Notes under the pieces: generated by a model | What the model was told of the DNA's origin: nothing | Database searches by the model: none | The model's input: only the letters and a program-made list of their open reading frames with translations | Source of the DNA: the human T2T-CHM13v2.0 reference genome, Homo sapiens | Strand: one strand, 5' to 3' | DNA: 64,000 nucleotides | Assembly: GCF_009914755.1 (NCBI RefSeq) | Contig: NC_060946.1 | Made by a program: the position numbers and the translations under genes | Part shown: piece after piece, positions 1 through 64,000 of the stretch | Numbering within the stretch: the first letter of the stretch is position 1 | Layout of the letters: each line of letters begins with the position of its first letter

Positions 1-700
1 ATATTCATGTCTTTCATTAGTGTAAGAACATTATTCCACTGTCTTTGAACTTACATTGTTGCAGATGAGTAATCCGGTATCAGCTTTCTTTTCTTTTATT
101 TTCTTTGTAAGTAGACTGTAATCTTTCTTTCTCTGAAAACATTTAGGATTTTCTCTTTAGAGCTCAGAATTGTCACCAGATTTTGTCTTTGTATTGATTT
201 TATCATTCATCTTTCTAGGACTTGGGGACTCTTCTCTACCAACACTTCCTTCTCTTGTTGATCTCACTCAGCCTCATGACTTTAAACATAATCTATGTGT
301 TAACTACTCCCAAATTTACCTAGACTCAATTGCTTCTTCAACATCTTCCCCTGGATGTCTAACACGCATTTCTAGTTTAACATGTCACCCCTTTGATCAG
401 ACAAATTAGGTATTTCTTTAGTTCAGAGACATTTTCTTCTATTATATCTTTAAAAGTATCATTTCTCTTCCAGTTACTCCTCTCTCTCCTTCCAAAGTTC
501 CAATTATTTGCACATAGCTCTGTTGGGTCTGTTCCTTCATGCCCCCTATCTTTTTGCTCATGATTTCCTTTTCTTTGCATTTCTGCTAAGTGCCCTGAGA
601 TAACCCAGCTCTGGCTTCCTTCTGGGAAAATTCAGTGGTCTTTCTCCTTCTCCTTGGTCTCCCTGAATAACTTTATACTCCTTTTCTTTCAACTGTCTCA
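1..700 (-). mobile_element. Old L1 (L1ME-like) fragment, interrupted at 229-387
   Basis: T-rich L1M antisense-type sequence; boundaries approximate. Confidence 0.6.
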
Positions 701-779
701 TTTCTAGGCTGCTGGAAAGACATGCTTCATCTACATATTCACCCCTTTCTCTGCCTTCTTTGATGGATGGCTTTCCTCT

Positions 780-3070
<2,291 letters not shown>

Positions 3071-3324
3071 CAACTACATGGTTCCTGACATTCCATATTC
3101 CCCAATTAATAGGTGTAAGGCCCTGAGTCAAGGCTCTTAACAGTTCTGTGTCTCTGTTTTCTCCTCTGTAAGGTAACTATAGCAAGAGCACCCATTCTAT
3201 AAGGATGCTGGGAGGATTAAATGGATTACTCGATATGTAGCACACGGAAGAGTGCCTGGCACATATGTGTTCAATTAACACATATGTGTTCAATTAACAC
3301 ATATGTGTTCAGTTATTATTATTA

Positions 3325-3703
3325 TTTATTTATTTTACTTTAAGTTCTGGGATACCTGTGCAGAACGTGCAGGTTCGTTACAGAGGTATACATGTGCCAT
3401 GGTGGTTTGCTGCACCCATCAACCCATCATCTAGGTTTTAAGCCCCACATGCATTAGGTGTTTTTCCTAATGCTCTCCCTCCCCTTGCCCCTCACCCCCC
3501 AACAGGCCCTGGTGTGTGATGTTCCCCTCCCTGTGTCCATGTGTTCTCATTGTTCAACTCCCACTTGTGGGTGACAACATGTAGTGTTTGGTTTTCTGTT
3601 CCTGTGTTAGTTTGCTGAGAAGGATGGTTTCCAGCTTCATCCATGTCCCTGCAAAGGACATGAATTCATTCTTTTTTATGGCTGCATAGTATTCCATGGT
3701 ATA
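3325..3703 (-). mobile_element. L1PA 3' end fragment
   Basis: Typical L1PA 3' UTR; ORF2 C-terminal peptide TMEYYAAIKKNEFMSFAGTWMKLETI in ORF 3554..3919. Confidence 0.93.
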
Positions 3704-4944
3704 TAACCAGCCTTGCCCTCTGAAGTTGTCCACCATGGAGATGTTAAAATTCTGAAAGTTGAGTACCGGAGGAAAAAGGTTCAACCACAGAGTTGGTGAC
3801 CAGAAGCCACCCCTAACCTCCCTGCCAGGCTCTTTGGGCCCCTGTGCACTGCATCTGTAACACAGCACAGTGGCCCCTGCCCAGGCTGGTGGAAACAACA
3901 CTTGGTGAAGAATGGGCACCAGGACCAGGTCTGCATCTACTAGCTGTCTGACATTAGGCCAGTTACTTGATCTTTCTGAGCCTCAATTTTCCTTCTTTAA
4001 AATGGAGATAATATCTGCCTGCCTCCCTCACAGGGGAGGGTCACAGGACACACTGATGCCCAAATACATCTACATCATATTCGGTGTACATGACTGGCCA
4101 TTTCAAATACCCTACAAAAGATGAACAATGCCCATTATTCATTTTCAAGCTTGGGGACTATATTAAACAATGCACACTGCACATGGAGATTACCCGTGAG
4201 TCTCTGTGGTATTCATTCATTCCCAAAGCAAATGGTCATTCATGACATTTGTGCTACAGTTTTACTGGCCAAGGAAGACACTCAGAAACGAACCTAGATC
4301 TCTCTTCCAATGGTCAAAATTAGAAAGGGGAGAGGGAGTACATTTCTTAGGCAGCTGCTGCTTGGAAGCAGGTTTGTTTGAGGGTTGGGGAGCACAGCCG
4401 TTTAATGTGGGAAGGGTGGTTGTGTGCATGAGGCTGCACTAGGCTGTCTGGAGAGCAGTTTTAGCCCAGAGAGGATGGGGCAAAACCCTCCTAGGACATC
4501 TGAAAAAGCCATTAAGCCTGGAAGAAAGGATCCTACATTGGAAAATAGACCTTTTCTGCTAGAAACTTCCCTCATTCTTTCTGTCCCTGAGGATAGTGCT
4601 GGGCCACAGGGGGGGAGAAAAGCAGGACCAGAAGGTCAAGAAATGCTGCAGATGTTGGTGTTGTTTTGTTCTTCTTCTTTCTTTTTCTTTTCTTTTTTTT
4701 TTTTTTCAAGAGGAGGGAGGCAGGTATGAGGGAGATCAAGGCAGCCCTAGGGAGTATCTAACAAAATGGAGAACCCTGGTGTGACCCCAGATACAGATGT
4801 GGAGTGAGCCTGGGGCTTCCAGAAGGGCAGAATCAGAGGTAGGAGCTGTCCCATCTCGGGCAAGCTTCCTTGTCCTTCCAGAACAAGGGTCAGCAAAGCT
4901 TTTTTGTATAGGGACATGAGATAGGCTGAAAAGTGATCCGCCTC

Positions 4945-5942
<998 letters not shown>

Positions 5943-6576
5943 TCAAAAGAGGTGGGAATTACAGATTTTTATGAGAAATTTTCTGGATGTAATTGTTGGT
6001 AGCTATCTTCAATTCTGGTTGATGTCATGCAGACTGAAGAAAAACACATCTGTTCAGCCATATCTAGCCCTTGAGCCTCCAATTTGCACCCACTGGTCTA
6101 TTGTATGCTGGGCTCTGGGCTGGGCCTTGAGGACAGTGTCTGTTCATAAGAGGATCATGGTCAAGTGAGGGAGACAGACACACTGATGCAGTGAAGTATT
6201 ACAGGGCCTGCAACTGAATTAGGTAGAGGGTACTATGGGGGAGGAAGGGTTGCTTCTATCTGAAGAGGAAGGAGGGAGAGTGAGGAAGGGCTGCAGGGAG
6301 AACTGATATCCAAAGTGAGTCTTGCAAGATGAGCTGGAGTCAGAAGTGGACAAGGTTTGGAACGGAACTGCCAGTAGGAGGGCTGGTAGAAGCAAAGGAA
6401 GGGAGATCTGGGGAAGCAGAATGTGTCTGAGGAGCAAGAAGTTCCAGTGTGTGCTGGTCCCAAGGGCAGGAAAGAAAAGAGTGAGATGGGCTTGGAGGGA
6501 GAGGAAGGGAGGGTCTTGATGGGATAGCCATGAATGGATCTTGGATTGATCCTGGGGACAAGAAAAACCATGAGGG

Positions 6577-6915
6577 TTTGTTATGAATTGAAAAATGTAA
6601 CCTCCAAAAAGATATGCTCAATCCCTCACCCTTGGTCCCTGTAAATGTGACCTTATTTGGAAATAGGGTCTTTGCAAATGTAATCAAGTTAGAATGAAGT
6701 CAGTGGATTAGGGCGGGCTTTAATCCAATGACTGGTGTCCTCATAAGAAGAGGAAATTTGGACACAGACACACAGAGAATGCCGTGTGATGATGGAGGTA
6801 GAGGTTAAAATTGGGAATGCCCAGGATTGCTAGCAACCACCAGAAACTGGAAGAGATAAGGAAGGACCCTCCTCCCCTCGAGTCTTCACAGAGATGAAGC
6901 CCTGTCCACACTCTG
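6577..6915 (+). mobile_element. MLT1B-like LTR
   Basis: GTGACCTTATTTGGAAATAGGGTCTTTGCA. Confidence 0.8.
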
Positions 6916-7016
6916 GAGGCAAGAAGACTGGGTAGGGTGCTGTTGGAACACCACAGGCAAGAGTTTTCAGGAGCCTCAAATAAGGCTCACCCTCTCCTCT
7001 GTTTTAAGCATTGCAC

Positions 7017-7272
7017 TTTTTTTTTTTTCTTTTCCCGATATGGAGTTTTCTTGCCCAGGCTGGAGTGCAATGGCGCACGATCTCAGCTCACCGCAAGCTC
7101 CGCCTCCGGGGTTCAAGCGATTCTCCCGCCTCAGCCTCCCGAGTAGCTGGGATTACAGGCATGTGCCACCACACCTGGCTAATTTTGTACTTTTAGTAGA
7201 GATGGGGTTTCTCCATGTTGGTCAGGCTGGTCTTCTCCTGACCTCAGGTGATCCACCCGCCTCAGCCTCCCA
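7017..7272 (-). mobile_element. Alu (AluSp-like), 5'-truncated
   Basis: TSD TTGCACTTTT. Confidence 0.93.
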
Positions 7273-7439
7273 GCTTTGCACTTTTAAATGGGCAGAGTGT
7301 TTAGAAACTGAACAGGGGTCTTGTCTGGTTACCCATTCCACTCATTCAACAAATGCTGAGGGCCTCCGTGGAGCTGAGGCAGATAAGACAAATGCCAATC
7401 CTGAAGAAGGCCCCCAGCTTCCTCCTCTGACCTATCTGT

Positions 7440-7808
7440 CTCAGCCTGCTTGGACAGCCATAAACTTAGCAGCAGATTTTATTTTCTCATAGTTCTGGAG
7501 GCTGGATGTCCAAGATCAAGGCTCTGGCTGGTGAGGGCTCTCTTGCTGGCTTGTAGACAGCCACCTTCTCACTGTGTCCTCATGTAGCCTTTCCTTGGTG
7601 TGCATGCAGGAGTGTGGAGAGGTGGACTAGGGAGCAAGTTCTCTAGAGTTTCTTCTTATAAGGACACTAATCCTATGAGATCAGGGTCCCACCCTTCTGA
7701 CCTTGTCTAATCTAACTACCTCCTTACAGGCCCTATCACTAAATACAGCTGCACTGGAGGTTGAGGCTTCAACATGAATTTTGGGGGGACATAATTCAGT
7801 CCTTAGCA
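7440..7808 (-). mobile_element. MLT1A-like LTR
   Basis: CATAGTTCTGGAGGCTGGATGTCCAAGATCAAGG...TCTTATAAGGACACTAATCC. Confidence 0.78.
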
Positions 7809-8249
7809 GCATCTGAGCCACAAACACCTGTGGAATGCCAAGAGAGTGGTGACCTGGTCCTCCCTGTTCCCACTTCCCATAGCAGATAACTGTCGACGAG
7901 GAGGGTGACTGAGGCAAAAGTACCCCTTCTCCTTTGCATTGCAGTAGAGGATACATGTATCCTTAGCCTAATGCATCCTCCAGTCTGCACAACCCAGAAG
8001 GGTGGCCCCAGTCATACAAACTTGGCAACACTCAAACAACCCACCAACCTCAAGGTATCATGGTAGTATAGCCATAAGTCCTTGAGATCAGGAGTTCTGC
8101 TGCCAAGGCTACATTCTGCCACTTCTTGGATGTGACCCTTTGAGATAATCCCTCTCCACCTCTCAGAGCCTCAGTTTCCCTTTATGTAAAACAGGATGAT
8201 TAACAATCATAGCTACTGTTTCTAAGTACCTACTAAGGGCTTAGTATCT

Positions 8250-8780
8250 GTTGTCAGCTGAAAAATGGCCTTCCAAAATATATTCATGCCTAATTCCTGA
8301 AACCTGTGAATGTTACCTCCTGTGGCCAAGAAAAAGGAAGTGGCAGGGGGCTGTAGGGGGTAGAGGTTTGCCTATGTGATTAAATGAAGGACCTAGAGAT
8401 CAGGAGATTATCCTAGATCACCCAGGTGGGCCCTAAATACGATCATGTGTATCCTTATACGAGGCAGGCAGAGAGAGATCTGGTGCCCGCAGAGAGAGAG
8501 ATCTGGTGCCCTCACAGAGGACGAGGCCAGGCAGATGGCAGCAGAGGTCAGAGCTTTGTGTCCACAAGCCAAGGAACTTGGACAGTCATCAGAAACAGGA
8601 AAGGATCTCCCCTAGAGCCTCTAGAGGGAGCACAACCCTGGCGACACCCTTTTTTTTTCAGCCCAGTGAGACCAGTTTGGGACTTCTGGCCTCCAGAAAT
8701 GTGAGGGAATAAATTTCTGTCATTTTAAGTCACTTGGTGAATGGTACTTTGTTATGGCAGCCCAAGGAAAGAAACACACA
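8250..8780 (+). mobile_element. MLT1D-like LTR
   Basis: AACCTGTGAATGTTACC...GACTTCTGGCCTCCAGAA...AATAAATTTCTG. Confidence 0.8.
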
Positions 8781-10722
8781 CCCATTATCTCGATAAATCC
8801 TCAGAGTCACCCATGAGGCAATAAGATAGTCATGCCTTACCAGGTGCCAGGTAGTGTTCATTCAATATTCACAACAGCACTAGGAGGCAGATACTGTCAA
8901 CATCCCATTTTACAGATTAAGAATTGCCACCCAGAGAAGTGATGTAGCTTGCCTAAGGTCACACAGCGGGCACCTGTGCCAGGCTTTGAATGAAGGGTCT
9001 GGCTCCAAGTTGCTGCCTTAGGCCACCTTGAGGCGAGCTCTTTGCACCAGAACGGATGCTCTGTTTCCTGAGCCAGTCACGCAGCCTTGAGCAATGGCTT
9101 ACCATGCTCCCTCTGCACTACCCTAAGTGGCTTATTCTGGGATCCTATGAGGATCAGATGGGACAGAGGGCATGAAAAGCATTTTGTAAACTGTAAAGTG
9201 CAGTGCACGGAGAAGGCATAAGAATTCAAAGTGGAAGCAAACCTGCTTACCTAGCTGGCCATGGCAAGGCTACCCTGGTCATCACTGAGATAGGTGGGGA
9301 CACCAGCAGCAGGAGCCGCCCCCTATCCCTTGAGCACACACAGGAAAGTTTCTAAGCCTCGAAGTGCCCGTGGGTGAACTCACAGATGTTACCACCCAGA
9401 ACCACAATGCTGACCTCACAGCATGATCACTGGAAGTCACGTGAGTTCTTCAAGCCTGAATCCAGCCTTGTACCAGCTCATCAGCACCTGCTCCCCACCT
9501 GCCCTTCTCCGTGGCTTTCAAATTCAGAACCAGTTCCTCCCAGAATCACATAATTTCTTTAGCTGTAATGACTCCTTCATTCCACAGAGAAGGAGACAGG
9601 CAGGAACATTTAGTGACCCATCGAAGACCACACAGCTAGTATATTCTATCGAAAGCATCCTTCGTGTCCCAACTGTGGGTCTCGGTATTCCCAGCTCCCC
9701 ATTCATCTCAGGCAGCTAGAAATTCTTTCTGGTTGGGAGAATCCTAAAAAGGGGAAACTGGCATATGGGCACATTAGATTTCATTTCATGGCCTGTAGCC
9801 AGCCTGCTCCTTCTTTTTTTTTATCCAATTATTATCACACAGAAACCTGTTTAGGAAGAAAAGTCCCTACTCGGTGCAATATTGTCCCCAGTATGTTGGT
9901 AGGGACTTTACTTCAGTGGATCTGTCAGAGCCCCAGATGCCAAGTCTATCTAAACATTCTATCATCAGTTCATCATTTTTGCATCCATCCATCCCTCATT
10001 CACTGAGCCTCCTGAGCTCCTGTGTGTCGGGTACCGTGCTAGACACTGGGATATAAAGAATATCCCCAAAGAACCCTCAGATTTACAGGGAGAGAGGGAA
10101 GAAAATAAATAATAGCAGCATTTCTGAAACTCACATATTAGCTTTTCTTGCTTATGATTTTTGTCATTTTCTTGTTATAGTTTACTCTTCATATTTACTT
10201 AGTATTTTCTTTGAATTAACTCTTTTTTTTGTCTTACTTAAATGCTAGCTTTGGGTTCACCCTAAGCAATAATATCCATGAATTCATGGATTTAATTGGC
10301 TAGTTTTTTCTGACTACATGTTGTACTAAAAAGTTTAACTATTAAAGAAAGAGTTCCTGGGATGCCACCTAAAACCATCCTGCATCTCAGAGGTATGTGA
10401 GGCTTCCAGTGAGAAACACTACATTATTGCTAAGGAGGCCCCTACGTGTTAGAATAGAGTCTGCCAGCTGCCACTCCAAGAGGACAATGCTTTTATCCTA
10501 TCAAGTGCTGGCTGGTGAAGACACATTAGGATTAATGGTTTGATAAACAACATCTCAAGGCAGGACATTCTATGGCAGGAAGCAGATAAGTCTGTGCCTT
10601 TCACTCAAGGATCTCAGAAACATTAACTTCTCAGTTTTCATGCCCTCTAAGTGGGAGACAAGGCTATTCTCATGCCTCATTTCCTAGCTACAGGAAAAGG
10701 TGATCTGTGATGTAAGACTGCA

Positions 10723-11014
<292 letters not shown>

Positions 11015-11600
11015 AAGACTGCATTTTTTTAATCTCCTGTTTCCATCACAACACAATGACGGATGATATTCCCATGGGAGCCAGTATCAGGGTTTACGCT
11101 GAGTGAAGCGGAATCCCTAGGACTTGCATTTAACTGCAGCGTCACCGAAGAAAGTGCGTCAAAATGCAAGCAAAAGAGGATGACATTATTTTGAAGACAA
11201 CCTTCAACATACCTTAATTTGTTTCTTAATAAGAAAGCAACACACAAACTCCAGGACTTTTACTATCAATAATAAAAACTGATTTGTAACACTTTGCTCC
11301 AAATAAATGAATATACCATTGTATTGGGTACTTCTCATTTCCTTTATTAATTTATTCCATAAATATTTATTGAGCACCTCTTACGTGCCCAGCTTGCCTT
11401 AGGCACTGGGGTTAGAACGATGGCTCAAGACAGACATAGTCCCTACCTTCATACTACTAGTGAGGAAGGCTGACATTAATCAAATAATCATCCAAATGAA
11501 TGTAAAATGTAATGTAAATCCAAATGAATGTAAAATGTGATGTGTGGCCACAGAGGATTGATAGGAATGGTGAATGATGGATTTAAAATATGAAGCAACC

Positions 11601-11932
<332 letters not shown>

Positions 11933-12427
11933 TCACTAGTCACCCCTCATTAAGTTTCTTCCACAAACCAGATTGTCTCATTTAATCTTCGCTGCAACTC
12001 TCCGAAGCGGGCATTATTATTCCCACTTTACAAGAGAGGAAACCTTGGCTCTGAGCAGTGTAATGACTTACCCAAGGGCACTCAGCTGGCTAGTTGCAGA
12101 GCTGGGAATCAAACCCAAGCTGTGCTTTTCTCCCAAATGCCCAGTCTCCCCAGGAGATGCATGAATAGGAAAAACAGGACCTTACATACTTTGCAGGTTA
12201 CTACCGTGATGTCCTTGCTAGCAACTCCTCCACGCTTTAGTACCATCAAGGGTCCAGGTTGGGCAAGTACTCGAACCTCCATTCTGCCCTGGGATAACCT
12301 GGGCAGAAAAGCCAAACACGGCAGGGGAGCAGGAACAAAGCGCTCCCTTTTATGGTGAGGCGGTGCAAACCTCTGCATCTGCCTCCAGGCCTTGCCAAGG
12401 CCCACAGAGAAATGGCCTGCCCTAAAG

Positions 12428-12540
12428 ATTGCAGTGAGCTGAGATTGCGCCACTGCACTCCAGCCTGGGTGACAGAGTGAGATTCCGTCTCAAAAAAAAA
12501 AAAAAAAAAAAAAAAAGAGAGAGAAAAAAAGAGAAAAAAA
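12428..12540 (+). mobile_element. Severely 5'-truncated Alu (last ~63 nt plus tail)
   Basis: Alu 3' end plus long A-tail, TSD AGAAATGGCCTGCCCT. Confidence 0.92.
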
Positions 12541-13322
12541 CAGAAATGGCCTGCCCTGACTGAGCCCGAAGCCTTCTGCCCTGATCTCTGCTTTTCTTTG
12601 TGTACCTGTCTGGTTACAAAGGAAGCAGCTGCCAGCTCACTGGTGTGGGACGCCATGTCTGGTCTGTGCTTTGCTGAACTGTGCTGGAATTTCACGGGCT
12701 GAAGCTGGCCCTGGGGGGTGCCGGGAGGTGAATGAGAGAAGTGTCTCAGGAGTGTTGTTCTGGGGGCTAAAATTACAGGTGATCGGACAACTGCTGTAGG
12801 AGATGGAGACAGAGCAGCACCTGAGTTGACTCTAAAACCAGAGGGCCTCTGTGCAGTGCGCTGTTGGCCGCTCTGGTTTCCTTTTCGCATCTCTGCAGCT
12901 CTTGGTATTTTCTACCTGTGTTATCAGAGAATCTCTGGCTGAGGACCCTGGAAATTTCTGCCCCCATCTCCACCCTTGGAAGCCTTTCCACAAAGAGCTT
13001 TGTAATTCACCAGGTGCCTTGCATATGGGAGGGATTACACCTTGACCTCAAATATTTGCTGTTTTCGTCACTGGCTCAGAGCCTGGGCACTGAAATAACA
13101 CTGCATGGTTGGAATCCTGGCTCCCTGACTTACCAGCTGCATGACCTTGGACAATCTACTGAACTTCCTGTGCCTTAGTTTCTTTATCCTTAAAATGGAG
13201 GTAATAATAATATTAACCACAATGTAGGCTTGTTATTATAAGGATTAAATGATTTCATGTAGGTAAGGCACTTAGCAGTACCCAGCGTAATAAGCACTTA
13301 ATGAGAGCAACTTGGTATTATT

Positions 13323-13550
13323 GCCTGCCTGCCTGCCTTCCTTGCTTCCTTCCTTCCTTCCTTCCTTTCCTTCCTTCCTTCCTTCCTTCCTTCCTTCCTT
13401 CCTTCCTTCCTTCCTTCCTTCCTTCCCTCCTTCCTCTCTCTCACCCCCTTCTTTCTTTCTTTCTCTCTCTCTTTTTTCTTTCTTTCCCCTCCCTCCCTCC
13501 CTCCCTTCCATCCTCCCTTCCTCCCTTCTTCCTTCTCTGCATCCCTCCTT
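13323..13550 (+). repeat. (CCTG)n-(CCTT)n-CT-rich polypyrimidine microsatellite
   Basis: Read directly from the sequence. Confidence 0.95.
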
Positions 13551-14020
13551 TCAATAAACAAATCCTTTTAAATTGTATAAAGCCCTGGAACTACCAAGAC
13601 CTGCAAGGCTCAATAGCTCGTAGTCTTGTCCAAGGTTCCACAGACAGAAAATGGACTCACTGGGAAGTGCCATCTTTTAGGAATTCACTCTTATCTGACT
13701 CCTCCATCATCCTCCCTCTCACCCTCATGGTGCCTAGCATAGTACCTTATAGAACAAGTACATCCTCAATAAATCCCTGAGAGCCTGAATAGATGATGGT
13801 GGTTAAGGACACAAAGCTTAGGGAGCAAGGCTATGTGGGTTTAAATCCTGACTCTATCACCAATAGGCTACATGGCCTTGGACGAGTTACCTAACCTCTC
13901 TGGGTTTCAGTTTTCCCCACCTATAAATTGGCATTACGATAATGCACTTACCCCACAGGGCTGGGCTCAGGCTTAAAGGAATTAATAATAAAATGTTTAT
14001 ATCAGTGCTTGGCACATAGT

Positions 14021-14100
14021 AGGTGTTACTTAGGTGTTTGCTATTATTATTATATTAGCAAACACCTAAGGAGGTGTTACTTAGGTGTTTGCTAATATTA
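14021..14100. repeat. Direct-inverted-direct micro-triplication
   Basis: AGGTGTTACTTAGGTGTTTGCTA at 14021 and 14072, with ATATTAGCAAACACCTAAG (inverted) between them. Confidence 0.92.
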
Positions 14101-14501
14101 TTATTATTATTAATATTATTATTATTATTGTTGTTGTTGTTGATTGGCTGAGCTAGGGCTGAGACACAATTGCTATTTGAGAGTCTCCCAGTTCATTTTC
14201 TGATACTTTTCTCCTCCAGAACTGCCTTAGGATTCTTGGGCACAGAGAATTGGATTACTGAGTAGATTTACAGCAGACTATGCTTCTCCTCCTCCTTTTT
14301 CATTCTCTTACAAAACAGTTTTCTTTTTTAAACAGAACAGACAAGCAATGTCAAAGATTTCTTATTTCGCAATGAAGTTTTCCTTCCATGTGTTCTCCTC
14401 TTTCTATCTTCTCAGAAGGTTGTTTTTTCCCCTTCAGAACTTTTTTTCTGAAGGAAAATTCCATAGTAAGAAGGAAACAAAATAAGTTTCAGGCTCTGTA
14501 A

Positions 14502-14928
<427 letters not shown>

Positions 14929-14939
14929 AGGCCTTGTAA

Positions 14940-15243
<304 letters not shown>

Positions 15244-16569
15244 CAGGCCTTGTAATTGTAGCAGAGGATTTGGCTTCCCTCAGCCTATGGATCTGCGCCC
15301 TGAAGGATGAACAGGAATTAGTGAAGCAATTCTCTATTGAGAAGGAGCAATTCTCTATTGAGAAGCAACTCTCTATTGAGAGGAGTTAGTTAAGCACTTC
15401 TCATTGAAGCTTCCCAGAGAGTAGTGAGACCAGAACCTGTTATTCCCATTAAACGGTATGGGAATTGAAGATCTGGGGAAGCCAGGTACTTAATCTTAGT
15501 CCACAGCAGAGAACTAAGCTCAATGACCCCCTTCTTATCTTTACTTAGCTTCTCGGACAGTCACTAAGACCGGGTTTCTCCTGTGCTTCCTCTCTTGATG
15601 CAGGTTTATATTGCCTGGATGCCTGACTTGGAAGTTCATGGTACAGTTCAGGGCCTTGAAACAAGTGAGTATGACAAATAACAGACCTGTGGCCTCAGTT
15701 GGAGAGACAATACAGAAGGCTGTCCACTGGGACGGGTTGGAGTACACTTGCTTCATCTAACCTGGACAGCATCTTCTAAGCCCCTGCTAAGTAATTCCTT
15801 GCAATGTGGGCCCGGAGCTTCTGGTTTTTCAGGAGAAGCTGGAAACTGGAATTACTGAAAATCTGAATTTTTCTGAAAGTTTGTGAATTACCTTTTAAAA
15901 TGCGGCATGAACCAAACACAAGGCATCTGTGGGCCAAATCCAGCCTTGAGATTGCTAGTTTTTACATGGTTTTTAATCTTGGGATTTAAGGGGGCTTAGA
16001 GGATGTCTTGTCCACTGTTCTTTACCATGCTGGAATCCCCTGTGCGCCGTCTCTGAAATACAGTTGTTCAGCCTCCAACTGAAATACCCCTGCTCTCTCC
16101 TGCTAGGAGTTTGAAATTCACCAGAACTCACAGTTTTACTTGCTCTTTATCATTATAAACCCCTAATCTACCACCTGGCAGCTTTTACCCTTTGGTCCTA
16201 GTGTCTTTTGGGGGAAACTAAACAAACCAATCTCATCTTTGGCACAAACCAATCTCATCTTTGGCATGAATTCTGCAGCCAAACTGCCTGGATTCGACTC
16301 CCAGCAATACTATAACTGTGTCGTGGTAGGCATGTGACTTGAACTATCTGTGCCTCAGTTTCCTTACCTGTAAAAAGGGGATGATAATGGTATTTACCTT
16401 ACAAAGTTGGATGAGGTTTAAGTGAGCTAATATATTCAAAAGTCCTTGGAAAGGCAATATAAGTGTTTGTTATTTTTTCCTCTTTCTCAGGTTAAACTTT
16501 GCAAGTGCTTCCAACTATCTCCAGACCCTGTGTTTTCTGGGGCTTTTGTCATTCTCTCTACTCTGTTTG

Positions 16570-17118
16570 GAGGGTGAGCCAACGTGGCTCCCTTGATCCC
16601 TGACTCTTGGTATTCACAGCCTTGCCTAATTCCTCCACCTTGAGTGATGGTGGGGCTTGTGATATGCCTTTAACCAATAGAACATGGCGCAGGTGACAGG
16701 GCATATGCGATTATATGAATATGAACAATCATGTTACATGAGGCTGGAATGCCCATCTTGGGAGGAGGCACTTTTTCCTGCTGGCTTTGAAGAAGCAGGT
16801 TGCCGCATGGTGAGCTGCCTGTGGAGATAATCACATGGCAAGAAAATGAGGGTGAATTCCAGCTCACAGCCAGGTAGAAACTGAGGAACCAAATGTTGCC
16901 ATCAATCAAGTGAGTGAGGAAGTAGGTGCTTCCTCAGTCAAGTTCCAGATGAAACTGCAGCCCTGGCTGACATCTTAGTTTCAGCCTTGCAGAGGAGCCA
17001 GCTAAGCCATGTCCAGACTCTTGTCTCACAGAAATCATGAGATAATAAATATGTGTTATGGTAAGCTGCAGAGTGTATGGCAACATTGTCATGCAGCAAT
17101 ACATAGGTAACTAACAAC
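16570..17118 (+). mobile_element. Old MLT1 (F/G-like) LTR
   Basis: GCTGGCTTTGAAGAAGCA...CAGATGAAACTGCAGCCCTGGCTGAC...GCAGCAATA. Confidence 0.7.
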
Positions 17119-18421
17119 AATGGTAACTCTCCCTCACCTACCTTACTTTGGAAGTTCTCTACTTATGTCAGTGTCCTATTTAAAACAGAAGTTCTGGAAG
17201 AGAACAGCATATCGCAGCAGGCATTATTTGCACACTGCATGAGCTGTGGCCATAAAATAATGTTGCTGATTTTCTAATGGGCACGAGAGAACAAATGCAT
17301 GCAAATGCTCCTGTTTATACCAGGGCAGGGCTTGAGCCCCAACTGTGCACAAAGCACTGGGCTGGATCTTCTGAGACAGAGGAGCCTTCTCTCCCCTTCC
17401 TGCCTCCAGGTATGATCACTTGGTACAAGTGATGGTGGCAGCTGATCTGTTTTCCTTCCTAATTCTCTTCCCTCTTTTGTTACTTTTCTTTATTGAAGAG
17501 GAGGCAGAGGAAGAAAAAAAAAAAGGACAAAAAAAAACCAGGTGAATGCATATAGTCTGTTACAGCTGGAGGGGATGAGAGGGGTCAGTCGGTGCAGCTC
17601 TGGGGTCAGTCGGTGCAGCTCTTGTTGTGGAGGGTTATACAGAGACTCCATGGCTCCTAAGTGATAGAGCCAGAGTTAGAACGTCTTTGACACTTGGCCC
17701 AGGGCTCTTTCCTTCAATTACAACTTGCCATTTTTTTCCTTGTGAGTACTAGGAAGTTGACACCATGCTTCCGGGTAGAGTCTTGGGTGTTACATGTTGT
17801 CAGAGGGTCCCTCGTACTTTCTTTTTGTTCTTGGCCAAAGGGATCCCCTTCTCTGAACCTCAGTCTCCTTCTCTGTAAGATGGAGTCCTGGGGGGCTGAT
17901 GGAATAACACATGCTGGCTCCCAGCAAGTGGGAGAGAAGCACTTGGCTTGCTCCCATTAGTGTGTTCTTCTGCAAGGATTTCAAATGCTCGTGCATCCCA
18001 CTGTGCATTCAAGTGTTGGGAAAACATTTATTGTGCCTGACATTTTCCCAGAGAGTGTTTTCTCAGATTAAAAGAAAGTAGTCAAACTTTCCCCTTCTCT
18101 GATTACCTTAACTGAAGGAGACCCTATATGCTCCACATCCCACAAGTTACTCTGTCTTATCATCTTCATTGCACTCATGGCCCGCTGAGATGGTTTATCC
18201 ATCTGTTTCTGTGTCCACCAGGCCAACACAAGCTCTCTCAGCTCTCAGAACAGGACTGCGTCTGTCTTGCTTCCTGCTCTGTCTCTGTACCCAGAACAGG
18301 GTCAGGCCTGGTGTAGGGGCTCAGTAAATAAAGCCTGAATGAATGACAGAACCTGTCTTGCTTTTGCCTATGAGACTTGGCCTGAGAAGAAGGAGAAATC
18401 CAAGGAATTCAAACCACTTCA

Positions 18422-18447
18422 AAGAAGAAGAAGAAGAAGAAGAAGAA
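18422..18447 (+). repeat. (GAA)n, about 8 units
   Basis: Read directly from the sequence. Confidence 0.9.
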
Positions 18448-18734
18448 AAAAATACAGCATTCTAGCAAGATACAATCCCATTTACTTACTGCACACTTTC
18501 CACATCCCAAGCAGTGCTTGGCCCTTAGGGCTCCCATTTAATTGGGATATCTCATTTAATTTTCATATTTGCCGTATGAGGTGGGTGCTGTTAGTGCCCT
18601 TGTTTGTAGCCGAGGAAGCTGAGTTCCAGAGAAGCAAAATCTTTTGCATAAGAGCACACAGTGAGGTACAGTTAGGGTTTGGAATGCAGGCCTGTGTGCC
18701 TCCAGGGCTGAACTGCTCCACACTACAAAAGTTG

Positions 18735-19230
<496 letters not shown>

Positions 19231-19402
19231 TTCAAAAGCTCATGGTGGGAAGAAGATGAGACTCATGTCATGGGATGAAGGGCACAGGTCCTGCTTGGCT
19301 ACAATAAAGAGGGGGAATGGGAGGCTGGGGCAGACTCTGGGGGCTGGAAGGACCAGGTTTCATCAGGGAGGCAGTGTTCAACACGGATAGGACCAGTGAT
19401 GA

Positions 19403-19885
<483 letters not shown>

Positions 19886-20560
19886 TGAGCAAGTGATTTA
19901 ACCTCCCTGAGCTTAAGTCTTCTCATCTGGAAAATGAGGATGATGATGTCTACCTCACTGGGTTGTTGTGAAGATTCACTATTTCAAAAAAATATTTACT
20001 GAGCCTTGATCTGGGATACTGGGGACAGAGCAGTGAATAAGACAGGCATCTTGCACTGTTTTCTTTGTGCAGCTAGAAACACTAATTGTTTAGAATTAAA
20101 GGACAATTAATAAACATTTTAATAAGTTTTTTTCAGATACTGATAAGCCCAGAAAAGAAAAATCCATGTGAAAAATGAGACCCTGGGAGGCTCCAGTGAC
20201 TGGGGATGGCTGTGCTCCTCCGCTGTGGCACACCTCCCCGAGAAGGTAATATCTGAGCTGGAAACTGCAGAATTAGAAGGATCTGACTGGCCATGGCAAG
20301 ACCTGGGAGAGGCAGAGGGAGGGTCAGGGCAGTCCTGGAGCTGGGACTGAGTTTGGCTTGGTTAAAGGAGGAAAAGGAGGTCAGTGTAGTGTAAACACAA
20401 GTGAGAGTGGGAGAGTCATGGACAGCCACAGCAGGGGCAATGCCACGCTGGGTCTAGAAGGCCAAGGCATTTAGACTTCAAGTGCATTAGGGATCCACCA
20501 TAGAGTTTTGAGCAGAAGAGTAATATGATCTCGTTTTTTTTCTCTTGAAATCGGATAATC

Positions 20561-21157
20561 CAGTCAGCCCTCTGTATCTGTGGATTCCACATCGGGATTC
20601 AACCAACCGTGGATGGAAAACATTTGGAAAAAACAAACAATAAAAAATAACAATACGACTATATTAAAAAAAAACATGAATTTGGCTGGGCGTGGTGGTT
20701 CACGCCTATAATCCCAGCACTTTTAGAGGCCAAGATGGACGAATCACGAGGTCAGGAGTTTGAGACCAGACTGGCCAACATGATGAAACCCCATCTCTAC
20801 TAAAAATACAAAAAATTAGCTGGGCATGGTGGTGTACCCCTGTAATCCTAGCTACTCAGGAGGCTGAGGCAGGAGAATCGCTTGAACTCAGAAGGCGGAG
20901 GTTGCAGTGAGCAGAGATCGTGCCACTGCACTCCAGCCCAGGTAACAGCGCAAGACTCCATCTCAAAAAAAAAAATAATAATAATATGGATTTAAAAATA
21001 CAGTATAACAACTACTTAGTATTTACATTGTATTAGATATTATAAGTAATCTAGAGATGATTTAAAGTATGTGGGAGGATATGTTTAGATTATGTGCAAA
21101 TACTATATACCATTTTATATCAAGGATTTGAGCACCTGTGAAAGTCCTGGAATCAAT
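20561..21157 (-). mobile_element. MER2-like Tigger MITE, split by an Alu
   Basis: GATTCAACCAACCGTGGAT...AAGTAATCTAGAGATGATTTAAAGTAT. Confidence 0.8.
20684..20985 (+). mobile_element. Alu (AluSg-like) inside MER2
   Basis: Full dimer with A-tail. Confidence 0.94.
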
Positions 21158-22530
21158 GTTATTAATACAGGACCTGAAACATGATAGATATTTAATAAAG
21201 AACAGCTTTATTATTGTTTATCATGACTTGGCATTGCCACTAGTCATTACGGACTTCTAGAAGGTGGGCGGCCTGTGCCTACCTTCATTCTAGAGGCATG
21301 CATCTTGGTGCACCCACCTGCCTGGGGAAAGGGGAGAGGAGTGGGAACAACTCGGGACACCTCTGACTTCCTTCCTCCTCCTTGCCACATGCTGCCCCCC
21401 CACCCCCAACAAGCCAGATGCCAGTCACCTCTGCCAGGCCAAGGGGCGGCCAGGGTAGGATTGCTGGGCCCCCCTCCAGCTGGCTCCGGCTCCAGGCCTC
21501 TGAGCCGCCTTCACTTTGCCTTAAAAATGCAAAGCATTCCAGCCATTTTAATTACTGGGCATTGCATAAGCCAGCAACCAGTTCATACAAAGGAGCAATA
21601 GACAAAAAAATGATTTTTCAACATGCCTTCAGCCTCTCCCCTTCTTTCCTCCTGAAATCAGCCCCCAATCACTGCCTCCCAGGCCTAGAAAAAGCACTCC
21701 AGGTATGCACAATCTCTTTTTGAGTTTGTTGATGTGACATCAAGGTCTTTTTTCTCTAAATACTTGAGGCAAAAAGCAGTTCCAGCCACCTTCAAGTGTT
21801 TTGGAAAGTTACCGATCATATTCCTACTTGACATGCTAAGACAATCAGAGGACTCCATATTATATACACTGAGAACTCTGATATAAAACAGAGTTCATTG
21901 TGCAGTGGGTCTGTCCAGGCACCAATTCAGGGCGCTTTCAGTTCTGGAATGACTTTACTATGGGGTACTCCTAAGAAATGAACCTCAAACACAATGTTCC
22001 AGCAATGCTTTTGTGTGGAGAATTATTAGTACTTAAGTATTTATGTGATTGGGGAAGCTTCCATGTTTCCTAATTCTGATTTTTCAGTAGCCTCTAAACT
22101 GTTTTAACTAAATTTAATCCAAAAATTTGTTGAGGACCTACTGGGTATCAGTATTGGTTACGTTCTTGGAAGAGGAAATTCAATTAGCCCTGTCAATTAG
22201 CTCACTTTCTAAAGAGGGAAAGTTACACAGAAACTGACAATCCCAGTACAGGGTGATGAACTTCAAGTTAGGTCATCTCTGATGGGTGCTCCCAGCTTGG
22301 GTGGGAGGAAAGGCTACTTGTAGATTGTCTTAATAATATTGACAGTGACTATTCACTGATTGGCTGGCTCTGTGCCAGGAATTCTGCTAAACGCTTTCCA
22401 CATATATCATCTTATTTATTCCTTGTAACTCTGTGAGGTAGGCGCTATTGTTGTCCCTGTATCACAGACGAGAATACGGAGGCACAAGAATGTTAAGTTA
22501 CTTGTCGAAGGTCACACAGTTAAGAAAAGG

Positions 22531-23260
<730 letters not shown>

Positions 23261-26200
23261 GGGTCTCTAGAACCTTGCTCTTCACCATCGCAGACAAGTA
23301 ATAGTAGCTACGAGAAAAGGTCAAGGGAACGGAATGAACAAAGACCTAAGATGTGACTACCGGAGAAAAGAAACACAATCACATTTAGTGTTCACAAAAT
23401 CTTTTTAACTGATCACTAGAGTATTCAGAGATAGTGAGGAGTGCAGGATGGGACGCTGAACTTGGAAATCTCCACCACAGATTAACTGTGTAACCTTGGC
23501 TACATTACTAAACGTCTCTGTGCCCCAGTGTTCTTTTCCATAAAATGGGCATGATCATAACAGCCCCTACATCATAGAGTTGTGTGAATTACATACCTTT
23601 ACACTTGTATATTACATAGAATAGGACCTGGCACATAGCAGCGCTCAGTAAATGTTAGTTACTTATTGTTTGATCTTTGCAGCTGCCTCTGTGAATTAGA
23701 TGTTTGCCTTCGCTTTATAGGGATTCAATTTACGCTTAGAGAGCAATGCAGGAGGCTGGAGGAGATAGGACTCAAATGTTCTGATTCTAACTTCGGTGCT
23801 TACCTCAAGGGCTGGAAGGCATATTGACCTGGCTGAGTACTGTTCTCCAAGAGGGGCTGCCGACAAACTCAATGCCCTACTAAGTGTCACTTCTGATAGG
23901 GGCCATATCTAATTAATGGCTCCTCACCCTTGATTGGCGGGTACAGGCATTCTGGGAAGAAAGACCCATCTGGTTTCAGGAACTGGGCATCTGACCTTTG
24001 CATCCCTTCTTATTTTCCAAACGCTCGCCTTCTGCTTGAAGAGGCAGAGTGGTGGGGTAGTTAAGAGGATGGGCTCTGGCTTCCGATTCCAGCACGGCAG
24101 CATACTGGCGATGTAATCTTGAGTAAGTGACATAATCTCTGTGTACCTTAGTTTTCACTGCGGATGTGAAAAGGGATGGCAACGATGATCTCATCTACCT
24201 CATGGCTTTTGCTATAAGAACTGGTACAAATTAATATATGCAAACTGCCTAGAAGAATACCTGGTACCCAGTAGGCACTCTATAGGAATTAGTTATGACT
24301 ATCAAATTTTTTTATTCTCTTTTGCCTCCTTTCTTCCATCCTTTCTTTGAGTATTAATTACAAGGTCAAAGGGGATATAAGCACATGCTCTTTCTTTATA
24401 AACACAGGTCACTAGACTATAGGCTACTTGAGGGCAGGGGCTGTTCTCATTCACCTTTATACCCCTGGGGCCACACCCTGGTATACACAGTCCTCAGTGA
24501 GAATTTACTATGTGCCAGGCACTGTGCCATGCATCTTATTCAGCTTACAGTGTTTGATCTTCATGAAAATCCTACGAGGTATGCATCTCTCCTCCCTTTT
24601 AGCACGAGACAGCTGAGGCTCAGAGAGAGGTTAAGGAACTTGTTCAAGGTCACAGTGAAAAAGCAAAGAAGGATAAAACTCAGACTTATGACATCACAGG
24701 CCTTCGTTGGTTCCTAACCTCCCTGTTGGGCTGCCTTCTAGAATATTCCATGGGAAATTTTGAGAGATCGTTAAATCCAACCCACTTGGTTTTACATTTA
24801 AAGAAAGGAGTCACTGATTTACTCAAGGTCACACAGCTATTTTATGTGGTAGGACTAGGATAATAACCTGGTATATTGCCTCAATCTCATGTTTGAAATT
24901 TCAGGAGGAAATGAAGCCAGGTTCATTAGCTGTTAAAATATACTGATGAGTATGCCACCAGCTTGCCTCTGGTTCTGGGCCCTATCTACGTAATACGAAT
25001 GTAAATTTCCTATGGCATCTATCAAAATTTTGAGTAAGGAAGGGCACACCCGCACCCCTAGAAATTGCCTGCCAAGTCACTTCTCCTGCCTTCTCTCCAT
25101 TGCAAACCAAATGAAACAGAGATGCATCTCACTTGCCTGCAGATAAAGCTCTCTCCCTGGTCGTCAGAGGTAGGTACTATGCTTTTCTCTGCTTGGCTGC
25201 ATCAAGAGCTCTGAGCACTCAACGAGAACCCAAGAGACAAAGAGAAAATCACCAGTGCTGCAAATGCCCCAATGAACGTGTGGGCACATTGACTTTGAAG
25301 TCTTCAGGAAGAGTGCTGGTTTGGAAAGAGACCCCTGCATCTGAATCACAGCTCTGCCACTTCCTTGAGTGTAAGAAATTGAACATGCAATTTAACTTCT
25401 TTGAGCCTCCGTTTCCTTGACCATAAAATGGGCATAATACCATAGTACCTAGTACCTATTATTAAGGGTTGTGAGGATTAGTGGGACTACTGCATTGAAA
25501 GTGCCTTGTACATAGTAGGTATTCAACTAATGCCAAGTTCCCTTCTCTTTTACTCATCTTAGAAACATTTTTCAGCTTATCATTCCAAGGTTGACGAGTT
25601 GCAGAGCAGGGAGATGATTATTTATTGATTATCTCTCATGGGCCCAGCCTGAATTAGAGCAGCCTGGAGTGACGGGAAGATGATGAGGTACTAAGGAGTC
25701 TGATTCTTTGTTTGCTTCTGCCAATAATCTGGTGTCTACCTCTCTAGGCCTGTTTCTGTATCTGTAAAATGAGGGAGTTCAACTTGGTAACCCACAGCTC
25801 TCTCCTACTTCTGACCTTGTGTCTTACCATAATCTGAGTTCCTAAACAACTCCCTGCTGCCTGGTTGGATAGGTAGCTCTATGATCTCATGGCACACTTG
25901 ACTATCCCACTGTAGTTCTTTCCACCAACTATTATTTTCTTGTGTTTTTCTCCCAGAAGACTGGGAGCTCCTTGGGAACAGTTCTATGCCTTGTTCACTG
26001 TTGTATCTTCAGGGCCTAGCATGGAGTAACAGACATTCTGCCAATGTTTGGTGAATATTTGAAGGAAGGAGGGAAGGAAGGAGAGGACCCTGCCCCTATC
26101 CTCCAAACACTTGATCATCACACTATGACACATAAGATGTGAGGCAAATGGAGAATGTCAGTGGAGAATTCATGATTAAGCACACACCCAGAACTTGGAA

Positions 26201-26959
26201 ACAAGGTCATCTGTCTTACTGAAGCCATACATTCATGCACCATGCTTGTGCTTAGCCATCTGTGGTAATAAATCAAGACACAGCAAGGGCAGAGTTGAAA
26301 ATCTGGGAATACCAGAGCCCAAACTAGTTGACCTGGGGGTAATCTTTGAATGGTGACTTGTATACTAAAATGTAGAAGCCAAATGAATTCCAATATTCCA
26401 AGTGCAAAGAAAGTGTTGGGGAAGAGAAGGATGGAGTGGCCAGCCTGGTGCTGAGAACCAAGAAGATCCAAGAGCCTGCAGTTGGCATTTGTGTGTCCAG
26501 CATTGTCCCTGTTCAGGAAGAGAGGCTTTGGCCAGTGGTTGTGAGCACTGGAATTTCCTCAGCAAAGCTTTTGCTTCCATGAAAAGGAGAATTCCAGGGT
26601 ATCTCAGCTGAAAGACCCTTCCTATGATGCCCTCAATCCCTGTATTCTGAATCTACACACACCACAGCAACCTTCTGAGGAGAAACTAGCTTCATATTGA
26701 AGCTCTCTGTGACTATCAGGAGGAAAATATGGGGGTGGTGTTGACATGAGTCCTCTAGCCTATGTGACAATGAAATACCTCACGGGAAACAAGCCCAGTG
26801 GGATTTTGGTTGGTTTGCTGAGCTCTTAGGATCAGTCCGTGAGAATGATCAACTGAGGGAGCCTCATCTAGTTGAGTTTCTGGACCCAAGGAGCTGGATT
26901 CCAGAACCTCTGTTGGGGTGAATGTGTGACGGTGATACTCTGACTCCTCCTTTTCTCCA

Positions 26960-28270
26960 CTCCATTCATTGGTTAGTTTATTCCTTTAATATTTGTTCAA
27001 TGTCTACTATGTGCATATGATGTGTTAGGCAGTCACAGAAGCACCTGGATTTGCTCGATATCTAGAAGAGAACCAGGGATATCAACCACTAGGGGCAACA
27101 GAGTGTGCGAGGTGCCAAGCTGGAAGCCCGGAGGACCCAGTGTGGGTGGGAGGTGAGTGAGAGAAGAGGAGAGGCCTGAGAGGGGGTGGTCCATTCTGCT
27201 GGGGCAGAGAGAGGACCGGAAAATATTCACTAAGTGGTGACTCTAGCTGAATCCTGAAAGATGAATACGTGATTCCTGGCAGATGAGGTGGAGGAGGGTG
27301 GGGGAATATATTGGTGGCGGCTAGATTCCAGGCCAAGAGTGCATTGTGAACAAGGCTCAGAGAAACCGATAGCTGGAATATAAAGGGTTGGAAGAGGGCA
27401 GCATGGGTTTAGAGAGATAAGCAAGAACAGAGCCTGCTGTTGTATAACTGCAGGGGCAGCCATCTCATTGTATTCTATGTGAAGAGGGCCTCCTCCAGCT
27501 GTGGACCGTGGGGCCCTGGGGATGAGCCAGATCACAGAGGGCCTTGTTTGTCTTTGGAGCTTAAGACTTTGTTCAGAAAGCCACGGAGCACAAGTGAATC
27601 ATTTCAAGCAAAGAATAGCATGTTTTCAGATTTATATTTTAAAAAATGTACAGAAGCAGCAATGCAAAGTTGAAGTTGATAGAGAAAGACTCTGGGGAGT
27701 GTAACCAATTATGTCACTATTGAAATTGTCAGGAAAGAATCCACAGGGGCCTGATCCAAGGTAGAAATGGTAAGAATGAGAGGAAGGGATGGTTAGAAGA
27801 GATGTGGATCATGAGACTCTATAGGACCTGGTGAGTGATGATGTCATCCTTCGGAATGGGTAACCCCGGAGGGGACTGAGGGGAAAAGACAATGAGTTTT
27901 GGACACCTGGAGTCCGAGGAGGCCATAGGATCTCCAGGTGAAATTGGGCAGGAGGAAGTTGGAGATAGAAGACAGGCAATCAGAGGGACACTGTTGCTTG
28001 CAGTGTGCACTCCGGTGCACATAGCATGGTAGCGACCATGGGGGTGCGTGGGGTAGGCCTGGGAGAGTGTGGAGGCTAAAAGGGAAGGGGAGAGAGCCAA
28101 GGACAGAAAATTGGGAAACAGCTACATTTTAATTTCAGGAAGAACCTGAGGAGTCTGCCAAGAAGACTGAGAAGGTATAGATGGAGAGGTAGAAAGCAGA
28201 ATCCCAGAGAGAGTAGGGTCTCAGCAGCCAAGTTTAAAGAAGGATGCGATCAATGGTGTTAACTGCTCTT
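26960..28270 (-). mobile_element. L2 LINE fragments; others at about 6100-6570, 19980-20540, 33180-33500 and 60090-60630
   Basis: Purine-rich L2 antisense motifs, e.g. ATGAGTTTTGGACA; boundaries approximate. Confidence 0.65.
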
Positions 28271-29590
28271 TGGACTGTCCCCACAGCACAGGACAAGACC
28301 ATATCAGTTCCAGCAGGTTCCACTGAAGAAAGCTCATGTGCCTTGCAGAAACAAGACCTCCAGCCCAGTCTAACAGGAGACCAACCACATGTCCATCCCA
28401 TTCCCTCCCAAGGCATGACAGCACCTGGCTGAGATGCTTGTGTGTATTCTCTGTGTGAAGCTGAGCATGCAACCTTCAAAGAAACCACAAAGGAGCTACT
28501 CGTTTTTAAAGGAAAAACACATGAACTCCACGGGCATAAGGAAGACATTAAAACAGGGTTGGGGAGAAGTTCTTCTCCTTCCATTTCATAGTACCCTTCA
28601 CAGAAATAATTGACTGCTTGAATATATGGTCATTGAAACATACATACACACACATACATGCACATGAAAACAAGAGCTGGAATATTTGACTCTGCTTTCC
28701 ATTTCCCACCACCCTAGATAACACAGGATACAACATGGCTTTACTGCACACATGTGTTTTCTGGCTTAAAAACACTGAGAGTAGATCCCTGTGGAAAGAA
28801 ATATGAAAACCTGAGGATTCATGCGAATGTAGCCAGAGGCGAATGTAGCCAGAGGGGTCTTCAATTTGCTGGCAGAGCTGGGGGAGAGCTGGGGCAATTT
28901 TACTGCCATGAAATTGGCTCCAGATGGAGGCAAGGAAAGGTGTTTACCCCCTGCTGGTGCCAGACACAGAGAGATCCTGCAGTACCTCGCATCTTAGGCT
29001 CAGAATTGCCCAGTGCTGGGCAGCAGCCCCACTGAGGGTCTGGCCAGAGCTCATGGGGATGGGTGGACCAGGCTGTCTGTTGCTTGGAAAAGGCCATTTT
29101 GAATATAATGACTTTCACATGGACGGTGGGGCTTGGGGGAAGGCATCGTGGCTAGGGTCTGGAGGGGAAGAGGGAGGAAAGCAAAGAGGAGCTTCCCTAT
29201 GAGGCAACAGAAATGACAGTACCTTCTCCAGGTTGAATTTCCAAAACCCAGCTCTGCCCTGGAAGACTGGGACTGTGGCATCCTCTGCAGTGTTCCCAGA
29301 CCGCCCTAAGGCCCCCAAACCAATGATTCACAACTATGTTGCTTCCCCAGAGAGCATCTCCCCCTTTGGTTGACATGTGGCCAGCTCAGGGGTGGAGGAG
29401 CTCCGGCAGCCACGAACCCAGACGGGATGTTGACTGAGAGCTTTGTGGCCATGGCAGATGGGAGGGGTGAGCTTCACCCACTCAAAGGCACCCACACCCC
29501 ACCGATGAGTGTGGAATTGTGCTCTCCCGCCCTCGCAGTGAGACGACCGACCAGGACTGCAGGCTGAGCAAATGGGTGTTCTCTGGCTTA

Positions 29591-29609
29591 TAGCGCCCCC
29601 TAGCACCAG
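29591..29609 (-). promoter_or_regulatory. Candidate CTCF site with an imperfect 5' half
   Basis: Minus strand reads CTGGTGCTAGGGGGCGCTA; the 3' 11 bp match the consensus; lies in a locally CpG-enriched patch. Confidence 0.35.
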
Positions 29610-31078
29610 CCAGCGGGATAGAGCTCCGTGAACTCTCCAAGGAGCCACCACCTGCCTGTCTGAATGCTGGAAAGGGGTCGGTGGTGCTGATCATTGGACC
29701 CATTCAACCAATACTTATTAAACTCGTTGTTACCAACACTTAATCCCTGTGTTCTAGGGGCTTAGACTCCAGCAAGGGAAACAGATGGGTAAATAATCAC
29801 ATTAGAGTCAGCTAAGTATTGTCAAAGAAGTTGATACAGGGTGTTGTGGGGATACATGGGAGGGGAATCAGAGGAGGTTTCCCGGAGGAGGTGACATCTA
29901 AGCTGAGGTCTGAAGGATGTGGAAGAGTTCAGTAACTCCTGAAGACCAAAAAAATGGTGATAAAAAAGACACCTTCCTAACTTTTTAGTGCTACGATCCA
30001 AGAGACAAACAAGCAGGTGAACGCATAACTACACTGGGCTCCACCATAAGCCAGAGCCTGTCTCTCCTAGGACTTTGGCATCACAATCTTCTCTGAAATT
30101 CTGTTTTCGGCATTGATTCTTGGGGGAGGTAGCAATATAGGAACTCAGTGTTCGTTGCGAAACTGATGGATGGTCTTCAGTCTTGGGTACGTTCCCATGT
30201 GTCAAACCTGTTTAAATGGCAGGACCCATCTCCCCTTCAGAAGCATTCACTTGTCCTACAGGATTCCCCATGGAATCTTGGAGTTTTTGAGGCGAGAGGG
30301 ATCCTGGATACCACTGAGTTCTATCTTTCATCCAATAAACACAGAAGTCGACGCCTGGACAGGCAAAGTGACTTGACCAAGGCAGGTGCACAGCTATTCT
30401 GCAACATTGGGAACAAATCTCAGGTCTTTTGATTTTTTGTTTCCACTTTACTCTCTTTTCATTTCCCAGAAACAAAGTTTTCATGTGCTTTTTTTTATAG
30501 TGATATGTTTGGAATGCATTAGCTAGTAATTTAGGAAGGGAAAAAAATAAACACACAAGAGATAAACCTGTCAGGAGGACAAACCTGTATTGCTTCTGAT
30601 TGGCTCAGAGGGTGATTATTATCATGGTAGAGAATTATTTAATCAGTGTAAGTAAAATTTCTCTGTGGGCTGGGCACTGTACAAAGACTCAAACGAATCT
30701 GTCTACAGATCTGAAAAGCAGATACGAGATCTGTGAATGGCTGGGGTTTCCAAGCCCACAGTACAAGCATGGGCCACACCTTACAGCTTGGAGGACTGAG
30801 CCCTGAAAATGGGCAAGTTCCTTCACTTCTCTGAACCTTATTTTTCCCACATTTAAAACAAGGATGAGTAGTTTCTGAGGTCCTTTTTACGACTTCTCTT
30901 CCTACAGACTCTAGCATCCTATAACTTGATACAAAGAGGGTGGATATGAACTCACCTTTCCTAGAAAAGTTCCAGGAAAGAGAATACCAGGTCATCCTAG
31001 TAGGTGTGTAGACAGGCCAGATAGATCTTGAAACTTACTCAGTTCTTCCCAGATGTATAACTCTATCATTGTTCTTAG

Positions 31079-31421
<343 letters not shown>

Positions 31422-32069
31422 TGCATCTTCATTCTTACTGTTAGCCTCAGGTTCACCCCACCTAGCTTATTAAGTGATGTTGAATAACCAATTCTTACAT
31501 ATTATTAGGCTCATGGACACCATGACATCCAGACTGATGGGTGCCTGCTGAAGGGGGTGACCCTAGCAGGAGGACTCCCCTACGCAAGGATTCATGGAGT
31601 TTGCTGTTTCTTTTCCTTAGGGTGAGAACCAAACTGCCTTCACACGGTGGGCAGAGGGGAACTGACTCAGGTTTGGAATAAGAGAGAACATCCCAACTGA
31701 AAAGCTCTTGGAATTCGCTGAACTTCAAGACACTGTGTGGACCAGCTTAGGATAGGGAGTGAGAAGAAATTAACCAAAAGGTAATTTCGTTACTTTTCAG
31801 CTGGAAAAAAGATCAGATTATACTTGTGCTTTCATAATTAAGTAGCTGCTGGAAAAAAACGCTTCAGATGCTTTCTATGAGAAAACTGCTGCTTGAAGTT
31901 CAGCAGAAGTTATCTACTTGATACTTATATTCCAGGCAAGGCCTTCCGTTGGAGAAAATATCGGCACTTTGGACAAAACTGAAATGTGAAAAGAAAGGGA
32001 AGAGAGGGCCTCTATCATGTAAGATGCTTATCCAAAGTGGATTTGGTCTGGAAAGTCTTCTAAAACCTT

Positions 32070-32097
32070 CCACATGACTGTGGAATAAGTCATGTGG
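32070..32097. promoter_or_regulatory. Inverted pair of M-box (AGTCATGTG) motifs, candidate MITF/TFE site
   Basis: CCACATGACT-gtggaata-AGTCATGTGG, a perfect 10-bp inverted repeat. Confidence 0.5.
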
Positions 32098-33964
32098 GGC
32101 GCGGGGATAAGCGAATCTCTCAAATTCCACCACGTATGCCCTCATTCAACCTGGATCCTTAGAGTGGCCTCCAGGGCACTCTGCTCAGGACTCAGTCAGC
32201 TGTTGGCCACACCCATGCTCTCCAGTCTCCTGAGACCCTATTTGGTTCTGAGAGGGCTAAAAAGCAGTGTGGCTAAATATCCCAGGCCTCAAAGTATTCC
32301 TACTGTGGTTGGGGAAGCAATAGAATCATACCCCATAAAACAATGAAAACAGTGCTAGAAAAACATCGAGAGACAGAAACATCTCTACGAGTTAGGCCAC
32401 AGTTAGAGTGAAGGCAGGGAAGGTTTTTAAAGCTGGGTGGAGGGGACAAGTCAAAAAGATGTGGAAACTGGTTTCCCTTTCCTATGGCTAAAGTGCTCAA
32501 AGGGGAAAAAGGAGTTTCAAAAATGTTCTTGGAAATACCATCTCTCACGAATTCTTCGGCCTCTGCTGTCCCAATGTCACTTGTCTGAGATGTAAACAGA
32601 GGAGTTCTGAGAAAGAAGCTGAACTTGCATTTCTCCCTGTTTCTATTTGTTCCAAACTTGTGGCATTTCTAACAGGATGAAGCGGAAGAGAAAGGGAAAG
32701 AGACAAAAGTGTAGAAAGATGGAAGATCCCAGCTGCAAATGGCCATTTGCAGTTAGATGGAACAGCTGCTGACGTTCAGGGAAATGCATGTCTCTCTTCA
32801 GATGGGAAGGAGCAGTGGAAAGGGGTGACGAGTTCCTGGCTGGCCACCAATCATCCCATCTTTCTGTGCCGGTTCCTCATCTGGAAAGTGGGAGTGATAC
32901 TTGTGCTTGCTTTTCCTACCCACAAAGATTATTGTGAGAGCTATAATACGGTGAGATACAGAATCCTGCTTTTAAAAATACAAAGCAGAATCAAGATGTC
33001 AATAATAAGGATAGTAATTGTGTTAGTTATCTGCAATCATCTATTATAGCTAGTCGTCTAGGATCCTGGATCGTTCTCCTGGTTTTACTACAGTTTTGGA
33101 TCAGCTCACCCCCAAATCCCTTGCTGAAGGGTGGAGCTCTGTCAGCCATGGGCAGGGAACCACTTCCTCTTGCCTTTCTACTTTCTGTCTTTCAAACATG
33201 CCCAGGGTCTTTGCACTTGCTGTTCCCCCTGCCTGGTACCTCTCTCCTGTGGCTTGCCCCAGAGCTGATCCTTGTCTTTGTCCACTTCTCAGCGAGGATG
33301 GCACTTCAGGGAGCCCTTCCCTTACTATCGCAGAGAGAGCAGGCCCTCCCCAGTCATGTCCAACCCAGAACTCTGTTTTGTTTTCTTCATAGCCCTAGCA
33401 TCACAGAAAATCACCCTGTGCATTCATGGATGTCCACGGGGGCAAGGGCTTTGTGTTGCTTAACCCAGCATCCTGAACCGTGTTTGTTGAATGAATACAG
33501 AACCCCGTTTGCTCTGGGAGAGCACAGAAAACAGTCTTCTATCATATATCATAGCCAGCTGCAAACAGCAGATGGCTTCCCATATCCCAGAGAGTAAGAA
33601 CCAGAGAGAGAGAGAAAGAGAGAGAGTTTGGGTCTTTCTCCTCTGTGCCTGCTCTCTCCAGAGAAACTGGAGGGGTAGCAGTTAGCATTCCCCCGCTGGT
33701 TCCACCAAGCACAGTCAAGGTCTCTAGGACATGGCCACCCCTCACCTGTGGAAGCGGTCCTGCTGGGGTGGGTGGGTGTTAGTTGGTTCTGGTTTGGGTC
33801 AGAGACACCCAGTGGCCCAGGTGGGCGTGGGGCCAGGGCGCAGACGAGAAGGGGCACGAGGGCTCCGCTCCGAGGACCCAGCGGCAAGCACCGGTCCCGG
33901 GCGCGCCCCAGCCCACCCACTCGCGTGCCCACGGCGGCATTATTCCCTATAAGGATCTGAACGA

Positions 33965-34612
<648 letters not shown>

Positions 34613-37444
34613 TAGGGAGGCAGGGCGAGCCCCACTCCTTTCCTCTGCCCCAGGAGAGGGGCAGACGGGGTTGGGGCGGAGTGGAGAAACTCGATGTCCT
34701 TGGGCGGGGGCGCTGGCATAGCTGAGAGGGGAAGATGCCCTGCAGAGGAAACTCACAGTGGCTGAGGGAGCCCCTGGCCGCCTTTGCTTTCCTAACTTAG
34801 GTCGTGAGGTTCCTACCGGTCCTTTTGACATCTGGAAAATGTCCCCATTCACTACTAACGGAGGAAGGGCTAGAAGAGAAGGGTGGGGAAAGGGTTCCCA
34901 AAACTTGGAATGCTAACTAAAGTGCTGGGAAATTGAATAGTTAAAAAAAAAAAAAAAAGTTGCCCGCCATGTGCACGGAAAGTTGCAGGAGAAACTTGGA
35001 GTACTCCGAGTCTGCATCATCTCCTGCGCCTATGAAATTCATTCTTTTCACTGAGACCCAACCCAGCTGCAGGCTTCCCAGGCAAGCGCTAACCGAGCTT
35101 CTGGGACTGCCAAGTTTGGGTGGATTTAAGGGGGAAAATGAGGAGAAAGCTGTGGCATTGACCCACGCCCTGGAGGCACTGTGTTTGAGAGTGTTGATAG
35201 CCAGCAGAAGGTGCGAGGGGTCACTCACCACATAGCTGTGAAAATTCACAGGAAGGCTATTTTTTTCCCCCTTGAATGTGTGTGGGGAGGGGGAGAATGG
35301 GTAGTGGAAAACAGATTTGTCACCAAAAGAACAAACCTGCCAAGGGTCACATCACGGTGACAGTTCCAGACTGGACTTAGTGTCTTGAGTAGAGAGACCC
35401 TGTAAAGAGACCTCCTACTCCTTAGTGTGTATGGAGGGCCCCGAGAGCATCCTGGGAGGCTTGTCTGGGAGTGTTTGGGACACTTGTGTTTGGATGGCTA
35501 AAGGTGGAGTGGCATCTGGGAAACATCTCTCTCCTCCTTTCCAGCCCATAAAGCGTGCAAGTCCAGTGGCTCTGCTGGGAGAGTGTGTGTGTGTGCACTG
35601 GGCTGGGCTGGGCGGTGGGGTGGGACAGCCTTGCCGCCCTCTGCCTGTGTCGATTCAGAGGTGAAGAATGGAGCGTGTGTGTTTTAAGTACAGTCATAAA
35701 GGAGAAGGAAATTTTCCACTGAGTCTTGGGTGAGGGACTCTACCAGCGTGTTGTGGTGAGGAGGGGGAGGAGGTAGGAGCTTGGCAGGGGAGGCAGTGAG
35801 GGCCGGGAGGGGCACTGCTGGTGGGCTGGGCTGAGCCTAGAGGTCAGAGTGGGGGTGTGGTGACCAGAATGTCAGTGCAGTTGGCAGCTGAGGGTGTTTG
35901 TGTGACCTGAGGTCACCCTTGTAAGAGGCTCCCTGGGGCCTGCATGGTACATCCTCCCCTCTCCTGGGGGAACCCAGCTGGCCCAGGATTTGTGGATTGC
36001 TTAGAAAGATCCTTTTGGGCAGCCTGAAGACTGGGGAGGGTTTTCCTCCCTCCTCCACCTCCACCCACATTCCACTTACCCTTTCCCTCCTCATCCCAGT
36101 TGGTAACATTCCCACCTGATTAGTGTGGGGAGTTGCTGCTGCAGCTGAGTTCTGGTTTTGCCCAGCAGGATCACACACGTGCGGCCAGGAGGCTGGCAGG
36201 TGGAATCAGGGTGTGCAGGGGTGCAGCCCAAGTCCTTTTCTGCTGGAAAATGGGCTGGGTGACTTCACTTGCGTTTTTTTGGTATGTAGTGGGAGTAGGT
36301 CCCCATTCTTCCCCCTTGCCCTTTGCTTTGGGGTTTCTACCCTAAAAATTGACCACGGAAAAGTGAAAACAAGCATGAGTAGATCCTGCTTCCAATGGGG
36401 GCCTTCCCGTCTGCTTACTGCTTAGGTTTCCTGCGGTGGGTCTGAGCAATGCAGAAAGTTTCTTACAATTTCTCTGGATTGAAACAAGAAATAGCTCCCT
36501 CGCTCCTCTTCATAAATTTCTCAGAGAAAATCTAAGTTACCAGGAAGTAGCCAAAGACCAGGAGATTGTGGAATCAAAAAGAAAAAAAGAAACAAAAAAT
36601 CTTCGATGCTCTGGCACGGATCCCAAATTGTTCTGCCTGGGTTTGGTGAGCTGCACTAGTGGCAGGGATGAGCTAATGCTTTTAAAATGGGAGGTGTGGG
36701 TGTGAGCTGCTTGCCTGCCGACCTCCCTCGCCTTGCACAGCACCCTGCTGGCGTCCAGTACTTGGCTCCCAAGTTTCATTGCTCAGAGCCTTTCTGGTTT
36801 CCAGTCTGGGTTGAAACTGTCTATTCTCGCCCTCAAACAAATATGAAGGAGCTCCCCATTCCTTGGGACCCACACAACCCCACCAGTCAACTTTGTAGCC
36901 CCCTAAAGGTGTTCACATCAGCCCATCAACTTCCTGTTTTAAAACCATCATGGTGGTTTTCTCTTCATGGCTTGGTGCCATGTTGGCCTAGCAAAAGGCA
37001 CAGGAGGCCTGGCCTGGTCCTCTCCGGGGGGCTGCCCGATGGCCTTTCCTCCTGTCTCTGCTCATCCACAGGTGTCTCTTTTTGTCTTTTTTCCCCAAAG
37101 TCCTAGGGCCTGGCATGGCATTCTGGGGGAGGAGGAGTTAAAAGGTGTTTCTATGGCAACTCCAGGCCCTGCACCCTATGGAAGTGTTTAGGAGAAGAAT
37201 AAACTACATGCCGGCTTATAAGACACACTGTGGGGGAAAGAAAGGGACTTGGCAGCAGGCAGGATGTCTGTGGTCCCCCTCCCTGGCCAGTCATTGCCCC
37301 TGAAACTCCTGACAAAACCTTGACTCTAGAAGAGGAATGGGAGGGGGCTGGAGATGAAGAAGGCGGCCTCGGCCCGGGCAAATCTGCCCTGGCAGCTCTG
37401 TCCAGCTCAGGAAGGGGTGGGCTGTGCCAAGGGCTTTCTGAAAA

Positions 37445-37479
37445 TGTGTGTGTGTGCGTGTGTGTGTGTGCGCGTGTGT
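37445..37479 (+). repeat. (TG/CG)n alternating purine-pyrimidine tract
   Basis: Read directly from the sequence. Confidence 0.9.
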
Positions 37480-38448
37480 GGCTTCTGCAAAGGTGGCTGG
37501 CAGGGCTGAGGGGGGTTGCAGCAGAGAAAGAGAATTTTGCTTCAGAATGCCAAGCCCTTCTCTCCTTCTCTCTTGCCGCCTTTGCATGGGAGGAATGGGG
37601 CTGTAGGATGAAGTGTGTTCGGGGCCTGCCTCTGAGCCTGTTGGGAATTTGAGCATGAGGCTCAGCTGGGGGGCCGGCTGCCAGCCCCAGAGGATGGCCC
37701 CTGGATAGCTCCAAATTGTTCTGACAGGGGCCAGTGCCAGCAGATTCTTTCAGTATCAGATCTGAGGTTGTCGTTTTAGCAAAGAAGCCATTTTCAAAGA
37801 AACCAGATCCATCCCCTCTCCCTCTTACACACAATTACACCTCAACACTGGGCTTTGCAACTTAAGGAAAATAGAAAGAATCAGACTTTGGAGAGGCGCC
37901 AGCACTTGGTAGGGCAAGTCTGGGGGACCCAGGCTGTGGATGTCTTGGAACCATGGAAGGAGGAGAGCTGCTATCCAGCTGGAGGAGGGAAGAGACATGT
38001 CTTAGGCCCCTCCTGGTTGCACGCACTTCCCAAATGCCATCTCTTTCACCCCCTCCCCCGACCCCCCACAGCAACCTTAAGAGTAGGTATTGCACCCATT
38101 TTTCAGATGGAAAACACTGAGGCTGAAGAGACTGTGCTTGTCCAAGGCCACCCAGTTGCTAAATGATAAAGCTAAAACGTATTATCAGTTATACCATGCT
38201 TCAAAAACCTTTCAACTTTCATTGACACATGACATTCTAAGGTGACCAGGAGATGGAATGGATGGTTAACATTTGAAGAATGCTTTTCTTCTACATCTGG
38301 GTTTTCTTTAAAAATATGAAGATAGCCAAAATGGCCAGAGGTTTTAATTAAACATCATCTTTAGGGAGGGAGAGCTTATTATTATTCTAGTGTATCATAG
38401 AGGAAAATTCTAATGTTCTTTGGCTATTAGATCTGGAAAAGACCCTTG

Positions 38449-38677
38449 AAACCATCAAGCCACAGTAATAAAAGGACTTGGTTTGTCTCACTGTGGCCCA
38501 AGGAGAAGTAAGGTTAATAGAGACAAGACATTTCAGGGCTTCAAGACTCTTCCCTTAAAGGTGGGATCAGTTAGGGCTCCCCAGTGGGAGGTACCCGGTC
38601 TGCCAGTGTGGTAGGAGGAAAGCCAGGGGGAGTCAGGAGACTGGGTCCCAGCTGGAGAAGGTGCCCCTCTGACAGTT
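38449..38677 (+). repeat. Long inverted repeat 1, left arm (donor)
   Basis: Reverse complement of 39487-39717; about 14 substitutions and 3 small indels. Confidence 0.96.
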
Positions 38678-39486
38678 CTGTGTCCCTTTCACAGTCCCTG
38701 GATAGATAAGGCTAGAAAAGTGGCCACAGAAGTAGCTTGGGTGGAGGGATTTTTGTTTGTTTTGCATGAACAGCAGGAACCATTCAGCTCCACTGCTGAA
38801 TGGCACATTCCAACAGGTTCATTAATTAAAAACAAAAACAACAACACGATTCTCCATCGCACTTGGCTTTTACCATTCCAGCCAGTATGGACAAGGAGGC
38901 CCCTTCTTCTACCTTTTGTCATAGTCTACTCCTGGGTGGCCTTGAGAGGCAGGGTGGAGTGGTGGAAAGGCAATGGGGAGGGCAGATCTGAGCTCCACTC
39001 CTTCCTCTGGGGCTTGTTGGCTGTGTGTGCCTAGGCACATATGGGCTACCTTTGAGCTTTAGTTTTCTTATTTATACAAGGGGAATAACAATTTGTACCA
39101 TCTTGGCCTGTTTTATCTATATTTTAAAAGCTACAAGTATATGAATACATTCTATGTCCATGTATGTATCTCTCTGTATATCTATGATATATCCATTTCT
39201 ATTTATCATTTATCATCTATCTATCTATCTCTCTATCTAAAATCGGAGAAGAGTAAAATCCTTTCTGATTACTTTTTCTAACTCTAGTCCCTTCTCCAAA
39301 TCCTTTTCTTCCTATACATTTACATACATAGGTATCCATAGCAAATTTATAGTAGTTTTTCCCTTAGAAACATGAATAGTAGAACATTAAACATCATGGA
39401 ATACCACATAATACCACATATAGTATTCTGCTTGTTTCCCATTCAACAATGCGTACTAGAGATCTTTCTACTTAATATATATATAA

Positions 39487-39717
39487 AACTGTCAGAGGAG
39501 CACCTTCTCCAGCTGGGACCCAGTCTCCTGACTGCCCCCCTGGCTTTCCTCCCACCACATTGGCAGACTGGGTAGCTCCCCCTGGGGACCCCTAACTCAT
39601 CCCCACCTTTAAGGGAAGAGTCTTGGAACCTTGAAATGTCTTGTCTCTATTAACTTTACTTCTCCCTGGCCACAGTGAGACAAACCAAGTCCTTTTATTA
39701 CTGTGGATTGATGGTTT
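39487..39717 (-). repeat. Long inverted repeat 1, right arm (inserted copy)
   Basis: Reverse complement of 38449-38677; flanked on both sides by (AT)n. Confidence 0.96.
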
Positions 39718-39722
39718 GGAGG

Positions 39723-39875
39723 ATATATATATATAAATATATAATATATAAATATATAATTTATATATAATATATAAATATATAATATATAAATATATAT
39801 TATATATAATATATATTATATATAATATATATATATTATATTTACATATATATTATATATATAATATATATATTT
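39723..39875. repeat. Interrupted (TA)n tract, about 150 bp and nearly all A/T
   Basis: Read directly from the sequence. Confidence 0.95.
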
Positions 39876-41681
39876 CTTTTATGTATTTCATGAGGTTATA
39901 ATTTTAAACAGCTAATAAGTATAGAGTGATTACTATGTGCCAGGCATTATTCTAAGTCATTAACTTACATTAACTCATTTAATTCTCTCAGTTTTATGAG
40001 GGAGGTGTGCTATTGTCATCTCCATTTTACAGCTGAGGAAACTGAGGCTTAGAAAAATGAGGTAACTCGTTTAAGGTTATACTGCTAGCAAGGAATACAG
40101 CCTGTATTTAAGCCCCTTCACCCTGGCTCTAAAATATATTTAACAACTATACTATAGGTCACATTATACCATATCATATTATATATACTACTACATACTC
40201 TTATATTATTATAATTATATAATATGCATTTTCAATTTTAATAGTTCCTGCCAATTTGGCCTCCACAGTGGCTGTGTTAACACAGTTCTTTTCATATATG
40301 CAACATGAGGGGATGGAGGAATGTTAGAGCCCTGTGCTTAAGAGACTCCCATGCTTCTCTCAAATAGAAAAACAATTTATAATTTTTATTGACTTACTGA
40401 GTGTTTTTTTTCCTTCTTTTTGTCTCTTTGAAAGGGAGCAAAATTAGGGCCACGAAGATCAAGTTAATGGGAGTATTTTCATAGGGAGAGGAAGGCTGCA
40501 ATGCCAGGAAAGCTGTGACCCTTGACTTGTTGCATGCTGGAGTAATTCGGTTGAAGATAGCTTTATGTATTTATTTTGCTTTCAGAATAAGCAGTGGACC
40601 ATTTATTACACCAAGTTGTTTGACTTTGAGGACTTACATGGACTCAGGTTCAAAGGTATATGTGGCTGTGTTTTGAACACACATACACAGGGTTTTGCTT
40701 TCTGACTCAAAGCTGTCCGCTGGCCAGGCTCATGGTGGCAGCAAGGGCACTCACTCATCTGTCTCCCTTCTTGTTGCCTATGGATGGCACTTGGGTGAGA
40801 GCAGTGGGATGGTCACAAGGAGGAGGATGGACTGCCGAGAGGGAGGCTGGGTGGACCCCAGCCAAGAAGGACGCTGGGGTCTCATTATTATGGGAGCTAG
40901 AAGGCCTGGTTTAGGAAAGAATTCCTGTTCTGATGAAAGCTCTTCAGTGGACTCTTAGGATAAAGTATCATCAAATGGCTTTTACAAGGGCCAGTGTGGA
41001 CCCTGCCTACCTCATCCTCATAGTCTCATCACTGGTCTGTCCTGCTCCAGCTGTTCATACTCTGTCTCTCTGGCTCTTGGCCCATGACACCCCCTCGGTT
41101 TTGAACAGTCCTCATTAACTTCTCATTCTCTAGGTCTCCTTTGGTTCCTTTCCCTGATCACTCCTTGGCATTGGTACAGACGAACAGTCATAAACCTTGC
41201 CCATATTTTAAGCATGCTGAAAAACACCATCTCTAGTAAAACCCAAATTCTCCAAAGCTGCATGGGAAACTCCCAGAGGGGATCATTCCTGCGCTGGGAG
41301 AAAGAACTTAGGGCTGCGTGCCACCCAGAGGGATAAACCTAACCCACTTTAGAGGGTAAGCACCCACTATGCTCTCTGCATTACTTGATAAGTCTAGTCC
41401 TGTCTTCTGGTGGACATGATACCCTAGCACCCTCCCAGAGAAGAAAGTGGAGATTTCTAAATGCCAACCCTGCAGGAGATCACAAACATAATACTGTAAT
41501 TTTCATAGTAAGTTTGGTGCCCTTACTATGTGCCAGGCACTGTACCAAGCTCCTTACTTGCCTATCAGTCATCCCAGCTGCCTGATGAGCTGTCTCAGGC
41601 TAGGGAAGCCAAATGGCTTGCCCAAGCTCACACCACTTGCAACCTATACTTGCTTAGCCTATCTCCAAAACCTGTGTTTCC

Positions 41682-41964
41682 AATCAGTCTCTCATATAGA
41701 CCAAGGGCTACAACTTTTTAGACTTGGGAAGATTCTACCCATTTTGCGACCTCTCCACATGAGTCTTTGGCTCCCCACTGTTGGGGTCCCCGTCAGTCTG
41801 CTTATCTTTGGTTTTCTTCCTCTCCAGACATGCCTTCCCTGCTGCCCCCAAATTTTATTACTGTATAGTCAGTTCTGGGATCCTAACATAACCAAGCCTT
41901 ACCTCCTAACCCAGTGCCCTTTCAACTCTCTCAGTGGTTCCCAGACTTTTCAACACTATGGAAT
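41682..41964 (+). repeat. Long inverted repeat 2, left arm (donor)
   Basis: Ungapped reverse complement of 43487-43769, 270/283 identical; also seen as near-identical ORF peptides at 41528+ and 43492-. Confidence 0.98.
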
Positions 41965-43354
41965 TTTTTAAAATTAATTTTTCCCTCCAATAAGTTCTGT
42001 GTTTGGAACAGTTATCCGACACAATTTCATGTGTTGAGTGTTGATTAACTTTCCATTAAAAAACAAATTAAAATATAACTAGAACTGCTGATACTAGCCA
42101 GTCATTATTCTGACACAATCAGCTAATATACTAATTAATTATAGCCGAAAGCAAGGACGGTTGGTGTTTTCATAAGCCTGGGAAGTTTTCTCATGGGTTC
42201 CTGGGTGATTGCATTGTCGGATTTGGGTTGGCTTACTGATATGCCTAAAATAGCTCCTGGCTTCTTTGGTATATCGCTGTCCTTTGCCCCTCCTGAGAAT
42301 CTTTAGTTTCATGCCAGCTTAGCATCTCTTCTCCCTGTGGGCAGGTCCCATGCATTTACTGCCATTGTCACTTCTCCCTGTTACCCACAGTGCTGCCACC
42401 ATGCCTGGGATAGACAGCAGGTAACTGATGTGTCCTAGTTGAGGTCCCTATCCTTTCAGAGGAGGTGACATGGGTTCAGATATTTTCCTATGTTCATGTC
42501 TGGCATCCAGGGGTACACAAAGTATTGATTCTAGCTAAAGGGACTTACTAAATACTGTTTGACAGGAGGCCCACAGGTGTCTATGTGGGCTGCAGTGGAA
42601 CTAAGAGGTCTTTTTGTTCAGCTGTTAAAAAATTAGTGTTTGTAGCTTCAGAGGGGCCCCAGAGAACCTTTCCTGACCCATTTAGAGGCCATCTGTGTGG
42701 CTAGGATGGCTTTGCTGTCACAGAAGGGACAGTCCACACTACCCAACACTCAAGTCTGATTTATGTTCATGTAAATCCGATCACCTAATGGTGGCATTCA
42801 CGGCTTGGAGACAAGAAACTATAAGTGTTTCCAAGCCTGCAGCCACCTGGCTTTTTGTGGGGGTGGGGAAGGGAAGGAAAGCTGTACGATCTGGCCTCAG
42901 AGAGCCCAAGGTAAAGTTCAGTTAGTGGAAAAACAGAGCCCTAGATGATTGGGCGGGGGGTGGGTACTGGGGAGTGGAGAGGGGAAGTCCTGAGCTGACC
43001 AAGCCTCCAAGAGCCATTCCGGAACTAGAGATCTTAAATACTACATGGTAATTATCCCCTCTGCCTCTGCCCATGAGGGTGTCAGGCACAGGGCCGCCTG
43101 GCTGCCTGCAGAGAAGAGCTGTTTCATTCAGAAACTTCAGAGCTCCTGCAATGCCTGGATTAGGATGTGGGGATGGTGAGTTTCGCAACCAGGGTCAGAT
43201 TTCATGAAGACTTGGTTTCGTGACTTGAGGTGTTTGACTAAGGTGTTTGCATCTCATGTATTTAGGAAGGGCTCCCTTTTGACTTAGACTTTATCATCAT
43301 GAATAAGCTCCCTGCCTTTTCGATTTGGAAACATGATAGCTCTAGTGAGCTCTG

Positions 43355-43800
43355 CTACTCCCAAGCTTGGGCAGGTTCTTTGCCTCAGTTTCCTCATCTC
43401 TAAAATGGGGGGAAATATATTATGTACCACGTGGTAACTTCATTGGCAATTAAGTGAAATACTTCATGGAATGTTTAGCACTAAATATTCCTTAGTGTTG
43501 AAAAGGCTGGGAACCACTGAGACAGTTGAAAGGGCACTGGGTTAGGAGGTAAGGCTTGGTTATGTTAGGATCCCAGAACTGACTATACGGTAATAAAATT
43601 TGGGGGCAGCAGGGAAGGCATGTCTGGAGAGGAAGAAAATCAAAGATAAGCAGACTGAGGGGGGCCCCAAAAGTGGGGAGCCAAAGACTCAGGTGGAGAG
43701 GTCGCAAAATGGGTAGAATCTTCCCAAGTCTAAAAAGTTGTAGCCCTTAGTTTATACAAGAGACTGATTCTTGGCACAGAATAGCTCAATAAGAATAAGC
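43355..43800 (+). mobile_element. MIR split by the right arm of inverted repeat 2 (one of dozens of MIRs in the window, not listed individually)
   Basis: Core TGCCTCAGTTTCCTCATCTCTAAAATGGGG before the insert; tail TTGGCACAGAATAGCTCAATAA after it. Confidence 0.8.
43487..43769 (-). repeat. Long inverted repeat 2, right arm (inserted copy, splits a MIR)
   Basis: Reverse complement of 41682-41964; MIR sequence resumes on both sides. Confidence 0.98.
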
Positions 43801-45789
43801 ATGAGCTTTTAGTAGTAGTGTTGTTATAGAGCAGAGCTGATATTCTCACTTCACTTTCGGTGAGGAAAATGGCGCTCTGTGGTGTGATGTGATGTTTTCC
43901 AGGGTCATATAGAGAGAGCTGAGTTTCAATTCAAAATCGTGGTTTGATCCCCCCGCCTCCAAATCTAATGTGTTCCATTTTGTCACAGTGCTTCCCACAG
44001 GGCAGAGAAAGAAACAACAAAGTTCCTACTCTATTTTCACAACTCTTCACATTTTAGAGTCTTAAGTCCATTTGATCTCATTTGATGACAACTTCGCAAC
44101 GAGGAAAGCAGGATGGTGATTGGGGGGTCGGTCATAGTTCGTAGTTAGTGGATGTCAGTATTGAGAATGGCGGGGTTCTGTGGCTTAGCCATATAGCCAA
44201 TACATGGAATGGGATTGGAACCCATGTCTTCTGAGGGCAAGCCCAACACTTGTCAAGGATCTGGTGCTGCCCTTCCCTCTTTAGACAGCTCCCATTGATA
44301 AGCAGAGGTAGAAGTCACTAGGGTAGCCAAAGAGAGGGCCCTAGAAATGGAATGGTGACAATGAACTTGGCTGAAGAGTCAGCAACCGCTCCCCTATCCA
44401 CTGCCAGGGCTAGGAGGTGCAGTGTGGCATGGAGGAGGAGCACTGGCTGGAGTTAGGAGGCCTAAGGTCTAGTCCTAGTTCATCATCTGACTCTGGAGTC
44501 CCCTTGGTGATACTGACCTCCCTGGGTTTGGTCTCTTATCTGTAAAACAGCAGGATATTGGCTCTATGTGGTGTGTATTTCACTGAATGCCTACTATGGT
44601 CAAGTTTTTCTGGCTCTAAGTTCCCTTGGAAAGGGCTCTCTACTTTAGCTGAATAACTCAGCACCTAAATCTGTCAACCACACCCTTCAGTAGGTAACTT
44701 TGTTAGAAATATGGTCTATTAAGGTAAGAGCCAGGATTTCTGTGGTTGCAAAAGTGGATGCGGGCTCTGAACAAAACCTCTAGTGAGCTGAGATACTTTA
44801 TCAGATGACATATTTGACCACCAAACTTCTGTTGGAGCAGGGCTGATTTGCCAAACAGACAGCAACCTTGCAGACTTAGTCGATGGCTAGAATTAAGACT
44901 CAAGGTCACTTCAGGGCCTGTCACTGATTGTGGGAGGGCTTGGTAAAAATTGAACCTCATTAACACCACTGAAGAAGCTGATAGACAAGAAATGGGATTA
45001 AGACTCAATACTCATCAAAATAAGGCTTTCCTTATCCACAGCCTACCTGAGCAGTGCCTCACTCTGGAAAATGTGGTTCATGGCTCGGCTCAAACATTTT
45101 CTGTTGCTGAGAGGACTTCTCTCATGGAAGTCTGGCTCAGATGAACACATGTGTGATCTGATGGAACCTTTGTTTAAGTGAATGAGGAGGGTATTTGGAA
45201 GACTTAGATCAAACGTGTGCCCCATTGGGCAGTCACTATCTGCTCCCCTGACAGGGAGAAACCCCAGTGACAGGATAGAAAGCTCCAAAGATCCTGAGGA
45301 AGTTTGGAAGGTCAAACTTCACCACTGCAAGGACTGAGAGATCCAAGAATCTCAGAATCCAGGTTGGTCTCCAGGGTGCAGTTCTGAACAAATGAGTGCA
45401 GTGGATAAAAAGCTTATACTTAAGGTGGGAAGGTGGGTGTGGGTTCCAGTTCCTTCTTTGGCTGATTCTCTTTTGGCCTGGATTTCCTCACTTGTCATCC
45501 ATGCCATGTCACAAACCCAGTGCCTACAGGGACCAGGCACAGAAGCTGGATATTTGAGTATCAGACATATTGGAATATTACTCACTCCTACCAAATATGT
45601 TTATGGTTCCCCATTCTCTTGGTTTCCATTTTGGAGAGCTAAACAGGTACTAAAAATGATTTCTTTATTATAAGACAAGCAATAAAACAGTGGGCAAGTG
45701 TGATGATAAACAGCATCTGAGCTTTGGCTTTGGAGTTGGGGAGACAATAGAGAGTGGCAGTAACTGTGGTGAACCGTACAGTCCAGGTC

Positions 45790-45914
45790 CCTTCTGGAGG
45801 GGACAGCTGCTGTCCAGCTCCAGCCTATCAGGATGTGAGTCTAGTGATGCCAGATTTCCAGTCTCTTAGGACAAGCAAGAAATCCAAATTTTTAATGTAA
45901 CATCTTCTGAAAAG

Positions 45915-45965
<51 letters not shown>

Positions 45966-46027
45966 GACCAAACAAAACATGTCCATGGGCCAGATTCAGC
46001 CTTGTGGGTCACCAGTTTTGTGATCTG
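45790..46027. mobile_element. MER102-like hAT element carrying the (CA)n; a second copy at about 15770-15960
   Basis: CCAAACAAAACATGTCCATGGGCCAGATTCAGCC. Confidence 0.6.
45917..45962 (+). repeat. (CA)n microsatellite, about 23 units
   Basis: Read directly from the sequence. Confidence 0.97.
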
Positions 46028-46532
46028 GAATCCATTTTATTTCTAGAATCTCCTTTCAATTCTCGGATCTCTGAGTGAGTAACACCCAATTTTTTTTTTT
46101 TTGGCAAAATGTGTCCTGCATTTCCCACACTTTCTGAGCTGGAGCACAGGTTCTGGAGTTAGACCACTTGGCTCAAACCTTGGCCTCGTTCATGGCTAGT
46201 TGCCTGTCCCTGGACAAGTTAATTCCCTGGTCTCATTTTTCCTATCTGTAAAATGGAGTATGCAATAATAGTACTCTTAACCTCATAGGTTGTGGAAGAA
46301 TTCACAGACACAATGGAAATAAAAGGCCTGGCTCATTGCCTGGCATGTAGTAAGGACCTGATAAATGTCAGCCATCATATTATTACTACATGGTATTACT
46401 GCCTCCCCTTAGATGGGAGCCAAGTCTTGCTCACCAGCTCATTGTCTGATGTTAGTAGGCATTCAATAAAAGTATCATGAATGAATAAGAACATTTGAGA
46501 AAGACAGCATTCCAGCCTTTCCAGGCAATACT

Positions 46533-46533
46533 C

Positions 46534-46592
<59 letters not shown>

Positions 46593-46731
46593 AGAAAGAA
46601 AAGAAAGAAAGAAAGAAAGAAAACAAAGAAAGGAAAGAAAGAAAAAAAAAGAAAGAAAGAAGGAAAGAAAGAAAGAGGGAGGGAGGGAGAGAGGGAGAGA
46701 GGGAAGGAAGGAAGGAGAGAGAGAGAGAGAC

Positions 46732-46769
<38 letters not shown>

Positions 46770-46852
46770 GAAGAAAGGAAGAAAGAAAGAAAGGAAGAAA
46801 GGAAGAAAGAAAGAAAGAGAAAGAAAGAGAGAAAGAAAGAAAGAAAGAAAGA
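46533..46852 (+). repeat. Compound (GT)n(GA)n(GAAA/GGAA)n microsatellite
   Basis: Read directly; about 290 bp of almost pure purine. Confidence 0.96.
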
Positions 46853-47309
46853 GATTGGTTTGAAACATTGGGAGCTGAGCTTAATGAGAAAAGGCCATTC
46901 CTAACTGCTAAGCTACCGTATTAAACAGTGGCAAGTACCTTGGAAAATAAAACAGAAACCACTGCCCATCTTTTTCTAACGGAGAAAGACAAGAGATGGC
47001 TTGACCAGAGTGGAGATTTAGAACTTCAGGTGCTGATAAATATGGTAACATCATGGGGTGCTTTGGCAGCTGGATAGATTTTATTTATTCAGGGCTCCTT
47101 TAAGCCAGAGGAGATTCCTGGAGGCTGCTAAAATAGAATGCTCCACCTGGATAGTTAACATCTGGATTTTATTTTGTTTCAAAAAGTTAATTACAAATAG
47201 TTCGAATTCCTTCTGGTATCCCTCTGAGAAGAGTTTCTTACTGGGTGGCTCACAAGCGGGGAGACAGAAAGGGAAAAAAACTAGATTGATATTGCTCAGG
47301 AGAAACAGG

Positions 47310-47592
47310 ATTGTGGCTACACGTGAGCCATGTATGCAATTTTGAATTTTCCCATAGTCATGTTTAAAAAAACGAGGAAAAAGTGAAATTAATTTTAATA
47401 CTAAACCCAATATGTATAAAATATGACCATTTCAATATGTAATCAATTTTACACTTATTAATAAGATCTTAATATTTTTAAAATTAAGTTTTTGACATCC
47501 ATTATGTATTTTACACTCATAGCATATCTCAGTTTGGACTAGTTGCGTTTCAGCTACCTGTGGTTAGTGGCCGCCATGTTAATACTACAGCA
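47310..47592. mobile_element. MER33-like hAT-Charlie MITE
   Basis: GTGAAATTAATTTTAATA...TTTCAATATGTAATCAAT...CATATCTCAGTTTGGACTAG. Confidence 0.72.
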
Positions 47593-49416
47593 CAGGTCAA
47601 GATAACATTTGCAAAGGCAAGGCATCTTCCCCTCCCCATTTCTAGTTTCATGAACTGTGCACAGGGATATGGGGCTGTTCGAGGTACTTTTGGGCTGACC
47701 AAGGCTCAGAGGCTACTGACAGCTTTGCTGCAAGTAACTTCTAGGCCTTGTGGGTCCCAGTGCAGGGAACCCATGTGCGGTGACACTGGAGAAGCCATCT
47801 GATCCAGGTCTCTCACTTGACAGATGGGGAAACTGAGGTCCAAAGAGGTACAGCAGCTTGGTTTAAGAGATAGAGATGGAACTGGAACAAAAATAATAAC
47901 CATTTGATAATATTTTAACATTTATTGATTTGTTTTTATATGCCAAGACCTTTTAAAGCATTATCTCCTTTAAACTCTCATAACCACTCATTGAGGTAGG
48001 CACTCCTATTTCTACTTTGCAGATGAAAAAAATTGGGACTTAAGAGGAATTAAATATGAAAGCAGCTACTATTTGTTGACAGCTATTTTAAGATCTTTAT
48101 ATACATATATACATGTAATAAATTCTATTCTTTACTATAAACATACATGTCAGAAATTATTAGTGTTATCATCCTTGTCCTCCTCATTCCACTTTGCAGA
48201 TGAAAATACTGAAGCTGAGAGAGACTAGGTAACTTACCTAGTATGTACCTACATAGTGAAGCCAGATTTGAGCCGGACCTCCTGACTCCAGAGTCCGAGC
48301 AATCTCACCAATTCTGCCCACGGTCACCCCACTGCATGATGGCAGAGCTAGTATTTGAGCAGGTGTGTCTGTTCTGTGGTCTGTGGTCTTCACCGCCCCA
48401 CTAGACAGCCTGGATTTTTCTGCTCTTGAGTCTCAACACTTTCTGCCTTACTGTGCCACTAGTAAGGAACAGAACAGGGAGGTTTTTGACCCCAGCACTG
48501 ATTGAAGGGCCCAGGCAAAGCAGGCTCGTCTCCTCTGGCTTGGCTGGTTCCCAGGCTGCCCTAACCCATGAAGCCAGATTCTTGGCCAAGTTAAGCAGGG
48601 TGGGAAGAACACTTGTCCATTCCGCCTTCCCAGTTGGGCGAGGTCAGTGTACCAGGTTGGAAAGTGGTATGTGTCTAATTGCAGGGGCGGGGGTAGGGGG
48701 GAGGCCAGAGGATTAACACTCTTTAAATAGACATCAGAAAACTAAGAATAGCCTTGCTGCCTGGTAATTGATGGGCATTCCTGACTACGGGCCACACACT
48801 CAGTAGGTGCTCGATAAACATGGGTGAAATACAGGAATAAACAAATACTGAAAATGGGTCATTGGGTGAGCACTTAGCCAGTAAAAATCTGTGCTTTGTA
48901 TAAAAAGAACTTTGGACTGAGGTTATATGAGTCTTCCTGCAGGCTGGAGACCTCTGTTACCTTTACTTCTCTACTTTTGTTGTCTTGAGACCAGCTTTTT
49001 TATTTTTGGTGAGGAGAACAGCAGGCAGTTCAAATGTCAGGGAAAGACAAGTTCAGCTTGCTTTTTCCTTATTTCTGTCTTGTTACCTGCTATCCTGCCA
49101 GGTTAGAAAGATGGAATCACTCCCTTTTGCCCTATCATCAAGACTTCAGTGTTCCCTGGAGCACTCTAAATTTGCCATCAGACTTGGATCATCCTCTAAT
49201 ACCAAGCTCCTGGGTCCTTCCTGAAGGCTGCCTCCTTGTCTTGCTGAGAAGAATTAAGGTTGCTTCCCTGGGAGGAATTCAGCAGCACCTCTTGTAAGTC
49301 ATCAGGTGTGCTGTAAGGATGGGGCAGGCAACATTTCTTTGTACTGTGGGAAGGCCTAAATCAGTGTTTCTCAAGGTGTGATCCTTGCACCACCAATCTT
49401 AAGAAATGTTCTTTGG

Positions 49417-49711
<295 letters not shown>

Positions 49712-52700
49712 TTATTTGGGAGAGCTGTTTATTGTATTCCCCTCTTGGAGAGACATGTGGCTATTAGCATAGTAAAAGCTCTGAGAAGTCCTGCTGCATG
49801 GTGACCTGTTTGGCTCTGTTTAATCCAGTGTTCTCTGAACATATCTAGCCAAGGAACTAATTTTCCCAAGAAGCACCTACAAATGCAGTTGGTGAGACAC
49901 TGCCCAGATGAGGATTCTGAAAACCCCTTTTGCCCACTTGCCTGCCATTGTGATTGCTGAGTAGGGAAGAAGAAATTAGGAAGTATCATCTGCATTACAC
50001 AGGGAAGCTGCTCTCCTAGGGTTGCCAAACAGAAATGGCTGTAGTGGTGCCAGTGGGTGCTTTGTAGGGACCAGAAGAAAAAGGAGGAAGGGAAGGCTGA
50101 CCTTCAAGGTCACACATTTGCCAGATTTAAAGTTCCTTCCTGTGGTCATGACTTGTTTTATAATCTTGCTTGGCTCAGTTCTGGGCACACATCAGATTTT
50201 TAAATCCTAGGATCTTGTTTATACCGTTAAGGACATGATTGAAGGACATTGTGGTGAGTGTGAAGGTGAGATGTTTCTGATTGAAGGTCCATGGGGCAGG
50301 CACCCTGCGAGCAGGTAATGAACAGTAGGGGACATACCGGTGCAACCCCACCCTGGTCCCCTGGTCGTCTGGGCCAGATCTCTCCCCTCTCTGTTCTATA
50401 CTTCTCTTACATCACCGTCCTACCTAATCATTTTACCGATAGGAGCACCTTTGGGATTCTGATTAAAGCTATGCATACAAATTTCAAGAGCTTCAGAAAT
50501 TCTCCTAAAAGCTATCTTGGATCATTAGAACACTTGCCCTAGAGTATCACTGAGTCAATAATGGTGTTGAAACTAAACAGCAACAAAATCCCCCCAAAAA
50601 GGTAACCTAACTTAGTCTGAAATTGTCTGAAAATTAATGGCACTGCCAGTTCAGTGGCTGCTCAGAGCGTTTTGGTGAAGAAATTGGCTGATGGATATTT
50701 TGCAGTAGTCTACAGGATTTGACGTGGGATGCCATCTTTATGGACATGGCTCTGCTGGGCAAAGCAAGGACGGGCACATCCAGCCTATGCGGTCCATCAG
50801 GGGCACTCACATTTAGAATGGGGGAGTCTTAGTTAGCCCAGGGGCTGGGGGCAGCATGGTAGTGTAGAAAAAGGGGCCAGTGCCTCCAGAAAATGGGACC
50901 CCAGGCCTGGCTCTGCTCCTTCTGCTGTGTGATTCTGGTTGAGTGGCCTTCCCTTTGAGTCCTCTGGATGAAGTTAAGGAGAAGTCTTGGGTTCTCAAGT
51001 AGTCACTATTCAGACTCTCGCTTTCAGAGTATTTAAAGGAGGAAAGGAAACAGAAGGATAGGGCTGGTGGACTTAAAAGGCCGTGTGTTTGCCGCCACCC
51101 CATTTGCTCCCAGGGCTGGGTGTTTGTCTCCCCTCCGGCGCTGGGCCTCCTGCTTGGCCTCCAGCTCTTGCACCATTAACTGCAGTCAGAAAAGCTGATG
51201 TCACTGTGGCCGGCCTAGGGGGAAAGTCTCAGGATAAAACTGCTTCCACCTGGATCTGGAGAAGGGGAAGTGACTGGCAAGAGATTCGCAGGTAGGGCTC
51301 AGAGACCAGGAGGAATCCAGTCTGGGTAAGAATTCCCTGTCATGGGGCTCTGAAGCCACGGGCCAGGCAGGTAGTGGATTTCAAGCCAGCCAGCGGGGTC
51401 ACTTGGCCCCTGCAGCTACTCCTCGCCCCCTCCTGCATAATTTCCTATTTCCTGCCTCCTCCTCCTCTGACACAGTTATAAATAACCTCGAGGCTGGCCT
51501 CTGCGCTTAAGTATAGGTGAGCCAGAGGAAAGTGGAGGGGATCAAGGTGGAGCTGGATCTGCCACTTGGCCAGGGGGTCACAGGGTTTCAGATTGCTCAG
51601 GGGAATTTTGTTTTCTTGTTTTTTCCACTAGGGAGTGAGGTAGTGAAAGAGGAAATAAGCTGTGTTGGCATGGGGAGGCTTGGCCTTGCAGGCCGGTGCT
51701 GGGTTTCACCCGCAAGGAGCTGCCTCTCTGCTCACTGCAGATCCCCAGGACCAAAGGTCTGGAAAGAGGCTTAGTGAGAAGGCATCTCAGGACACAAAGA
51801 GGACACGATGCCTTGCTGGTGAGGTCCTGCGGTCTCCTTCTCGAGGCCCAGCCCGGCCCCATATTGGAGGCCAAACATGTAGAAGGGTGTATCTCATTTT
51901 TTACCTTTTTTTCTCAACCACCAGCCAACGATGGGTATGTGATTTCTAAGGATGTCCATTGACTATAAAGGTCCCATTAATACATATGCTATGGACAGAT
52001 TCTCTCCTTGAACACAGGTTTATGGAGCACCTACTATATTCCAGGTGCTGGGCAGAGTGCTAAGGTCACAAAAATGAATCAGCTGTGGCCTCTACAGCCT
52101 GTTCCCCTCTTGGCATAGATCTGCCCTTCCCCCTCCACAGTCTGGACAATCAAGGACCTGGAGTAAGCACACTCTAGGGGCCGCGTCTCCCAGCATATCT
52201 TTTGTTTTCGAAAGTTCAAAAAACAGAAGAGGAGGATTCTGAAACAGCAAACTTGCTGGGTCATCCATAGAGTATATTAACTGGCTATCTTGCTATCTGT
52301 CCATAACTTGCTACCTGTCCATAGTGTATATTAACTTCCTGGGAGCCCACTCACTGCCTGACTTCCTGTTCTGCGCATGGGCCCAAGGGAAGTTCTCGCA
52401 ACCATAGTTTTCTGTGATATCCATCCTACCACATGGCTTCCTGGGAAACCCATTAGCTTTTTTGTTTGTTTTAGAGCCCAAGGGAATCAGGGCCTTGAGG
52501 GGATTTTTTGGTGTGGGGGGTGGTGCAAGCTTCTAACACTGAGAGTGGGTGCTTTTCTGATTCCTATGAAGGTGGAGTGTAGGTGTCGTTCCTGGCTCAG
52601 CAGAGTCAGCCCTCTCATCCTATTCAGGCCGTCTCTGAGGCTGGCTCCTGTGCCCAAGCCCTTCCTCACTCCCTCAGGGCATGATCACAGGGCATTTCCT

Positions 52701-52721
52701 TAGCATTCCTCCTTTCTCCCC

Positions 52722-52916
52722 TGTGTGTGTGTGTGTGTGTGCGTGCGCGTGTGTGTGTGTGTGTGTGGTGTGTGTGGTGTGTGTTCTACTCCGTGTGTGT
52801 GTCATCCTCTGCTCATCCACCCATTCCACTGCGTGTGTGTGTGTGTGTGTGTGTGTGTGGTGTGTTCTACTCCGTGTGTGTGTCATCCTCCTCTGCTCAT
52901 CCACCCATTCCACTGC
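52722..52916 (+). repeat. (GT)n-anchored tandem duplication, period about 84 bp
   Basis: GTGTTCTACTCCGTGTGTGTGTCATCCTC...CCCATTCCACTGC occurs twice, each copy preceded by (GT)n. Confidence 0.93.
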
Positions 52917-53839
52917 AGCACCTAGCATCACCTAGGGGCCTGGAAAACCTGCACCTGAAAGCCGTAACTCCCCGGCACCTGGCTGGTTGACTTCTTCCCC
53001 CTTAACCCCATTTACTTTGAGGATGGAGGTAGTCTTTAGGGTCAGGCTGAGATTTGTCCTGACCCATGCTTAGTTGGCACATCTTGCTTCTGCAACATGC
53101 TTGCTTAGGGTTGGGCAGGGGCCCGGAGAAAACAAGTCGTGGCATCACCAGGACCTGATTACCCCCAGGCACCAAGGAGCACCTGGGACCAAGGGGAGGT
53201 TTGGGGCTTGGGATATGTTTTAGGGTGAAGGATCACAGAAGCTTACTCATACCTATTTGAAAGCCAAGTCAACAGATGTGGGTTCTTGGAAGGAGAAAAG
53301 GAGGTTAACTGCTTACTTATTAGATTAGAAGTGATGTATGAATGATAAAGAGCAGAGTTTGCCAGATATTGCTAATTAATTCTCTCACTGCTTATTTTAT
53401 GGATGATAAAGGGTAGGGAGAGACATGTTAATTGGCTTCAAGGTCTCTGAGCCAAGCATGACCAATCCGAGAAACCCAGGTGGCTTCATGCTCTTTCAAT
53501 ATGATCTCATCCCTGCACTAGAGAATTTATATTTTTGAGCATAAAGAATACCCACCGGTGCAATCTCCCAGGCTCTTCTGAAGGGTTTGGAGAGACAGTG
53601 GAGGATGTCAAAAGAGATGAACTTAGAGTCAAAAAAAGCAGAGATGGAATCCCGTCTCTGCCTTTTACCACTGGAGTTAGTTGACTAAAATGTAAACTCT
53701 GAGCCTTGGTTTTCCCAATTGCAAAATGGGAAAGACCCCATTTATAATGCAGGTGGGTGAGAGATGCCAGCAGTGACAGGGACTTTCAGTAAAGGCTGAG
53801 CTGAAGCTGAATTTGAAAAGCACATTCTTTACGTTCCAT

Positions 53840-53995
53840 TGAAGATCTGCACTTGCTCTTCTGCTAACCGCTAAGGTGTCATCAGTGCTGTGCTATTAAA
53901 ATCAGAAGTCAAAGAAGGTGGGTGTGGCCCTCATAGCCAGAGTTGATAGAAATGGATTTATTAATATAATGGATGGTCCATAGAAAGGTGAATGA
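53840..53995 (+). repeat. Dispersed direct duplication, copy 1 (donor)
   Basis: 153/156 identical to 55145-55300. Confidence 0.98.
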
Positions 53996-54338
53996 CCTGG
54001 TTAACAGACAGGGATGGAGTGGAGACCTGTCTGCCCTGGTCTTCAGGCTGGTTCTGAAATCACAGAATTAAGATGATCTCAGCTGAGGGGCAAGGCAAAT
54101 CGGATGGAAGAGCGGAGGCCCAGAGAAGCGAAGCCCTTTCCCAATATCTCACAGCAGGTGGGGAGTGGGGGAAAGCAGCTTCCAGGGGGTGGATTCCTGA
54201 ACCAGGTATTTGTCACTGTCCCACGTAGCTCCTCTTGTCACCATATGTCCCACTCAGTGGAGGGATACTTCCTGCAAGACAAAGAGGGCCTCATGGTTCC
54301 CCCGTCACTCACTGCCTTCCACTCCCTGCTTCTGATTA

Positions 54339-54764
<426 letters not shown>

Positions 54765-54974
54765 TCACATTTCCCCTGCATGCCCTGCGTGGGATGTGCT
54801 CCATGTGCTGATGCCTCTGGGGATTTCCAGATGATGTCCCTGGACTTGGCAGAGCAGTGTGGGGAATCTGGGACTTGCACTTCCTATCCTCATGGAGTCT
54901 GGTCTCTCACCTTCACAGGCCACTAAGAGGAAAGGCAACTGGTGTGACGTCTGGGGAGGGAAGTATGTTCCTGT

Positions 54975-55560
54975 GCATCGAAAGCCTCAAACATGTGCAT
55001 ACACTTTAACTAGCAATCTTACTTCTAGAAATTTAGTCCTAAGAAATAACTAGGTAATGGAGTCCATTGCTACATTGTTTATCCCCAAATTAATCTAAAT
55101 GTCTATTGCAAATAGACTGCTTAGATTATGGTGCGTTCATACAGTGAAGATCTGCACTTCCTCTTCTGCTAACCGCTAAGGTGTCATCAGTGCTGTGCTA
55201 TTAAAATCAGAAGTCAAAGGAGGTGGGTGTGGCCCTCATAGCCAGAGTTGATAGAAATGGATTTATTAATATAATGGATGGTCCAAAGAAAGGTGAATGA
55301 AAGAGTCATAAAAGATGTTGAGGTAGTTCTCTATTGATGCCAGAATAGCCCTATGGTGCACTTTTGAGTAACAGAAGCCAATTTGTTAAAAACAACAACA
55401 ACAACAACAAAAAAAAACAGAGAGAGAGAGATGAATGTGCATCCAGATGCTTAGAGAAGAGTCTGAATGTCTGTATACTAAATATCAACACTAGTTACTC
55501 TGCGCTGTGGGATTTTGGATGATTTTAATTTGATCCAGTGTTTTCTGGAAAATAAAATTT
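54975..55560 (+). mobile_element. L1ME-like fragment, interrupted by the duplicated segment 55145-55300
   Basis: TAGCAATCTTACTTCTAGAAATTTAGTCCTAAG...ATTATGGT..CATACA. Confidence 0.65.
55145..55300 (+). repeat. Dispersed direct duplication, copy 2 (inside an L1ME-like fragment)
   Basis: 153/156 identical to 53840-53995. Confidence 0.98.
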
Positions 55561-55687
55561 CACTACATTGACACATCATTTGATAATCAGATAAAAGAAC
55601 AATGGTGGGAAAGCAAGGACTCAAGTGACCCTTGCTTTTGGGTCTAGAGCATCATGTAGGAAGCCAGCACAGCCCATCCCTTTCCTA

Positions 55688-55703
55688 GGCGCCACCTTCT
55701 GGC
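55688..55703 (-). promoter_or_regulatory. Candidate CTCF site
   Basis: Minus strand reads GCCAGAAGGTGGCGCC, close to the CTCF core CCASYAGRKGGCRS. Confidence 0.5.
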
Positions 55704-56474
55704 TCCTGGTGGGACTTGTAAGTCCCGTGGTCAGTTACCTGATTGCTCTTACGGACCTGACGCTGGAAATCCTCTCTCTCCAAGGTCCCTGCAGGAGATG
55801 GGACCTGCCACAGAGAATGCCGCAAGGGATGTTTCTGTTGGGAGCTGTGAGTGGGGTGGATGTCCTCTGCCTCTCTTAAATAGATGAGCTAGATTTGAAC
55901 CTGGGGCTGGCCAAAGGGAGTCTCCTCTCAGAAACCAGGATGCAATGGGCCGTCTGTGTCCCAGCCCCAAAGCAGCCAGGGTCCAGTGGATTAGCACAGA
56001 GCCGACCAGGCCTGGAGGGTGGTGGTCTGGGATTGGGTGAGCAGCCACCAGCAGGAATAGCAATTGGAGGGAAGGAGAAGCATTGCCAAGAGCAACTTAG
56101 GGGGCCGTGAGTGCAGGTCTCTGGACAGACAGCATGGTAACTGGCTGAGGCAGGAAGAAGCTTGGTGGGCTCCCATGGTGCTAATAATAGGCCGTGTAGG
56201 AGCAGGGGAGGCAGCTCCAGACTTGGAGTGAAAAGACGTGGGGTGCAGTCAGAATGAACTCCCCAGCCATCCATGTGGTCTCAGGCAAGTCACTCTGCCT
56301 CCAGAGCCCCATGTCCACTCCTATAAGATGGTACATCCCCACAGTGCCCTGCCACAGGTGATTATAGGTGAAGGTCTTCTGACACCTATACGTCTAAGGG
56401 TCATGGAGTGACATCTTATGAAGTCAGCATATAGAAAGTCAAAAAACCCTTACATTCCTGTAAAATACAGTGCA

Positions 56475-56832
<358 letters not shown>

Positions 56833-57857
56833 TTACTATTTTTTTTTGTTGTCAAGTACCCTCAGGTTGAGCAGCTGAGATGCTTTTAGGGAGTGAGACA
56901 ATCTCAGGATCTGTCTTTAAACCCCGTAGTCATATAGGGACTGGCACCACCAGAGACAACAGCAGATCCCTGTCTGGAGCTCACTGAAGAATCAGGGGTG
57001 GGAGGAATTGCCCTTTTAAAATGGAGTGTATATATGTATATATTTTTTGCATAATTAAATAATATATATATGTCATTGAACTCAGGCTGGTTAGAGGCAT
57101 GCATGTATGATATAAATTCTCTGTATACAAATAAAAGGAAGTTACTTGTATTCGTTGAATGGGTTGTTATGATGACTCCCTTCATGGGAAACATTTGGAT
57201 CCATTTCCTCTGCTTTCGATGTTGTTCTTTCGCTTCTGAACCAGTGTTTGAGGCAGATGTCTTTGATACTGAGTAAAGACATGGCAGTTTGCATTCACTC
57301 TCTGACCAAAAGAGATGCTCCCTACTCTTGCAGAATACTGATTGCCCATGACAACCAGAGTACTTTTATAAGAAAAGGAGCACACAGAAGGCAGAAAGGG
57401 ACCTTGTTTGGGGAGGCGGCTTTGAGCAGTGACTTTATGACATAAACGATTAGGCTCTTCCTGGCCCCGCCTGTCTTGGGATATCTACTCAGACCCTGGA
57501 ACTTTGAAATCGCAGGCTGGGTTCAATGAGCGCAGAAAAGGGACAGGACTCAGGCAGATAGGATTTCTTTCGGGTTTGGTAAACAGCTGGCCTCTAGGGG
57601 TAGGGACAAGGGCAGTGGGTGGGAGGACTTGGGGGAGGGATGGGTGAGCTCGTGGGAACTGAGAAACTGTGTCTAGGGCTTCCTTAGTTATACTGAATGC
57701 TGCATGTAGAGGTCTGCAGGGTGGCCAGCTGATGGCTGGCGGAAGATCTGCTGACTTGGATTCAGTTACTACTAAAATGGCAGGTTTAGAAAGAGGAGAG
57801 AACTTCTAGATCCAGAGGAAATAATCAGGTAAGTATGCTAAGATGTGTGTATGTGTT

Positions 57858-58135
57858 AGCCAGGCACGGTGGCTCACGCCTGTAATCCCAGCACTTTGTG
57901 AGGCTGAGGCAGGTGGATCACCAGGTCAGGAGCTCAAGACCAGTCTGGCCAACATGGTGAAACCCCGTCTTTACTAAAAATACAAAAATTAGCTGGGTGT
58001 GGTGGCGGGCGCCTGTAATCCCAGCTACTCGGGAAGCTGAGGCAGAGAATCACTTGAACCCGCAAGGCAGAGGTTGCAGTGAGCCGAGATCATGCCACTG
58101 CACTCCAGCCTGGGCGACAGAGCGAGTTTCCATCT

Positions 58136-58172
<37 letters not shown>
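57858..58172 (+). mobile_element. Alu (AluSg-like)
   Basis: TSD AAGATGTGTGTATGTGT. Confidence 0.95.
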
Positions 58173-58174
<2 letters not shown>

Positions 58175-58621
58175 TGTGTGTATGTGTGTATGCTTATATA
58201 TATAATACATATTTATTTGTACATATGTGCATGTACAGATATAAACACACAAGGATGTTTATCATAGAGTTGTTTATAAAAGCATCCAACTAACATTTCT
58301 GTATCTATGCAATTGAAAACAACATAGCCATTCAAAGGGATGAGGCAGAGCTATATGAACTGATATATTGGGATTGAAATAAACCAGATCACCAAGCACA
58401 TTTTGGATGATTCTATTAGCAGGGGACATATCCACAAGTTTATAGTAGCATAGGGAAAAGTCTTGAAGGTAATATAAATATAAAGCATAGTTATAACTGG
58501 ACAGTGGGAGTTTAGGTCATTTACACAATTATTTTATAGGTTTTTGTTTGTTTGTTGACTTCTTTTTTTCCCAACCTTTCTTTAGTGAAGTTGTATTACT
58601 TAAGTTAAAAAGGAAATAATG

Positions 58622-58932
58622 AGCCTGGTGTGGTGGCTCACGCCTGTAATTCCAGCACTTTGGGAAGCCGAGGCAGGAGCATCACTTGAGGTCAGGAGTT
58701 TGAGACCAGGCTGGTCAACATGGTGAAACTCCATCTCTACTAAAAATACAAAAAATTAGCTGGGTGTGGTGGTGACACCTATAATCCCAGCCATTCAGGA
58801 GGCTGAGGCAGGAGAATCGCTTGAACCCGGGAGGCGGAGGTTGCAGTGAGCTGAGATTGTGTCACTGCACTATAGCTTGGGAGACAGAGCAAACTCCGTC
58901 TCAAAAATAAATAAATAAATAAATAAACAAAA
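58622..58932 (+). mobile_element. Alu (AluSx-like)
   Basis: Full dimer with (TAAA)n tail. Confidence 0.94.
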
Positions 58933-61900
58933 TTTAAAAAGGTAATAATGTAAGAAAATAAAGAGCATGGAGAAAGTAGAAAACCAGATAACCTCGGTCC
59001 TATTTTGTTAAATTTTGGGAAATTTCAGTATCTGCATTGTACAGATGACAGGCAGAATCTTGAGAAGTTAACACTTTAAAAGAAAGAAAGAAAAAAACTA
59101 GATATTCACTATGTGTCATCTTGTTGACTATTCTCTTCTCTGAACTTCCTGGCATCTTAGTTAGCCTATTTGAGCTGGAATAAAATGTACTACGTGTCTT
59201 CAGATTCTGCAAACATTTACCAGGCACCAGGGCGTCCACTATCCAGTCCCAAGCCTGCCACTCAGGAGTTCATGGGGGAGTGAGTGCATGTGGCAGGCAT
59301 TAGGCAGGGTTTTTGCATTCTGCTCTCCCACTTGATCCCTGTGACAACCCTAGGAGCCTGCTGCCACTGATCTTCTTATTCCACTTGAGGGAACCTAGAG
59401 GCAGAGACAGGATTTGAATCCAAGCCTCCAGCTCCAAACCCCAGCTGAAGGAAGCAAGCTGGAACCCAAGATGCTTTCAATCCCTGCTGCTCTGAGCACT
59501 GAGATTTGTTCACTGGAATGCTGGAGTTTTGCTGATCATTGACCTCGCAGGGGCCCACTCTGAAGTTAAAAATCCCCGAGTGAATAAATCTCCAGCCTCT
59601 CCTGCTGTTTCCTTCCCAGTTCTGAAAGTGAGGGCAGGAGAGATGAGCTTTGGCCAGGAATTCAGCGAGTGACTTTGCGTGGAGTGTCAGCTTCTCCACA
59701 TTGCTGGGTGTTAGCTTACCCCTGTCTGGCACCAGCAGCAAAAACAGAGCCAGGCGTGGCCTATAGCAAAGCTCCCAGTTTAAATATGTGAATTCATTTG
59801 GGCCTGGACAGCTGCATAGCTCAGGCTGGGCAGAATCTGCCACCCTACCCCGTTTCCTTGAAATCTATACAGGAACACAGTTCCAAATACCCTGGTGCCA
59901 GTCCCTGCAAGCTCCTACTTGTACAAATGGATTTTAAAACATGTGATGATATCTACCTCCTCCCGTACCTCTGGGCTTTTCTAGGTGTCAGCATGAATCT
60001 CATGTGAGCTTTACAATGACCCCAGAGTGGGTGGGCAAGGGAGAGGTGGTTATGACTATCATGAACTCCCTTGCTTTTACAAGCCCACTCCCCTACAATC
60101 CTTTCTCCAACAAGTAGACAGTGAACTTTAAAAAATGTCAGTCACATCTCTGCCAATGCCCTGCTCAAAGCCCTCCAGTGGCTTCTTAATTCCTCAAGAA
60201 GCTCTAGAAGTTTCTACGGGATCTGGCCTCTGTCTCCCTTGGCCTTGCTGTTGCCACATACTTCTAGCTATTCCTCAAATGCTCCAGGCTCCAAGTTTGT
60301 CACTGTCTCTTTTGAACTTGCTGTCCTCTCTTCCAGGAACACCTCATCCCCCAGATACTCACTGGCTGGCCCCTTCTCATCATGGAGGTCTCAACTCAAA
60401 TGTCACCTTCGTAGAGAGGCCTTCCTTGCCTCCCTTCCCCTCCTACCAGCCTCCTTGTCTATTCCCCTTTGCCTCCTAGCACCTGCCATCATATTGGGTA
60501 TTTGTCTTATTGTTTGGCCTGATTCCTCCTCCGTTACTTAGGCACCAGGAGAGTAGAGACCTTGTTGGTCTTGTTCACCATCTAGAAGATACTTGAAACT
60601 CTAACATTTGTTAAATGCAGGAAAGAATGCCCTTTTGACAGCTAGGAAATTGAGGCTGAGACAAGTGAAGTGTCTTGCCCTGGTTTCCCAGCTAGTGAGT
60701 GTCTGTGCTGGATTCAAACTTAGCTCTTATGCTCCAGCCTTCAAGTGGGGGAAACTCAAGAGGGCAAGTTCTTACGGGGCCACTTAGGAGCAGACAGCTT
60801 CTTAGGACAACATTCTTTTATGTTGATGTGAAGTAGCAAATCTTTCAGAGATACAGGCCTCTAAAAAATTCTGCCATCTGCCGGCTGCTGTGTTAGAGCC
60901 AGCCTCAGAAAAAGGTCAGAGATCCAATTCCTGGCTGGGTGCTGTGCACCCAGGAAAGAAGGAGCAGAATTGAAATAAGTCTTTTCCACTCTTCTAGAAG
61001 AGCCTTCTAGGCCACAGGCAGGGCATACCCATGCATAGACTTTAAGGGCCTTTATTTGGTCTGTTTGCTTCCCAGTTGGGGAAACAGGCCCAGGGACAGG
61101 AAGTGACCTGCCTGATGCTACCTCATGAGTTAGTGGTCCAGGCAGTTAGAACCAAGGTTTCCCAATCCAGCGGGAGTTCTTACCTACCCACTATAGACTT
61201 CTTGGCCGGTTCTGGGAGACTGAGCTCTTTCCTTCCCTGTGTTTGCCTCATCAGCACGCTGGACTGAGTGTTCCCAGATTCAGTGCTGGAGCCAGCGGTG
61301 GGGAGGGGAGTAGGGGCTGAAGAGTATATCAGCCAAGCTTGGGGGAGACAGTCACATAAGGAAATTCACACTCTTCCTCTCTCATTAGGGGGCCCCACAA
61401 TGAGGAGGGGAAAGACAAAAAACAAGGATCTTGGGTACATTGGTCCTTACCTCCCCACTGCCCCAGGAGCGGTCTTGAGGGTTGGAGGAGACTACCAGCC
61501 TCCTCCCTATAGTGGACTTGAACTTGGCACATGGAACCAGCTGAAACTGGCACCATTTCTACCCTCAGAGGGTACCGCTGAAGAAGACGGGCAGAGATGA
61601 AAGAGGAACTGCTTAATTCAGCTCGGCACTTCTTAGCAGCTCCCCCATCCCATTGCCGGCTTTAGTCCCAGGCCAGAGACCCATGAGGTGCGTTGAACAT
61701 TACTGATACCCTCTTTGATCTAAACCCTCCTTTCGTGATCACGCCTGGTGGCTCAAAGAATTGCTCCCCCAGCTTACTGTTCCTGTTGGTGCTGAAAGAA
61801 TGCTCGTAATTGTTACCAAACAGTGGACGGAGCAAGGCAACATGTCCCCTTTGCCCAGCTGGCTCCCAGTTGGCACTTCATTATGGCAAAGACAGAGGGG

Positions 61901-64000
61901 GTGGGGTCCCCGGGCCTTCGGCATTTCATTTGCACCCACATGTAGGCTCACTTCTTGGCCTGGGAATTGATCGGTGCCAGATGCTCCATCTAGCCAGCAT
62001 CCCCACCGCAGCAGGGCTGCCCGCCTCCTGTTTCGTGAAAAACGGCCCGGATTTTCATCAGACCTTAATTGGCCTGGGTCTGGCCTTCATTCTACCCCAG
62101 CCTCTTCACAGACTGCTGGCCACTGGCTGTTCCCTCCTCCAGCCAGGACAATGCCGGTCCCCGGGCACTGACCCTGGCCCAGGCAGGCCTGCCAACTCCA
62201 TAGCTCTCATTTCTCACTCTGCACATCAGTGCTGGCTTCCCACACCCACAGCTCCTCCAGAAGGAAGGTTTGTCAGCGGGCTTCACCATGCACTCTGACG
62301 TACCACTTTTGGCCCAACCAAACTACACCCCACCCTTGGGTAGAATGGGACCAAGATGCGACCCTGACAGACTTAAATGAGAAATGAGCATTTTCCAGTG
62401 ACGCCTCCTCTTCCTGCCTCTTGCTGGGCCTCTCTCTGCACTGCTCTGGGGTGTTCACTGCACTTGGACTGATACCAGTCAATGTCCCTCGCTTCAACCT
62501 GACCTGAAACTGAAATGCTCCAAACAAGAGTAAGTGGGGCAGCCGACATTTCAGGAGGAGGAAGGTTGGCAGCCAGGCTGCTGTGAGCTTGCACGGCCCA
62601 TATGGGTCCCAGCTAGTACTTTGCATTTTCTTTTCTCTCTTCTTGGAACCCCTTCGTCCTTTTTCCCGCTGCCCTCTAGCCTCTTCACTGTCTTGGGAAA
62701 GGGGGCCTCTCACAAAACAGTAGTCACCGCTGCTGTTCACTGAGTGGTTACTTTGCACCAGGCACTGTGCTAAGTACCTCAAGGGGAGTATCTCCCTTAA
62801 TGCCTGCAACATCCTATGAGCCTTGTATGATTGCATCTCCCTTTTCAAGCTGAAAAGAAGTTACATGCTTTGCCCGACAGTCTATAGCTAGGAGGAGCTG
62901 GAGCTGAGATTCAACCCCAGGTTCTCTGGTGCCCAAGTGCTCATGTCTTTGCCCTGTGTGCCCCTCTTTCACAGAAACAGAGCTTCAGCCAAATCCTGGA
63001 ACGGAAGCTCTTGGGAAGCTGCCTGTGACCTTTCTTATTGTGTCCCCTCAGCACAGGTCATGCACAGGCAGCTGGGAATAGATATGCGAGTTAAAGGAAT
63101 TCTCGTTGGAAAACACCAGAGGGATCCACAGGGCCACCCCCCCGCCCCCGCAATACCACTGTGTGTCTGTCCCTGCAGGGCCCTGGAATCCCACAGTTGT
63201 TTCCTGTACCCAGGCCTGGGGAGCCAGCCAGTCACATGGACCGTGAGTGTATCCGCCTCACGCTTCTCTGTGGCCCCTGGCTTCTCCCAGTGGATTCCGC
63301 AAGGTGTTTCCTGCAAATCCTGCTGATGGTCTTCGCTGGCACGTAGCAAAATCCACCCAGAACACCGCGATCTGCTGGCCTCAGCCTGGATGGGGTTTTG
63401 TTTTTGTTTAGCTTTTAAAAAAATGTGTGTTTTTTTTTCCCCAACCAGGGGCACAGGGGTGGGGGAAGAGGAGAAAAATGAAGGTAAAAATATTGACAGA
63501 GTGAAAAGTATTGAATATTCCTTCTATTTCAAAAATAGCAGCTTCCATGGCTGGGATGCAGGCTGGCTAGGTTCAGGTTGGGCTGAGGTTGAAGTTGAGA
63601 TCAAGGTGGCAGCGTGACCCTTATGCCTCAAGCATGTCCTTCAGGAGGGTGTGGGAGCCTGAGGCAGAAGAGAGCTCCTTCCTGTTTTAAAAACACCTTT
63701 TTCTGAGACTCTCAAAGAATGTTTGAAATCAGCCATCCAAGGTGCTCTGCCATTTTTAAGAGGGAGGACGGGGCTGGATGGTGTCCCTGGGAATTGAAGG
63801 GACCCAGAGAAGAGGTGAATTGTTTAAAGTTAACTCAGAGCATTAGAGTGGGCTGATATCCTCTGAAGAGTCTACTTGTCTGTGAGAGCTGTTTCAGCTA
63901 CTTCAAAGCCAGATGATCAGGGCAGCGGGGCTGGATTTTCATCTTCATGGCTGTGCACATCTCCACTTGATATGTGGGGGTCGGAGTTGGGGGGCAGTAA

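What the first reader, a model, noticed from the sequence alone, without database searches (positions are those of the whole stretch)
38449..39717. Second inverted repeat (~230 bp, ~92%, 809-bp spacer) whose new copy landed in an (AT)n tract
Seen: 38449-38677 is the reverse complement of 39487-39717. The right copy is bounded by ATATATATATA on the left and a 150-bp TA tract on the right, within an L1ME-like fragment. Established: (TA)n tracts form cruciforms and are break-prone. Inference: a break at the TA repeat was patched using the opposite strand about 1 kb away. With inverted repeat 2 this gives two consecutive giant hairpins within the first 10 kb of TIMP3 intron 1. The loop contains TEAD-like CATTCC motifs (about 38805 and 38874).
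Basis: partly seen in the sequence, partly recalled or inferred. Interest (0 to 1): 0.72.

Follow-up and report, generated by a model that had tools for sequence, protein, structure and literature searches.

The report
Repair-made RNA hairpin in TIMP3 intron
A 230-letter piece of a TIMP3 intron has a reversed copy 800 letters away, likely pasted in during DNA repair millions of years ago, and published RNA-editing sites map onto both copies, so the raw transcript likely folds into a long double strand; such duplications are a known class and no function is shown.

Summary
The inverted pair is real: 38449-38677 and 39487-39717, 214 of 232 columns identical, 809-bp spacer, two copies in the genome search. 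The right copy sits between an 11-nt (AT)n run and a 152-bp interrupted TA tract, beside an old L1ME-like fragment, so it is probably the inserted copy. Size, spacing and copy number fit the repair-mediated duplications of Pace et al. 2009 and the short inverted duplications of Sudmant et al. 2015. Divergence is 6% and looks neutral (roughly 8-50 My). That a TA cruciform caused the break is unproven: the tract's age is unknown, and two neighbouring duplications have no TA tract. The main addition: six published non-repeat A-to-G editing sites map onto the two arms on the TIMP3 strand, and a seventh onto the neighbouring hairpin, so the duplex probably forms in pre-mRNA. Three such duplications lie within 17 kb, which may be a local hot spot; the background rate is poorly bounded. 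The TEAD-like motifs are at chance level. Verdict: new member of a known class, likely an accidental ADAR substrate; a regulatory role is untested.

The parts
38449..38677 (+). Left arm, probable donor (template) copy; non-repetitive; carries published A-to-G sites at 38473, 38501, 38507, 38510
   Evidence: (no match to either repeat profile over the arm)
38678..39486 (+). 809-bp spacer (loop): unique sequence, a MIR-like fragment, an L1ME-like fragment, an (AT)n run
38958..39098 (+). MIR-like old repeat fragment in the loop (family name recalled)
   Evidence: 37.2 bits, profile trained outside 37000-45000
39251..39469 (+). Old dispersed repeat fragment, L1ME-like (name recalled), ending 17 nt before the right arm
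39475..39485 (.). 11-nt alternating AT run, probable left half of the target site
39487..39717 (-). Right arm, probable acceptor (inserted) copy, possibly to 39722; carries published A-to-G sites at 39636 and 39658 on the + strand
39723..39874 (.). 152-bp interrupted TA tract, longest pure run 13 nt; age relative to the insertion unknown
39866..39912 (+). Possible continuation of the L1ME-like fragment after the insertion, borderline
   Evidence: 19 of 2000 shuffles reach the score with lenient gaps, 627 of 2000 with stricter gaps; 94 of 500
39906..40133 (-). MIR-like element (it seeded the profile, so its score is not independent)
41682..41968 (+). Neighbouring inverted duplication, left arm, probable donor
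43483..43769 (-). Neighbouring inverted duplication, right arm; interrupts a MIR-like element; seventh published editing site near 43561-43567
53837..53995 (+). Third local duplication (direct), probable donor
55142..55300 (+). Third local duplication, acceptor copy; interrupts an L1ME-like fragment

Best explanation
The two arms are a 92%-identical inverted pair that likely arose when a germline DNA break at an AT-rich spot was patched by copying about 230 bases from 0.8 kb upstream in reverse, and in the TIMP3 pre-mRNA the arms are predicted to pair into a long duplex that is likely edited by ADAR, since six published A-to-G sites map onto them. Steps: (1) pair, size, spacing, two copies: shown. 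(2) Right copy is the insertion: inferred from AT runs on both sides and from the two neighbouring duplications, whose right copies interrupt old repeats. (3) Templated repair (SDSA/MMBIR type): inferred from class membership, junction microhomology not resolved. (4) Age about 8-50 My, neutral decay: inferred from 14 substitutions. (5) Duplex and editing: predicted fold plus one paper's REDIportal-based calls. (6) The editing is most likely a by-product with no selected role: inferred.
For: Geometry matches Pace et al. 2009 (824 duplications within 5 kb, mean 162 bp, maximum 619 bp, mean distance 1.2 kb) and Sudmant et al. 2015 (54% of sequenced inversion sites were inverted duplications, nearly all <1 kb within 5 kb). 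Two copies. No poly(A/T) run of 5 or more at either end. Substitutions: 9 transitions, 5 transversions, not clustered (p 0.11-0.69), G-U compatible 5 on + and 4 on -. Neighbours: removing the right copy restores a MIR-like match (49.8 against 39.2 bits; 1 of 300 shuffles, 6 of 300 random joins) and an L1ME-like match (14.4 bits joined, best of 9 joins, against -1.0 and -3.4 apart). Arm-arm duplex -426 kcal/mol, helices up to 37 bp. All 7 TIMP3 sites of PMC9021465 are A>G, + strand, non-repeat; a single 2-nt shift from the exon-1 anchor puts six on A in the two arms (1 of 25 shifts tried; 16 of 24358 starts do so by chance); the four arms are 2.2% of the intron; 5 of 6 sit where the arms agree.
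Against: No orthologue or empty site could be examined. Resumption of the host repeat after the insertion is parameter-dependent. No clean microhomology at either junction. The locus is not among the 8 proximal chr22 rows of Pace Table S1 (its hg18 position is recalled). The editing evidence is one bioinformatic paper without matched DNA; one site (38501) coincides with an arm difference and could be mis-mapping; the seventh site does not fall on A at the same shift; neighbour-base preferences are in the ADAR direction but not significant (P 0.13 and 0.16); no such site was found in a second list of constitutive sites.
Confidence: 0.8

Rival explanations
1. Same duplication, but specifically caused by a pre-existing long TA tract that extruded a cruciform and was cut.
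For: The insertion is flanked by AT runs on both sides; this is the only long TA tract in 264 kb; long interrupted TA repeats form cruciforms and break in FANCM/SMARCAL1-deficient cells (PMC12018271 passages).
Against: Tract age unknown; host-repeat relatives already have AT-alternating letters here; longest pure run 13 nt; no matching coordinates in that paper's peak file 7; the two neighbouring duplications lack TA tracts.
Confidence: 0.3
2. Scar of a small inversion made by staggered breaks: the spacer was flipped and the arm duplicated as a by-product.
For: Would give the same arm-spacer-arm layout (general knowledge of inversion breakpoints, recalled). Not excluded without an outgroup.
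Against: It needs the spacer-to-right-arm junction to be ancestral, which leaves AT runs on both sides of the right arm as coincidence (2.5e-4); weak resumption of the host repeat; no entry at these coordinates in a 612-inversion catalogue.
Confidence: 0.06
3. The hairpin has been co-opted: pairing or editing in intron 1 changes TIMP3 splicing, intronic polyadenylation or nuclear retention.
For: The sites are reported as differentially edited in established rheumatoid arthritis, where TIMP3 is lower (logFC -0.66) and exons 1-2 are under-used. An AATAAA on the TIMP3 strand lies inside each of the two stems.
Against: Correlation only. No excess of pair-preserving changes and no strand bias. AATAAA is expected in 29-34% of arms this long. 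No Rfam match at E<=1 in 38000-44500.
Confidence: 0.12
4. The arms are terminal repeats or copies of a transposable element.
For: TA-rich target sites are typical of some DNA transposons (recalled).
Against: Two copies only; 92% identity is far above that of the old repeats nearby; TA flanks surround one arm, not the whole unit; the loop holds old MIR-like and L1ME-like pieces.
Confidence: 0.02

Closest known systems
Repair-mediated duplications (Pace, Sen, Batzer, Feschotte 2009, PMC2671141)
   Same: Single-copy donor within 5 kb, 50-619 bp, no poly(A) tail, landing in or beside an old repeat, neutral divergence in the range of their hominid to catarrhine examples.
   Different: Not in their chr22 list; host-repeat interruption only borderline; they saw no clustering whereas three lie within 17 kb here; the words 'inverted' and 'editing' do not occur in their main text.
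Short inverted duplications of the 1000 Genomes SV map (Sudmant et al. 2015, PMC4617611)
   Same: Stretch <1 kb inserted in reverse within 5 kb of the other copy.
   Different: Those are present-day polymorphisms; this pair is 6% diverged and probably fixed (not tested).
MMBIR templated insertions (PMC8421209)
   Same: Inverted copy of a nearby template, found in the germline.
   Different: Their search covers templates within 100 bp and most junctions show microhomology; here the template is 0.8 kb away and microhomology is unresolved.
Inverted-Alu duplexes edited by ADAR
   Same: Long, imperfect intronic duplex of about 230-300 bp with clustered A-to-G sites.
   Different: The arms are single-copy sequence; the nearest masked repeats listed are about 7 kb away; sites are annotated non-repeat.

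Membership tests
Repair-mediated duplication (Pace 2009) | Inserted segment of 50 to about 620 bp | tested here: met
   231-236 bp
Repair-mediated duplication (Pace 2009) | Exactly one other copy in the genome | tested here: met
   2 places, 2 of 2 candidates; search is blind to old diverged copies
Repair-mediated duplication (Pace 2009) | Donor within 5 kb and more than 50 bp away | tested here: met
   809 bp
Repair-mediated duplication (Pace 2009) | Acceptor interrupts a repeat whose halves are colinear | tested here: inconclusive
   left half 15.4 bits; right half 19/2000, 627/2000 or 94/500 by method
Repair-mediated duplication (Pace 2009) | No poly(A/T) tail of retrotransposition | tested here: met
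   junction views, longest A run 4 nt
Repair-mediated duplication (Pace 2009) | Microhomology, filler or deletion at the junctions | tested here: inconclusive
   3 of 6 matching letters before the inner junction, a 2-nt mismatch then 3 matches at the outer one; needs the empty site
Repair-mediated duplication (Pace 2009) | Empty orthologous site in an outgroup | not testable with these tools
   no other primate genome is held
Inverted duplication SV (Sudmant 2015) | Inverted, <1 kb, within 5 kb | tested here: met
Inverted duplication SV (Sudmant 2015) | Polymorphic in humans | not testable with these tools
   no population data; 6% divergence argues for fixation
Non-Alu ADAR dsRNA substrate | Long intramolecular duplex on the transcribed strand | tested here: met
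   predicted only:
Non-Alu ADAR dsRNA substrate | Clustered A-to-G sites on both arms, on the gene's strand | tested here: met
   published sites mapped to the window: 4 left, 2 right
Non-Alu ADAR dsRNA substrate | Sites not explained by differences between the copies | tested here: met
   5 of 6 opposite U where the arms agree; 1 of 6 at an arm difference
Non-Alu ADAR dsRNA substrate | Loss of the signal without ADAR; absent from matched DNA | not testable with these tools
   no reads available
Cruciform-forming, break-prone TA repeat | Long TA tract with cruciform or break signal in cells | tested here: inconclusive
   152 bp but interrupted; z -0.8 against shuffles; no coordinate match in one peak file
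Multi-copy transposable element | Many dispersed copies of the arm | tested here: not met
Catalogued inversion polymorphism between inverted repeats | Listed with both orientations in humans | tested here: not met
   no matching coordinates in the supplement of PMC13629690; one catalogue only

The most novel reading that the evidence does not exclude
TIMP3 intron 1 is a germline hot spot of repair-mediated copying (three events in 17 kb, each donor upstream and acceptor downstream), and two of its products are primate-born, Alu-free ADAR substrates that now tune TIMP3 output in inflamed tissue; more widely, inverted repair duplications would be a main source of the 'non-repetitive' A-to-I editing clusters in human introns.
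Probability: 0.1. Interest if true: 0.65.

Novelty: new member of a known kind. Interest (0 to 1): 0.32.

Why it matters
As DNA, this is one more member of a class with at least 824 human examples. Its value is the link between two literatures: a repair scar explains where a cluster of non-repeat editing sites in TIMP3 comes from (7 of the 14 non-repeat sites that one arthritis study called differential). Because the arms are single-copy, the duplex can be deleted or flipped cleanly, which Alu pairs do not allow, so it is a convenient test of whether intronic dsRNA affects a disease gene. The three-event cluster, if above background, would contradict the report that such duplications do not cluster.

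Tried and rejected
Multi-copy element: rejected. DNA search with the L1ME-like flank found only itself, so relatives were gathered by motif (27 copies used, L008 left out as a probable chance match, L013 as the locus itself). Resumption of that repeat after the TA tract: no gain in nhmmer on the joined site, 94 of 500 shuffles, borderline. Resumption of the loop's MIR-like fragment after the tract: at most +1.4 bits, rejected. Gene conversion or clustered mismatches between arms: not seen. Selection for pairing on one strand: not seen. Rfam: no match. TEAD motifs, AATAAA in the stems and a 12-mer shared by the two hairpins (103 of 3000 random pairs share one): all compatible with chance. Fragile-site explanation of the cluster: SYN3 was non-fragile in one fibroblast study. 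Inversion catalogue: no entry. Literature searches for this repeat found no description of it as an inverted repeat; most subscription papers are not held. The Thomas et al. 2004 'doublet' paper was not held and is known only through Pace's discussion. Earlier scan findings were not available.

Full report
Observation. Local alignment gives arms 38449-38677 and 39487-39717 in inverted orientation, 214 identities, 14 mismatches, 4 gap columns, 809 bp apart; the repeat finder recovers the same pair in four ungapped pieces and suggests a 5-nt outward extension. A DNA search of the own genome returns only these two places, with the caveat that it misses old, diverged repeats. The neighbouring pair 41682-41968/43483-43769 (273 of 287) also has two copies. 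The right arm is preceded by an 11-nt alternating AT run and followed by a 152-bp A/T tract whose longest pure alternating run is 13 nt.

Which copy is new. Runs of five or more AT units number 11 in 264 kb (window plus 100 kb on each side), four of them in this locus; the chance that one ends within 5 nt of a random base is 2.5e-4, and a second run starts 5 nt after the core arm, right at the extended boundary. The simplest reading is that the right copy split an AT run. To test the host repeat I collected genome copies by motif (9 exact matches and 0 for the reversed control; 77 listed and 0), used 27 unlinked copies (7 of the 8, and 20 of the further matches) and built a profile. It matches 39251-39469 (15.4 bits, E 5e-6) and stops 17 nt before the arm; the motif used for collection is part of that match, so the score is not fully independent. 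The name L1ME is recalled. Removing arm and tract does not raise the score. The 43-47 nt after the tract resemble the next part of the repeat in order but with four gaps: 94 of 500 shuffles reach the mean pairwise score; against the profile's majority letters 19 of 2000 do so with lenient gap costs and 627 of 2000 with stricter ones. I call this inconclusive. At this position the relatives have AT-alternating letters, so the microsatellite probably grew from the repeat's own sequence, before or after the insertion.

Neighbours as internal controls. With a MIR-like profile trained outside 37-45 kb, joining the flanks of the neighbouring right arm raises the score from 39.2 to 49.8 bits (best of four joins); 1 of 300 shuffles and 6 of 300 random genomic joins do as well. 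The best join implies about 7 nt shared between target and arm end. A third pair, direct, 53837-53995/55142-55300 (155 of 159, two copies), has a right copy whose flanks join into an L1ME-like match (14.4 bits, best of nine joins, range 7.1-14.4, against -1.0 and -3.4 apart; no shuffle control). So both neighbours are insertions with the donor upstream, and neither has a TA tract.

Decay and age. Nine transitions and five transversions; events not clustered (p 0.11-0.69); transitions that keep a G-U pair number 5 on the + strand and 4 on the - strand. Distance 6.1% (95% interval 3.4-10.3%), which gives 15 My (8-23) at Pace's rate of 2.2e-9 and 32 My (17-52) at an assumed 1e-9. The neighbour's 4.9% is not distinguishable (Fisher p 0.56); the third pair is at 2.5%.

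Known class. Pace et al. 2009 (PMC2671141; parts 1-5 of 8 of the text and the chr22 rows of Table S1 read) found 824 single-copy duplications with donor within 5 kb, mean 162 bp, maximum 619 bp, mean distance 1.2 kb, with repair-type junctions and neutral divergence, and no clustering. None of the 8 proximal chr22 rows lies at TIMP3 (hg18 position about 31.5 Mb recalled), so their screen missed all three events here and their density of 0.62 per Mb of repeat DNA is a floor. Sudmant et al. 2015 (PMC4617611, passages) report that 54% of sequenced inversion sites were inverted duplications, nearly all under 1 kb within 5 kb. MMBIR templated insertions occur as germline variants (PMC8421209, passages). 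PMC8755829 (part 1 of 5) concerns much shorter microinversions and was not used.

The TA trigger. But the tract folds no better than its shuffles, no coordinate of this locus in either build was found in that paper's peak file 7 (file 5 was not searched), and its length at the time of insertion is unknown.

RNA consequence. The + strand folds with arm pairing to arm; the duplex alone is -426 kcal/mol with helices of 37, 37 and 34 bp, as any such pair must give. Independent evidence: PMC9021465 (parts 1-2 of 6, passages and supplement rows read) called known REDIportal sites in synovial RNA-seq and lists seven TIMP3 intron-1 sites, all A>G, + strand, non-repeat, with both hg19 and hg38 positions. 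Anchoring on the end of exon 1, a shift of -2 places the first six on A at 38473, 38501, 38507, 38510 (left arm) and 39636, 39658 (right arm); it is the only one of 25 shifts that does, 16 of 24358 starts do so by chance, and poly(A) and TG runs upstream can absorb 2 nt. The seventh falls near 43561-43567, inside the neighbouring right arm, but not on A at the same shift; the TA tract lies between. The four arms are 2.2% of the 47-kb intron. Five of six sites lie where the arms agree, so they are not copy differences; 38501 is an A opposite C, which is both a favoured editing context (recalled) and a possible mis-mapping. No site has a 5' G and four have a 3' G, the ADAR direction, not significant. 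Against: no matched DNA in that study, and no match in a list of constitutive sites from other tissues (PMC3637798, supplements only). The paper links the editing to lower TIMP3 in established arthritis by correlation and, in the parts read, does not mention an inverted repeat.

The cluster. In 264 kb a strict filter (>=100 bp, >=85%, spacer under 5 kb, low multi-copy cover) leaves these three pairs, all within 17 kb (probability 0.012 if uniform, and the window was pre-selected). A looser scan lists ten pairs, five of them in the flanks (55-250 bp, 82-97%), some of which overlap repeats or tandem arrays and some of which may be further duplications. The flanks bound the strict rate only below 15 per Mb; at 2 per Mb one such cluster is expected genome-wide, at 10 per Mb about 120. 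A hot spot is possible, not shown. SYN3 was non-fragile in one study (PMC7367836, passages).

Novelty. Ten literature searches were run; those aimed at this repeat (listings seen) showed no description of it, and it is absent from one inversion catalogue (PMC13629690, passages and supplements). Subscription papers, REDIportal itself and preprint supplements were not visible. Verdict: a new member of a known duplication class that explains a known set of editing sites; function untested; interest 0.32.

Noticed in passing
window 53837-53995 and 55142-55300: Direct local duplication, 159 bp, 97.5%, two copies in the genome search; the right copy interrupts an L1ME-like fragment. Third such event in 17 kb.
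   Followed up: yes
window 41682-41968 and 43483-43769: Neighbouring inverted duplication; right copy interrupts a MIR-like element, with about 7 nt shared at the outer junction; one published editing site falls in it.
   Followed up: yes
window 52629-52695 and 54696-54762: 67-bp direct pair, 82%, 2 kb apart, no other copy in 264 kb; possibly a fourth, older local duplication in the same cluster.
   Followed up: partly
window 38462-38473 and 41854 region (- strand): The two hairpins share one 12-mer that contains AATAAA; each stem sequesters one AATAAA on the TIMP3 strand (38467, 43592). 103 of 3000 random pairs share a 12-mer.
   Followed up: partly
window 52747-52916: Tandem duplication of about 86 bp (93%) with TG runs, overlapping the start of the RefSeq enhancer 52806-53307.
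   Followed up: no
window 229-387 and 2265-2420: 159-bp direct pair at 80%; looks like two fragments of an old L2-type repeat (name recalled).
   Followed up: partly
L026, window-equivalent 75012-75073 and 75268-75326: Small inverted pair, 62-77 bp, about 87%, 194-bp spacer, no other copy in 264 kb.
   Followed up: no
L016 (window-equivalent -86775 to -85442) and L030 (120332-121069): Local direct pairs in the flanks (61 bp at 97% beside 271 bp at 84%; 246 bp at 85%) that partly overlap dispersed repeats; possible further repair duplications that weaken the cluster claim.
   Followed up: partly
window 46534-46858: Compound GT/GA/GAAA microsatellite of about 325 bp, strongly purine-biased.
   Followed up: no

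What the first reader, a model, noticed from the sequence alone, without database searches (positions are those of the whole stretch)
41682..43769. 283-bp, 95%-identical inverted repeat (1522-bp spacer) able to fold a long dsRNA stem in both TIMP3 and SYN3 pre-mRNA
Seen: 41682-41964 and 43487-43769 align without gaps, with 13 mismatches and a 65-bp perfect run (41863-41927). The right copy sits between TTAGCAC and TTGGCACAGAATAGCTCAATAA of one MIR. The left copy runs into a hAT-like terminus (CAGTGGTTCCCAGACTTT) that appears to continue only on the left, so left is the donor. Inference: the stem is better paired than typical inverted Alu pairs and would form on either transcribed strand. It is a candidate for ADAR hyper-editing, endo-siRNA production or dsRNA sensing, and for inversion of the spacer or arm-to-arm gene conversion.
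Basis: partly seen in the sequence, partly recalled or inferred. Interest (0 to 1): 0.8.

Follow-up and report, generated by a model that had tools for sequence, protein, structure and literature searches.

The report
Unique edited hairpin in TIMP3 intron
A 287-base piece of TIMP3 intron 1 was copied backwards into an old repeat 1.5 kb downstream, so the intron RNA can fold into a long, nearly perfect hairpin that is probably A-to-I edited; this is a known kind of structure with no sign of further function.

Summary
Arms 41682-41968 and 43483-43769 are 287 nt, gapless and 95.1% complementary, with 14 mismatches and a 1514-nt spacer. They are the only two copies in the T2T genome, so this is a local inverted duplication and not a pair of interspersed repeats. 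The right arm is the derived copy. It interrupts one MIR, which reads through once the arm is left out, with no target-site duplication and about 3 bases lost. In silico, both transcript strands pair 269-273 of 287 positions in register, at about -530 kcal/mol.

One published TIMP3-strand editing site maps into the right arm. Six more map to a second, unrelated, equally unique inverted repeat 3 kb upstream. The ADAR reading is therefore supported, though thinly. Nothing supports siRNA production, dsRNA sensing, inversion or gene conversion. The 65-bp perfect run is what chance gives (P=0.35). The CHM13 spacer is not inverted.

The most likely origin is a template switch or break repair in the primate lineage. 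The present role is probably that of a neutral, nuclear ADAR substrate. It is a new member of a known kind and of modest interest.

The parts
41682..41968 (.). Left arm, the inferred source copy: about 251 nt of single-copy sequence followed by about 36 nt of a transposon-like terminus
43483..43769 (.). Right arm, the inferred derived copy in reverse orientation, inserted into a MIR
41969..43482 (.). Spacer (hairpin loop), 1514 nt. It is single-copy in the genome apart from the MIR core and is in the ancestral orientation in CHM13
41933..41968 (+). Transposon-like terminus (starts CAGTGGTTCCCAGAC) inside the left arm, reading into the spacer
   Evidence: The 21-mer pattern has 274 genome hits against 12 for the reversed control. 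Similarity to 28 fetched loci lies mostly in the first ~36 nt
43483..43519 (-). The same terminus copied in the right arm, so the two termini face each other across the spacer
43332..43482 (+). MIR, 5' and core part, ending exactly at the right arm
   Evidence: nhmmer with my own MIR profile: aligned 43375-43471, envelope 43350-43491; envelope 43332-43481 with the first profile
43770..43800 (+). MIR 3' tail, resuming immediately after the right arm
   Evidence: With the arm left out, one continuous hit covers profile 105-252 at 36.8 bits, against 28.0 bits and profile 105-202 when intact. About 3 profile positions are missing at the joint. MAFFT against 12 window MIRs agrees
41517..41642 (-). 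A separate MIR in the opposite orientation just left of the left arm. It was not shown to reach the arm
   Evidence: profile 196-239 and 69-114
43561..43562 (+). Mapped position of the published editing site GRCh37 chr22:33207118. The nearest plus-strand A is 43562, and its partner 41889 lies in the 65-nt perfect run
   Evidence: The mapping is my own arithmetic. A length-variable TA tract lies between this site and the six sites that fix the offset

Best explanation
The structure is a locus-specific inverted duplication. It is not a pair of repeat-family members and not a transposon.

Origin. A 287-nt stretch of TIMP3 intron 1, which is also a SYN3 intron on the other strand, was copied in reverse orientation into a MIR 1.5 kb downstream. 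The stretch consists of about 251 nt of single-copy DNA plus the first ~36 nt of an old DNA-transposon terminus. The copy has no target-site duplication and about 3 MIR bases were lost. I infer that the copy arose by replication template switching, or by fold-back templated repair of a break in the MIR. The point order 3-2-1-4 in the four-point template-switch model fits. The K2P distance of 0.05 suggests roughly 20-40 million years of independent decay (recalled rates).

Consequence. Whenever the intron is transcribed, the arms can fold into a 287-bp stem that is 96% paired when G.U pairs are counted. TIMP3-sense RNA has 135 uninterrupted pairs. Nuclear ADAR deaminates adenosines in such a stem. 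The intron is then spliced out and degraded, so the duplex should normally not reach cytoplasmic sensors.

What is shown: the repeat, its uniqueness in the genome, the direction of copying, the lack of a duplication at the target, and the in-silico fold. What rests on one published site plus six in a neighbouring repeat: editing. What is inferred: the mechanism of origin, the age, nuclear confinement and neutrality.
For: - Repeat and statistics.
- Only two copies in 3.1 Gb. As a control, the same search with the neighbouring 183-nt MIR piece returned 14 other loci, so old repeats with a conserved core are visible to it.
- The right arm splits one MIR. With the arm left out, a single profile hit covers positions 105-252 at 36.8 bits, against 28.0 bits when intact, with about 3 positions missing and no duplicated flank.
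- The arm straddles a boundary between unique DNA and a transposon terminus, which a transposase cut would not produce.
- Fold: cofold gives -536 kcal/mol (plus strand) and -529 (minus strand), against -152 +/- 6 with a shuffled partner. In the full 2088-nt minimum-energy fold, 269 (plus) and 273 (minus) of 287 positions pair in register. Counting wobble pairs, 96.5% and 96.2% are paired.
- Editing: PMC9021465 (passages read) lists seven same-strand TIMP3 intronic sites taken from REDIportal and seen in synovial RNA-seq. Six map to plus-strand A at a single offset, the only all-A offset among 6001 tried. All six lie in the arms of a second unique inverted repeat. The seventh maps to 43561/43562 in the right arm.
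- The 3-2-1-4 pattern is one of the two majority patterns that create single inverted repeats in great-ape genomes (PMC7954356, passages).
Against: - No outgroup genome could be examined, so the insertion is inferred from the MIR only, and the age rests on recalled substitution rates.
- No microhomology is visible at either junction (read). The short-range template switches in PMC7954356 operate over tens to hundreds of nucleotides, whereas this copy is 287 nt and lies 1.5 kb from its source.
- Editing evidence for this repeat is one site. At the offset that fits the other six sites it falls on a T (43561), next to an A (43562). A length-variable TA tract (39723-39888) lies between it and the six calibrating sites, so its position could be off by some bases. 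No site is reported for the left arm.
- Mismatches crowd at the arm ends: 7 of 14 fall in the outer 25 nt on each side, against 2.4 expected, binomial P=0.005. Simple uniform decay does not predict this.
- The own-genome search is a word-seeded look, so very old diverged relatives of the 251-nt part could be missed.
Confidence: 0.7

Rival explanations
1. The repeat is actively maintained. Arm-to-arm gene conversion, perhaps with selection for a functional dsRNA (for example one that tunes TIMP3 pre-mRNA processing or responds to ADAR levels in inflammation), keeps the core similar, and the duplication is much older than 5% divergence suggests.
For: - The core 41707-41943 is 97.0% identical, against 86% in the outer 25 nt of each end; 7 of 14 mismatches lie in the ends, P=0.005.
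- PMC9021465 reports that editing at the TIMP3 sites differs between normal and established rheumatoid arthritis synovium.
Against: - The longest perfect run is at chance level, P=0.35.
- CA versus TG at 41693/41694 is best read as one CpG lost separately in each arm.
- Crowding of mismatches at the ends can also come from error-prone synthesis at the junctions, or from how an alignment is extended.
- The neighbouring second repeat shows no such pattern by eye.
- The repeat is deep in a 47-kb intron, 7.5 kb from exon 1, and has no Rfam match.
- The rheumatoid arthritis correlation is confounded by TIMP3 expression.
Confidence: 0.1
2. The copy was made through RNA. A fragment of the intron transcript was reverse-transcribed and captured at a break, or inserted by the LINE-1 machinery, in the opposite orientation.
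For: The source and target lie in one transcription unit. The source ends in a T/A-rich stretch at 41960-41975. Endonuclease-independent insertions lack target duplications (recalled).
Against: There is no poly(A) tail, no target-site duplication and no LINE-1-type target motif at the junctions. An unspliced 287-nt internal intron piece is an unusual template. The short distance and inverted orientation are typical of fold-back or template-switch events.
Confidence: 0.07
3. It is transposon-made: either two insertions of one repeat family in opposite orientation, or a single DNA transposon spanning 41933-43519 whose ~36-nt terminal inverted repeats face each other across the spacer.
For: The terminus motif is a genuine transposon end, with 274 hits against 12 for the control. 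The two copies bracket the spacer in the orientation of real terminal inverted repeats.
Against: - Homology runs 251 nt outside the termini.
- The 8 nt flanking the termini (41925-41932 versus 43520-43527) are not a direct repeat.
- One MIR lies half inside and half outside the putative element.
- The arm, the spacer and the 41925-42330 stretch have no other copy in the genome.
Confidence: 0.03

Closest known systems
Inverted Alu pairs (IRAlus) and other inverted-repeat dsRNAs edited by ADAR
   Same: Two reverse-complementary arms of about 300 nt lie within a few kb in one transcript. Both give a long rod-like duplex. This one has a published A-to-I site mapping to an arm.
   Different: The arms are not members of a repeat family, with only two copies in the genome. 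Pairing is 95-96%, against a median of 84.7% for edited repetitive dsRNAs. The longest run of Watson-Crick pairs is 65, or 135 with G.U in the TIMP3 sense, against a median of 31.
Long, highly paired predicted dsRNAs of the human dsRNAome (Andrews and Bass preprint, PMC11838218; abstract, sections 7 and 10 and passages read)
   Same: It belongs to the rare tail of that catalogue. Only 2,018 of 5,134,754 predictions are both longer than 300 bp and more than 96% paired, and most such structures are not in mature mRNA.
   Different: At 287 bp it falls just under their length cut. It is intragenic, whereas 88% of theirs are intergenic, and most of theirs form between inverted LINEs.
Template-switch mutations that create inverted repeats (four-point model; Walker et al. 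2021, PMC7954356, passages read)
   Same: A reverse-complement copy of nearby sequence is written at a switch point, in the order 3-2-1-4, creating a single inverted repeat without a target duplication.
   Different: The scale differs. Those events work over tens to hundreds of nucleotides, whereas this copy is 287 nt and was taken from 1.5 kb away. It is closer in size to small fold-back or templated insertions, and no microhomology can be recognised after 5% decay.
hAT-type DNA transposons (family name recalled from the CAGTGG... terminus, not tested against a repeat library)
   Same: Each arm holds about 36 nt of a terminus found 274 times in the genome, and the two copies face each other like terminal inverted repeats.
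   Different: There is no 8-bp target duplication, homology extends 251 nt beyond the termini, the structure is single-copy, and a MIR straddles the would-be end.
Large sex-chromosome palindromes kept alike by arm-to-arm gene conversion (recalled)
   Same: Both have an inverted-repeat architecture with a unique spacer.
   Different: Those arms are kilobases to megabases long and more than 99% identical. This one is 287 nt, 95% identical, and shows signs of independent decay in each arm.

Membership tests
ADAR-edited intramolecular long dsRNA | Two reverse-complementary arms within one transcription unit | tested here: met
   Arms confirmed. Both lie in TIMP3 intron 1 and in a SYN3 intron according to the hub annotation.
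ADAR-edited intramolecular long dsRNA | Stable long duplex predicted for the transcript | tested here: met
   -536 and -529 kcal/mol, against -152 with a shuffled partner. 269-273 of 287 positions pair in register in the full-length fold.
ADAR-edited intramolecular long dsRNA | Clusters of A-to-G differences in RNA on both arms | tested here: inconclusive
   One published site maps into the right arm and none is reported for the left. Six sites on both arms of the neighbouring repeat show that the intron is edited. REDIportal itself and the paper's supplements were not available.
Inverted pair of interspersed repeats (IRAlu-like) | Each arm is a member of a multi-copy repeat family | tested here: not met
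   Only the two arms match in the genome. The MIR control query returned 14 other loci.
DNA transposon with terminal inverted repeats (hAT-like) | Target-site duplication flanking the termini | tested here: not met
   The 8 nt outside the termini differ as direct repeats. There is also no duplication around the whole right arm.
DNA transposon with terminal inverted repeats (hAT-like) | Other copies of the element in the genome | tested here: not met
   Spacer: 1 of 1 match is itself. 41925-42330: itself plus the 44-nt arm overlap only.
Template-switch or fold-back inverted duplication | Reverse-complement copy of nearby sequence inserted without target duplication | tested here: met
Template-switch or fold-back inverted duplication | Microhomology at the switch points | tested here: inconclusive
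   None is evident at 43482/43483 or 43769/43770 against the source flanks, but 5% later divergence could hide 2-4 nt.
Template-switch or fold-back inverted duplication | Ancestral state without the copy in an outgroup species | not testable with these tools
   No primate genome other than this assembly is held; the genome search reports no relatives.
LINE-1-mediated retrocopy | Poly(A) tail and flanking target-site duplication | tested here: not met
   Neither is present at the junctions.

The most novel reading that the evidence does not exclude
TIMP3 intron 1 holds at least two independent single-locus inverted duplications of the same design. Each has a 234-287-nt source and a copy written backwards 0.8-1.5 kb downstream into a repeat. 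A third small local direct duplication is also present. In the boldest reading these are not neutral scars. The better-conserved core of the arms would reflect gene conversion or selection, and the edited hairpins would act as ADAR-dependent modulators of TIMP3 (or SYN3) pre-mRNA output in inflamed or neural tissue. Alternatively, the locus marks a recurrent template-switch hotspot.
Probability: 0.07. Interest if true: 0.6.

Novelty: new member of a known kind. Interest (0 to 1): 0.3.

Why it matters
TIMP3 is a disease gene (Sorsby fundus dystrophy, and it lies in a locus associated with macular degeneration; both recalled). One paper has already linked editing in this intron with rheumatoid arthritis without saying what structure is edited. 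The edited sites sit on two unique, non-Alu hairpins made by local inverted duplication. That explains those sites and gives a clean natural substrate for ADAR studies, because reads from non-repetitive arms map unambiguously. It also documents a template-switch-type event much larger than those usually catalogued. It does not by itself show any effect on TIMP3 or SYN3 expression.

Tried and rejected
- Repeat-family origin: rejected.
- Known RNA family: Rfam gave 0 matches for 40000-45500 at E<=1 and 0 for the whole window at gathering score.
- Coding: a 147-aa ATG ORF (41528-41971, plus strand) covers the left arm, but it has no Pfam match at E<=1. The same frame in the right arm has 2 stops. 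A first translation of the right arm was one base out of frame and is not used. I read the ORF as a by-product of a pyrimidine-rich strand.
- Transposon continuation as proof of direction: of 28 fetched loci sharing the terminus, 10 hit the left copy and 6 of those run 16-139 nt past 41968. However, 10 hit the right copy and 4 of those run 4-18 nt past 43483. A profile of the 28 termini scores the left copy at 30.1 bits (positions 8-63) and the right at 26.8 bits (8-44). The best locus, L036, beats shuffles beyond the arm (3 of 500 reach the score) only on the left (219 of 500 on the right), but it is the best of 28. No inverted partner terminus was found in 41900-42500 or in L036. This gives weak support only.
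- Left-flank MIR as an outgroup for the outer-end mismatches: the MIR alignment stops at 41642 with the envelope ending at 41665, so it could not be used.
- The first MIR profile, built from genome loci, was contaminated by an adjacent Alu. It was replaced by a profile built from 13 window copies.
- Relation between the two inverted repeats: none found.
- Earlier findings of this scan were not open.
- Literature: TIMP3 + 'inverted repeat' + 'RNA editing' gave 6 papers, all reviews by title. TIMP3 + A-to-I + ADAR + intron gave 26 papers, 15 listed, with only PMC9021465 specific. TIMP3 + REDIportal gave 1 paper. None describes this repeat. Subscription journals were not covered.

Full report
**1. 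Observation**

- The repeat finder reports one pair in 40500-45000: 41682-41968 and 43483-43769, 287 nt, 95% complementary, 1514 nt apart.
- Counting base by base gives 14 mismatches (7 transitions, 7 transversions), no gaps, and a longest identical run of 65 nt at 41863-41927.
- Outside the arms, similarity collapses at once.
- Across the whole 64-kb window this is the longest and best inverted pair. The other 24 of the 25 longest pairs are 74-93% complementary and join the ~300-nt repeats that NCBI masks. I read those as Alu elements from their sequence, which is recalled and was not tested against a library.

**2. Not a repeat family**

The window's assembly (T2T-CHM13, 3.1 Gb) can be searched.
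- The 287-nt arm matches only itself and its partner (2 of 2 candidates scored).
- The spacer 41969-43330 matches only itself.
- 41925-42330 matches itself plus the 44 nt shared with the other arm.
- As a sensitivity control, the adjoining 183-nt MIR piece returned 14 other loci through its conserved core. An old, abundant repeat is therefore visible to this search, although a rare or very diverged one might not be.

**3. Which arm is the copy**

I built a MIR profile from 13 MIR copies in the window.
- On the intact sequence it aligns to 43375-43471 (profile 105-202, 28.0 bits) and stops at the right arm.
- With the arm left out in a script, one hit runs through the joint (profile 105-252, 36.8 bits). 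About 3 profile positions are missing and no flank is duplicated.
- A MAFFT alignment with 12 window MIRs likewise places 43770-43800 on the MIR 3' tail.

The right arm is therefore an insertion into an existing MIR, and the left arm is the source. The MIR halves are still collinear across the right arm, so the spacer in CHM13 has not been inverted since.

**4. The transposon-like terminus**

Each arm ends, on its inner side, with about 36 nt beginning CAGTGGTTCCCAGAC.
- A 25-mer of it has 5 other genomic hits at 3 mismatches or fewer, against 0 for the reversed control.
- A 21-mer degenerate pattern has 274 hits against 12.

It is a genuine repeat terminus shared by several families. The name 'hAT' is my recollection and was not tested.

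Whether the element continues into the spacer on the left only is weakly supported.
- Of 28 fetched loci, 10 hit the left copy and 6 of them extend 16-139 nt beyond 41968. However, 10 hit the right copy and 4 of them extend 4-18 nt beyond 43483.
- A profile of the 28 termini gives 30.1 bits on the left against 26.8 bits on the right.
- The best locus, L036, beats dinucleotide shuffles beyond the arm on the left (3 of 500 reach the score) and not on the right (219 of 500). It is, however, the best of 28.

The two termini now face each other like the ends of a 1587-nt element. That reading fails on three counts: the 8 nt outside them are not a direct repeat, homology continues 251 nt further out, and a MIR straddles the would-be end.

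**5. Origin (inferred)**

The copied unit straddles a junction between unique DNA and a transposon end. It lies 1.5 kb from its source, is inverted, lacks a target duplication and comes with a small deletion. This fits a DNA-templated event: a replication template switch of the 3-2-1-4 type, or fold-back repair of a break.
- Walker et al. (PMC7954356, passages read) state that the 3-2-1-4 and 1-4-3-2 patterns are the majority and generate single inverted repeats. Their events span tens to hundreds of nucleotides, so this one is larger.
- I see no microhomology at either junction, and 5% later decay may hide it.
- There is no A-tail or LINE-1-type signature, which argues against an RNA route.

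**6. Age and conversion**

The K2P distance is 0.0505. With recalled primate substitution rates this means roughly 20-40 million years, a value I could not test because no other primate genome is held.

Against ongoing gene conversion:
- The 65-nt run is expected by chance (P=0.35).
- CA versus TG at 41693/41694 is most simply one CpG lost separately in each arm.

In its favour, or in favour of error-prone synthesis at the junctions:
- 7 of 14 mismatches lie in the outer 25 nt at the two ends, against 2.4 expected (binomial P=0.005). The core is 97.0% identical and the ends 86%.

This pattern remains unexplained.

**7. RNA**

- Cofolding the arms gives -536 kcal/mol in the TIMP3 sense and -529 in the SYN3 sense, against -152 +/- 6 for a shuffled partner.
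- In minimum-energy folds of the whole 2088 nt, 269 and 273 of 287 positions pair in register.
- Four of the seven transition mismatches are G.U in the TIMP3 sense and three in the SYN3 sense. That gives 96.5% and 96.2% pairing, with A.C mismatches at the remaining transitions.
- From that mismatch table, TIMP3-sense RNA has an uninterrupted 135-bp helix at 41793-41927, counting two G.U pairs.
- For scale, Andrews and Bass (PMC11838218; abstract, sections 7 and 10 and passages read) give medians for edited repetitive dsRNAs of 297 bp, 31 contiguous pairs, 84.7% paired and -410 kcal/mol. They find only 2,018 of 5,134,754 predicted dsRNAs that are both longer than 300 bp and more than 96% paired. 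This stem is just under their length cut.
- Rfam has no match.

**8. Published editing**

PMC9021465 (passages read) called REDIportal-known sites in synovial RNA-seq on GRCh37. It lists seven TIMP3 intronic sites on the gene's strand.

I converted the coordinates in three steps: the paper's GRCh38 exon 1 start, the hub's exon 1 position in the window, and a recalled GRCh37-to-GRCh38 offset.
- At a shift of -2, six sites all fall on plus-strand A. This is the only all-A offset among the 6001 tried.
- All six lie in the arms of a second inverted repeat: 38473, 38501, 38507 and 38510 in 38444-38677, and 39636 and 39658 in 39487-39722.
- That repeat is about 92% identical with three small indels and an 809-nt spacer. 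It is unrelated in sequence to the first and is also two-copy in the genome.
- The seventh site maps to 43561 (T), next to 43562 (A), inside the right arm of the repeat under study. Its partner, 41889, lies in the perfect run.
- A TA-rich tract that may vary in length lies between the six calibrating sites and the seventh, so the exact base is uncertain. The site would leave the arm only if the two assemblies differ there by more than about 78 nt.

The intron is therefore edited at non-Alu hairpins in vivo, and this hairpin very probably is too. The evidence for it is still a single site.

**9. What it most likely does**

Nothing beyond being an ADAR substrate in the nucleus.
- It lies 7.5 kb into a 47-kb intron, far from splice sites, and is removed with the intron.
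- I found no data for small RNAs, sensor activation or inversion.
- The disease correlation in PMC9021465 is confounded by lower TIMP3 expression.

**10. Verdict**

The direction of copying and the dsRNA/ADAR reading are supported; the other proposed roles are not. Long edited intronic hairpins and template-switch inverted repeats are both known, so this is a new, clean, non-repetitive example and not a new kind. Three literature searches found no description of this repeat.

Noticed in passing
window 38444-38677 and 39487-39722: A second, unrelated inverted repeat in the same intron. It is about 234 nt, about 92% identical, with three small indels and an 809-nt spacer, and it has only two copies in the genome. 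Six published TIMP3-strand editing sites map onto its two arms. Its right arm sits inside a TA-rich tract (39473-39486 and 39723-39888), so it also looks like a backwards copy written downstream of its source.
   Followed up: partly
window 53837-53995 and 55142-55300; also 52629-52695 and 54696-54762: A 159-nt direct repeat at 97% identity, 1305 nt apart, with only two copies in the genome. A weaker 67-nt direct pair (82%) lies 2067 nt apart. Both are just downstream of the RefSeq enhancer at 52806-53307. This is a third small local duplication in this intron.
   Followed up: partly
window 41933-43519: After the duplication, the two copies of the transposon terminus face each other across the spacer and mimic a 1587-nt element with ~36-nt terminal inverted repeats. 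There is no 8-bp target duplication.
   Followed up: yes
window 41528-41971 (+): A 147-codon ATG ORF spans a MIR remnant and the whole left arm. It has no Pfam match, and the same frame in the right arm has two stops. It is probably an effect of the pyrimidine-rich strand, which has a GC skew of about -0.33.
   Followed up: yes
window 41682-41706 and 41944-41968: Half of the 14 arm mismatches lie in the outer 25 nt of each end (P=0.005). Possible causes are gene conversion of the core, error-prone synthesis at the junctions, or an alignment-edge effect.
   Followed up: partly
window 13308-13527 and 46592-46863: Long pyrimidine-rich (CCTT-type) and 8-nt-period tandem repeats showed up in the window-wide repeat scan.
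   Followed up: no
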